Assembly (NCBI GenBank): GCA_038496445.1
Contig: JALMLS010000379.1
Span: forward strand, 62,001-126,000
Source of the DNA: Trichosphaerium sp. ATCC 40318
Lineage: Eukaryota; Protista; Tubulinea
Length of the DNA stretch: 64,000 bases
Direction: 5' to 3'
Below the pieces are notes generated by a model. That model made no database searches and was not told the DNA's origin. It saw only the letters and a list, made by a program, of their open reading frames with translations. Below are positions 1-64,000 of the stretch, one piece after another. Both the position numbers and the translations under genes were made by a program. Positions within the stretch are counted from its first letter, which is position 1. Every line of letters begins with the position of its first letter.

Positions 1-1884
1 GTCGCTAGCATACCTTGACTTGTAACCCATATACTCGGTGTTAATGACAGGAAATTCATATGTACTACCGTCATTTGCGTAGTCTACAGGACCTTCAGTC
101 ACCTTCTTTGTCTTCAAGTCGAAAGTCCACAAATAGTTTTTGGCCACTTTTGTTTCAGATTTTAATTTGCCACTCATATCGACTGTAAAAAGGACCCAAT
201 GAGCAAATGTTATTACAAAGCTATAAAAATATCGTACTGTTATCGTGTCTTACACCATAAAGCAATATTTTATCTCTACAGTACCAGTCAAATCAAACGT
301 AACATATTTTCAAAATTTTCAGAAAATAATACCCTTCCTCCCATGCATTTGCAACATGGAATACATAACAGGTATCAGCTTCAAACCACATTACTTCATC
401 AAGAGACTACATAACGGCATAAGTAAAAATAAAGACACTTGCCAAGTGGCACGTGCTAGTCACGCGGCACAAGTATATATTCTTCCTTTGATGTACTTTT
501 TACTTTAAAAGCGTACCTTGGCGTGTCTAGGAAGAATAGCAAATCTTGACTTTCTCTCTTCGTTGAACACAAAGAACTTCTTATCCGATGGTCTGAACTC
601 CAAAGGTAAATCCATGATTATAGAATAATTCTCTGTAATAGCCATATCGTGCATCTAAAAGTAAAAAGTTATTTTTTCAACAAAGTAAGTTTGCACGTGT
701 AGCCTTCTTAGAAGGTATCTAAACGTACCATAACTGGTATTTGAATATCCAAGTCAAGAGGCTTTTCTGATAGCTTGCCATCGCTTGAGACTGTACGATA
801 TTGTACGTACGGCTTCTTTGCAAGGCTGTAGCCCTATTTTGTTTTGTTATTTATCAGTACAGTGAGTCATGAGTGCGTACAAAGAATATCATTTCACCGG
901 TTTTACGGTCGACTTTAGGGTGAGCCGTAAAGTTATGCTTGAGCTCACCATCGTAGTCATACTTTTTAATAGTATCGAGAGTCTGGGCAGTGACCCAATG
1001 AGGTTGACTCTAAAAATAAAACGAAACTTAGAATTTAAAGTTCAGTGAGTTTAGGTAAACGTACACCCTCCATAAGTGCCATCATACGCCTGTCATGGTA
1101 AATAAGAGCTGTATTAGCTGTATCCTCTAGAAATAAAATGAGTACAAAGAGAACCCGAGACCTAACAAAAAGAAAATGAGAAAAAAACAAGCGTACTGGA
1201 ATAAGGATCTCTGCCACCAAAGAGAGCCAAGTATGCTTTTGAAGCCATAAAGTATCCGAAACCTCTTTAATAGACCCATTAAAGATGATCATAGATACGC
1301 AGATGGTAGACGTACAGCGCTGTTTTCAAAGTTGTGAAAGAAAGGAAATACTGTTTTCCCACACGCTCTTCGTATTTATGGTCATCTGTTTGAACATAAC
1401 TAGAATGGAATGAGGTGATTAGAAGGTTTAAAGCGTGCACAACGAGTTTGGAAAACGTACCGATTTTTGTAACTAACGTTACCGTTTTGAATGCGTACGC
1501 CATGAAGCATACCATCACCTAGGTTTGGCTTGGTTAGTTTAAATAACGGCATAAGCTGTTATGCCTTCAAACCAATGATAATGCCTAAAAGTAGCATTAG
1601 ACGCGGTTTAATGTATGTCAGCGTACTTTTTATCATAGAACATGGGATTTGAACCGTTACCTACGAGAAAACGTAAACAGGTATGCAATAAGCTATTCTA
1701 CGCACGGACGAACATTCCATCAATATCTTTGGGGACTTCTCCTACACCAAGCGTAAGAAAGTCACCGTTTGCGATTTAATTATCTAGTATGTACGAACGT
1801 GCCTTCAATAACACTGAGGTTAGTAGCATCAATCTCCTTGTGTACAGGGGCGAAGTTGCCAGACGTAAACCTTTCAACTGACAT
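1..1884 (-). CDS. Carotenoid cleavage oxygenase (CCD/RPE65 family), 3' end outside the window
   Basis: Spliced translation from ATG 1884: [70 protein letters not shown]. Three of the four Fe-binding His motifs are visible; about 13 short introns. Confidence 0.93.
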
Positions 1885-2740
1885 GCTTGCGTTGTGAACA
1901 GATGTAGACAATAAACATGAAACTTTTACGGAGAATTAAGTCACCACAGTCCGTAAGAAATCCTGCGTTTAATAACTTAACGACTCTTAAGTCAGATAGT
2001 GTCAATTCCCTTTGCATACTACCCTACTATCGCGCTTGCCATGGGAAACTAATTTCACGTTGAAGCAAGAACGTAAAACAGCATGTGAGGTACAACATAA
2101 AAAAAACCCGTTTTGTAATCATCAGAGCCTACCAAGGCAGTAATGTATGCCAAAGCTAGTAGTCTAACAAATACTATCAGTGCTGATAGATCTGATACAG
2201 AGAGCGACGCATGCAAGTATGTTATGTTTTTAGAACCTGAAGACGCAAGTGATTAAAACAAAAAGTGACCTGGATTATGTACTTCTTCTAAGCTTACCAC
2301 GGATTCCTTAAGCTTGGATATATGTCACAGTTTGTTGAAGTTGGTTTTTTCAGTTTTTATCAAACTAGGCACTTGTGCATCATTATGTCTGCCTTCACTG
2401 AAGATCTACTTTAAAGGAAAATTAGCACTACTGCAAAATGATGCACAAGGCTCGTCAGTCAGGTGTACTTTTCTTCAGGTACTTACAAAGGCACTGATTT
2501 GTCAGTCATTAAAAGTTTCGAATAGAAATGCTACATGCCAGAACAGCTGAGAGACATACACTAGGTTTGGGCTGAAAAACTTGTAACATTTCTGGTCTTG
2601 GTACATTATCACCAGTGTCCTTTGTACCTGTCCGCAAATACCTGTAATATTACAAGGTTTATGTAATTTTACTATGTTTAAAAATGCTTATTTGGAATCC
2701 AAAGCACAGCAACTAACAAAAAACCTTTTTATCTCAAGAA

Positions 2741-4098
2741 TTATTTCAACCATTCGTCCATTTCAAATTCTACATTTGAGTCTAGAGTAGTGGTACCTGC
2801 AAGTTTAAGCAAACCCTTTGCATATTTCGAAACGCTACAACCAAATGTATAGATACAAAAGGCTCCAGCAAGCGGAACCACCCCTCTATCTGTAATACTT
2901 TCATTATGTTTGACACAAATCCTCCAGACACCTTCAAGCTCCTTAAGACCTTTGTTTGTTATCTTTGTGTGTGCCACATCTATTACGCTAACACCTTTGA
3001 TGTACTTAAGACCTTTATCACCAATCTTAGTATAGCTAAGGTCTATTGTGTGAACACCAGATAAAAACCGTAGTCCTTTATCTGTGATGCCAGTACATCG
3101 TGATAGCAATACTGTATGTGCTCCTGACAAACCTCTTATGCCCTGATCTGTTATTGAGCGATTTTTCCTTAGATTGATATACTGTACACCTGAGAGCGCA
3201 TTGATTCCTTCATCTGATACATCGACTCCCCTCAGGTCAATTCTTTTGACACCAGCAAGTGCTTTTATTCCTGAATCTGAAACGTTGAAACAGTTTGGTA
3301 GATATATCGTGTGTACGCCAGACAAGGCAGCCAAGTCTCTATCACTCACTTCTGTACTACCTAGATTAATCTCGTATACACCCGCCAAGTGACGGATACC
3401 TCCAGTGATATTTTTACAACCCCATAAGTCAATTGAATGGACACCTGCAAAAGTTACTAAACCGACTCTTGTCACCTTTGTTTGAGGTATCTTGATCTTG
3501 TACACTCCCTTTAAGTCTTGAATACACTCATCTCTTACACTTGTACAACTCAAATTGATTGTCGTAACGCCAATTAAAGGCTTTAGGATATCCCTTGTGA
3601 GTCCTCTACACCGTACAAGATCAACATGTTTAGCACCTGCAAATTGTTTTATATTCTCAGATGAGTACAATACAAACTTTGTTTTTTTGAGTATGTTATG
3701 CTGTGGTGAGAATGATGTATCTGCTTTTTTCCTAAAGTGATACACACGGTATCCAACAAAAAATCTGAAAGCACGCATAAAAGTGAGACAAGTTCTTGTT
3801 GCTGTCCATCTATCTGAATCTGGAAGGAAGCCAAGTATTAGACATAATACCTCATTAGGGAGACATAAAAGCTCAGATTGCGCTTGACATGAAGTAACAT
3901 CACGTGGACGTGGTTTGCTGGTAAGAATACTTCTCAATGAGGTTATTGAAAAGCATAATACAGTGTACACCAATCGGTTTAACGCCTCTAATAGCTCAGA
4001 GCTATACGAACGTGGTTCAGGGTCGCAAAGATGTACTATTTACAGTCTTTTAGTAAGAAAGCTGCTATTGAATGATTACCTGAGGGGTTTGTAAACAT
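2741..4098 (-). CDS. F-box + leucine-rich repeat protein
   Basis: F-box LLCLPNEVLCLILGFLPDSDRWTATRTC, then about 13 repeats of 21-22 aa (GVHTIDLSYTKIGDKGLKYIK type). Probable ATG at 4098 joined by a short intron to the long ORF 2741-3973. Confidence 0.85.
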
Positions 4099-4367
4099 TG
4101 CTGGTAGTGTTTTGTTTTACAACGCTCCTTCAACTTCAATTTAGAAGTTGCTTCTGTTCTCGTCAATTTTATTCAATCCATGCTCCAAAAGGCAAAAGTA
4201 AACTGATTTGTGCACGTGTAAGCTAACATGTACCAATACGATTCCATTTAGATTCATTCATACACGTATTAGAGTCTTGTTGCTCGTAGAACAGTTGATA
4301 TGTCTTAAGTTAATTTTATTTACTTGTGCGCAAAGTTACAAGTTGGTGCCTTGCTCTTATCTTTTAA

Positions 4368-5406
4368 TCATTTTACAAGGAGATATAAAATAGCAATCGG
4401 ACCCCATATCAACAAGGCAACCAAAGGAAAATTATACACAAATACAACAAAAATAGGAAGAAAAATCATTAAGCAACCCAGAACACCAATAACTCTTGAC
4501 AATTTTTCAACAAGCCATACTACTTTAACAATATGTTTGCTATGTCTTATTAAAGGATTTCCCTTCCATCCCATAGTAGCAAGGAGAAAACCAACAATGA
4601 ACGGAAGCATACCAGGAGCAAGCAAAATAATCATTATTATAGTCAAAATATCACGTGATGCTGTCTTTGTCTTACGCAACTGGTCAACATACTCCTTTAA
4701 TATAAAGTCAGTGCTAATCCAGGTTGACTGAATAGAAGAATCGTATCTACGAACCTTGTCAAGCTTGTAATGTTCTGCTCCTGCCAATACTTTACCCAAA
4801 TATCTTGCTGATGGTTTTCGCTCAAATTTCGCGCCCTCGCCCATCCCGAGAGTTGATGCGTCAATTACCCTACCATCATAGCATGTAACAGATGCTTTCT
4901 AAAGTTTATTACGCTCAATCAAAAGTCTATATCGGCAAGTAAAAAGAACACACCACTTGAACATAATCTGGGCTTTCACTCCCTATTACTTTTGCATAGT
5001 CATCAACAGTAAGATTATATAGAACACCATGCACGTGTTCACCATGTTTTGGTCTTATAGCAGCAAATCCTGGTTCGACAAACGGAAATCCCTATGTGGT
5101 TTTAGCTGGAATTCAAGTGCGTAACTCTGGAATTGACCGGATTAACGATAAAAAAGATTATCGATAGTTTTCTAGCATCGAAACGGTCCAAGTAATACTG
5201 CTTATAGCGTAAAACATACTTTTAGGCCGTAGTAAAATTGCCAATCCTTTAACACACCAGGAGAAGCCTCTATAGGTCTATTATTGTATAAGAATGCGTA
5301 AAAGACTGTTTGTAGCGTACTTTGTCCTTCTCTTTACCTCCATTACGCTTGGGTCCATATTAGATCCATACGCGAAGTACCATATCGTTTCTGTGTCGTC
5401 TGTCAT
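4368..5406 (-). CDS. Gamma-glutamylcyclotransferase-like (GGCT/GliK-like) protein with C-terminal transmembrane helices
   Basis: WYFAYGSNM motif, EPGFAAI, VHGVLY, PSARYL; hydrophobic C-terminal segments; 4 GT-AG introns. Confidence 0.85.
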
Positions 5407-5808
5407 ACTGTTTTCTGTTTTTTAAACATTTAACTTAACATGTTTGAATTGAGACCGTCACGTTCTTGTAATTGGGTAATTGTTTACCCGCCGGCACATC
5501 TTTTCATACCACAACTGATTAACGTTTAGTTGCCTTTTTCATACCTTATTTATCCTTCTAAAACAGGTACATCAAACCGATACCTAAAGACGAAAACTCA
5601 GTTTTTTTGGAGTAATTAATCTTGTTTTGACTGTTTTTTCCAGCCTGGTTGAGAACAATCAAAGAGTTAAACCGGAAATCAAGAGAACTCACAAGCATTA
5701 CCAGTCACCTATACACCTTATTTCGCTCATAGTGGTTTAAAAGTCAGTTTATTTTAATTACAATTGTACAAGGTTTTTTAGCTAAATGAAAATGGCTACA
5801 GGCGATTT

Positions 5809-6219
5809 CTACCATTCGTCGTCCAAACAATAATCGTCGTATTCTTCTTCGTCTTTTAAATGAAAGATTAAGGCACAACCACAGTTTCTACAGTCTCCTT
5901 TACCAGCTGATGAGTATTCAAAACATCTGGTGCAATTTGAGCAAGCGAAACATTGTTTTGCGCCACTGGCTTCAGATTTACGCTGCCTGGCGTTCTTTAT
6001 TGGTTCCTCAGGCGTCTCTGTTGTAGCAGAATCCTCTTCGAAATTGTTTTCAGTAAATTGTGGTTTTGATGTATTTTCGCCGTCTATTTCCATTGGGGTA
6101 ACGTCTGTAGTGTTTTGAGGTGTTGTACTTTTGTTTTGGGCTTTTTTTGCTTCTCGCTCTGCAAGCATGCGAGCATGCCGCTCGCGGTCCGACATATGCG
6201 AACTAGGCGTTGGATCCAT
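5809..6219 (-). CDS. Small hypothetical protein with disordered N-terminus and C-terminal Cys/His cluster
   Basis: Intronless ORF MDPTPSSH... containing CFACSNCTRCF..CRNCGCALIFH, a possible zinc binder. Confidence 0.6.
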   Translation of the reverse strand: MDPTPSSHMSDRERHARMLAEREAKKAQNKSTTPQNTTDVTPMEIDGENTSKPQFTENNFEEDSATTETPEEPIKNARQRKSEASGAKQCFACSNCTRCFEYSSAGKGDCRNCGCALIFHLKDEEEYDDYCLDDEW

Positions 6220-6635
6220 TGTGTAGTCTACAAAAAATACAAAATAACCGAATTTTCGCTCAACGCATACTGTTAACAGAAAAGTCTTCAAACAAGTGGT
6301 AATGTTAGAAATTTTAAATGAAAAGGCAGATGTAGACTGCAAGTTGCTGAATGTGTCAAACAAGGTTGCAACACTTAGTTGTAACTGTTGTAACTAGGTA
6401 TTTCTGTAACACGACAAACGTACGTCTTTAATACAGGATGAACGTGTATCAAGGATTGAAAAACGGCTTAATAGAACATAAACTCATTAAGCTGAAGAGT
6501 GACGAATCCATGAGCCACGTGAAAACTTGAACAAAATAAACAAAGGATTTTATTTATAACACTTATAAGTATTGCATAGCAAGAGGTTAATCGGGGCAGA
6601 TATGCACCCAATGATAGAAAAGAAAGAGAAACAAT

Positions 6636-8944
6636 TTAATATATATCCATAGAGTTCACAAACATCTTGTGCCTGTACACGCGTGTTAATATCAACATTG
6701 TTGAAAAAACTAGAGCCGTACAAATCATCTGGAGACGCTTGTTTTGGTGAAAGCTTTGTTACACGATGTTGAGGTAAAGTTCCTTAATACTGATTAATTC
6801 CAATTCTGAAAACAAAGATAAAATAAGCCAGTACCTTGTACAAGGTTGTCAAGGAAGTCATCTTTGCACCCAACTTTTCTGAGACCACCTGGTACGTTCA
6901 ATCTTTGCATATACTCAACGATCATATCAGACAATGCTCCAGACTTTTCTGACCTGTTGATCGTTATAAGTACCAGTTGTATTTCACGTTTCGTACTGTG
7001 TTGACTCAACACCAAGTACTTCAGCGGCTCTAGCAACGCGGTCTGTACGTGCAGGTTCGATGAACTAGTATTATTTATAAGTATACATAAAATAATACAA
7101 AACGCACTTTAAATACTGCTGGGGCATGCAATACAACAGACACTACAAGTAAAGCGTTAAGTATGCTCGAAATACTCTAGAAACGTACATCCATGTGGAA
7201 TAAGTGGATAGTCGAAGCCATCAGCAGTATAAGACTTGAGTTGGCTACTAACAGGATAGGACATGCCGTGCTAGTAAATGTAAGCATTTAGTTACCCACT
7301 GTTTGAGTAACGTACGCAAAGGTGAACTCCAGCAGTACCTACAAACGGAAAGTTAGGTCAGAGGGAAAAAAAACGTTTTTTGGTTGGAATACCAAATCCA
7401 ATTCCAGCGTATGTCGCCGCTAGTATCATCTGTGCACGTGCTTCCTCATCGCTTGGATCCTCAACAGCACGGTAAAAGTACTTTTGAAGAATTTTCAAAG
7501 CATAGAGAGACCACACATCAGAAATAGCTGTTTTCTAAGTCAAAGAAAAAAGCAAGAAAATACGTCATATCACGTGATAAGAAAAGAAAAAGATACGATT
7601 CGACCCTTGGTATGCAGGTCTGACATTTGGCGTTTCTGGTCGCGGACCTCTAGCATTGAAGGGAATAGCTGTGTACGATCTAAATTGAATAAGTATTTTT
7701 CTAATACTTCTAGTTGTACTCTAATGCGTGGCATAAAACGTCAAACCCAGCATAAGTCGCTACAGATCTAGGTTGTGTTGCTGTGTTTTCAACGTCAACC
7801 AACTAGCGCAAAGTGAGATCCGAAATAAATATGTTACGTACACCAAGAGTAGGCTTGAGGGAGCGATGAGCAATACCTGTCTTCGCTTTCATGTCCTCAA
7901 AATCGAAAATAGCAATACCTACAAGGGTTAAGAAGTCAACAAAAAAAAATCACATTCATTGTGAATTAATAGAACAAAAAAGTACCTGTAGCTTCACTAC
8001 CAGTTCCGGCAGTAGTAGGAATAGCAATAAGTGGTTTAAGAGGTCCAGGAGGCGGTTTTGCTATTAGTTTGAATTTTAACTACAAATTCTAAAATCTTTT
8101 CGTATCACGTGCCTTTACCGATTGGTGCATTTACGTAATCCAAAAAATCAGTTGTTGGGTGCGAAGAATACAAGTTAGCAGCTTTCGCAGTATCAATTGT
8201 AGAACCACCGCTATCGTAGCAACATCAGTGTACAGGCATTCGTAAAAATTCAAGTAAACAGCGTACCCTACTGCAATAAAACCGTCAACCTCGCTATCTT
8301 GAGCGAACTTGATAGCATGCTTGAACGACACATCAGTAGGTTCTACTTTTGTGTCCCTATCAATGTGTAAGTACGATGAAAAAACCGGACAAACAAACAT
8401 TTTGTTTTCATGAAAAGTTTTCCTAATTTGAAACAAGGGCATTTCGTTTTTTCACTTTTCCCAAACGGAAACAGAATGCTTCGTACTTGTACACAACATA
8501 GTTGACCTTGTTATCAACAAGAGATTGTTCTACCTTCGAAAGAGGGCCATCTTTTATTTTGGCGATGTTCTAAGGTGAAGTGAGCTAGAAACCGCCATGA
8601 AACGTATAGAGAGCGTACTTTATCTGTAAAAACAGCGACTTTGGAACCTACACATTTACAAAAAACGTTAAAACGAAGAAATACCCTTAAACGGCCTACG
8701 ACTTACATTTCAAGTGTACCATATCTTTACCAACCTCTCTTGTTACGCCCTTACCATACCTGAATGGCGTTTAGTTAACGCCGTTTGATTTTATGTTGTA
8801 GTCCATGTACCTGACATTAGAAGTAGCCATTTCAAAGGCGTAGTCAGTTTCATCGCCTCCTACGGTGTAAAAGGTACGCTTGGTATTTGTGACGCGCTTA
8901 GTGCGTTGTGGAGCGTATTGTCTAGTCAATGCGGTACGTAGCAT
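6636..8944 (-). CDS. ADHFE1: Hydroxyacid-oxoacid transhydrogenase, mitochondrial (Fe-ADH family)
   Basis: [76 protein letters not shown]; Arg-rich N-terminal presequence. Confidence 0.95.
7528..7596 (-). other. Candidate U12-type (minor spliceosome) GT-AG intron in ADHFE1
   Basis: Donor GTATCTTTTT; TTTCTTTGAC branch-like motif with A 12 nt from the 3' end. A nearer TAG must be skipped to keep SN-P-ISD in frame. Confidence 0.7.
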
Positions 8945-9367
8945 GTTGTTTTCAGTTGATAGGCCTGTTTTCTTTCGCCGTGCGGTGCCTTAACGTGCGG
9001 ACAATTTGCAAAAAATGAGCCGAATGTGATTCTAACTGAAATACGTTTAAGTTGTGTGAGTTTTTCGGAGAGTAGGCGACTCTTTTAAATCGCTAGTTGA
9101 GGGATATAGATTACTTACCTTATCGCAAAGGCATTAGCAACGCTTATGGGAGCAATTGTAAACAGCACACGACATGCTAGCGAAAAACAGTCGCAGTTAC
9201 CGCGTGAGCTTACATACAATCTTCGTACCCTGTGCTAGTTGTCACATCAATGTCGGTAGTAGTTTTTAGCTTGAGCTCTGTTTCTACTTTCATCAAAAAA
9301 AAACTCACGTGACTTGAAAAAAGACAACTTTGGACATAAAAAGTCTTTCGTTTATGGATTTATACAT

Positions 9368-11832
9368 TTAAGAGGACATTGACTCTCTTGCTTTGACTGG
9401 AGTGTAATCTGTCGCTGCCATAGCTCCAGCTAATCCGCTCTTATTTTCATCTGGAAGACAACCTTGTACATAATCCGTTGTAGTTGGTCCGGCAATGCCA
9501 ATTTTACGTAATTTCATTGCTTCTGATTTTCTTCTTACTTTCTTAACTTCCACACCCAACAAACACTTTCTTGATGCCCAATATATAACAGCTATTGTCA
9601 ACTTAAAAAACAAAGCGTCAGTACTCATAAAAGAAAAACTTGTATATCAATGACATACCGGTATAACCAAGATACAAACAGTTCCAACTGCAATCAATAT
9701 CCATGCCCATAAAGGCATACCAGAACCATCGTTACACCCTGTGTTTAGGATATCTATACTGAAGAGAGTATCGGCATAATTAGGATCTACATCAACATCT
9801 CGACAAGTCTGAGTATCAACAATTATTTCTTCAAAAGTCCCATTGTGACACGTGTAATGTATTGCGTCTATTGTACTTGAACCAGGTCTTGGGTTCTCAA
9901 GTTTTAAGTTTCCTGAAAAATTGACACATCCACGTATTGTTATTGTGCTATCTCCGAGAATGGTTATTGTGTTTGATGAGTTCAATGTTACGTTTCCAAT
10001 GATCACAACATCTACGTCTATGATAAAATTGTCATTGATCGTTGTTGTGTTCTTCCTCTTTAGCGTCCAAGTGCCATTGATACATTCGATGTCATTTTCC
10101 TCAAACTCGAGCCTTGTTGGATCACACTGAATTCCTATTTGTTTACGTTCAGCATTCAGTGTTTCTAAACTTACTTACCATTTGGTGGATTTGTTTGTGT
10201 TGGCGGGTCAGTCATAGGCACTGAAGTGGTGGGAGACACAGTTGTAGTGTTTGGCTGTGTGGGAGGTAGTGATGAGTTAAAACTTGGAGCTGAAGGCGCC
10301 GAAGTATTCATAGTTGAAGGCATTTGTGTTGCGTTATCGAAACTTGGAGCTGTAGGCGAAATTATAGGCGTTGGTGCAATAGGAGGTAGCGTTGTAGGTG
10401 TCAATGTTGTTGGTGTAATTGTTGTTGGTGGTTGCGTGGTGGGCGATATCGTTGGGGGCACAGGAGGTGGCAGTATAGTAAGTGACGAGCTTGGTGGCGA
10501 ATGACAAATCTCAACTATATCATCATATACCGCTGGAAAGTTCATATCCTAAATGGCTTCGTTATTAGTAGACCCACTCAGTTTTAGTATTATTAGTACT
10601 ATCTTATGTGTCCACGAACGATATGTTGAACCGCGATTTCCTTTAATGATAGCATTAAGATTTCCTGAATCTCCTGGAGCGATGCTATTGATTTGAAAAG
10701 TACATTCCTAACAGGGGAAAAACACGTTAGATCAGTATGTACACAAACTCATTACGTACTATTGTCTCGTTTTGTAGTAGTGTTATGTTACTAGCTAGGA
10801 AAGTGGAAGTCGTATTATCGATAAAAACCTATGCCAAGTATAAGAAAAATGATAAACACGTGAGAACAACTTTAAAAAAACAAATTTAAAGATTACCAAA
10901 ACTAGTCACTAACATTTGCAGGTATAGAGCAAGAAGTATTTGAAACAGTACCCAAAGTAGGAGGAAATGCGAAAGATATATCTATTATTTGAGAACCAGC
11001 AGGAACCTTCAGATAGTTATGACAGGAGATAGCAACCGGGACAGCACTTCCTATTCTTCCAATTAAAAAAAAAATTTACATTTCTTTTCTTTGTACCTAT
11101 CGCCGTCTCTGAAATGTTTATCGTATGCCAGCACATTACAGATGGAATAACGCATACTGGTACTAAATCTAGGTTCACATCTACTAAATTCCCTATGATA
11201 CTCATTGTGATTGACGTCACATTTCTATAAGCATCAATAGGATCTGCGAAAGGTACACATGTAATACTAGCTCCTGGTTGAATTTGTGGAACCGTAATAC
11301 TTGTCTCCAAAGGCTCTAAATGACTAGAACTAGTAGTAATGAACGTTATATTAGCCTGATCAACCCTCGATAAGTCCCTGGAATCACCAGTTACCATCCA
11401 ACAGTCTAGTCGTTGTAAATTTCAAAAAAAGGAAAAAAGATCCACATGAAAAAAACACAGAATAACAAAAGACTTACCTCCTATTTCTGCCAGGTTTAAA
11501 GGTGACGCTAGTGTTCCGCCTTCTCCATCGTATGTTACGGAACATGAGCCAATTGTAGCGTTGTCGGTTCTAAATACGAACGTATCGTTCCCCCACGTGC
11601 AAGTTACGTCTCCTCCGCTAGTCCACGTGCTTACCATGCGTCGGAAACCTCCAATGACGTTAGCTAGTCTTTCGCTTTGTAATACTGCTTCAGTGTTGTT
11701 CATGTTCGCTATCAGAGTCGTCGTAGTATTCTGATTTAAGAAATCAAGCATTGGAGGCACGGAACGAGGAAAAGGGGCATAAGATGGTGAAATAATAGAG
11801 GTAATTATTGTTAACACAATAATAAGCCACAT
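9368..11832 (-). CDS. Type I membrane glycoprotein with Pro/Thr/Ser-rich mucin-like stalk
   Basis: Signal peptide MWLIIVLTIITSII; many N-x-S/T sequons; PTT-rich exon 10171-10545; TM segment LWAWILIAVGTVCILVIP; short cytoplasmic tail. Confidence 0.75.
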
Positions 11833-12065
11833 ATGAACGTCACGTGAAAGATAGTTTTTTGGTAGTTATGGAACTTCAGAAATATGTACATTCAAGTCAT
11901 TTCTTTTCTGTCGGTTGAGTTCATGTGAACCAAAAATCCAACTAGCGTGGGTCCATTTAATTGACGAAAAAGGAGGTATTTTGATGGAAGATTTATAGGT
12001 AAGCATGCTAGATGCCGATATGCTGGATTATATTGCAAACATTTTTAATAGCATAGAAAAACAGT

Positions 12066-13769
12066 TTATTGCTCAGCCCAAGGTTTTTCTTGAATATTAG
12101 AATAGTCGTGGGTTTCTTTTCTAGGCTTTGGCACACAAACACAAATTACAACCATTCCTATCGCCACACCACCAAGTAGTAATACCATAAGACCCCACCA
12201 CGGGAAACAAGCACGTGATTCTTTTGCACAAATAATCTTTTTATGGAAAAACAAAGTTAAAAAAAGAAGAACTGCTGATTTAAATTCTACGTACATCAGT
12301 ATGACCATTTGCGTCCCAATCATAGTCAAAGTATTTCTTACTTGGGTTCTCCTAAAACCTTTTAGTTTGTTTCGAGATTTATGTTTAGTTTGGTGCAGTG
12401 GTAAGTCATACCTTTAAAAAAGCCAATGTTTTATCATCTACCCAAGGCATACCATTATAAAGTATGTCACCAGCAATAATCCATTTCAACTACAAAATAT
12501 ACGTTATTATATTGTCAAGAAGACTGCAAGTTCCAAAAGAAGTCATGGGAGTTTAAAACAACCAATTAGGAGCTTCAAACTTACTACATCGCCGTCACCT
12601 TTCTGATTTGGCTTGAAATCACCAGCGAACCTAGTACCATTTTAAGTAACACTTAGATATTGGACAAGTATTACCAAAAGAAAATATGCGAAAGTGTTAC
12701 TTCACTAGCAGCCCTACGAACACATAATTGTTAACAGATCAAGCCTTTTGCCAAAGAAAAACGCACCTATCTTGCGCCATGCCTTTTCCAGGGTTTGTAA
12801 GAAACTGAACAACTTGATCATGCATTTGCTCATCAATACGTGAAGGTATATAAGACTCGTTCCTTAGATATAAAGTAAGCCAGAGGCTACTAACATTGAA
12901 AAGGGTTTAACCTCAAATTAGGACAAGAGATAGAAGCACAAACGATACAAGTATGTAGTCTGGAATCCTCAGCAAAAAGTTTGTTATTTTTAGCAGGGTT
13001 CCTCAACATGTCCTAAAGATACTGTTATACTTTCAATCACGTGATCAAAGTATTATATTCTTACCTCAACGTCATCAAGGCTGTAATCCTTACCTGCAAC
13101 AATGCCTGCTTGGAGACCCCATACAGAAATATAAAAGGAAGGCTGCTGAACATCAACTTGTCTTATTGAATCTAAAGGTCCGCAAGAACCAAACAAGTCC
13201 TCCTTACATGGATTTCTTATGATCTAAAATAGCAATGAACAGTTGGAGGTTGTAGCCAGATGCGTCATTGTTACATTAGGTTGTTTATTACGTACAGTGT
13301 TTACCGCAAAAATGTTGTAGACATTTAACCAAAAAGCATACCACTCTTTCCTATTTTTTCTGTTTTAGAAAGTTCTGACTGTTATTCTTTTTACCTAGGA
13401 AGTGCCTCTGGCAATGTAGCATTGTATTGAAGTTGTTCAAGAAGCATGCCTAGTTTTGGAGAAGCGCTAATGGCTTTATAATCAACAATGTTTAAATCAA
13501 TGCTATTCTTCGCTTCTAGTACGCAGTTAAAGCGCCACGCTGATATAATCGACGTACTGAGAGATTTAGAATTTCCTGGTTTAACATTAGCACTCATTAA
13601 ATCTTGCCTACGCTATTTTAGACAAGGTAAACGTAAATCACGTGATTTATGAGAAGTAATACCAAAGCTTGAAATCTACACCAGCTATTTCATATTTATT
13701 CACTTCCTGACCTTTCCCAGAGGTTATACAACAAATAAACAACACGAGTATAAAGCCGTAGTCCCACAT
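12066..13769 (-). CDS. DUF547-domain membrane-anchored protein
   Basis: Signal peptide; DFKLWQDLMSANV, VDYKAI, AFWLNVYNIFAV, YSLDDVE, CASISCPNLR, ISHIFFWFAGDF; C-terminal TM helix. Confidence 0.85.
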
Positions 13770-13912
13770 GATACCAACGGGTGCTTTTGGAAACGGAACA
13801 AGTATTTGCCAACCAAAAACCATCCAGGTTGTTTTAGGCGTTGATGGTAGTCTCTTTATCAGTAAGCCTTGTAAACAAAGGAAGATATGTATTTATTGGT
13901 TTTTTACAACGT

Positions 13913-16900
13913 TTAAAACCCTTCAATTTTATCATACCAATTGCGTAATTGGGTGAGGTTATCTTTAATGTCGTCGTAGTTCTTACATTTCTCTTCAAAC
14001 CATGTTGTGGTACGACCACCGCCAAGATGGAAAGGATTGAAATTGTACTTAGTAAAGATAGACCAACCAGTAGAGGAAGTAGCGCCAATAGGATTAGCAT
14101 ACCAACCTATCAAATGTAAGAACTTGTATGGTAGATTTCTTGTTTGTTGAAAACACGTGACAGCAAAAAAAACCGCACCCCATGGAATAAAGAATCTAGC
14201 ATTTGCGTAAAGGTAAGATCCATCTACTTGCATAAGACCACCACCGCACCATGTGCCATCATCGCAAGGTTCCATCTAGTTTACATAAGAAACAAGAACA
14301 AAAAATGTTGTTTCTCGTACTTGTTTGCTCATCCAGAATAGCATGTTGTCTGCATCCTTGGTTAAGCTGGCTGCCCAGTCTGTTTTTCCTTGTCTATTAT
14401 ATTCATCTGCAAGTTTACGGCACATGTTTACAGCACCGAAAGACCATTCACCAGACCATATTGGATTAGTACCGTGCTTTACAGTGTAACCTAAAATATT
14501 CCTTTAGATTTTGTACTTTTTTTTTTCGAATTCAATGAGCTCAGAACACAAAAACTTAAAGGTATTTTATAGGATCAGGAGGAAACGTACCGACGCCAGC
14601 CAATTCTCCGTTGAAGTAAACACCAGACAATTTCTTGGCATTTTGCCAAACTTGATAAGCAGTGATACCGAGCTAAAGAAAAAAACGTGAACACAAAGTT
14701 TGCACGATAAGATAAAATCATATTTAATTCTTACGTCACTGTATGACTCATCAAAGATTTTAGATCCAGTTACTGTCATACCCCAAGTCTAAAAACATAA
14801 AAAGTTATTATGACGTCAACTTTAAAAAATCACAACAAAAAGATATTTATTTTTCAATAAAAAAAAGTTCGTTATCGGTACCTGACAATCAATAGCGTAA
14901 CCTTGTGTTCCGTTTTGAGGTGTAAAACTACCACCAAAAGTGACGTGTCCACCTTGGAATACATACTTCATGCCCTCTGTACGAAGATGTTAAAAAAAAT
15001 ATCGAACAACAAGAAACGCTTTTTGTACCTATTTCATAACCAGGCATCACAAGTTTGGACTTGAACCAACTTAACAAACCGGCTTGCATGTTTTTAACAT
15101 CAGTTAAACCTTGAGTAAGAACAGTATCTCCACCACCGACATAGTAAGTCTCAAGTGTATACTCGAGAGCAAGAAGAGCAGCGTAAGCAGAAAAGTTGTT
15201 TTCGTTTGATACGTTAGTTGCCTCATCAGGATCAGCTGGGAACATTTCCGTTCCTATGGTTAGGTAGTTAGTTTAAGATGATATGGATAGTTAAAATGTG
15301 TACCGAGTGGGCAATGGTAAAGAGAACCAAGTTTTGTTGCAAGAGCCTTCATGGCTGGTAAGATACTCAAAGCGAGTTGGACTTCGGCTGGAGCTTTATC
15401 AAATGTCTCAAACTTGGTAATATTCGAGCATTCTTTCAAATACATCACTTGAAGAGGTCCCAAAATAGCACCCCATACGTTTTCTCCAGTAATAGGTTTC
15501 CTAAGAGAGCATTAAAGAAAGAAAAATTGAAGAAAGTCGTTTTGTTGTCGTAACAACTTAAATCCAATAAAAACGCACCAGTCATTCCAATGAACCATAC
15601 CAGCAAGATTCCAAGGTGTAGTGGTATCATTGTTAGGTCCTGCTGGAGGAACTTTCCACATCCAACCTTTCTGCCGTGAGAAAAATAGAAGTACAAAAAA
15701 ATCACGTGTTTTTTAATACTTACCGTAGTCACCGCTTACTGGGTCGTGCATTGCGTATTTTGGTCCTATCATACGATAAAAGTAACCACCGCCAACTTTT
15801 CTTTCTGCGACTTGGTCGCAACATTCACCACAACACGTTGGATCTTGTAGTTTTACCTGTAATGAAAAAAAAAGGGTTACGTGACAATTCGTGTTAACTT
15901 TACGACCAAAAAGAAAAGACTTGTGTAAAACAAAAACTTACGTGTGACATGTTCCCTGGTAGTTTTACTGATGCCAAGGCATCTCCAGATATTTTACTTG
16001 CGCCATACTTATACCTATAAAAGAGAAAAAAGGGTAAGTCTTTGCCACCCTTTTTGTTCAAAAACGGAGACAAAATACCTTGAAGCGATGGCTCTAATTT
16101 GAATTAATCCGCCAGCTTGTGCGTTAGCACCTGTAGTAGATTGATAAAGGCTGGAGCGAAGGTAAAGCTCAACCTATTTTTGTCAACCAACTTTTTTGGG
16201 CAGTTGTTAAAAATACGAACCAATCCTGCGTATCCTTCAAGAGCAAGGGCTACACTCCACACACCACCATCGTATAAATTCAAACCGACGTTAGTCAATG
16301 TACGTTCTTGTTGAGCAATAGCAGAGTCGAATGGTAGCATGTTACCGAAAGGATCAAAGGCACCTGACATAAGAAGTTAACTCCTGAAAATAATTGGACA
16401 TTTCTTTAAACTATTGCAAAATGAAGTACTTCACTTTGTTTTTATTTTTATCGAGTTAAAAAATATGCGTACCGGAAGCAAGGTATGTTGGAGAATACCA
16501 GAATGATTTACCAGTGCATGGTATCATGTCATTGTAACTCTTTGGCATGCCATCCTTAATAAGGGCAATGAGCCATTGTACTATAATATCACGTGAGCAA
16601 TCATTAAATGCTTCGACACTACAGTCATCTCCTATTTTTTTGTCTGGGAGAAAAGCATACCTTGTGGATTTACAGTCATGTTGACCTATAACAAGCACGT
16701 GAGCATAGAGGAATATCAAAAGGAAAAAGCAAGAGCGGAGATGTTTTTACGAAAAAAGAACGTACGTATTTATCATTTGTCTCAAGCTCATAGTCGTAGG
16801 CCTCATACGTGTACAGGCATTGTGTACCTAGGATACGAATACTGTTAGTTTTACAAATTTTTTTAACTTGCTCGTACCGGTCATAGCGTTAAGAATTTTT

Positions 16901-17067
16901 TCTTGTTGTTTTAGGTACAACTGTTCTTCAACTAGACCCATTTTGTAAGCTTCTGTAAGAAGTTGTAATTTCTTGATGTGTGGGTCATCTAACACTTGGC
17001 GAGGGCTTAGAGACGCAGATACAAGTACCGCGCATAGCAACACAAGCGCAAACGTGGTCAGTCTCAT
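13913..17067 (-). CDS. Secreted uncharacterised protein, possibly six-hairpin glycosidase-like
   Basis: Signal peptide MRLTTFALVLLCAVLVSA; motifs GLNLYDGGVWSVALAL, WNDWKPITGENVWGAILGPLQ, VSNENNFSAYAAL, AIDCQTWGM, YLYANARFFIPWGWYANPI; about 14 introns. The fold assignment is an inference. Confidence 0.7.
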
Positions 17068-17327
17068 TGTGGAGCGTTTGTAAATAGAAAAACCCAAAGC
17101 GGAAAATTCTTGAATTATTGCGGAAGAAAAACAAGAAATTTACAAAACATCTTATTAAACAACAACGAAGCAACTCTTGATATTCTCCGTCACATGATAC
17201 GCACGTGACATATTCTAAATAGAACAAATACCTATTCGAAAAAAATTTAATGTGACCCTGGAAAATCGAGCAGCCCTGGCACAGAGTGATTCTTTTTGCG
17301 TTGCCAAACCATTATTATCCAATAACC

Positions 17328-18590
17328 ATGGCCGAACAACCAAGTACCCTTAGCCATATGGCTAAACGCGTCAATGCTATCCTCACACAGGATGTTCCAG
17401 ACGAGCCTTTCCCTGCAGATGGTAAGGCTGCATGGAGACGCCTAATGGTACGAAATGGAGAGCTACTAGCGCGACACAAGTTGAACGCAGTGCCTTTTGT
17501 GATCTGTAAGAATATCTAATTGTTTGTTGTTATAGAGGGGTAATAGACACTTTGTTAGAGGCGATATGGGTAAGAAACGAAAAAAAAAAATCCAAATTTG
17601 TATGTTTGCATAGCCCTAATTTTCCATTCTAGTGCGTTACCTTCGTAACATGGCTGATGAGATCAACGCTACTGCGCGGTACGCCTAGTGCACAATTTGT
17701 CCTTTGTGCAAACCGTAGTGGAACAAAAAAGTGTAACGACTTTTCAGAAAAGAGCTTACAACTGGCCAACACCCTTATGCTACTATTATCACGTGCTCAG
17801 ATTCGCGTGTTTCTCCAGAAATTATTTTCGATGAGGCAAGTTAACGTATTTGAACGATATGTCTAAAATACCCCTAGGGTCTAGGAGAGATCTTTATCAT
17901 TCGCGTTGCTGGTAATGTCGTTGATAAGATAGCTTTGGGATCGATAGAATACGGCGTTGAACATCTCCATACCGTGAGTCTAACAATTTTAAACAATCCT
18001 AACAGTGTTTAGCCTCTTCTTCTAATTCTTGGGCACCAAGGCTGTGGTGCTGTAACGGCAGCGATGCAAGAAGGACCTGAGCCATCGCCTGGTGCGCTGT
18101 ATAGAACGAAACTCAGTTTCTAACTAATTGTTTGTTAGGCATTGCCGCAATCTTGAAAAAGATAAAGTCAGCTGCAGCAGAATCGCTCGATAAGTACAGC
18201 TGGGAAACCGAGAAAGAGCAAGCGCTTGGTAAGACAAACCTTCGATTGAGAAATAAAACCTAATGTTTGTTTAGACCACGCAGTACAACTGAATGCCTTA
18301 GAGACAATGCAAGATATTCTTAACCAATCTGAAGTATGCAAGAGGCTCGTTGATGAGGGAAAGCTTCTTATCAAAGTAGCAGAATACTATCTCGATTCTG
18401 GCAAGGTAAGATAACGTTAGCAACAGCTCAAGAGCTAATAGTTATACAGGTTGTAAATTTAGACACAACCGATGCTATGGATGAGATTGGTAGTCAAGGC
18501 AGTAACGCGAGTAACGCGAGCAACAAGAGCAACAAGAGCGACAAGAGTAACAAGAGCGACAAGAGCAATAAGAGCGACAAAAGTGACTAA
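17328..18590 (+). CDS. Beta-class carbonic anhydrase
   Basis: [37 protein letters not shown] and LGHQGCGAV (Cys/Asp/Arg and His/Cys zinc ligands); 8 introns. Confidence 0.95.
18501..18587 (+). repeat. 9-nt coding tandem repeat forming the carbonic anhydrase C-terminal tail
   Basis: agtaacgcg x2 followed by about 8 agc[a/g]acaag-like units, encoding SNASNASNKSNKSDKSNKSDKSNKSDKSD. Confidence 0.9.
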
Positions 18591-19116
18591 CGACAAGTAA
18601 CTAGAACAACAATCAAGTTTAGCAAGCATCACGTCAACAACAAAATAAAATCACTAACAATACAGAAAACGGACCCTAGTCGGTATAAACTTGCAGTTTT
18701 ATTAATATTAGCTTTGTTTTTTTTCAGGAGTTGTTGGTTTTTACAATCCACGTGACTGTGTAGTAAATATTCACGTGCACCATTTTTTACTAGCCAACTC
18801 GCTGATGTATTTTTTTTCTACAAGCAGAGCGTTGTGAGCACGCTGTAGCATGTGGGTGTAGTCAGTCAAGATTATTTACGACAAACAGAAAAAATCGTAA
18901 ACGTGTCTTTGGACTACTGCTAAAGCGTGCCACATTTGCCTTTTAGGTTTTTTGTTTTGTGTTGTTGTTCGGGGTGGTATTAGCCTATTTAATGAGAGGT
19001 TTGGTAATATTTTTTTGTTGTGTAGGGCGTTGGAATTTGATGATAAACGTAAAAGTCAGTTGATGTGAGACAGTACGTTGGTATGCCATCAATCCTCCTA
19101 GTTTTTTTTTGCCTTT

Positions 19117-19720
19117 CTATCTACTATTCCGAAGTAGGACCTTATCACCGCTCCTTTTCTTTTTAGGTCGTTTCTTTACCTTGTTCTCCAAACTCATGTC
19201 AGCAATTGCAGCTGTAATACGCTCATATTTGACTACGTTTCGCGCTTCTATATCATGTGTGCTGTGTGTAAGTTCCGCTGTCCTCTTTCGTAAGCGTTGG
19301 TATTCCCGCGTTAATTGGCGAAAGTGCGCATTGATTTGGTCTGTAAGGAAGTTAGACACAAATAAAATTTGTTTAAAATGCGTACCAAAGCTCATAGGCG
19401 CGTTACATGGTGACTGGTTATCGCTCTTAATGGTATTTGGTGATACGACAGTACTTGTAGTAGACTCAGTAATTTCGCCGTTTGGATTAGTTATACGAAT
19501 AGTGCAGAGGTTATGGGCACTTTGTAAAATCATCATAGGCTGGCTGTGTTCGTTGATGAGTTGTGTACTTTGGGCGGTAGTGGTTTTCACTGTCAAAATC
19601 GTTTGGGCAATAACTCGTTTCTTCAGCTTGTTTCGAAGAGTTTACGTCGCTCAACTGCCCATACGGGAAATTTACTGGAATCTGTGGTTGTTTTAGTTTA
19701 TTTAAAAGCGAACTCTTCAT
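19117..19720 (-). CDS. Hypothetical protein with coiled coil and basic C-terminus
   Basis: Two overlapping ORFs joinable by a 49-nt GT-AG intron, plus a clear gtacgc...ctaac..cag intron. The start codon is uncertain. Confidence 0.5.
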
Positions 19721-19721
19721 T

Positions 19722-22425
19722 ATGGCGCAGGAAAAGCAAAAGTTAGCTATGATTATATTATCTAAGCACTTTGGACCCATTGTAGCGGTAATTATATGAA
19801 TTGTAACGAATCTTATTTAATTTGAAAATAGAGTGTTGGAAACGTCCTAGCAAGTAATATGAGGCAAACAGACGTTACAATTATCGAAACCACTAAACTG
19901 CCTCGAGAAAAGGTGCGTAGTTAACCTTTTAATACCAAAACACTTCGTTTCGCTTTTAATAGCCTCAAGCCCGTTACTTCTGCTTTGCAAAAGCTTTTTT
20001 TTTGACTCTTTAGCGTTAACCTTCTAAAAATACGTTCAAAGGTAGCAGAAGCGCTAGTTGTTGGGATTGTACATAATTTTATTACATTTGAAACAGTATC
20101 TGCTGTACATGGGCCAGGTGGAACAGAAACTTATTACAAAATTGACTTGGATAATGTTCTCATTCGATTACGCTTTGCAAAGCTTGTTCAAATCGCAAAA
20201 GATAAATATGGTGACCACGTGCGTTCAAACAAATCCTACACGTGACATACGTGGCTCAAAAATGGCAGGTTTGTTAAAGGTTTTTTTTTGTTTTAGGCAG
20301 AATTGATCATTGAAGAGTTACTCAGCATTGGTACTTGTAAATTGGCGAGATTGATAGAAATATGTAAAGAAATAAGAAAGGAAATAACTGAACAGCACTA
20401 CAATGGTAAGGAGATACAAAACAAGCATGTCAAAACAATATTTTGGCGATTCCTGTTTTTTCAAAATGTGTCAAACAATACTGACATATGTCATTTAGAG
20501 GAACAAGAAAATAATGAGTTTAATGAAATCTTGGCACATTTGGTACTTTTTTTTTAAGCTTGAGCTAGCATTCAATTCTTAATTTAGCTTTGTTTAGAAG
20601 CGTCAAAGGTTTATCACAAAGGTTGGCGAACCAAAGAAAGCAGAATCAGACGATAAAGATAAAAAGGGAGATAAAAAGAAACCGGGTAAAAAAACAGCTA
20701 CAAAGGTAATAAAACGCATCAAAAAAATAAATTTCAATTTCGCTAACGTTTTAACCTGTGTTTAGAAGCGTAAGCGCGATACAAAATCATCATCACCAAA
20801 AAAGAGAGCAAAGAAAACGTCTAAGAAACAAGCCAAAGAATTAGAAGAGAATGATGACCACATCGCTCCAGAGATGAGATTTGCTCATCTACTTAACCCA
20901 GATGCTCCTCCACCACCAGAGGAGCTAGTACGTGGTACGCTAATCTTTAACAAATGAAGTCTTTTAGTCTTCACAACATTCTTTTATATTTATTTTGAGT
21001 AGCTCCTGTGGCGCCAAGGAAACCTAAATCTAGAGTTCCAAATGCCGCATTAGACGATGCTGAGTGGAGGGTTAATTATGCGCGATTCAGTTACGAAAGT
21101 TGTATTGAGGTGAGCGATAAAAACGGTTTTGTTCCTGCTCTATTTTATTCTCATTTTTTTTTTTTAACTCTTTTTTTTAAAGCACTGTATTCGCTGGGTT
21201 CAGAGAAGACTTGATTCAAAGAGTGCTAGGATTATAAGAGCTATGTTTAGTGTTATTGAAAGGGAAGGAACAAGTGCAAAACTAGGTATTATTGTTACTG
21301 TCGTACCTTAAATATTAACCCTTTTAGCTGTTGTATCTGATAAGAAAATCTACAGAGCACTATGTGATATTGATGCCAGTCGTCAGGACTCCAAACCTGT
21401 GACACTCAGTGGTGTACAGCATTACTTGAGTATTATGGCATCTGATGTTACAAGAATTGTGTTGGCTCAACCTGCCATTAATGATAGCAAACAATACACA
21501 GCCAGTATCCCAACAATAATTTTTCTTTTCATTCTTCTATTACCTCTTATTTGCGCACTTGTTTGCTTTCACTCTTTCTTTGATATCAGTGGTATGGCTG
21601 CGCGAATAAGAATAGCAGAAGTAGAATCCGTAGTTAGAAACAAGTTTGGCGTAAGAAGCTTGCGTTTGTTCAGACTCATTAGAGAAAAAAAATATATTGA
21701 AGAAACTCAGGTAAAGAAGCAGTTTATTGTTTATTCGTAACGTTCTAAGTACTTTGTTTCTTAGATTGCGGATTCAGCTATGGTTCCTATACAAGAGTGC
21801 AGGGTTGCTTTGTTCAAAATGTTACGAGCAGGATACCTTCATCTTCAGGTACAAGAAGTGGACATTATGTGAAAAAAGAATTTATTTATTGTCGTCAAAC
21901 CTTCTCTCCCATGCTCACGCTTTTCCAAATTAGGAAGTACAAAAAGCTAGAAAGGATGGTAAAATACTATGCTTGTGGGCTGTTAAATTACCAGGTACTT
22001 TTAACATACCTCTATTTGCGAAAGACTACACTCCAAGTCTTTGAATTGTTTTCCTAATTCACAACGCTTACCCTCTTTGTTTTTAACTAGAGGTTCAATT
22101 ACTCGTTCTGTCTGAAGTTTATAGAGCAATTAAGAACCTAAAATTACGATCTGAGCATGAACTAGAAGAAATGACAGGTACTGTACAAGCCTCTTTTTTT
22201 TGTTTTCTTCAAGCCATATTCGGAATTCCTTGTTTTTGCTCATCGCATCCTGTTTTAGAGTTAAATGGTAAAGCTGAGGCAGCGTATAATAATCCAGAGG
22301 AGGTTACGTTAACAGAGCAAGAGGAAACGCAAGTACAAAACGCGGAAATCTGCCAACAAAATATTGAAAACGCTATTCTGGCACTAGATGATACATTAAT
22401 GACACTCCGAGACTACCCATCGTAA
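19722..22425 (+). CDS. POLR3C: RNA polymerase III subunit C3 (RPC62/RPC82)
   Basis: MAQEKQKLAMIILSKHFGPIVASVG, LIIEELL, WRVNYARF, ESVVRNKFG..RLFRLI..KKYIEETQIADSAM, GYLHLQEV; about 13 introns. Confidence 0.9.
21505..21582 (+). other. Candidate U12-type intron with non-canonical GT-TG termini in POLR3C
   Basis: Starts GTATCC and ends ...ctttcactctttctttg. Removing it gives YTANISGMAARIRIAEVESVV, colinear with the RPC62 YVINLHKALASLATATLESVV region as recalled. Confidence 0.6.
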
Positions 22426-22550
22426 TTAGAGAAGTGTTCAGGCACAAAATAAAATTTGAAGCTTTTCGGTTCCAGTACGCAAATTGGGTTATAATATTGT
22501 GGTAACGCTTGTATTGCGTTCAAAAGTACTATTTAATTAAACGGTGAATT

Positions 22551-22922
22551 CTACATGGAGATCAGTTTCGAGACTAATAGTGCAAACTCTTCTACATTCA
22601 GCTTGGCGTCATCGTTCTTATCTATAGACGCTAGAATCGCCTTACTTCGGTCTGGGCTTATAACCATACCCATTTTTCTATTTTTTTAGTGTTAGTTTTA
22701 CGCATTACGCTATTGAGAGGTTGTTTTTGGCGCTTTTAGCGCTAAAATAAATTATTGGGCGTACTTGTACAATGCCTGAAGTTCAGTGGAGTCAATTGTT
22801 CCGTCACCATTTGTATCCACCTCTTTAAACGCTCGCTCTATTTCCTCCTTTGTCACTAAACTAACAATTAATTCAAGTTTACCCAAAACAAGTGTTTATT
22901 CCAACAATGTCGTACAACTCAT
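22551..22922 (-). CDS. Small two-EF-hand calcium-binding protein (about 70 aa)
   Basis: MSLTKEEIERAFKEVDTNGDGTIDSTELQALYKKMG..IDKNDDAKLNVEEF; 2 introns; absent from the ORF track. Confidence 0.88.
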
Positions 22923-23376
22923 TGTAGGGTTTTTTTATAACGTTATAATGGTAGTTTAGCTGTAAACTGTGCTGTTGGATTAGTGGTTTTTTTTATGTAT
23001 TGACTTGTTTTGAACTACGCTAGCAGCCATACCACTTGGTTCATTGGTTATTAAACAAGGCTAAAAAACGACATTTGGGTTTGTTTGTTTGTGTTTTGTT
23101 TATTGTTGTGATCAATCTACTGCAAGCACTGATAAAATACCACAATATAGATCAGGTACAGTCGCGGACACCATGGAATTCCACATTTCGCCAATATTGT
23201 AATTTTGTTAATTTGTACAAATTACAGTTTTTTGTAATTTATTCGTACATTTCGCCATCAGAAACAAAAACAATAATACCACTACTATTACTGTATTCCG
23301 TCGGTAATTTTAAACCAATATTTTAATATAACAAGGCCCCAACTAACGACACATTACAAAAAAGTCACCAATATCA

Positions 23377-24613
23377 ATGGCGGGCACACGGGCGATGCTA
23401 TTACAGGAGGCTCACCTCGCCCAACAGACATCCAGAATCCCAGACATGGCAAACGCCATGATCGCTCTGGGGAATATGGGAAACGGATTCGATACAGACG
23501 AACGCGATTTATTCAGTCGGGCATGTAGGAAGCGCGTGGGTCAATGCCAAGGTGAGTTTTTAGGTTAAAACAGGCACTACAAAATACCCTATTTTTTTTT
23601 CAATGTTTGTTTTTTTTTGATTTCCTCAATACAGACGCATTTGTTATCACCATAAACGTGATAAATTGACAATCACGTTTATTTTTTTCGTTCCTAACAT
23701 TAATTGAAAGGAAAAAAAAAACCCTGACCTGTTCGTTTTCTCTGTTGGAAAAATGTCTTCGCCAATAAAAAAAAAACTTGTACAAAAAAAAAAATTTAAG
23801 AAGCAAACTAAAAAACCGCTCACACAAAATTCAAAACGTGAAAGAAAAATTATCACGTTTCCAAAATATTCCTTTATATTTTATTATTTTTTTTACCCAA
23901 GCCAAAAAAAATGTACGTCAGTTTATTTTGGATACATCCAAACGCATATGGAACGAAAAAAACCGGAAAAACAAATGGACCATTGTGGGTTTTTTTTTCT
24001 CTCTTTTTTTTTTTATTTCGTTTTTTACTCTTTATGTACTCACTCTCCTCTTTTAGCTTCCCTTCGCGCCATAACTACATTACTAGAACGTGAGCGTGAT
24101 AACAACGAAAGCTCTGTAAAGCTTGACCTAATCGAAAAATACAAGGATAAACTCTACGCTGAACTTCATACACTTTGTACACAAGTACTTGATGTTTTAG
24201 CAAACCGTGTTATACCTGTTACAAAAAATATCGAGGACCTTGTCCTCTACCATAAGATGCAAGGTGATTATTGGCGATACCTTGCGGAGTTTGGAAATAA
24301 GTCAAAATGTAGAGAGTACGCAAATAGAGCACATGCAGGGTACGAGAAAGGTCTTAATATTGCCGCATCAAAATTACAACCAACAAATTGGGTTCGTCTT
24401 GGTCTTTTGAACAATTTTTCAGTACTTTACTATGATGTACTCGATGATACTCAAGAGGCAGTTTTACACGCAAAGACTGCTTTTGACGAAGCTATAAGGA
24501 ATATAGCGGAGGCTAATTTTGAAGAAGAGCCATTTGATCTGACAATGCAGCTTTTAAGAGAGAATATCGCTTTATGGGAGAGGGAACAGCCAGAAGGAGA
24601 AAGAAGACGCTAA
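23377..24613 (+). CDS. Divergent 14-3-3 family protein
   Basis: DERDLFS, KMQGDYWRYLAE, LQPTNWVRLGLLNNFSVLYY, AFDEAI, MQLLRENIALW; one long intron (23552-24056). Confidence 0.92.
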
Positions 24614-25784
24614 AGAGTAAGGATTGAGGAGGGAGAAAAAGAAATTGATAGATTACATTGAAGAAAGAGAAGATAGATGGACGGACTTTCTTCTTTTCTT
24701 CTTTGGTTTGTTTTTTTTTTCTTTCTACCTCTCGTACATTGTTGGCTACACGCACGTGTTTTTTGTAAAAGTCATGTTTTTGGATGGACCATGGTTTAAA
24801 GATAGGATTGGTTTATTTTATTGGGAAACCTTAAACGTCAAAGACGTGAACTTATACGTGGGAGTTTTGTAAAAAAGAGAAGAGATAAATTTTGAAAAAC
24901 GTTTTTTTGTTGGTACCTCGTTTTCTTTTTTGAATTTCCGTAAGCCTCTACTCACATATACGTAACTTGTTTTAATTGCCCATATCTTAGCAAATTACTT
25001 TAATTTTTAGGGAACAAACACGTGCGCAAAATAGTTTTTTATTTGTCAAACGTTTGCGATACAAATACGTTACGACGTTTGCGAACTATGTTGCATTTCC
25101 ATTGTTTCATCACTAATACTACTCTTGCTTAACACGATTGAATCTAAACCAACCACTCCATTCAACCCTTCAAAACTCACATAAGTTAACGATAAAGCAA
25201 TGAAACGTATGTCAACTAATGCACGACATGGGTTATTGAGCCAATGTATTAGGTGGGGGTACCACAAAATGGGCGTTTCTTGAAATGTACTAAACAATAC
25301 AACTTTAACAATCATGAACCAAGCTCACTTTTTATCGACACGAGGTGGAGATTGGTTACACATTTAAAATAACTAGTAAATCCAATACTGTTAAACCAGC
25401 CACCAATTGCTCTTTTTCGTAATTTGTATTCCGATTTTGCTTCAACTCATATCTTGTACTTCACGTTAATGAGAAAAATAATCTACTTATTTATTAACTA
25501 TTTACCTCATCGCATTTGCCCTCACCAATGAACCCATGCGCCTTATGTCTACGTGTTGTAAGTCAAGTAGAGAAGGTACCCAACCAATCAATAGTATTAC
25601 TTATAAAGGGCACAAAACACTAAAGTAATATCTTGTGGTATCCTACAGTTTTGCAAAACGCCTCCAACATGCAGCCAGTTTAAAGTAACGAAGTGGGAAA
25701 AAAACCTGGGAGACTGTTTTTTTTTAAAGTTGCATGAATATTTACAATTTTTTTGGGTGGATCAATAGTTTTTCGACTTGATAT

Positions 25785-27452
25785 TCAATCTCGTTTAGGT
25801 AAAAACCGAGCAATAGATATCTGCTCACAGTGACCAGTGCCACCTTTTTCTTTACTCATTTCGAATTTATAAGTATAGCAGTTGCCAGTAGATCCAAGGA
25901 CTACAAGCAACGTCACAAGTAAGAAAAAAAAAACCATAAAAAGGTAGTAACGTACCTATGACATTATTGTCGCCTTGAAAGGCGCATATTGATTGTGGTT
26001 CTGGTACACTAAATTGTGCAACACTCCATTCTGATCCAAGATAAGGTAGGACACCACGAAAGAATGATAAACTAAAATAACAAGTAAGAAGAAAGTCAAC
26101 CAATAGAACTATGAAAAAAAAAAAAAAAACTTCGTCAAAAAATTATGTTTACCTTGATTGTCTGTTCACTTGACCCATATTATACAAGTGGACTGTACCC
26201 TTATCTGAAGTAACACATAGTAAATTTGACTTTTCAGAGAAAGCGATACTCTAAAAACAAGGTTAACAACGTGAGTAGGAAATTTTTTTCATTTAAGTCA
26301 TGGGAACTGAGTATTACCTGAATTTCAGCTGTTTGTGCGCCTCTCCTCAACTCCTTTAATTGCTGTCCTGTACTCGTATCCCATATCCTAATAAGAGTAC
26401 CACGATCGGAGGACGTCGCAAGTAACTTCCCATCAAGACTACAAACTCCTTTAATACAACAAGAACCAACCTAACGTAAAAAGAAAAACCACAAAACGTC
26501 GAAGTGACGAATAATTAGCCAACAACAAAATGATTTTGACATTTTTTTTTCATCTAGATGAGCCAAAAAACTATGTACCTCAACGTCAACTGTGTAATAG
26601 CGTTTGTATGTGCAGGTAATATATGAGTCTGACTCGTATTATAAACAGAGATTCGGACTTCACCTATTTTATTACCAAGTGTCACAAGGACGATACTTTC
26701 TTGTTGTGCGCTTAGAGCCAATAAGCCTTATTACAGTGTTAATTAAATTGATGGCAGTTTTTGATGAATAAAATACGTTATTAGACGTGTTTGTTTAAAA
26801 GCAATGCAAGGATGATATAGCGTTAGTCAGTACGAGAAGCGCGTGTTTTTAGGATTTTGTATTTAAATTGGTACCTTTTGGGTTCTCGAATGTGTCTATC
26901 TGATCCAATAGGGATAGATCGTCCATGTTATAAATGTAAACTTTTTTCTCTAAAGCTACGGCAATTCTAGCGGTTTGAGTGTTTTATTGCATGCAGGTCC
27001 TAAAAATGGCGTACCTGTCACGTCGTAGCTTTACGCCTTTAACCCAGCTTCGAAATTCCAACTCTGCGATGCATTTACGTTGATAATCATCCCAGATCAT
27101 TACTGAAGCGTGGTTAACGGACGTTAGACGTACATAAGGATAAAGAGACGGTTAAACTTGCCTTTATTCTTCTTCTTCGAGAATTTGGGGTTTTTACCAC
27201 CTCCAACAAGTGCTATAATATTACTACGGTAGAGCATTGCCACGACACCAATTCCCCCATCGTCAAATTCTCGTTGGGGTGAGTACACTGTACTGAAACC
27301 CGTAATTAAGGCGTACCTCGCCGAAAACGGGATTTTAAAGGGTTAGTATCAAATACAAAGAAGCCATTCTCTGTGCCACAGGCAAAGCACCCATAGTCTT
27401 GATTAAACCCTACATAAAGTAGTTCGGTTTGAGGGTAAGCTGTTAAATCCAT
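25785..27452 (-). CDS. WDR45B: PROPPIN, WIPI3/Atg18-Hsv2-like WD40 protein
   Basis: [46 protein letters not shown] phosphoinositide motif, [12 protein letters not shown]; 8 introns. Confidence 0.9.
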
Positions 27453-27721
27453 TTCGAAAATTCAGCCTTACTGAATTTGACTCGCGCAGAAAACGCAAAA
27501 AAAAAAGTCAAAATAAATAAGTCTGTTTTGTAGACCCATTTTTCGGCAATCAATAGGTGATGAGAATCTTTACGTGGGTATAAAATGGGTTTAAAGGCAA
27601 TAAAGCTGTTTGACCTTTTTCTGCACTTTATTGTGCGTTCTACTGTACATTTAGGCTAAAATACGCTGCGTCATATAGCTGTCGCAACAGCACAAGTCGC
27701 AATTGTTGAGATTGTTAAAGT

Positions 27722-30700
27722 CTACGACTTAGATTCCTTTTTAAGAAACTTGGCTTTAGTAGTCTTTTCTGTCCTCCTTTTGCGTTGTGTTGGGCTTGTT
27801 GGTACATTACTATCTGGTTCAGACACTTCAAGAAGCTAAAAACAAGGTAAACAACCAGCAGGATGAAACATTTTCAAAAAAACAATAAAAAGACTGTTTT
27901 GGAATTTTGTGTCGTACTGTTGTTAATGAGTTTCGACGACTAGGTCGTCTCTTTCTTCTACCACTTTTTGAAGAAGGTTTTGATTCAGTATAACTCCTCC
28001 TCGTCCTTGGCATATCAAGTTTATGACTTGTTACAAAATTGCGAGTTGATCCAGAACGTTTTACTAACGCATGACGTTTTCCTTGACGCTCAGTCTCGCT
28101 AGTGTCACCTATCATACCCTAAAAAATGCACTCGTAAGGAAGAGAAAAAAAACATTGTTTTTCAGTTGTGGTTCTAGCTTACTTGCTGTCTGTGAGCGAA
28201 CTTAGGCTCATGGCGTCCGTCTACTGATTGTGCAGTTCTAAGCCTATCTGATCTCTTAGAAGTAGATGATGCATAACCTAATGAAGCTATTCCAGAACGT
28301 TGGCTTCTCTTTGTTTTAGGTACACTAGGAGGTGGACTACTAGGTGGCTTTGTCCTGAGGGAAAATAGTTAGAGACAAACATAAGTCAGAAAAACAATAA
28401 AGGTTCAAACCTGGACGATAATGAACCCGATCCTTCTTCATTTTTATCATCTGTACGCATAGCCATTCTCTTTTGTGTTCGAGATGTGTTATTAGCAGTT
28501 CTAGGGGTACTAGAACCACTGAGGGATCTTTCAAGAATATCAACTTCCGGTTCCGCAACTCTTGTTGTATTGATTTCTTTTATAGGTATAGCAGCCATAC
28601 GACGTTGTCTAACCTGATACTCTGGACGCTCTCTAGTCTTGCTACTTCTTGGTGACATATTTTTAATACTAAAACTCTTTGGTCTTGTTGAAGGTTTCCT
28701 TTCAACGTTCCTTGGTCGCCTCTTACGTTGTGGTGTGATTGTTCTGTCACCAGAGCTTTGTTTTATTTGAGAATAACGAGGCTCAGGCTTCTTAGTAGGT
28801 GCTGGGTTTTGAGGTGCATAATCACCTTCTTCGTCTTCTTCTGTAAGCGTTGGGAGCCTATAAAACTTTGTAAGAAAGCTAGAAAATGACAAAAAACTGT
28901 TTGAAATAAAAATAGATAAAATAGGTTCGTACATATTCTTAGGTCCTCTACGCCGTAACACACGTCGTACTCTTTTAATATTTTGCGGTGCACCACCTCC
29001 TCTCTTCTTAGGAGCACTTCTTGGACCTCCTGATCGCCTTCTGCGTTTACCGCTGAACCTGTTCTTGTGCTTTCGAGCACGATCGTCGATGATGAACTTT
29101 AAAGTTGATCAATACATAGAGGTATGAAAAAAAGAAAAAAAAGACTTACAGCGCCCTGACTGTTAGGTCCGAAATGAGAGGATATTTTAATAGGTTTAAT
29201 TGGCTTCTCCGGTTTAGGAGCAATAACCTCTTCTTTCGGTTCAGTTATACAGTGATCGCCTTGGGCGAGCTTTTTAACATCAACACTCGATAGAGTTCTA
29301 AACAGTTTGATTAGGACTTGTTTAACAAACTCTTGTACATACCTTGCTGTAAACAAAGAATGATGAGTCGGTAGTGCATAATAAGCTACAGTAGTAGACG
29401 TTGGTGTCTGTACACGAAACTTTAGAGTATACAGCTGAGGAACAGTTGGATTGATATCGATCTACAATCAGTTGTTAGTTAAAAATAAATCCACATAACT
29501 AAATTACCAATCCTGATATAACTACACGTGTTGTACTAGATCGCTTCCCGAGGGTATCAAAAATAGCAATCTCAGTATTGTTATTTGCCTTTGCAGTATG
29601 GGCCATTTGACGTATAAGATCACGTGAAATGTGAACAGTTTGAGTTTTGCTGCATCCAGGTATTGGTCCAATGATTGCAGCAAAGGCTATTGTTGAATGA
29701 TACTTTCCAACAACAATCTCATATCCAACGCCAGTAAACTGGCGTCTATCATTTATCATATCATCAGCATGAGTCTCCCAAATGAGAGGCGTGATGATCA
29801 GTTGATTTTCAGCAACAAAATTTGCAGGTGGCGGTTTATACGCATTGTCAATGTATTTGACTTGTACGCTTGATTTATTGCCTACAACGTCGCAAGCAAA
29901 CAGCCGTAAATACAATGGTAGTGGTAGAGTAACAGGAAGACTAAAAGAGGCATGAGAACTTGAAAAAACGCAAAAACAAAGGGTACCGTTCTTTCATAAT
30001 CTTAGAAGCAGGTAATGGTGCGTTGATTGTTATATACAAGCTGACAGTAGCTGTGACTATCTGTAATGGTTTAAGATATATTATACCATCAACATCATCA
30101 TCTACATCTCTAATAAAGTTGAAGGAAATATCAGTATGCTCAACTTTGTTCCTACGGACAAGTTAGTTTCAAAAAAGAAAGTCAATGTTTATTTACCATA
30201 CTGCCATGTCGTCTTTGCCTTTAACCAAATACTCTCCCCATAGACAGTGTAACGGTATTGGCTCGCCATCACTACATTTGTTTCGAATCTCAATAGGAAC
30301 CTGCGAACGAAGTATTAGTATTGTTTCTATCTAGAAAGGGCACTATCATACCTTGCAACATAGAAAGTGTTTATGGGCATGACGATCTGGTGATACAAGT
30401 TGTTGCTTTAGAAAGAGTTAGTTTAAAAATGGCACATGTATATTTTAAGATAACGAACCTCTTCTTCATCAAAAAGCTGATAAGGTACATGTAATATTTG
30501 AATGTTTGATCCACTAATATACGATATATTTATAGTTTTAGATTCATCAGCCAATGGCTCAGTAGGTTCAATTTCAGGATCCATACTTATCCACCGCTAA
30601 TTTGTTTTTAATGATTTCAATCTTTTTAAGAGTACTCTGTTTGTACCTCCATAACTTTTTCAAATCTAGTCCCTTCATAGTTAGGTTGAGGTATTTCATA

Positions 30701-33700
30701 GCATCCCTCTGAAGGCACCAAGTTCGGTACATGTATTGTCTTTACAGATCCAAGAGTAAATCCATCTTCATCAACATTAAACGCAACATGCTACAAGGAT
30801 GTTAAACAAAAAACACTATAATTGCTAACATAAAAAAGAGTTTTGTAATACTATTACTGTGCCTAGTACCTTTGTTGTTGGTTCAATATCCGACACACAT
30901 TTAAGTGACATTAACAATCCACATATCCTGTTGTCTTTACTAAATGTCCATTTTACTGATACACTCCACTGACCATTTACATCAGTCTTATTAATTATAC
31001 TAGCTTGATTCTCATCATTTGGAATAGCTAGAACTTGAGCTGGAGAGAACTCACCAAAAAACACAGGCCAATCGAGAAAGTACTTTACAACAACGTATAG
31101 GTTGCCTCCCTAAAAGAAAAAGAGTCAGAGCTTGAATGTATCCGCCTAACATACAGCTGTCAACCCACAACTGACACGTTTGTGTGGTCGTTCATCATCG
31201 GCAAAGTCTTCAAGGTCAAGTGATGTCCATTTGGTTTCTTTGTCACGTTTATGTGGGTCAGCCCATAAGAAATACGCTGGATACTCATATTCAGTGTGAT
31301 GATCGCACATATGTGCTCCTTGTGTGCATCCGCTGTCAATAAGATCAAGCCAATGACCTTCTTTTTTACAACAATGACACTGCCAAACCTTTCCACGAGA
31401 AACAATACGCTCAAAAGGACCACTATGATATCTACAAGCTCTTGAACTAAAAGAAATAATTTAGGACATTGAGTTAAAAATACCAACAACGTACTGGTTA
31501 TTTGCATGCTTGTATTTTTGACTACATTGAACACATGTAAGTTCTTCCTCTACTCTTTCAAAATCACGCATCTCTAAACGTGGCTAAACAACTATTAGTA
31601 CGAAATGCATCTTTGGATTTGTACCGTGATAGGTGTTCGAGGAACACTTGTAATATTACAGAAATTAGGAGCAGTATTTGTAAGAGATGCTCTGTCTGGA
31701 GTGTCATCTTGTGACAGTGTCATACTTAGTTCTTTAAGATGCGGTAGCTCTATTGCATACGTTAGCAAACCATCACAAGTGATACCGTGACTTACTACTA
31801 AGAAGCCCAGACACAGCCTGAGGTGTAATCTTTGGGCAACTACCAAGATCAAGAGAACGTAATCCTTTGTGTTTCTCAATATCAACAAGAATCCTATTCG
31901 TTATACGCCTGCAGTTTCTTACTGACATTGAGGTTAACTGACCTGCTGTATCAGATAGCATAAACGATACAGCTTCATCAGATAAAACATCACCACAATT
32001 GGCAAAGTTTAGGAATGATATACGTTTATAAGAAGGATGATCTTTAAGTGCTTGCCGAACTGTAGCGTGAGGCGCATGAAAAGCTGCCAGTAGTATCTAA
32101 AAATATACATTCAATACTCTTAATCAAGCCAAAGGCATGCTTTTATCGAACCTTGGCTAACTCTTTGCCTTGATGCTTGAAAACTTGGCGCATCTTTGCA
32201 TTAAAGTATGCTGGGTCTAATCGTATTGTTTGTATAAAAAGTGTGCCAGCACGTTTCATTAATTCTTCAAAGGACGGTTCCTACAATAAAATTCATAAGA
32301 AAACTACAAATATATGTTTGGTGAAGTTAATCATTCATCTTGTTCAGAAATTGACTTTTCAAATTAATGTTACGTACCAGATCTACAACACCTTTTTCTG
32401 CTTCAACACGTGTTAGTACACCCCATTCTGTGAGTGTACGGCCCCAGTAGTATAAAAGATCCGGACGAAGGGAATTCAGAGAATAACCAAGTTCAAAAAC
32501 GGAGTTGGCTTGACGAAGTAGTTGAAATGCATCACGCTCAGCTTCCTTTGCGCGTCTATACATTAATTTACTCCACGAAACAAGTACCATCGAACAATTA
32601 GGTGAAGTACCAACAGCCTAAAGAAGACATTAACAAAATAACTTACCAACGATAAAAAAAAAGGTACTTGTTGCATCTTTTGGTTAGCAATTTTCCACAA
32701 CCGTGCAGCTGCATGGTTTTCTGTATCTCTACGTGTAGCACAAAGAATATTAGTAAACCCTTCAGCTATGTAACCAAGAGGTGATTTCTAGGCGAAAGAC
32801 ATAAATATACAGAGGATAGGCGCAATCAATCTAACCTTAACAACAGGCTTGATGCCCAGAATATCCAGAGGTACAAACTGAAAAGTATCCGGAGAGGCTT
32901 TTAAAGCATCTAAGGCTACAGGCTCAAAACTTATGCCTAGTGAAGACTCAAGACGTTTAATTAATAGATATCTTAAATTAAAGCATAAGTATGAGTTGTA
33001 GAGGCACTATTGTAAAACGTACTTGTCAATATGGTGTTGGATATCGAGATCTTCAAGTTGATCAATCTTTTGTCTTATATTTCTAACTTGAAATTCGCTT
33101 TCCTCAAACTGACCAGCAAGCATTGGTGGCATCTTTCTATAAACCAATGCATTTGACATATTAATTTCGAATTCATGTGAACGTGTATGATTACGAGTTA
33201 TATAACAATCATTACATAGATCGAAATGAGGGCATTTGGTACATGACCACCTTCAAAAAAAACTTTAAATGACTTTACATTGGTACAAGTAAAAAAAAAG
33301 CAAAGCCTTACCTTGGTCCTGCGAATGCAGTTTTACCGCATTGATGACAAGAACAAATATTTACATATCTCCTATAATTCGCTAGCGTATCATGTACTCT
33401 TACCATATATTCTTTTTGAGGAGATTTTAAATAACAGTTATGACACATGTCAATAGTTCGAAAGTTCCATCTAATACCATGAACAGGATTCATACCACAA
33501 CGATGACATTTGACTTTATAATGTACATTACAACTATTGTAATTAGTAAAATTGAGTATAAATAAAAATAATAACATACCTAGCATTATCATAGGCAATA
33601 TCGGCTAACATGAATTTTGAAACCATTTGAGCTTTTATGACATGTTTCCAGAATTCATCAGACAACATACCATTACCAAGTATTAACGATAGCTGATCTA

Positions 33701-35394
33701 GTAGTATATCTACTAGTGGTTTATCTCTGACTGACATGGACTCTTCCTTTACTTCACGCCACTGTCTTCGAACACTATTCTTTATAACACGTGAAACAAT
33801 TTCTGTTAAAATGATACAGCTTTAAAAATCATGAGTACACCAAAAAATGAGTGTCATAGTGTACCGTAATTTTGGAGATGCAATTTGGCACCATATAGTA
33901 AGAAGCCATCGTATATTTATGCCTGTACTATGGAGTTTCTGTGTAAGAGAAGTTATCCACTGGAGAGCATCAGGGCTTGACTCTTTTGCAAAATCTGATT
34001 CTATTTTATGTACAAACGTTGGAATCACCTATTTTTCATTTGTCAACGTTAACACTAGCATTATTAAGCCTTACTTCATTTAATAAATATTTTGTTGATT
34101 TAAGTACTTCCTTGTTATGTTGCTGAGAGTAAGGATCGTTGGCTTGATAGGCACTAAAAAATATTTTAGCATGATCCTACTATTATTTATGTTGAAATAC
34201 AAAATTGTACCTGAATGCATCAGAGCACACTGCAACCCCTATTTTCTGCACAAGTTCGGGTCGCAACAGGCGCGTATATATACCGACCGTTGGACGTCTG
34301 TGAGAAGGTGCTTCAACAGGAAAAACTCGACCAGCACCAATTACTACATATCCGCCATTTTGCCATGGCTCATGGACCTCACAATCAGCTGCTGAGTATA
34401 TGTACATTTTTTTAACTAAGTGTCCTTTGATATTTAAACTCTTTGCTGCCTTTAAAAAGTATGCAATTAGACTTACAAGCTAATACAACAAATGATAAAC
34501 AATATTAACATTACCTGCTTCATCTTATGATTCAGGCCGGGTAGATCAGCATGTATTGTTGTGCCCTTATCCATTGAACCATACCTTAGAGTATCACGCC
34601 CAATGGGTACTACAGCAGAAGCTACAAAAATAGTTAATCAGTGTTTTTAAATAACAACAATTCTTACCTAAAATACGAAAACCATGAAAATCAATAATAC
34701 ACATAATAGGCGTAATTAAATCGGGTATTGAGCAAAGTTGGTAACTAATCCCACCCCTGTGCATCGAAATTAGCGCTTTAAAACATTTAAAAAAGTTATG
34801 GTTTGTTCCAAAAACAGAAAAAACACAAAAGGATTCAAACTTGCCTAAATACACTGCTTGCCGCTTTTACGGCGTTGTCGTCACCTGAGTACTGACCGTA
34901 CGTATCACGACTTACCTACTCGATTTGTAAACAAACAAAACGCTGGTAGGAACGGCGTACTTTGAATATAATGCCATGATAACAGTACTTCCATTCACCC
35001 TCACTGATAGGCAAAAAGCTATTTTCGTTGGTATACAGTTGCGTAATGATACGTTTTGCAGTGGTTTCAGCTACATTGTTAAATTCTCGATATAGTTTGG
35101 CAATTTGCTCCCATTTTGAGACATTTGTGTCGCGTTTACGTAGTAGGGCTCTGTACCGCCCCATCCATTGATATTCGTCATTGGGAAGCGTTGTTTGTCC
35201 TAATGCAACCGGTGTACGTTGTAACGCACTGAGGGTGTCATCTGAGGCACAAAAACATTAACTTTCCATTTAGTTCAATTTGAAAGTAAACACATTCCAG
35301 TTCAACACTAACGCATACCTGTGCCCGATGTCCTGGAGCTTTCAAACCCGCTAGAGTTTGAGAAGTAGTCTAAGGCACTATCTGACTCTGCCAT
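27722..35394 (-). CDS. Large multidomain protein: Clu domain with inserted ZZ-ZZ, TPR-like helices, LRRs, Cys/His zinc-finger-like region and basic disordered tail
   Basis: Continuous spliced frame: GIIFK..AVKAAS..PIMCIIDFHGFRIL..YGSMDKG..RVFPVEAP..LLRPELV..SDAFS (Clu); two CxxC..RWxC..DLCxxCY fingers; LRSLDLGSCPKIT; CVQC..CRYHSG..CC..GC..H; R/S-rich tail. Confidence 0.8.
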
Positions 35395-35834
35395 TTGCCA
35401 TCGAGGTGATGTCCGTAAGATGTCCTACCGTCAAACAATGCGTGTTTTTAGAACGGTGTTGACCTGCCAGATTAAGAGCCACCAGACGTCACGAAGGGGA
35501 AAAAAAGTGAATGATAGCGCCATATCTGCTGATATAGCGCATTATTTGGCTTAACTGTTTACAAAAGAGTTTTTGAAGCGGAGCGTTACTAGTGTTACTA
35601 TTGCTCCCAAAGGCGCAATCAATACGCGGATTGAGTTATCGTAGTTTTGCGCAATTGCTACCGTTTTTTTTGAAACTTGACTTAGCCGTCAAAAATAGCT
35701 AGTTAGGCCGTGTTGCAGCATTACAACCACCAGGGAATTTGCATGTTCTACTGCTAATTTACAATTGTTTTAATTGTCTTGTGTTGAGTGATTTCGTTGA
35801 GCGAGGTTGTTTTAACCCTATTGCTGTCACAACG

Positions 35835-38800
35835 ATGGGTACGTATATTAATGAGGCTGCAGAGTATTTTAACGCTCCCAGAAAAACCCTCAAAGAAAGA
35901 AAAGAAAAGCAAGAGCAAGCGGAACAAAAATGGGAGTAGCAGCCAAAAGAGCGGTACCACTATTGGTGGCATGTTCAAAAACGCATTTACAAAAGGTAAA
36001 TACCTGACACAAACGACAACAGCACTAGCAACTGTTCTCAGCGCGATTATCGGTTGCGGTTCATTTTACAAAGCTGTATTTCATATTTACCATACTGAAC
36101 TTTAATAAGGAAGTCCAACGTCAACAACGGTATCTGCAGACGGCCTAGACGGTGCTATATCGAAAACCAGTCCGCAACCATGGAGGTCGAATAGTGACGG
36201 TAGGAGTGGTTTGCGTGCAGCAAGGCGCAGTCCACAAGGTTTTGTCAAAGGTACATATCGTAACAGTTGTTTCTGTTTTTTTTGGCTAACACCTCAAAAG
36301 ATTGGCAAGCTAAACCGAAAGTTATTTCCAGAATCGGTACTGTCGACCAAGAAGCCCTAATACGTATGTTTACAACAGCAATTTTTTTCAAATTAGACCA
36401 AAAAAAACTGGCTTCACAGCGGGTTTTTTGTACAAACAAGCGCTGTTGCGTGTATAGTACAGTGTTCTTTATGTTCATGTGAATTCTATTCGTTTATTTG
36501 CAAAATACACAGTTATTTTCCTTAAACCTCATTTTCATAATGTAATATCGCGTAGGTGACTGTGCCGCTTGTAGTACAGCGCTTAGGGAGGTTTGGAAGC
36601 GATTAGAGCGCTCAGAAGATGTAGAAGAATTTGTTGCTTTGCACGACCTTATCGAGCATTCTCTTGGTATGGTTGCAAAAATAACTAGTCCAGACAATGA
36701 AGAAGAGTTCTTGTACGTTGCATTATCTGTTTTAGGCAATTATTAAACTCCTTACTGCCCTTTCCTTGTATTGTATTGCTAATGCAGTTTAGGCGCGAAT
36801 TAATGACTTTTCGGGCTGTACTCACTGAATGGAAAACGGAAGTATTGCGTTTAGCTGATGTTGAGAAACTACGGTATTGTTTAGCATCGCCTCATCGTAG
36901 GCGCAAGATTGCGCGTAATAATTCTCGTGTATATAAGTAAGTGGAATTGCTAAATAACTGCGCTTCGTGGTGCGAAACTTAATACTTTTTTTTTTTCCCT
37001 TAGGGAATTGAAGATTGTGCTCATGTTAGCTGGGTTATCAGATAAATTAGATTCTACACCTGCACAGCTACAACGAACAGAATCAGTGAGTGTAATTACA
37101 TCTACTGAGGTAACGCATTGCCATGACCACTTATGTTATTTTGGTTGTACTAATTTATGCTTTGCGAAACAGGGTTTTGAGTTTTGGATGAAATCGTTTA
37201 AAAAAGGTGATTTGGTCATGGTGGCTTGGCAACGTTTTAGTAAAGCGTACAGAAAATTTATAGGTTAGTTGTGTTTTTTTTGTTTTTACTGGGCCTGTTC
37301 TATTTTAGAAAAAGCTCCCACATTGCAATAATATATTATTTACAACAGGGTCAGGCAAGGCATTTTCTCCCGCTGATGAGATGCTTCTTAAACTCGTATT
37401 GGACAATGGAAATACAGGCTATGTAACGCCTAGGCGGTTCTCTGATTTGTTAAAGGCGTTTGCGCCAATGTCACAGTCTCTGGAGAAAGTTAAAGCTGTG
37501 TTTGAACAAAAATGGTTTCAAGGGTTTTTATCAGTTGAAGAAGTAGTCCATTTGCTCTCAGATCAGTGCGTTTTAATGCCTACGGTTTTTTATGTGTATT
37601 TTTACTCATGTGTTCATAAAGGGCGAAAGGCACATTTCTCGTTCGCTTCAGTAAATCGCGAACTGACTCATTTGCCTTGGAATATGTCGAATCCAAGGGA
37701 AAGATACGCACAGTAAAGATTTTAAATTGTCAACCACAAGGAGTTGAAGTAGAGCAAGATAATGATATGTCTAAGCGATTTAAGAGCTTGACAGCGCTCA
37801 TTCAACATTATCCGTTCCTAAAGCGGCCATTCTTTTCAGATATATTACAACAGCAGTACGTTTGTTTATTGCTTGTTGTTAGTTTCATACACTCAATTCG
37901 CTTTTAGTTGGTTCAAGGGTGATATGGGAAAGGAAGAGGCAGAAGAACTTCTTGAACCTACACCGCCAGGCACTTTTATGATTCGCTTGAGCGAGTTTGG
38001 TACAAATCATTTTCTTGTGTGTTCGTATGTGAACAGACAACGTAGAATCAAACATGTGTTGCTTCAAAAGGTAAATTATTATCCTGTAATTTTTTTTGTC
38101 AAAACCAGGCTCTAGAATTGCCTAATTTTGTTTTAGGTTCGATCGGGTTATGTTCAGAAGCGTATAGACGAAACAGCTAAGAAATCTGATGTAATTTACC
38201 CAACAATTGGTGATTTTATTAAACATCATCACCAACAACTATGTTATAATTATGACCCGGAAGGTGTTCCCTCCTTACCAGTTGTGCCATTTCAAAGGTA
38301 ACGTGTACCAAACTTTTCCAAACACATTAGAAAATTACTAATTGATCGTTTAGTGGAAAAAAGGTTGAGATTGTTGCGCCTACGGATAAGGGTGGAGGCG
38401 ACAAGTCTACACTAGGTACATAATATGTTTTCTCACATGCGTTAACAATTAAACAAAGGCGATGCTGTGTGCGCTCATTCTGTAGCTACTTATCCTTGTA
38501 ATTCTTTGGGTTATCAAGTGATGTGTGATTACTATCGTTTAGCTATTACAGGCAATAGGTACGCTTTAATCTTTTCTTTTTATACATTTCTAATATATAT
38601 AGAACTGTCTTTGCATTGGCTGACGGTTGTAACTGGGGACTACGTCCTCGTGAAGCTGCGATTCGTGCATCTAAGGCTTTTGTAAATTTCTTGGCTGAGC
38701 GTCAAGATTCTATTAATCATACTCTTGATGCAAAGCATTTTATGCTTCGTGCGCTATCTAAAGCGCATGAAAAGATTGTAGAAGGTCAAGAGAGCATCTG

Positions 38801-41219
38801 GGATGCTGGTACTACTACTCTTTTGGGTGGTATCATTATGCAGTTGCAATTACCTGGTACAACAAACCGCTGGGCTTTTGTTGGCGTGTCTGTTGGTGAT
38901 TGTAAGGCGTTCCTATGGGACAAACAAACCGAAGATATTATAGATATTACTCGAGATAATAGGCGTAATCAAGATGCTAGAGATTGTGGTGGACGTCTAG
39001 GACCTTACGTTGGTAATGGTCAACCTGATTTAAGGTACATAACATTGTTGTACTGTTATCTGTTGTTGACTTCACTGAAGGAACTTGGCATGCTGGTTTT
39101 ATCCTCTAAATCAAGGCGATATTGTATTGATCGTATCAGATGGTGTATGGGATAACGTAGACCCAGTGCACTTGGGTAAGGAGCCAAGGGACATTGGACT
39201 CGATATTGTAAGTGGTTTTGTTAATTAGCAGATTATTTGATTATGTGGTCTACTATGGCTTATAATTTATTAAGGATACATGGGACCAAGCCACTGCGAA
39301 GCAAATTAGAGAGGTAAAGGTGAGGTGGATGCAACAACAGATGACGAAGCTTGCAAGAAAAGCAAAAGAGCAAACACCAGAAGGTTTTGCTGCTGTACTT
39401 TTACAGCACGCAAAGGATACTACCAAGAATACACGAGAGTACATGGAACAGAATCCGCAGGCCGCAGAGCCAAGCGATTATAAAGCATACCCTGGCAAGA
39501 TGGATCACAGTACAGTAGTTGCTATGCAAATAGGTATAAAAGATGCAACAATGTTTATTGTTAATCTAGTCCAATAGGTCCTAATGGTGATGTTGAGCCA
39601 GTCCAGAAATCTCTCTCAGCTGTATCTAGTAATAACAAGAAGATTGTAAGTAATGTTCAACCTGCGTGGTGCAGTATTGCTCGCCTGAATACTGACGACA
39701 TTATTAGCAAAAAGAATTTCATCAACTTGATGTTGATAAGTTTTATGATGCTATTCCTAAACGCATGTTGTATACAGTTAACCCTGACACCGTACGATTG
39801 CGTTATACCCGTTATATACTTACTTTCAAATAAGTTTCAATCAATATCAGGTCCTGGCATGCGTGAAGTAGAAACAGCGATCCCTGGTTGGGTGAGCGGG
39901 TTCAGCAAGTCACTCTTTCCAAATACACTTGCAGGTAAAAAAAATCGCTCGACCTCCTTGTGCTAAAACTTGCTAGATGAAGACATGAACGATGATGCTG
40001 TGTTTATACCGTACTTTCTAGTTATCCTTTTATTTTTATTTACCAACTTGTAGGCATGGCGGACCAATCAACGAAGCGTACGCGATGGAGTTTGGTGATG
40101 GAAGAAGGTATGTGCTTCTTACTTCGTTGATTGCTTTTCTCACTTCATTGTAGTGTTTGTTGCTTATCAGCAGCACTACGTTATGGTACCAGCTCTCAAA
40201 GCGCTGCTAATAGGGCAGCAAATACATTTATGGACTATGCTGCACTAGAACAAAAATCGATTCGAACGTCTCATGTAAGCCTACTAGTTAGCATTTCAGT
40301 TACTAATACAAGTAGGATGCCATTAAAATATTACTCAAAGGTGTTGAGTCTGCGCACAAGACCATAACACGAACTGACCGATACATACCTCAACCTTGTC
40401 AACTCATGGGCTCTATGCTCCTCCGACAAGATGTGGCTGAACCGGCTCTTGTAGATAACCAAGAGTGGATGTGGATTAGCGTAAACTTGGGGCAAAGTAA
40501 GGCGTTCTTATGGCGCCATAATACCCGTAAAGTTGAAGAGATGACTTACTGCAAGCGATTCAAACCGTCTACAGCACAAATCGGACCTCTTCTTGACTTG
40601 GAAGACATTCAAATCTACCATACATTCTGCGCAACAAATGATATTATCGTTACTTTGACGTCCAATACGAGCGCAAACTTTGACCCTGAATTCAATGGTA
40701 AGAGTCCATCCAGTGTTGGCTTGAAAGGTTACAATACCTGGGCCGACATGCCTTTTGATCAGGCACATGCTGCTAAGAGCAAGTGGCGATGTGAAGAGCT
40801 AGAAAAAGTGTTCAAGAGGAAGCTTCATCCGACATATATTACAAACACGATTATTCAAAAATGCCATGCTTTGACCAAGAAGTCCAGAAACCTAATGAAA
40901 GATAGCGAGAATGCTAATCCTCCAGCGGATTACTCAAAGTACCCTGGTGTACTATGTACGTATTACCATTCCTTTGAGAGCTGCCAGCGAAGGCTGCTTT
41001 CGTATTTTTTTCTGCTTTTTTTTCTTCGTATTAATGATGATATGCAACCACTTACGCATTTTAGGTCATGCTTCTTGTCTCACGTTTAAAATTGGCACTA
41101 TACAAGTACCTAAACCCCAAAAAGCGTCTAACCGAGAAGATTTATTGTCTACACGTTTCGAGAAAATGCCTACTGCATCACCTGTTCGTTTTGGTTCTAA
41201 ATTAACTGAAACTTTGTAA
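35835..41219 (+). CDS. EF-hand/SH2-SH2 protein fused to tandem PP2C-like domains
   Basis: FWMKSF..LDNGNTGYVT..WFQGFLS..GTFLVRFS (SH2-1); WFKGDM..GTFMIRLS (SH2-2); ALADGCNWG, GTTTLLGG, SVGDCK, DCGGRLG, VSDGVWDN, GKMDH (PP2C-like 1); degenerate second copy. Confidence 0.85.
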
Positions 41220-42651
41220 ATGGCTTTTCTTTTTCTTTTGGATCTATCTAATTCGAATTTGGAAAAAAATAAGGGCAAACAAAAAAAATTAAAGCAAAAC
41301 AAAATTGGGGCCAAGCTATCAATTATGTGTAAATAAATTAATTGTACTTTAACTCTAATGAAAGTTGTTGCATTTAATAGTCCTTTCCTAACCTTGTTCA
41401 TTGAAAGCTGTTTAATTGACGTTGCATCAACTATTTGCCTCTGTTTTATTGGTTACGCAGTAGGTCACGCTAGGGTGACAAGGTGCAGCAGAGTAAATCA
41501 TAACCATGCAACACATTCTAATGTTCCTTTTTGCAACGAGTAGTTTCGGTCCGTTTATTTAACGAGTACGCAAACCAGTATTTCTACTTCAATCGCACCT
41601 GTTAAACAAACAAGGTTTCAAGCTTAATTTGATTCATCAAGGCGTGACATTATCTGAACAAGGCTTAAGGCTTTGTTTGAGCAAACCAAACCATTGAGGT
41701 CATTAATCCTAAGCAGTATGCGGACGATTGCCAAAGGCGCAAACCACTCAGCATGTAGATCACGGAAAGTGCTTGTATATTCTATGGCTTCCAACAAGCT
41801 GATGAGCCATGCTTACGAGTTTTCAACTGTGATCTCTGTTGTTGGTGCATAGCCAGCTCAAAAGAGCTTTAAAGTATCGCGAATCTAATAGGTACACGTT
41901 GTAGCTCTTTTTAATGCATTAGAGTGTATTATAGAAACGCAAATGCTATTTTGAACTGAAAGAGCACCAAAAAGGTTACAGTGGCCTTGAGGTTATACGA
42001 TTATCTCTCATATTACATACACGCTCGTTTGAGAGCAAAAGTCAACAGAAAATCGGTAACGGTACGATCACGTTTTTTGAAACCGAAAAGGCAGGTAACA
42101 GGTTCAAACCGTCGCCAACGCTATGATATATTTACGTTATAACGTCGAGGCATATTTTGAGCGACAAGAGCTTGAGGGAAGCTACAACAGAAAGATCGAC
42201 CTTTTTTTGGATCAGAACAACACAAAAACACCTCAAATAACATGAACAACATACCACTAGTAAATAAAGGTTGATTACGCAAATTCTCGGTTCTTCGGAT
42301 TCTTATTATTTCGTATTGACTTAATAGCCCTTTTAAATATAGATGAGTCTCAAAATACGCCTGAAAGATACCACACGGGAACGCAGAACCCGGTGTGAGT
42401 AGCATGTAAGTCTTTTTCGAATTTCACTTTTTTTCACATTTGTTTCTCAACAAGACAATCCCGATTTACTTCATAACTCCACATCTTAAAACTCAGCATC
42501 GAAATCCGTATATCTACTACCAATTGGACTCGATATGCTTTGATAACTCTGTACAACACATTGGACTGGTTTTCTCAAAAACCGTCGCAAACCACAACTT
42601 TTTTGCAACAAGAAATTACTTGGTTAAAAGCAAAATCGATTTTTTATCTAG

Positions 42652-42969
42652 TGGAAGCATACGAATACTACAACTATAATATCTATACTTCTGCTTGACA
42701 TGTCAAGACTACTCCGAGCAGTGCGAAAGTACGCTCGTAAAAAATACAATTCTCTCCTGGGCAGACCATTAGTGATTAAAGTCACGGTCACAGTCCCTAA
42801 AAGCATCCTGGTTAATACCAACCCAGACTACACATACGCTCTGACTTGGGACCCACAGGTAGAAGACCTCTACTACCCACCTACAGGCGTATCAAATATC
42901 ATAATGATATCCAGCTACGACATAGATCTAGCAAAAATGGCATTCGAAGGCGGAAGCCCAAGAATGTAA
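42652..42969 (+). CDS. Orphan ORF (ATG at 42700) ending directly in a poly(A) tract
   Basis: The frame is open from a TAG acceptor at 42651; codons are rich in C/A endings; no recognised homology. Confidence 0.35.
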   Translation, partial: WKHTNTTTIISILLLDMSRLLRAVRKYARKKYNSLLGRPLVIKVTVTVPKSILVNTNPDYTYALTWDPQVEDLYYPPTGVSNIIMISSYDIDLAKMAFEGGSPRM

Positions 42970-42977
42970 AAAAAAAA

Positions 42978-43019
<42 letters not shown>
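42968..43019 (+). repeat. Poly(A) tract (A10-C-A41)
   Basis: Read directly; the longest homopolymer in the window. Confidence 0.95.
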
Positions 43020-43023
<4 letters not shown>

Positions 43024-43352
43024 GTAAGAAAATCCTTTGCAACAACAAAGAGGTTGGAACCTTTTTGTATACCTAGTTCACAAAAGGAACTTGAGTTTTA
43101 AGCTGACACCACTAACGGCAATGGTTCCAGTCGATCCAAGCATTTCAACTTTGTCACCTACTTTAGCACCGCCATGTGCCCTTGGACTTCTATTGGCTAT
43201 CCAGTTATTAGTTTGATAATTGTGTAAATACACCGTTGTAACTTTGATCAACTTTTGGGACAAGTTTTTTTTTAAGGTGGGTTTTACTTGCATTGACAAT
43301 TTGCTCTGCTTCGTTTCATTTTGACAGTTATCAATTGTTTTCTTGGTGTAAC

Positions 43353-45968
43353 ATGTTGAGATATATAAGTACTGGACATGCCGTTACGCGAGTGGCTACG
43401 GTAAAACTAAACATGTAACACTTTATGTTGACACTAGGTGTAGCAATCAGCCCAAAAACGTACCTATGTAACGCCCTCCAACTCAAAAGTATGCAAGAGC
43501 GCAAAGGAAGCGGTTGCTGGCATTAGAAAATCAAACACCGTGTAAGTGCCTTCTATACACTTTTATAACACTGTGTACCTACAAGCTGTTATATGCCGAT
43601 AAACTAAAACGTTTTAAGGCTCGTTGGTGGATTTGGCCTCTGTGGTATTCCAGAAAACCTCATCACTGCTCTACGAGATTCAGGAGTTGACGACCTAACC
43701 GTTGTATCTAACAATGCAGGTCAGCTCACTTGCAACCCTCAATTCAGCTTATTCGGTGTTAATAAAGGTTCTAGGCGTTGACGACTTTGGCCTAGGACTT
43801 CTTTTAAAGTCTAGACAAATTAGACGTATGATTTCGTCTTACGTTGGTGAAAACGCCGAGTTTGAGCGTCAATTTCTTGGTGGAGAACTAGAGGTACGTA
43901 GAAACAAAGAAAAATTTTTCAACTCTTCCTTTTGGACCAAAACTACAAAATTGAAAAGCTTTCCTGCCGGTTTCTGTGCGTTAACTGGTTATATAGGTAG
44001 AGCTTATTCCTCAAGGAAGTCTTGCAGAACGTGTTCGTTCAGCTGGAGCAGGTATTCCTGCTTTTTATACCAAAACTGGTGCAGGCACTCAACTTCAGTT
44101 TGGTGGCATTCCTATAAAGTGAGTAGGCGATAAACGGTGTTTATTTAGCAGTAGCGTGTTGACAGGTATTTTTTTTTGTAGATACAACAAAGACGGCACT
44201 GTTGCCATTATGTCTGACCCTAGACCTATTCAAAAGTTCAATAAGGAAACTTACTTGATGGAGAGAGGTATTTCTGGTGATTATGCATTGATTAAAGCGC
44301 ATAAAGCTGATACAAGAGGAAACCTTGTCTTCAGGTTCAAAAAAAAAAAGAAAAAAGCAATCTTCTCTTCGCTTTATTTACTTTACTTTCTAGAAAAACA
44401 GCTCGTAACTTCAACGCTCCTTTCGCTACTGCTGGTGATGTTACTATCGCTGAAGTAGAAGAGATTGTAGAGCCCGGACAATTAGATCCAGATGAGATTC
44501 ATTTGCCTGGCATCTATGTCAACAAAGTCATATTGGTATGTTCTATTAGAGTATCAATAAGAGTTGCTTTATTCATACTTCAACACGTGTCAACTTTTTG
44601 CTTCACCGGTGAAATAGACAGTTTGTTTTCTTTGATTCTTTGATTTTTTTTTCAGATTTTCAGTTTTCTTATTAATTCTTTTGTAAATAGGCTCAAAACC
44701 TTGAGAAACGTATAGAGAAGAGGACACTTACACAAGATAAAGGTGAAGAAGGGGAAAAAACACAAGCGCAACTTACAAGAGAGTTTATTGCTAAGCGTGC
44801 AGCAAAAGAGTTCAAGGTATGAAAAATCGCTTTAGGGTTTTTTTTGTCTTGATGAAAAGTGGTGCTCACGTGATTTAGGATGGTATGTATTGTAATCTTG
44901 GTATTGGTATCCCAACACTTGCTAGTAATTTCATAGAAGAAGGTACATCCCATACTACGATTGCCACACGAGACTAACACGTGGTATTCTTTTTGAAGGT
45001 GTTAAAATTGAATTACAATCTGAGAACGGTCTTCTCGGTTTTGGTCCATTCCCACGCCCAGGAGAAGAAGATGCTGATTTAATTAATGCTGGAAAAGAAA
45101 CTATTACAACTATTCCAGGATCTAGCGCATTTGGAAGCGATTTGTCATTTGGTATGATCCGTGGGTGCGTTGTCTTCTTGTCTTTTTTTTTTTCTTAGTG
45201 CAAAAAAAGTTGGATTGTTAATTTTTTGTTGTAGTGGTCATGTTGATCTAACTATTCTTGGTGCTATGCAAGTTAGCCAAAATGGTGATTTAGCTAATTG
45301 GATGATTCCTGGTAAGATGGTCAAAGGACCAGGTGGAGGTACGCTAGTAATTACATACAAATACAGTCGCTGCTGTTTTATTTACCTTTTTTTATAGCAA
45401 TGGATTTGGCAGCTTCTGGATCTCGTGTTGTTGTTACAATGGAACATACTGCTAAGGTAAATTATTTTATTAAATGTCAACTAGTAACCTGATGCATATT
45501 TTTTTATTTTGTTGTTGTTTTTCGTGATAACGTATTGACACGCATCCTAGAAAGGAACAAAAAAGATTCTAGAAGAGTGTACACTACCACTTACAGGAGC
45601 CAAATGCGTTGACCGTATTATTACTGATAAGGTACAAACAAACGAAAGGAATTACTGTTGATACTTACTAACATAAATCAAGTGTGTATTTGATATTATC
45701 GATGGTAACTTGACACTAATTGAACTTGCACCTGGTGTAAACGTAGATGAAGTACGTGCAATTATTATAAACTAATTAACTTTCATTATCACCAAGAAAA
45801 TAATCGATATCAATGACGAGAGTCAGAAGGGACTTCTGTTTTTTATTGATTTTTTTTTACTTTACAGTTTTTGTTTGGTTCGTTTTTTGACTTTGTTTTT
45901 TTTTCTAGGTTACAGCAGCTACAGGCGCTAAGTTTACTCTTGCTGCTAATATTAAGGGTATGCTGTGA
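43353..45968 (+). CDS. OXCT1: Succinyl-CoA:3-ketoacid CoA transferase, mitochondrial
   Basis: [44 protein letters not shown] active-site motif, [14 protein letters not shown]; 13 introns. Confidence 0.96.
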
Positions 45969-46070
45969 GACCACCCAGTGTTAAAACAAGAATAAAGAAG
46001 ACATTTTAGATCATACAATATCTATGCTTGGTTATTTAATTGGCTTGTAGTAGTAATAATAAATAGAATT

Positions 46071-46492
46071 TCAATATTTTGCGGTGTTTTTAGTGGGTTT
46101 GGGTCCTTGCGTTAATTTTACTATTAATTTTGATTTTAATGGCTGAAATACATATTCCAGATATTGTTTACGCGTATTTTGATGGCTTTAGATGTTTTGA
46201 AGCGAATTTAATTACATACCTATCAGATTTGCCTTTGCAACGCTTATTCAGTAGAGATTCCTTAGTTTCGCCTGTTTTTTTAGATTTTACCTTTTTCCAT
46301 CGCCTACACTTTGATTATTCTTTTAACGTAACGTATTTCGTATTCCTCATACAATGAACCATCCTTTGAGCGCTTTATTTTCATCTTGCCTTTCTTTCCG
46401 TTCTTTGTTGTCTTTAACACCAAACCTCTCTTCTTTTTCTTTTGTTTATCTACAGGATCCTTCTCCTTAGATCCTTTGCCTTTGCTTGACAT
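46071..46492 (-). CDS. Small Lys-rich hypothetical protein
   Basis: MSSKGKGSKEK... can be extended through two GT-AG introns (KDGSL-RWKKVKS.., KSDS-HQN..). Confidence 0.45.
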
Positions 46493-46580
46493 GTTGCACC
46501 TAAATAAAACAGTGTTATTCCTTACATTAAGTCACGTCCATTTTGTTAATATTTAAGTCAAAACCTGTACTTCCAGAAGC

Positions 46581-47604
46581 ATGTCGGAAGAGCCACGGAA
46601 AATAATAGTTCCCCCACTCAAAATACTTCTAATTGGACTACCTCATTCTGGCAAGTCATCGTTTGCAAATACGGTGGACCACGTGTTTACAGGAAGCAAG
46701 TATGAGCGAAGTGATACAGGTAGAGAAGTGGAGGTTGGCACAACCACATATTTCGCGTTAGACGTATGTCTACAAATAAAAACTGTTCAGTCCCACACTC
46801 TAGTAACAGGTAGCGTAGATTGAAAAAAAGTCAGGCGAGGCTCTGCTCTTGGAGACTGAACAAATAGATGCCCTGTACAGTCTTCGCATATTTGATTCTC
46901 CAGGTATTGATATGTCATCGTTCAAGCATATCGTTGGGAAACAAATGGCTGGGGTAAAGCAGGTACGTCCAGTCTGTTTTCGTTCTAGTTGGTGCGTTAT
47001 TTTTTTCTTTACCAAGCGGTTAGGGAATAACATTGAAGGCTCTCGATGGAAACGATATAAAGGAATTAAAAGAAAACAAGATAGACGTTCCCATTGTTAT
47101 TGTGAGCGCACGTGATGTACTGCAAAGAGTGTGCGGCTTAACACTATTTTGGTTTAAACTCTAAAAATACAATTTATGTAGAGGTAAAAAACTTGTTCCT
47201 GTCATGCCATCGTACCTAGTGGATCTATGTGACTACTTATATACAAAGCTGTGTACGTCTTCAAAATAATGTTGTAACTTTTTTGTAACACGTGCGCAGA
47301 TGTCAACCCACTTGTCGTTGTTACCCAAATGGACACAATTGAGAAACGTGCGCGAGAAGTTGACAAAGAAAGAATCTTCAAAATATATAACAAACAAGAT
47401 GAGATTGATAAATTGATTGAAGGCGTTAAAAACAAAGTGGAAGCTGTTTGTCATGACTCTACGATAAGTTACATATCATGTTGGTTGCCAAAAAGAAAAG
47501 GCAGTTTTGTTGATGGCGAAGAAGTCAAAGAAATAATTACAAAAGCATGTATTCGTAATCGTCTTTGTAAACAAAGGATTGAGATAGTATCGCAAAATAA
47601 ATAG
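46581..47604 (+). CDS. IFI44-like P-loop GTPase
   Basis: ILLIGLPHSGKSSFANTV (G1), GTT (G2), IFDSPG (G3), PLVVVTQMD (G4-like); 4 introns. Confidence 0.75.
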
Positions 47605-47716
47605 AATTACTAGTTAGTCAACACTCCCCTGTTTTCAAGCTGATTGTATACACTTATTTAGATGAATAACATGGATGAACGTGCTTACGAAAGTACAGAA
47701 GGAGTCTTGATAGCGA

Positions 47717-49439
47717 CTAATGGCCTTCGAAGGTGGCATAGTTGATAATCTGGTCAACAGCACGATATGTTAAATTACAGCCACTAGACTTTGAGACGGT
47801 GTCCTCTTTTTCTTGAGCCTGCAAGTCAGGACCTGTATCGTTTGTGGGGTATTGAGTGTGTTCTTTTGTATTAGATTGTGCACAATCGTTGGCTTGTTCT
47901 TCCTTCTCGACTGACTTACACACAGCAGTTTCTTTGTCTTCTTTTTTGCAGTTATTATCCGTGTGCTCAGCACTTTGTCGATAGTCTGTAATTGTAATGA
48001 CTTGAGCTCCATTAGAATTTATTATTTCGTTTTTCTCACTTCTGTAGTCAGTTGAACTAACAGGCTTTTTTGTCTAAGAAAAGTGTTAACAAAAACACAT
48101 TACCAAAGCATAGCTTTACCTGGATAAATGGATATAGATTTTTTATGAACCGTTGCAACAGATCTTCCAAAGAGGGGAAAACATGGATGTTCAGTGTACT
48201 ATTTCTAATAAGTGTAGTTGTGTTGGATTTTCGTACTTAATCTTACTGCCCAGTTCTTTGCTAAGGATACATCCGCCAAGTAACTTATTGTTGTTCACGT
48301 GCTTAGAAAAGTCATCCAAAAGATCATCATCTACGCATATATAAAATCTATTGAGTCGGTAGATTTGCCTAAACTCCTTATCTGTTGCTAAAAAGGAAAT
48401 ATGTTCGTATTTGTCCAGGTCGTATTTCTCAGAGTGTCGTTCGCTAAATGCATCAAGAGCTTCTTCCTTGCCTATAAACCTACATAATGGTCGTGTAGGT
48501 TTTATGTTGGTTAAGTTTTTTGATCTCGATTTATTGCTCTGGGCTGCACGTGTTGTTGCTTGGTTCAGAATAGAGTCATTTTGATTTTTCTTTGGCTCTT
48601 TTCTTTGTATTTTTTTTGGAATGATAGCCTGTTCAAGGCATGTAGGGAATCCTCCATTACATATTCTCAAGTAGTCTTTGTACGTTGCAGCTTGCACATT
48701 AAGACGGTTTAACAAAGGTCTACACATGTAACATTAAATTTAAGACTTCGAAAAAGTTCTGTCGTACTCTCTAAGGCTAGCGATAAAATCAGCACTCCAC
48801 GTTTCCTCTTGTTTCTTAGATTGTGGCAAAAGAATGACTAGAAAAAGTGGCCTTTCTCCTGCAACTGAAAACAAATATGATAAGCAGTTAATAATGCTTT
48901 GAATAACACGACAACGAGATACAACAAGAGAACAAAAAACCCAAATATGTACCTTTAAGTTTGTGTACAGTTTCGAGGTCTTCTTTGTATTTGTTGAAGC
49001 AACCATCTCCTGTTGAGAACAATACAACTGACTTACCCTCCGGTGCAGTAAAAATAACCACAATTAATGCGCAGTCTTTTGAAGGCCTGTCAACGCAAAC
49101 ATATCTGTACTGGTTATACAGCTAATCATATCGTAAGTGAAATAGGCTCAATAATATTACGTTTGTACATCTCTGAATCTTTGTGTCTCCTTTTCAGTGG
49201 ATCCACATACAAAAGCCATTTTTTCAGGAGCGAACAACCGTTTTGTAGCTCTGAAGTTGAGTAAATAATTGTCGTAGCAGTATTTGTTTAATGGTACCGC
49301 CACATTAGAAGATATTTATTGGCACGTGCGTCTAGGGTATGTTTTTGTTGCCGTTAATGCTAGTCAGTAAGGTTCGTGTGTTCCAAAAAAGTTTGGAGAC
49401 CTCACCAACGGCGCAGGAGTATGTGAATGAGTGTTTCAT
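47717..49439 (-). CDS. Hypothetical protein
   Basis: Most exons join in frame through GT-AG introns from MKHSFTYSCAV; one internal junction near 48060-48200 was not resolved; no recognised domain. Confidence 0.5.
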
Positions 49440-49629
49440 ATTTTTTGACAGCTGGCTTGTTTAGACGGCAGTCAGCCTTTAGGCAATGAACTTTTCAAGG
49501 TACGTTGATTTCGAACAGCGTATTTTGGCTATCTGTATTTTTACAAGTGCCTAAACCATAACACAATCTATTGACACAAGTACAAAAATTAAGTATGAAA
49601 AAAGATAGTATATTTTGTAGACTCTGTAA

Positions 49630-51286
49630 TTACATGCAACTGCACTTGTGTTTTGGGTGTATATTTTTTTCTTTGTTGCCCTTCTGTATGGTATACCTTG
49701 AATACAAACCCATCATTACTGCACTTTTAAACGCAGTTTTAACGTTGGTTGAAAATTTAGCACTAAAACAGTAAGCAACTCAGCATTTTTGTCATGTACT
49801 ACCTTGTCTCAAAGAATGAAGCACCAACTTCCTTAGCCAAGGCAAATCCTTCTTCAATAGATACTTCTCTACAGTCTACCAAATCAATCTTGTTTCTACA
49901 TACTAAATTAGCACTGTGGATAATAAATTTGTTCTCAAAGTCAAATTATAAGCTATGGCAAACAGTTGAGTTACAACCTTTGTTCAACAAGCTGCCACAG
50001 GCATTCATTGTTTTTTAAACTGAAGGCTGTACACGTTATAAATTACATACCCAATTATTACTATGGGAATTGGCATGTCAGTATCATTAAAGTACTGTTG
50101 AGTTAGTTATTAGTTTTTAATTTACTTGTTGTACCTTTGTATGGCTGATGTAGTCGATGATTTTTTTTACTTCTTTGAATGATTCACGTGATGACACAGA
50201 GTACACAATTATGTTCATAGCCTAAATGGTAAAAAAAAGTCCAGTTAACCTTGGAAAGTGACAAGAAAGGTACCCATTTGTTAAAGTTATTTTCAGGTAG
50301 TTCATACAATGATTTTGCTACTTTTTCTAAAGAAGGTCATTAAGAGAAAAAAAACATACAAAAGAACTCCTTGATAGCCGCCAAATTTCTACCTGGTGAA
50401 TCCCAAATATCTATTGTAAGAACTAATCCTTCAACGTCTATCATCTTACGATACCATTCTTCGATGAGTGGCTCCATGTGACTAACAAAATCAGGATAAA
50501 CGATTGAAAGAAAAATTGTAGTACCAAGTACTGAAGATATCGTGAACAAACCTAATTGTTAATGAACTCTTTCCTACATAAGTAATTAATATTTTTACTC
50601 CTTTAGTTCTTATGCTGTTATACTGATAACATCTTAAAAATGTGAACATACCAGATCCATCCTTTCCCCATACCATCATACGGTATAAATCTGATCTGTC
50701 ACGTTGTTCTTTAACAGCTGACTTTAATATTTTCTTATCAAATTCTGGTACATAACTACCACGTGATAAGCACTAGTTTAATACAAAAAAGGTCTATGCT
50801 ATGCCATGCCAATGCGTTCATAAATAAAGCAGGTACCTAAAGCCTTCTGTAGACGTTTTGTAGCTTTGAAGTTTTGACTTCCAAAAATGGTGTTTCATTC
50901 CTTTGTCTTGGTTGTCAATCAACTCTGTCAACTCCTTTTCAATGGGATCTGTAGCAAGTAAGTACTATGACACCTATATATCGTAGAGTTGCATACCCAA
51001 GTCTATGAGGCGCTTGAATTGTTGTGCAAAAGCAATTTTCCATACAATGTCATCACAACTATTTTCGATGTAAAAAAACCAGGTTTTGACTTTCAGTGTT
51101 CATGTAAGTTTGCGTACCTAAGTTCGTACATGTCCTTGCTTGTTTGTGACAAAACGCAAAGGTCTTTATATGATACAAACTTAAAAATAAACACAATTAT
51201 CTCCGCGGGCACTGTTTTTAGAACATTTTCCGCTGTAGGACAAAAAAGATGAATAATTAGCACTAAACAATTAGCAATGTACCCAT
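49630..51286 (-). CDS. F-box + Ras-family GTPase fusion with CAAX-like end
   Basis: F-box VLKTVPAEIIVFIFKFVSYKDLCVLSQTSK..DDIVWK; GKDGSGKSSL, IDIWDSP, GNKID, ETSAK, C-terminal KCSCM*. Confidence 0.85.
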
Positions 51287-51612
51287 TCTGTGTTAAACTC
51301 GTTTAATGACTGTCCGTTATTAAATATAGTGCAACCAATGTTATATTGAGTCTTATTCAGTCACATGGGTCGTTTTTCCCTTATGTCATTACATCCAACT
51401 TTTTCGCTCTTTTGCAAAGTTCTTCTTTCCTCACGTGACAGCTTCCAAATTGAGAGTACCCTTGATACCACAATATACGTAGGGCCTAAAGAAGGTCATT
51501 CCAGCACAGTAACTGTATGTATAACTTAACACGGTTAATAAAATGCTGCAGTTCACAGAAAAACAATATATTACAGTTTTCACACGTCTAAAACAACGGT
51601 TCCTGTATCCAG

Positions 51613-52692
51613 ATGGCACGTCAGACAACTAAGGCATCGCGTACATGGCGTGAAGTGAACGAAATAAGCGATAGTGAAGGATATACTTCCTTTACGGTTT
51701 TAAGCTTTAATACGCTTGCGGATTGCTTTGCAAAGCATGATAAATGGGAAGTTAGAGCTCCATTGCTACTAAATACCATTCTAACAAACAATCCTGATAT
51801 AATATGCCTACAAGAGGTAGATCACTTTGATTTCTTTCAAAAAGAGCTAAGTTAGTGCTTTTTAACGAGTTAAATCAGTTAATTAAACTCAAACATAGAA
51901 TCACGAGGCTACGACGCCACATTTGAGTGTAGATACACCAAAAAGGACGGTATAGCTATATTTTACAAAACACAACTGTACGTTATTGATAAGATTCACT
52001 GATTTTAGTTAACACTTTTTTCTCACTGTTACTTTATAATAACAGATCAGCTTAGGTTCTCTGTAATCTCCAGGCATGCTGCGAGACTTGATGGCGACTT
52101 TAAATTAGAAAAAAACACGTGGCCACAAGTAGTGCTTATGCTAAATCTGAAGTGCAAAGCTCCAGGTACCAATGTGAATGTTACACCTAACCTTACCTTG
52201 TTAGATGTACATGGCGAGCACCCAGAATTTTACATTGCAACAACGCACTTGAAGTCAGGGAAGAATTATGAGCACGTGCGCACGCAGCAAGCTTGTATTT
52301 TGTTGAAAAAACTTGGCGAGTTTGGGGTAACACCAAGTTCTACTTTGGTTCTAACTGGTGATTTTAATGCAACACCAAACTCACCGCTATATGGCTTATA
52401 CACAAAGAATGCATCGAATAAGTATACGCACAACTGGAAGCACCATTATTACCTAAACTCTGCCTATGCTTCTGGTGGTAGTAACGAACCTTTAACTGTT
52501 GATTACATTTGGTTTTCGGCTCATTTTGTACAAGTCAGAAGGTACTCAAGAGGTTTTTATTTATTGACTATATTCTCATTGATATATTTTATCAGGTTTT
52601 TGGATCGTCCTCGTAAAGGCTCTGTTAGAAATGTTAATACAAACCATCCTTCGGACCATTATGATTTGATGGCAGAAGTGTACTTGCTTTAA
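51613..52692 (+). CDS. Nocturnin/CCR4-like EEP-family phosphoesterase
   Basis: VLSFNTLAD, PDIICLQEVD, DGIAIFY, TTHLKS, TGDFNATP, VDYIW, PSDH. Confidence 0.88.
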
Positions 52693-52881
52693 CAAATGAA
52701 GTGATTATTTTGTAAATAAATGTAACTTCCCGTGGTCAGTGCTATCAATGCAATGACTTTGAGCTATCCGTGTACTCTCAGTTGTAAGTACAAAAAGTTG
52801 CGAAATGTGACTTAAAACTCTAAGGATAAGTCCGCATTCTTAGTGTTTGCGGCTGTTGACGCTTTACATTACACCTACACA

Positions 52882-53733
52882 ATGACAAATTATCTAGTTA
52901 GAATGAATATACGTAAAAAGCCTCCAGAGGGATGGCATTTGATTACGCCCGTTCTAGACGAGATTGATGCTAAAATGCAGGATGGTACCGGTCCTTTTGA
53001 TTAATTTTTTATTTAAATCACTGCATTGCTTTTTCATAGCACCATATCGTATTTTTGCGCGTGGTTATTACGTATTAATGCTTTGTAGCCGTTGAAGAAT
53101 CTCACGAAGGTAAAAGGAAGTGTGAGGCGCTCTGGTCTGTTCATAAATACCATTTCTGGCGTTCTCGCTTTATTTATGAGTCGTATTACAAACAAAAAGC
53201 AATTTCAAAGGAGTTGTATGATTTCTGCTTAAAAATCAAAATAGCTGATGCCTTACTCATTGCAAAATGGAAGAAGGTACTACCAACGTATTCCAAGCGT
53301 CAAACAAAATTTACCTGCCAAAACGAACAAAAAAAACTCACTACAAGCTAGCCTGGTTATGAGAATATCTGTTCGCTTGTTGCTCTACAATCAAACGAAT
53401 TTGGTGCTGTTTCTATCTGTCGTGTACCAAGAGCAGATTTACCACCTGGAAAGGTAGTGCAAGATATCAAAACAGGATGCACAGGCTGTGCTGCATCAGA
53501 TGTACCGTATGGATGGCGCCCAATCACCATAACGCGCAAGTAAGTAACACTCTCATACGAACAAAAGATCATCTCTGACTCGCGCCTTAAGACGTAGAAA
53601 GAAGCGTAGAGAACGTGAAGACGATGACGAAGAGGACCGAGAAGCAAAGCGTAGAAAGGAAGATTCAGATGACGATGATGACGATTCAGCTGCCGAAGAT
53701 AAAGAAGACAAAAACGATTCGGACAGCGAATAG
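52882..53733 (+). CDS. BUD31: BUD31/G10 spliceosomal protein with acidic tail
   Basis: KKPPEGW, SHEGKRKCEALW, RSRFIY, ISKELY, LIAKWKKPGYE, ICRVP, GCTGC; 3 introns. Confidence 0.93.
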
Positions 53734-53926
53734 GAATAAAGTCACTGGACTATCATTTTCAAACCAAGCACCTAATAGCCAACTCGCTACCTTAACATAT
53801 GAACGCATTGTAACAACTTGAGAAAAAATAAATGCTAAAGAACTACAGCAAGCTGCTTTGGTTCCTTTTTGTGGAAAGTTAAAACAAATGTGCTACAAGA
53901 AATCGTATTATAAGTTACTTTATATT

Positions 53927-56900
53927 TTACAAGTCAGAAACTTCTGGTTCTTGTTGTGCCGTAGGATTTGAATTAGCCCTGCCTATTCCCTTAAAAAAGT
54001 CTGCCGCAGCACGTGGGGAGAGCTCAAATCTATCGAACAAAGGAACTCTTGGTGATCTCCTTTCTGCAATAATATCCCTTGCTTTGTTGAATACCTCTTC
54101 AATAAGGTATTGATAAGTTTTAGAAAACTGTTTACCAAATAAATTACTCCTATATACAGCTAGTTCTGCATTTAAGACTAATAAAGAGGTCAGTAAAAGA
54201 AGGAAAGGAGGAAAAAAAAGCAACAAATGCAAACACATACTTAAGCGATGAAGGAATGACTTAAAGTAACCATCAAGCTCAAATAATGGAGGATAAGGAA
54301 CAGCTGGTCCGAAAGATGGTACATTTGAGTTATGACAAACACTAACTTGATAAAGAGGAGTCCTAACAAAGAACTATATTAGAAATAATTCGATTTTCAA
54401 GTAAGAAAAAAAAAAGAAAATAAAACAGAAAACACTTACTCTTCCTCGTCTCCCATTATGCATTTGACAATAATATACACCTGTAAAAAGTTTGATTTTA
54501 TGGTAAGAGGGTGGAATGGAGCACTCCCAGCCTCTTGAAATATAATACACACAATATCATTACCAATGAACCTTTTTCTAGCCCACTATAGTTCAAGTAA
54601 ATAAAACGAATGCAAACTCAGAATTTAGGTAATCCAACAAAAAGTACCTGCTGTCTATTGTTTTCGTCATACTTTAGAAGTGTTGAAACGTGAAACATAA
54701 TCTCATTTTCTTCGAATACAGTATAAACAGATGCATCACCAGTAGAACCATCTAGAGAGTTGTTTTAAAAATTTTACAAGTAATGATAAAAATCAATGGT
54801 ATCCTTACTGCTCGCATCTAATCCGCCATTAAAACCATTAAACCCGACCAAGTCTACTCTATCTCCAACTAGTTTAAGAAAAGCTTCATAATACTCGCTT
54901 CCAGATACTATTGTACATGTTAAATTGTATCAACAACAAGATGAATAAAAAACATACTATTACTGAACATGTCAGTCTCATCCGTTTGACCTTCCTTACA
55001 AAGCAAGATACCAAATTTGAACTTATTGCTCACCTATCATTTGTTTTAAGTACTCTGTAAAGGATTGTAGCCTACGTACTCGTAAATCTTTGCTTTCCAT
55101 GTGAGAAATCAATTTTTTTAGCTCATTATCTTCCCAAACAACGTTTTCTTGTCCCTTTAACTTTGGTAGAACATCTTCAGCGATTAAACTCGCTGCTTCA
55201 CTCCAATCACCATATATTGATGTATCGTCGCCAGAGAGATCAGTGAGATGCCTGTGGATACCCTAACAGATTATAAGCCATTAACCCCTTTTTTTGTTTG
55301 ATTCTATTAACGTGCGTTTTTATCTAGCACAAGCACACGATAGTGTGCTGTACCAGCAATCATTTCTTGTTTAACAACTACTATTGTTTGTAGTTTACCG
55401 TATACTAACACTATGTGTTGCAAATCTACAAAAGAAATGACCTTTTAGACTACAAGCACTTCAAAGTTGTTCATACTAACCTTTGTAATATTGGTCATAC
55501 CAGTATGTATTTACAGAAAAATAGTTTGGCCAAGACTCAATAGAGTCATCGGTAGTGCCGCTCTAGTAATTAATTAAACACCGATAGTGTAATTGGGTAA
55601 ACGTACATGTACATTCCACCCAGCACAAGGCGAGATAAGTGTGAATGATTCACATATAATATCTAATTCAACAACTAAGTCTATGAAAATCGTTAGACAA
55701 GAATAGCATTTGGCATATTGCAATCACTACCTTTCAAACGCTTAAACTCAATTTCAGCGATTTTCAAATCTAGTAAGTCACTTTTCAGTCTCCTAGGTCA
55801 GTGTTAGATAACTTATTTTGTGGATACGAAAACAAGATAAGTTGTACCTCAATTTAGAGCATACTGTGCTTAAAGACCGCTTCATATGCGATAAGTAAGT
55901 CTCCACGTCTGCTGGTAATTTATGAACAGACCCTTCTGTGGTACTGGTATGAGCATTAAAGCCCATCTCAATTTTTTCTCGAAACCATGTCAGTAATTGC
56001 AAAAAAGATAAAGTGTCAAATGTTGTTTCTTGCTGGATTTTGGCTTTTTTTCATATACGTACCATCTCGTAATAATTTACACGTGTTATCCACGATCCGA
56101 TAATGTCGCTTTAATCTATCCAAATAGGATAATGCAGTTATAGAAGCTGCAGATGTTTTAATAGCCATCAAAGCATTGATACTACAAAAGAAGAGTTAGT
56201 ACAAGTAGAAATTTAGTGAACAAAAAAACCCACCATCGTCCTATAACTTTTAATTCCCGCTTTAATTCCTCTGCACGTGCTTCTTCGCGTTCTTTGGTTT
56301 CTTGTACCTGTACTTCATCGCGTATTATCTTTACAGCTGACTCGGAAAAGCTAAAATTAACATTAAATCAAAAAAATTGAATCCAATAAAAACAAAAATA
56401 ACTTACTTCCAAAAAAACTGATACTCTGAAAAAGGGCTCAAGTGAAGTACTGGTACAATAATACCGCGTTTTTGGAAAGTAGTGCCAAGATCTAACGACT
56501 TCTGAGTTGGCATGTTCAATTTCAATTGTAAGTGGATTACAAAGTCCATTGCTATTGTCAAGGAGGTTAGTTTTGAGGTAAACAGCGAGAATTGATAAAA
56601 ATAACAAAAGATGTAAAGAGCAACCAGTAAAACCGTACAAGACCAGCAATTCATGTATATACGTTGACCATCGCGTATTTCTAGCATTCTAAAGCAATTC
56701 AGCCAATGTTCGCAAAACATGGTAGAAGAGACGCTAAATTGAACCGCTCAAACGCACCTCACGTTACGATATATTCTAACAAGAACGTCTAATTCTTCTC
56801 TATTGACGATTATGAAATTTTTGCTCAGACCAATAATGCTCTGCGCTGGTTCTCTCCGTGTAGAAGCGCTGGTCCTAGTTTAATAAGGCTAAATAATACA

Positions 56901-57033
56901 ACAAATGAACGCACTTTATAAACGAATTATTTAGCCTCCCATTAGAGGCGGAGCGAATGAGCGTATCTATATGTAGTTTAGAGTTAAATCGGCTTGTTTG
57001 CAACCAACCGCTTTCTTCTATTTTATCTTCCAT
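53927..57033 (-). CDS. Rap/Ran-GAP domain protein
   Basis: [49 protein letters not shown] (catalytic Asn motif), PSFGPAVP; about 20 introns. Confidence 0.9.
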
Positions 57034-57562
57034 TACAGGTAATAAACCCTTTGGCTCCGTTTAAAGATGGGCAACTAGATAGAACGTAGCAATAAACTCC
57101 TAATGCAATTCTGAAATTGTGAAATCAACAAACTTAAAAGGCAATAGCTTAAAACACTCTTTACATGTCTAAACGCCGTGTGTAACAATGTAATAAACGA
57201 TTAGTGTCATTTTATTCTTGGTAGGAAGGCTACTTGCCATTAATGGATAACAATTGTTGCAAAAGCTGTAAATACGTTGTATAATGTCAAAGACATTGCA
57301 ATATTCATTCTGTATACAGCACCTTTCGATGTCTTATGGAATTGACCCGGAATAAAGTTACATGTTTTCAAGAAGGAGCTTTGAAAATGTGTCAATAAGT
57401 AGAACTGAAAACTGCTGTTCCAGCTTATCTGGTGTTCTAAGATACAATACGTACTCGTCTAATAACTAAGATAAGCAGATCCAGCAATGGGTAGTTGAAG
57501 AATGTCGCCGGTCAAACTTGTTAATGCCTTCTTATCTAGTGAACCTCTGTATTGGCATCGCA

Positions 57563-60130
57563 ATGCGTTTGATATTGTTTTTCGCACTGCTTGTCTCAAT
57601 GTCATACGCGTTGACTCTTCCAAAGCATCCACGGTTACTTATTAACGATGAACAAATAGAATCTACCAAAGAAGCTCTAAAAACCGACAAAGCACGTGAT
57701 TTCGTAAAGAACAACCAACAGCGCTAATATTAAATTTTAAAGGTAGCGAAAGGTTGGTACGATAAGCTCGTTATACAGGCTGAAGGATACTTAACCTCAA
57801 ACTACACGTATGCTCTAGTGAAACTCAACTTTTCTTTGTTCTTTTTTAACCGTTTTCGCAGTTTTAAGTACCCAAGTGTTATTGGATCTAGCGGCATCCT
57901 GTTCGTGTCAAGAGACCTAAAAACGCGTGTCACAACACTAGCTGGTTTATATAGACTTACGGGGGAAACGAAGTACGCCAACCTAGCTACAGAGTACCTG
58001 CTACAAGTTTGCAAAGTACGACAAGCAATTGCGGTGGATTTTTCTTAACGGCTTTTTGTCAGTTTCCTATGTGGTACCCCATACATTTTTTGGATGTTGC
58101 TGAAATGACTGCTGGCGTATCCATTGGATATGATTGGCTTTATGATACGTTAACAGAGGACAACAAACGCGCAATAGAGGTGAACGGTTGTTCTTCCAAG
58201 TTTTTTTTAATAAAATATTAAGAAAGGACTATTTGAGCATGGGTTAAGCGCTGGAGTATCTTGCTACAGCGGAAACTTTACAAAGGGATGGTCGTGTTGG
58301 TGGAAAAGCGCTTCGATGAATTGGAACCAAGTATGTAATGGAGGCAAGTCATAAAAGCAAAAATTGTAGCTTGCAAAAACTTGAAGTGATTTTGTGCACC
58401 AAGTCGAACAGCCTAACAATTTTGTTTAACAAGGTATGCTTATGGGCGCTATTGCAATGTGGGACGTTCAAAATACGGCAAGTTCATTTATTTTGAATCA
58501 AACTGTTCAATCTATTCCATTGGCTCTGGACGTTTATAATCCTGATGGTGAGACTAAAAAGAAAGCTATCATGGATTACCAACAACAAGTTAGGTGGTTG
58601 GTTTGAAGGGCCAATGTATTGGGCTTACGCTACAGAATACACTACATTTTATCTTGCGTCTCTAATAACAGCATTTGGTAAGCACGTACTGCATGTCAAG
58701 TTTTAATTTTCTGCTTAAGGAAATGACTTTGGGCTTTTGGAAAAAGTACCAGGTATGCTCACCTGCTCTATGTCCGTGAGAAGTAAAATATTTGTTGTAG
58801 GTATGGCTATAACAGGGAATTTTAGGATAGCAAGTATTGGACCAGCTCTTCTGCGAGGTAAGCATAAACACTCAGAACAATGGAAAGCTGAATTTTGCTT
58901 AGACAACTATGCTGATTGCGATACAAGTTCAGGTGGTGTTTGGTCGATGTTATGGCTAGGTCATTACTACAAGAAGCAAATATATGTGAGCTATGAGAGA
59001 TGGCTTGAAGAAGATAGGAATCCAGACATTCTTCATGTTCTATTCACTAGGGCTTCCGACGCATCTCATAAAGTAAGAATTATTCTTACTGTTTTCCATT
59101 CTCATTTTTTTCTCTCAGATAGACTGGAACGAATTACCTCTTGAGAGTCATTTTAAAGCAGTTGATGTGGTGGATATGCGCACTGGATGGTAAAGAAAAA
59201 AAATCTCGCTGAAAATCGTAAAAAAGGTATTGATGTTCTACTAGGACGAGTGATGCCATGTACTTGGCAATTAAGGGTGGTGACACGACCAAGACACATC
59301 AGCATATGGATTTGGGCAATTTTGTTATAACAAAAAAAGGGCAAAGGTAGTTGTTCATGGTTTTTTTGAACGAGGAAGAAAAAAACCTCTAAAAACTAAA
59401 CCTAATTTTAGATTCATTCAAGATTTGGGTAGTGGAAATTACTCCTTGCCAGAGTATTTTGGAGCCAAGCGCTTCAGTTATTACAGGTAATTAGATACTA
59501 TATCTTATTGCAACTAATTAGCCCTGGCGATTGTTCACTCTACTTTCAATATAACTTTATTTGTGCAGATGTAATGCGTCAGGTCATAATGTGCCTTCAT
59601 TCAACGGACAGTGGACGAATCCTAAAATAACTCAAGCGAAAATAACAGAATACAAACCATCTAATACTAGTGTTACAGCTACGACTGATTTATCAAATGC
59701 ATACGAAGAATATGTATCATCTTACACCCGAACATGTACCAAAAAAAAAAACCCATAATACCTTTTTCTTAATATTACCCCGTAGTCACCTTGGATAAAC
59801 AATCTCACATAGTAAACGTTCAAGATGTTTTCATTAAAAACCCACAAACAAAAACCATCAGATGGAGGTTTCATACAACTGCTGATGTGAAGATTGAGTA
59901 TGTTTTAAATCATAACATTAACCTTATTGTTGTCTAGCGGTAATGTTGCCACTCTCGCACTGGGAGGTGAAACAATGGCAGTAACAGTTCATAGACCAAG
60001 TGATGTGGCGTTGGCTATGTTCGAATACAATCCACCACCTCCTCAACTTACTGAATTACACCATAAAGTAGTATATTTTGATCTTACATTAGATGAAGGT
60101 ACAACTACTATAAATGTAGAATTTAAATAA
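57563..60130 (+). CDS. Secreted heparinase II/III-like polysaccharide lyase (DUF4962-type N-terminus)
   Basis: Signal peptide; HPRLL, HFLDVAEM..IGYDWLY, NWNQVCNGG, PDGGWFEGPMYW, NYAD, KGG..HQHMDLGNF, GHN. Confidence 0.88.
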
Positions 60131-60540
60131 ACAACTTGATGTCCCTACAACCACAGTCAATAATTGCATTCTTTCTTTGTTTTCCTCTTATTTGAATTGT
60201 AACATTTAGACGAATACAGAGTCGAAGTGCGAAAAGAATAGCTAGATATTTTGTGCGAGATAACATGTTCCACCAACTGTCGGTGTTGTTCAGGTTAATG
60301 TGGTGTCCTAATTTTACAGCCTTTCACTGAAATTTTGCTTTCCTCCTGAACGTTTTCCTCGTGCAACTCCTGAAACGTTTTTGGTTTCTCAAATTCTATA
60401 TTGTTAGTTAATGATATTTGCGCAATGTTCATGAGAAGAAAAAACAAAGCATGACTTTGCAATATCCCGAAAATTCGATCCATAAATCAAAACAACAACT
60501 TTCATACCATAAACACAACACCTTGAAACATATACCAACT

Positions 60541-61465
60541 ATGCAACTCTCAAAAACCTTAACAACACTTGCTATATTCATTACAGTATGTGCATGTGTC
60601 AACGTCGTAATTTTCAAACCAGAAGAAGGCAGAGCAAGATACGGATACACTGATGGACGATTATCTGACGAACAACTCAATGAATACCCTGATGTTGTTC
60701 TCGCTGTGATCTTTATTTGCCTGAGCTCGGAGAAACTTATGAAACACTTGAACAAGCCCAAGAACACTCTTCTCCGCTTCCAGGCCCACTTGATTATCGT
60801 ATTCAAGCACATATTGGCGGATGTAGAAATGTTCAATGCAACATTCCTGATGGAAAAGGAGGTAATATTTCTAGAAGAGTATTCTGCTGCTCAACAAATG
60901 TCAATAATTGCTGCCCTGATGCAGCCGCTGTTCTTGTTGATAAGATGGTCAGAGGAGAGTAAAAAAAACATGTAACTACACAGTAAACACACTGAAAAGT
61001 ATTAATACGAACCACTTCATTGAATGATACTTTCTACCTTCTATTTTTACTAAACAATGTTTACAGGTGTGGTATTCATGTTGATGACTATTGCTCCTTT
61101 GTTAAGTAATAGCATACACACCATTTTCCTACCAGCAACGAATATACAAGGGTGAATAAATCAATTCAGAACCTGATGGTGCTAGAACGTAGACGGATTT
61201 CAGTCCTTGTTGTAAGTGCTGCAAGAACTACACTGCTTAACTCAGATCTGGAAGTGCTTTGTCGGATTTCATTTTCTTTGAGAGGGTACTAGAGTATTCT
61301 CATTTCGCCATGATTTTAAACAAGCCTACAATGAACTGCTGTAGACGGAGTGTTGGCAATAAAACAAAGGCACATAACAATCCAGATTATTTGTTTATTT
61401 TTCTGAACTACAAAGTAGCGTTTATGTATTATTGCATCGATAACTTGAGCGCCAACTACACATGA
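60541..61465 (+). pseudogene. Disrupted Cys-rich secreted protein gene
   Basis: The signal-peptide frame shifts near 60691 into a CC-rich frame; a downstream exon has three in-frame stops (61157, 61190, 61238). The 3' end is uncertain. Confidence 0.45.
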
Positions 61466-62849
61466 GTAAACAACAAAGGTTTTCAAAAAAAAAAAAAAAT
61501 CAAGCAAACAAGTACTTTTAATTCTGCATCTTCGTCATCATCTGTTACATCTATTAACATGTCTCCCTTTTTAGTCTCTTTTACACCCGTATCAGCATCT
61601 TTAGCATTAGTTGCTTCTTCTGGAGTACTTTTGGTTCCTTCTGGCTCTTGTTTATCCTTTACACTTGCTGTTTGTTCGCTTGGGAACTGCTCATGGAATT
61701 CTCTTTCAAATATTTGTACAGTCGTTTCATCAAAGTTTGTAAGCCTTACAAGCTTAATCTTTGTTTGGGGATTATTCTTTGCATATTCTTTAATAGTATT
61801 AAACATGATTTGAGCGCATAGCTCTTTCTAAAAAAACAGTGTTACTCGAAGAAGTATAGTTTCATTTTTTTTCATTAAATTTACATGAAAAAAACGTACT
61901 GGGAATCTAAAAATGCCTGTGGATAACGCTGGTATGGCAACGGATGCGTATCCAAGCTCGTCAGTGAGAACAAGTATATTTCTTATAGCCAGTTGCTGGC
62001 AGTATTGTTAGTCAATGAAAAGCTATTTAGACCACAAATAAATGAAGTTTTTTTGAATGACGACTAGCTATCTACGCGAGACCACTCCACTTCACGTATT
62101 TTCTTTCATTTACGCGTACGAGTAGATAGATATTTTTCGGCAAGAAAGCCTTCAATGAAAACAAACAGAACGTTAAACAGCTTTGTTTAAAAAACTTACC
62201 AAAATGATTGTTTCGCCAAACTTTCCATCTCTCCATACAGGGCCTACGGCATGTATGACACGCTTACATGGCAGTGTGCCTGCCGTTGTATGCATTACAG
62301 AGCCTTCATCTAGTTGACCGTTCTTGTGAAAGTAGGCGTCACTCTCGTGTTGTATTATTCGGCCTCTATTTGTTTTTAGGATCGGTGTGACGTCTCCAAT
62401 TCTTTTACGTACCCTTCTCGAACGATAGCACCTGCCAAGCCGGCTAAACGTCCGTTATTAATACAAATTGTGTATGGATTCTTTAAATCGTGTTTAGCTT
62501 GTCTTGGTACGTACAACAATGATCCAAGCGTTGGTTTGCCGCGTTTACTATTACATCTGCGTCTTCCTTCGTTAAATCACCGAGGCGCACTTGTATTGTC
62601 ATTCCTACGTTCAGAGTGTCAATAGAGCGAAGTTCAAAGAATTTCACTTTACCGTGAACTGTTGCTTCTTTTCTTGCAACAGATCTCTTTCCTTCTCCTC
62701 TTTCAACCACTCGCGGAGGTGGCGCTACATTTTATTACTCGCCAAGAACTTTAGGTTAGAGGGCCAATAACGCCACACGTACGCCCTGATGCTGATAAAC
62801 TTGCTGCAATAGCCATCGCCAGCATTTCGTCTTCGCTCATGTGTGCCAT
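61429..62849 (-). CDS. Macrodomain protein flanked by two ubiquitin-interacting motifs
   Basis: N-terminal MSEDEMLAMAIAASL; GDLT..DVIVNAAN..HCSGLAGAI..VIHAVGP..SVAIPALSTGIFRFP; C-terminal DDDEDAELKLALKLSMQ*. Confidence 0.87.
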
Positions 62850-63269
62850 GCTACGTATTTCGGTTTTGATTTAAGTCATTGGACAATAATAGAATGTCAC
62901 GCACACGACCTTTGTCGCCAATGTTGTTGTAAAACCTAAATGATTACATTGTCTTTGTATTGATTACAATTGCGAGCATTTGTGGCAATAAAAAAACGGC
63001 TTACCTTTTTCACATTTCTACGTCTAAATTACGCCATTACGTACCTACTTGAACAGTTGAGCGTAATAGCCAACCAGGGAATTCAAGGCTTAAGTTTTTA
63101 TTTTAAGGTATAGGTCCGCACAAAGAGCTCAGTTAACGCTAGTGGTGTTGATGCGCCTTGCCTACTCAGCCAAATTTACATCATTTACAAACAGAAGGAC
63201 CTGAAAACCCTTCCAACAAACACTCCTGCTTAGTATATTGCGAATTTCGCCTGTATTTCATTCAATAGC

Positions 63270-64000
63270 ATGTCTACAAACGTAGAAACCGATATCAAAG
63301 GTGCTTACCCTAAAGAACATAATTCTTCTCCTCTTTACGCCCCAACGGCAGATAGTAACGAGCGTTTAGAGGTGCGAACACATTGACCATGCTATAAGCT
63401 CAACAGCAATTATTAAAACGTTATAATTTAATATGTTTTGGAACAAGGAGACTCGAGTACTTTACTAGCTCCAATGCTTATTTTGCTCGTAGGACGAAGA
63501 TGCACAAAGTAACACTTCACCGGCGTCAAACGAACCACCAACAATTACTGACGAAGGTATTGCACCAAAGCTAATTGTACCGTTACTTTTTGGTGACAAG
63601 CTTAACGCGCCCATCATCTTTTGTGAAAATCACATTATGTATGCTGTGGTTGCTAACGATATTAGACCTCACCAGTATCCTTGAGGAGGGCGTAGGAGCT
63701 GATAATAAAACATCAGATGATGATGATAAACCAGAAAGCTCTGATACGCCCACGTCAACTAAGGACACGTCGTCAGCTCCACAAGACAGCAAATCAAAAT
63801 CCGGAAAAATCAGCAAGCACACACGCAAAGGAAAGGACAAAACTACGCACCTAGACGCCAAACCACCTATGCACACCGACGAAATTAGAACTTCTCGCAT
63901 CATGACCGCTGAAGAAGAGGCAGCTCAAGAAAAAATGCGAAGAGAACGGCATTCGGGAGGTAGACGCAGAGGCGCATTTATGGCAAGGTACAAACGTGAT
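63270..64000 (+). CDS. 5' part of a hypothetical gene with low-complexity acidic/Ser-rich N-terminus, running off the window
   Basis: ATG 63270, short GT-AG introns, open exon 63666-63987 ending at a gtacaa donor. Confidence 0.55.

Follow-up and report, generated by a model that had tools for sequence, protein, structure and literature searches.

Minor introns whose 3' ends depart from AG have been catalogued in animals and plants. Among the conserved minor introns of these groups, GT-TG termini account for 29 of approximately 73,700 in animals and for 15 in plants; the corresponding animal and plant counts are 319 and 19 for GT-AT, 159 and 115 for GT-GG, and 46 and 5 for GT-CG, and GT-TG is in turn some ten times as frequent as GT-TA or GT-CA (PMC10639083 supplement). 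GT-TG is also represented among the human G-type minor introns (PMC8280824). In Physarum polycephalum, minor introns have [AG]TATC[CT] donors and a TTTGA branch motif 9-12 nt from the 3' end, and many have ends other than AG or AC; the commonest terminal pairs are AT-AG, AT-AA, GT-AT and AT-AT, and GT-TG is not named among them (bioRxiv 10.1101/2020.10.12.336362). A TG can also act as a 3' splice site in major-type introns, as in TSPYL2, where it is an alternative site, and in GNAS, where it is functional. For the most part, such TG sites in U2-type introns serve as alternatives to an AG that is only a few bases distant, and non-AG ends are tolerated far better by minor than by major introns.

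We analysed a window of 64,000 nt (64 kb, meaning the whole stretch of DNA under study) from the amoeba Trichosphaerium sp. ATCC 40318, in which a first-pass annotation had described a GT-TG, U12-like intron in POLR3C (Table 1; throughout, a slash between bases or positions marks a splice junction). The identity of the gene, the intron-like composition, the donor and the membership of GT-TG in a known class of introns all stood, while the exact 3' cut, the use of the minor spliceosome and the T at 21581 remain predicted. On the features described below, the intron that begins at 21505 is most likely of the minor type and without a usable in-frame AG, and we put the probability of a true 78-nt GT-TG minor intron at 21505-21582 at about 45%; its spliceosome type, branch point and exact 3' cut are those that we infer from sequence. 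The locus resembles the GT-TG minor introns of animals and plants in its GT start, its TATCC donor and a 3' end that is one base off AG with the final G kept, but differs from them in having a predicted junction, no TT at +7/+8 and, at the right distance, a branch motif that is degenerate. With Physarum it shares an amoebozoan host, relaxed donors, a candidate TTTGA branch motif and an apparent non-AG end, although GT-TG is not among the commonest non-canonical pairs of that organism. Like the TG sites of GNAS and TSPYL2, the predicted end has an AG nearby; unlike them, it is coupled to a U12-like donor, and the AG is 7 nt off and out of frame.

Table 1. Features discussed in the text, numbered from the first letter of the window
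Feature	Position	Strand	Basis or remark
ADHFE1 U12-like GT-AG intron, 69 nt (GTATCTTTTT...TTCTTTGACTTAGAAAACAG)	7528..7596	-	Frame; downstream exon is Pfam ADH_Fe_C
POLR3C (RPC3/RPC62/Rpc82) gene, 15 exons	19722..22425	+	By-eye exon tracing, script check
Exon 10, ending ...KQYTA plus one base (phase 1)	21328..21504	+	Sole open frame across the exon; frame runs on from exon 9 via the 42-nt intron 9
Donor GTATCC, with A before and CAA after instead of TT	21505..21510	+	Read from the sequence and the intron table
Candidate intron GT...TG, 78 nt	21505..21582	+	76% pyrimidine; intron-like log-likelihood
CTTTCAC, branch-like motif of the first-pass annotation	21566..21572	+	A21571 at -12 of a 3' end at 21582
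TTCTTTGAT, second branch-like motif, straddling 21582/21583	21576..21584	+	A at 21583
TG, proposed non-AG 3' end	21581..21582	+	Intron table
Exon 11 as proposed (NISGMAARIRIAEVESVVRNKFG...)	21583..21710	+	21583-21618 exon-like; human RPC3 alignment
Nearest AG	21588..21589	+	85-nt intron, frameshift, stop 7 codons on
GG, alternative in-frame 3' end	21596..21597	+	93-nt GT-GG intron; A of TTCTTTGAT at -15

The exons of the gene were searched singly. The Pfam profile POLR3C_WHD (PF22536) matched exon 11 with 32.6 bits, above its cut-off of 30, and exon 12 with 22.4 bits, RNA_pol_Rpc82 (PF05645) gave a weak match to exon 9, and the human RPC3 chain (PDB 2xub_A) was matched with an E value of 2.4e-5, bearing out the assignment to POLR3C. 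The human alignment spans residues 342-379: in exon 11, A(A)RIRIAEVESVV... was aligned by HMMER to residues 342/343-379, with ARIRIAEVESVVRNKFGVRSLRLFRLIREKKYIEETQ pairing with residues 343-379, and the POLR3C_WHD match begins at VESVV. No alignment to RNA_pol_Rpc82 spanned the junction at 21582/21583, and a PDB search with exons 9 and 10 gave no match. A HMMER scan of 1.84 billion representative proteins returned no POLR3C product or close relative, its one match, to a 5786-residue protein, being spurious; exons 10 and 3 gave no match in metagenome scans, and a protein word search with the 127-residue read-through ORF, which covers proteins of 70-222 residues, returned nothing. Without the 78 nt, the spliced model comprises 555 codons with one stop, which is terminal (script check), and reads ...KQYTANISGMAARIRIAEVESVV... 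across the excision. The remaining 13 introns are 42-129 nt long and GT-AG throughout (intron table). No frame errors were found over approximately 1.7 kb of POLR3C coding sequence together with the traced exons of ADHFE1, runs of A7-A8 included, and the assembly therefore looks accurate.

The 78-nt stretch opens with GTATCCCAA, preceded by the exon sequence ...ACAGCCA, and ends ...CTTTCACTCTTTCTTTG/ATATCAG (in a shorter form, ...GCTTTCACTCTTTCTTTG/ATATCAG). As first described, it is stop-free, in frame and rich in pyrimidines, with base counts of A13 C19 G6 T40. Because 51% of composition-matched shuffles were also free of stops, the stop-free state carries no weight. Markov models trained on the exons and on the introns of POLR3C itself gave 21505-21582 a log-likelihood of -19 to -24 bits, which is intron-like, and gave the following 36 nt (21583-21618) an exon-like +10 bits, exceeding the tails of all 13 introns (-16 to +4 bits). 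Within the latter segment, 21583-21597 was exon-like on its own (+5 bits at order 1, +8 at order 2). Given its intron-like composition, 21505-21582 is almost certainly an intron. Translation confirmed that retention would add 26 hydrophobic residues (SIPTIIFLFILLLPLICALVCFHSFF...), as annotated, and the open frame is what speaks for such an insert being part of RPC3. This reading is, however, highly implausible in view of the shuffles and the composition; moreover, a membrane-like segment would come to lie between two winged-helix domains with no counterpart in human RPC3, and HMMER aligned the human protein only past the insert (query 90-127), with 0 insert residues included. The stretch also contains a long T-rich tract that resembles those of the U2-type introns of the gene, which counts against a minor-type GT-TG intron.

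The donor sets this intron apart within the gene. Simple arithmetic predicts about 30 occurrences of the hexamer GTATCC per window, and the significance of this one is its placement where exon-like sequence turns intron-like. G is found at -1 in 12 of the other 13 POLR3C donors and TCC at +4 to +6 in none of the 13, so that among the 14 donors this one alone has GTATCC after an A; its absence from the other introns agrees with the first-pass annotation. Those other donors are loose, consisting of GTA or GTG followed by almost anything. Compared with a U12-type donor, [AG]TATCC(TT) at the exon end, the six-base core is present and fits the minor spliceosome; that +7/+8 are CA, not TT, counts against the minor type.

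At the other end, the stretch runs TTTG/ATATC, with no in-phase AG at 21582, as annotated. Use of the nearest AG would make this a U2-type intron from the GT at 21505 to the AG at 21589, in which case the frameshift would mark a defective copy or allele, or transcripts that are mostly unproductive. CTTTCACTCTTTCTTTGATATCAG does provide a good pyrimidine tract followed by CAG, and a loose donor would not be out of place in this gene. The A at -1 and the TCC at +4 to +6 nevertheless distinguish this donor from the 13 of U2 type; over its 15 exons the gene is otherwise intact, and POLR3C is an essential gene as a rule and is not known to occur in more than one copy. We therefore consider a frameshifting U2 intron quite improbable. 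When upstream donors were paired with the AG at 21589, the sole in-phase GT was a poor GTTGGC near 21460 whose use would delete 14 residues, and this option was rejected.

Two further AGs are in phase, in a TAG ending at 21615 and a CAG ending at 21618, and would yield canonical GT-AG introns of 111 or 114 nt with the products ...YTA-T-EVESVV and ...YTA-K-VESVV, respectively. Their use would remove helix residues, as the annotation had stated, although the loss amounts to 11-12 residues and not to about 10; these are exon-like and were aligned by HMMER to human RPC3 at approximately 342-350. In their favour, both keep the frame and have canonical ends, the POLR3C_WHD model starts only at VESVV, and the A of TTCTTTGAT, at -33 or -36, would fall within the 45-nt span that intronIC uses (bioRxiv 10.1101/2020.10.12.336362). 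Against them, 21583-21618 is the most exon-like 36-mer tested, A(A)RIRIAE is aligned to human RPC3 342-349, the out-of-frame AGs at 21589 and 21610 come first, and the in-phase AGs have no pyrimidine tract before them. We regard either version as very improbable. No GT-AG solution thus preserves both the frame and the helix, and since the canonical AG options fail, a functional mRNA would need a non-AG 3' end unless the base at 21581 differs in the cell.

That base deserves attention, as TTTCTTTG/AT differs from the acceptor of POLR3C intron 11, TTTCTTAG/AT, at one position only, an A-to-T change at 21581. The likeness favours 21582/21583 as the putative junction, or else points to a variant or base-call error at 21581. 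If the organism in fact has a TAG acceptor at 21580-21582, the T being a base-call error or a variant allele, what is removed would be a plain GT-AG intron of 78 nt, belonging to the U12 type or else to the U2 type with an unusual donor. An A at 21581 would make the acceptor identical to that of intron 11 and abolish the competing branch-like motif, leaving the donor as the one unusual feature. The traced POLR3C and ADHFE1 models are free of frame errors, however, and the prior for one specific A-to-T change is low, which makes this explanation improbable.

A second U12-like intron in the window, in ADHFE1, served as a comparator. Solely the 69-nt excision leaves a stretch of 14 residues at the junction open. 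The intron carries TTCTTTGAC, whose branch A lies at -13 of the AG that is used, and skips an AG 5 nt past the branch A, the use of which would give a stop. Its donor, GTATCTTTTT, indicates that relaxed U12-like donors occur here. Both introns, that of ADHFE1 and that of POLR3C, have a GTATC donor that lacks G at -1, and in both a TTCTTTGA[CT] motif is closely followed by an AG; they differ in that ADHFE1 has an in-frame AG 12 nt past the branch A and POLR3C has none. The ADHFE1 intron also illustrates that T-richness is not required of the spacer that follows a U12 branch. When the window was scanned for RTATCCTT and for donor-plus-branch combinations, the hits were mostly coding or antisense, and the ADHFE1 intron alone was verified by frame. 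Homology did not support the U12 candidates at 16836, 14846 and 34348, which were set aside.

Two branch-like motifs, 12 nt apart, are present in the POLR3C intron. The first-pass annotation had taken CTTTCAC as the branch motif and had correctly placed its A 11 nt before 21582; it had overlooked TTCTTTGAT, and CTTTCAC proved to be the weaker of the two candidates. The nine bases in which CTTTCAC is embedded, TGCTTTCAC, equal the ADHFE1 branch motif TTCTTTGAC at 7 of 9 positions, with C where branch motifs of minor introns carry a purine beside the branch A. TTCTTTGAT equals the ADHFE1 motif at 8 of 9 positions; it includes TTTGA and overlaps the proposed junction as TTCTTTG/AT. Measured against motifs of the TTCCTTRAY or TTTGA type that lie approximately 9-15 nt from the 3' end, TGCTTTCAC is well placed at -12 but degenerate, whereas TTCTTTGAT is near-consensus but sits on the junction. 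By sequence, TTCTTTGAT would pair with U12 better than TGCTTTCAC would. The likeness of TTCTTTGAT to a branch motif may, however, have come about simply by mutation of an ordinary acceptor, since TTTCTTTG/AT is the intron 11 acceptor with one change.

If TTCTTTGAT were the branch, the 3' end would have to lie downstream of 21590. The same donor would then be joined to a site 9-18 nt beyond 21582, the likeliest being the GT-GG form that ends at 21597 (93 nt) and gives ...YTA-T-ARIRIAEV. Further in-frame ends are TG at 21591 (87 nt), TA at 21594 (90 nt) and TG at 21600 (96 nt), so that the distances from the A of TTCTTTGAT are -9 (21591), -12 (21594), -15 (21597) and -18 (21600). An 84-nt option (GT-CA, equivalent to TA-AG) was set aside, since such ends are rare and the distances to the branch candidates are poor. 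A downstream end has much to commend it: the match of TTCTTTGAT is to a branch motif in a frame-verified intron, its TTTGA is that of the Physarum minor introns, the AG 6 nt past A21583 could be skipped as too close in the way that ADHFE1 skips the AG 5 nt past its branch A, and all versions keep the frame and every residue aligned by HMMER from human RPC3 343 onwards. Conserved minor introns with GT-GG are also 5-8 times commoner than those with GT-TG (PMC10639083 supplement). Several observations nevertheless count against it. The models score the segment that would be removed, 21583-21597, as exon-like (+5 to +8 bits); the site at the most favourable distance, AT at -13 (91 nt), is out of frame; and the TTCTTTGAT 9-mer also occurs twice by chance within a U2-type intron (44628-44644) and could have been produced by a single A-to-T change in an ordinary acceptor TTCTTAG/AT. 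In addition, 3-6 residues would be lost between the YTA strand and the VESVV helix, a spacing that we take to be shared with human and to differ by at most one residue in yeast. We consider a downstream end unlikely, though it is an alternative to be taken seriously.

The preferred reading, a 78-nt GT-TG minor intron, would join GCC A/AT ATC to give ...YTA-N-ISGMAARIRIAEVESVV. Under this proposal the TATCC donor would be recognised by U11 and U6atac, and TGCTTTCAC, 12 nt upstream of the 3' end, would pair with U12; the second step would use a site that lies at the right distance and ends in G, although its dinucleotide is TG. What was an ordinary acceptor like TTTCTTAG/AT would have been hit by an A-to-T change and may still be usable, because the choice of a 3' site by the minor spliceosome rests more on distance than on AG. 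The position of the CTTTCAC A at -12 compares well with -13 for the branch A of the ADHFE1 intron and with -10 to -12 for those of Physarum minor introns (bioRxiv 10.1101/2020.10.12.336362). We take human RPC3 to read ...MYVINLHKALASLATATLESVV in this region, and Y, N and I/L then align without gaps under the 78-nt excision; yeast Rpc82 presumably has the same spacing to within one residue. A full-text literature search for this human peptide, as we take it to read, found no paper. On the other side, a canonical CAG at -19 from A21571 is within the usual range and would shift the frame. No snRNA was detected in an Rfam scan of the 64-kb window.

The tandem branch motifs are the sole unusual twist of the POLR3C intron. 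Each sits 12 nt before an in-frame non-AG site (78 and 90 nt), with the GG at 93 nt close by, and for this reason RPC3 isoforms differing at the start of the last winged-helix domain may be envisaged. It is a rather far-fetched idea that the two motifs would produce isoforms differing by 4-5 residues, or that the strong motif would act as a decoy tying the output of a Pol III subunit to the activity of the minor spliceosome.

Because catalogues of animal and plant minor introns already include GT-TG, the POLR3C case opens no new question; the class is known and the novelty is modest. The locus does carry a warning for gene prediction, as a model restricted to GT-AG would break POLR3C or add 26 false residues. 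If the preferred reading is true, the intron would be one more natural case in which the minor spliceosome chooses its 3' site by distance and tolerates TG, and it would lie in an essential gene of a little-studied amoeba.

In the U12-like intron of ADHFE1, the frame-verified comparator for the candidate POLR3C intron, the branch A lies at -13 and is followed by an AG at a distance of 5 nt. Splicing at this AG results in a stop, and it must therefore be skipped. On the same strand, a pair of ORFs is separated by a stretch with a TTTTGAT motif, which has an in-frame AT 12 nt on and an in-frame AC 18 nt on. From the sequence, this may represent either a minor intron with GT-AT or GT-AC termini, or simply a stop codon; no homology support was found for the flanks.

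Features in the window
Feature	Position	Strand
ADHFE1 U12-like intron, 69 nt, GTATCTTTTT...TTCTTTGACTTAGAAAACAG	7528-7596	minus
101-codon ORF ending at GTATCCTAG, then 82-codon ORF	16705-16836	minus
Tandem TTCTTTGATTCTTTGAT within U2-type intron	44628-44644	plus
POLR3C intron, 44 nt	19788-19831 (approximate)	
POLR3C intron, 42 nt	21286-21327 (approximate)	
ADHFE1 intron, ~41 nt	7681-7721 (approximate)	minus

The branch-like 9-mer, which straddles the proposed 3' junction in POLR3C, arises in ordinary pyrimidine tracts too, as shown by the tandem TTCTTTGATTCTTTGAT in a U2-type intron, which opens with the donor GTATGT at about 44538 and has TTTTCAG at its end. The three shortest introns listed, in POLR3C and ADHFE1, are near the minimum size for spliceosomal introns. 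Immediately 3' of POLR3C, an open frame (about 24100-24500, plus strand) carries typical 14-3-3 motifs (YHKMQGDYWRYLAEF, NFSVLYYD). The protein segment specified by exons 6 and 7 of POLR3C (20598-20934) is of low complexity and rich in lysine (KKGDKKKPGKKTATK, KRKRDTKSSSPKKRAKKTSKKQAK); it lies at the position of the acidic/basic insertion in human RPC3.
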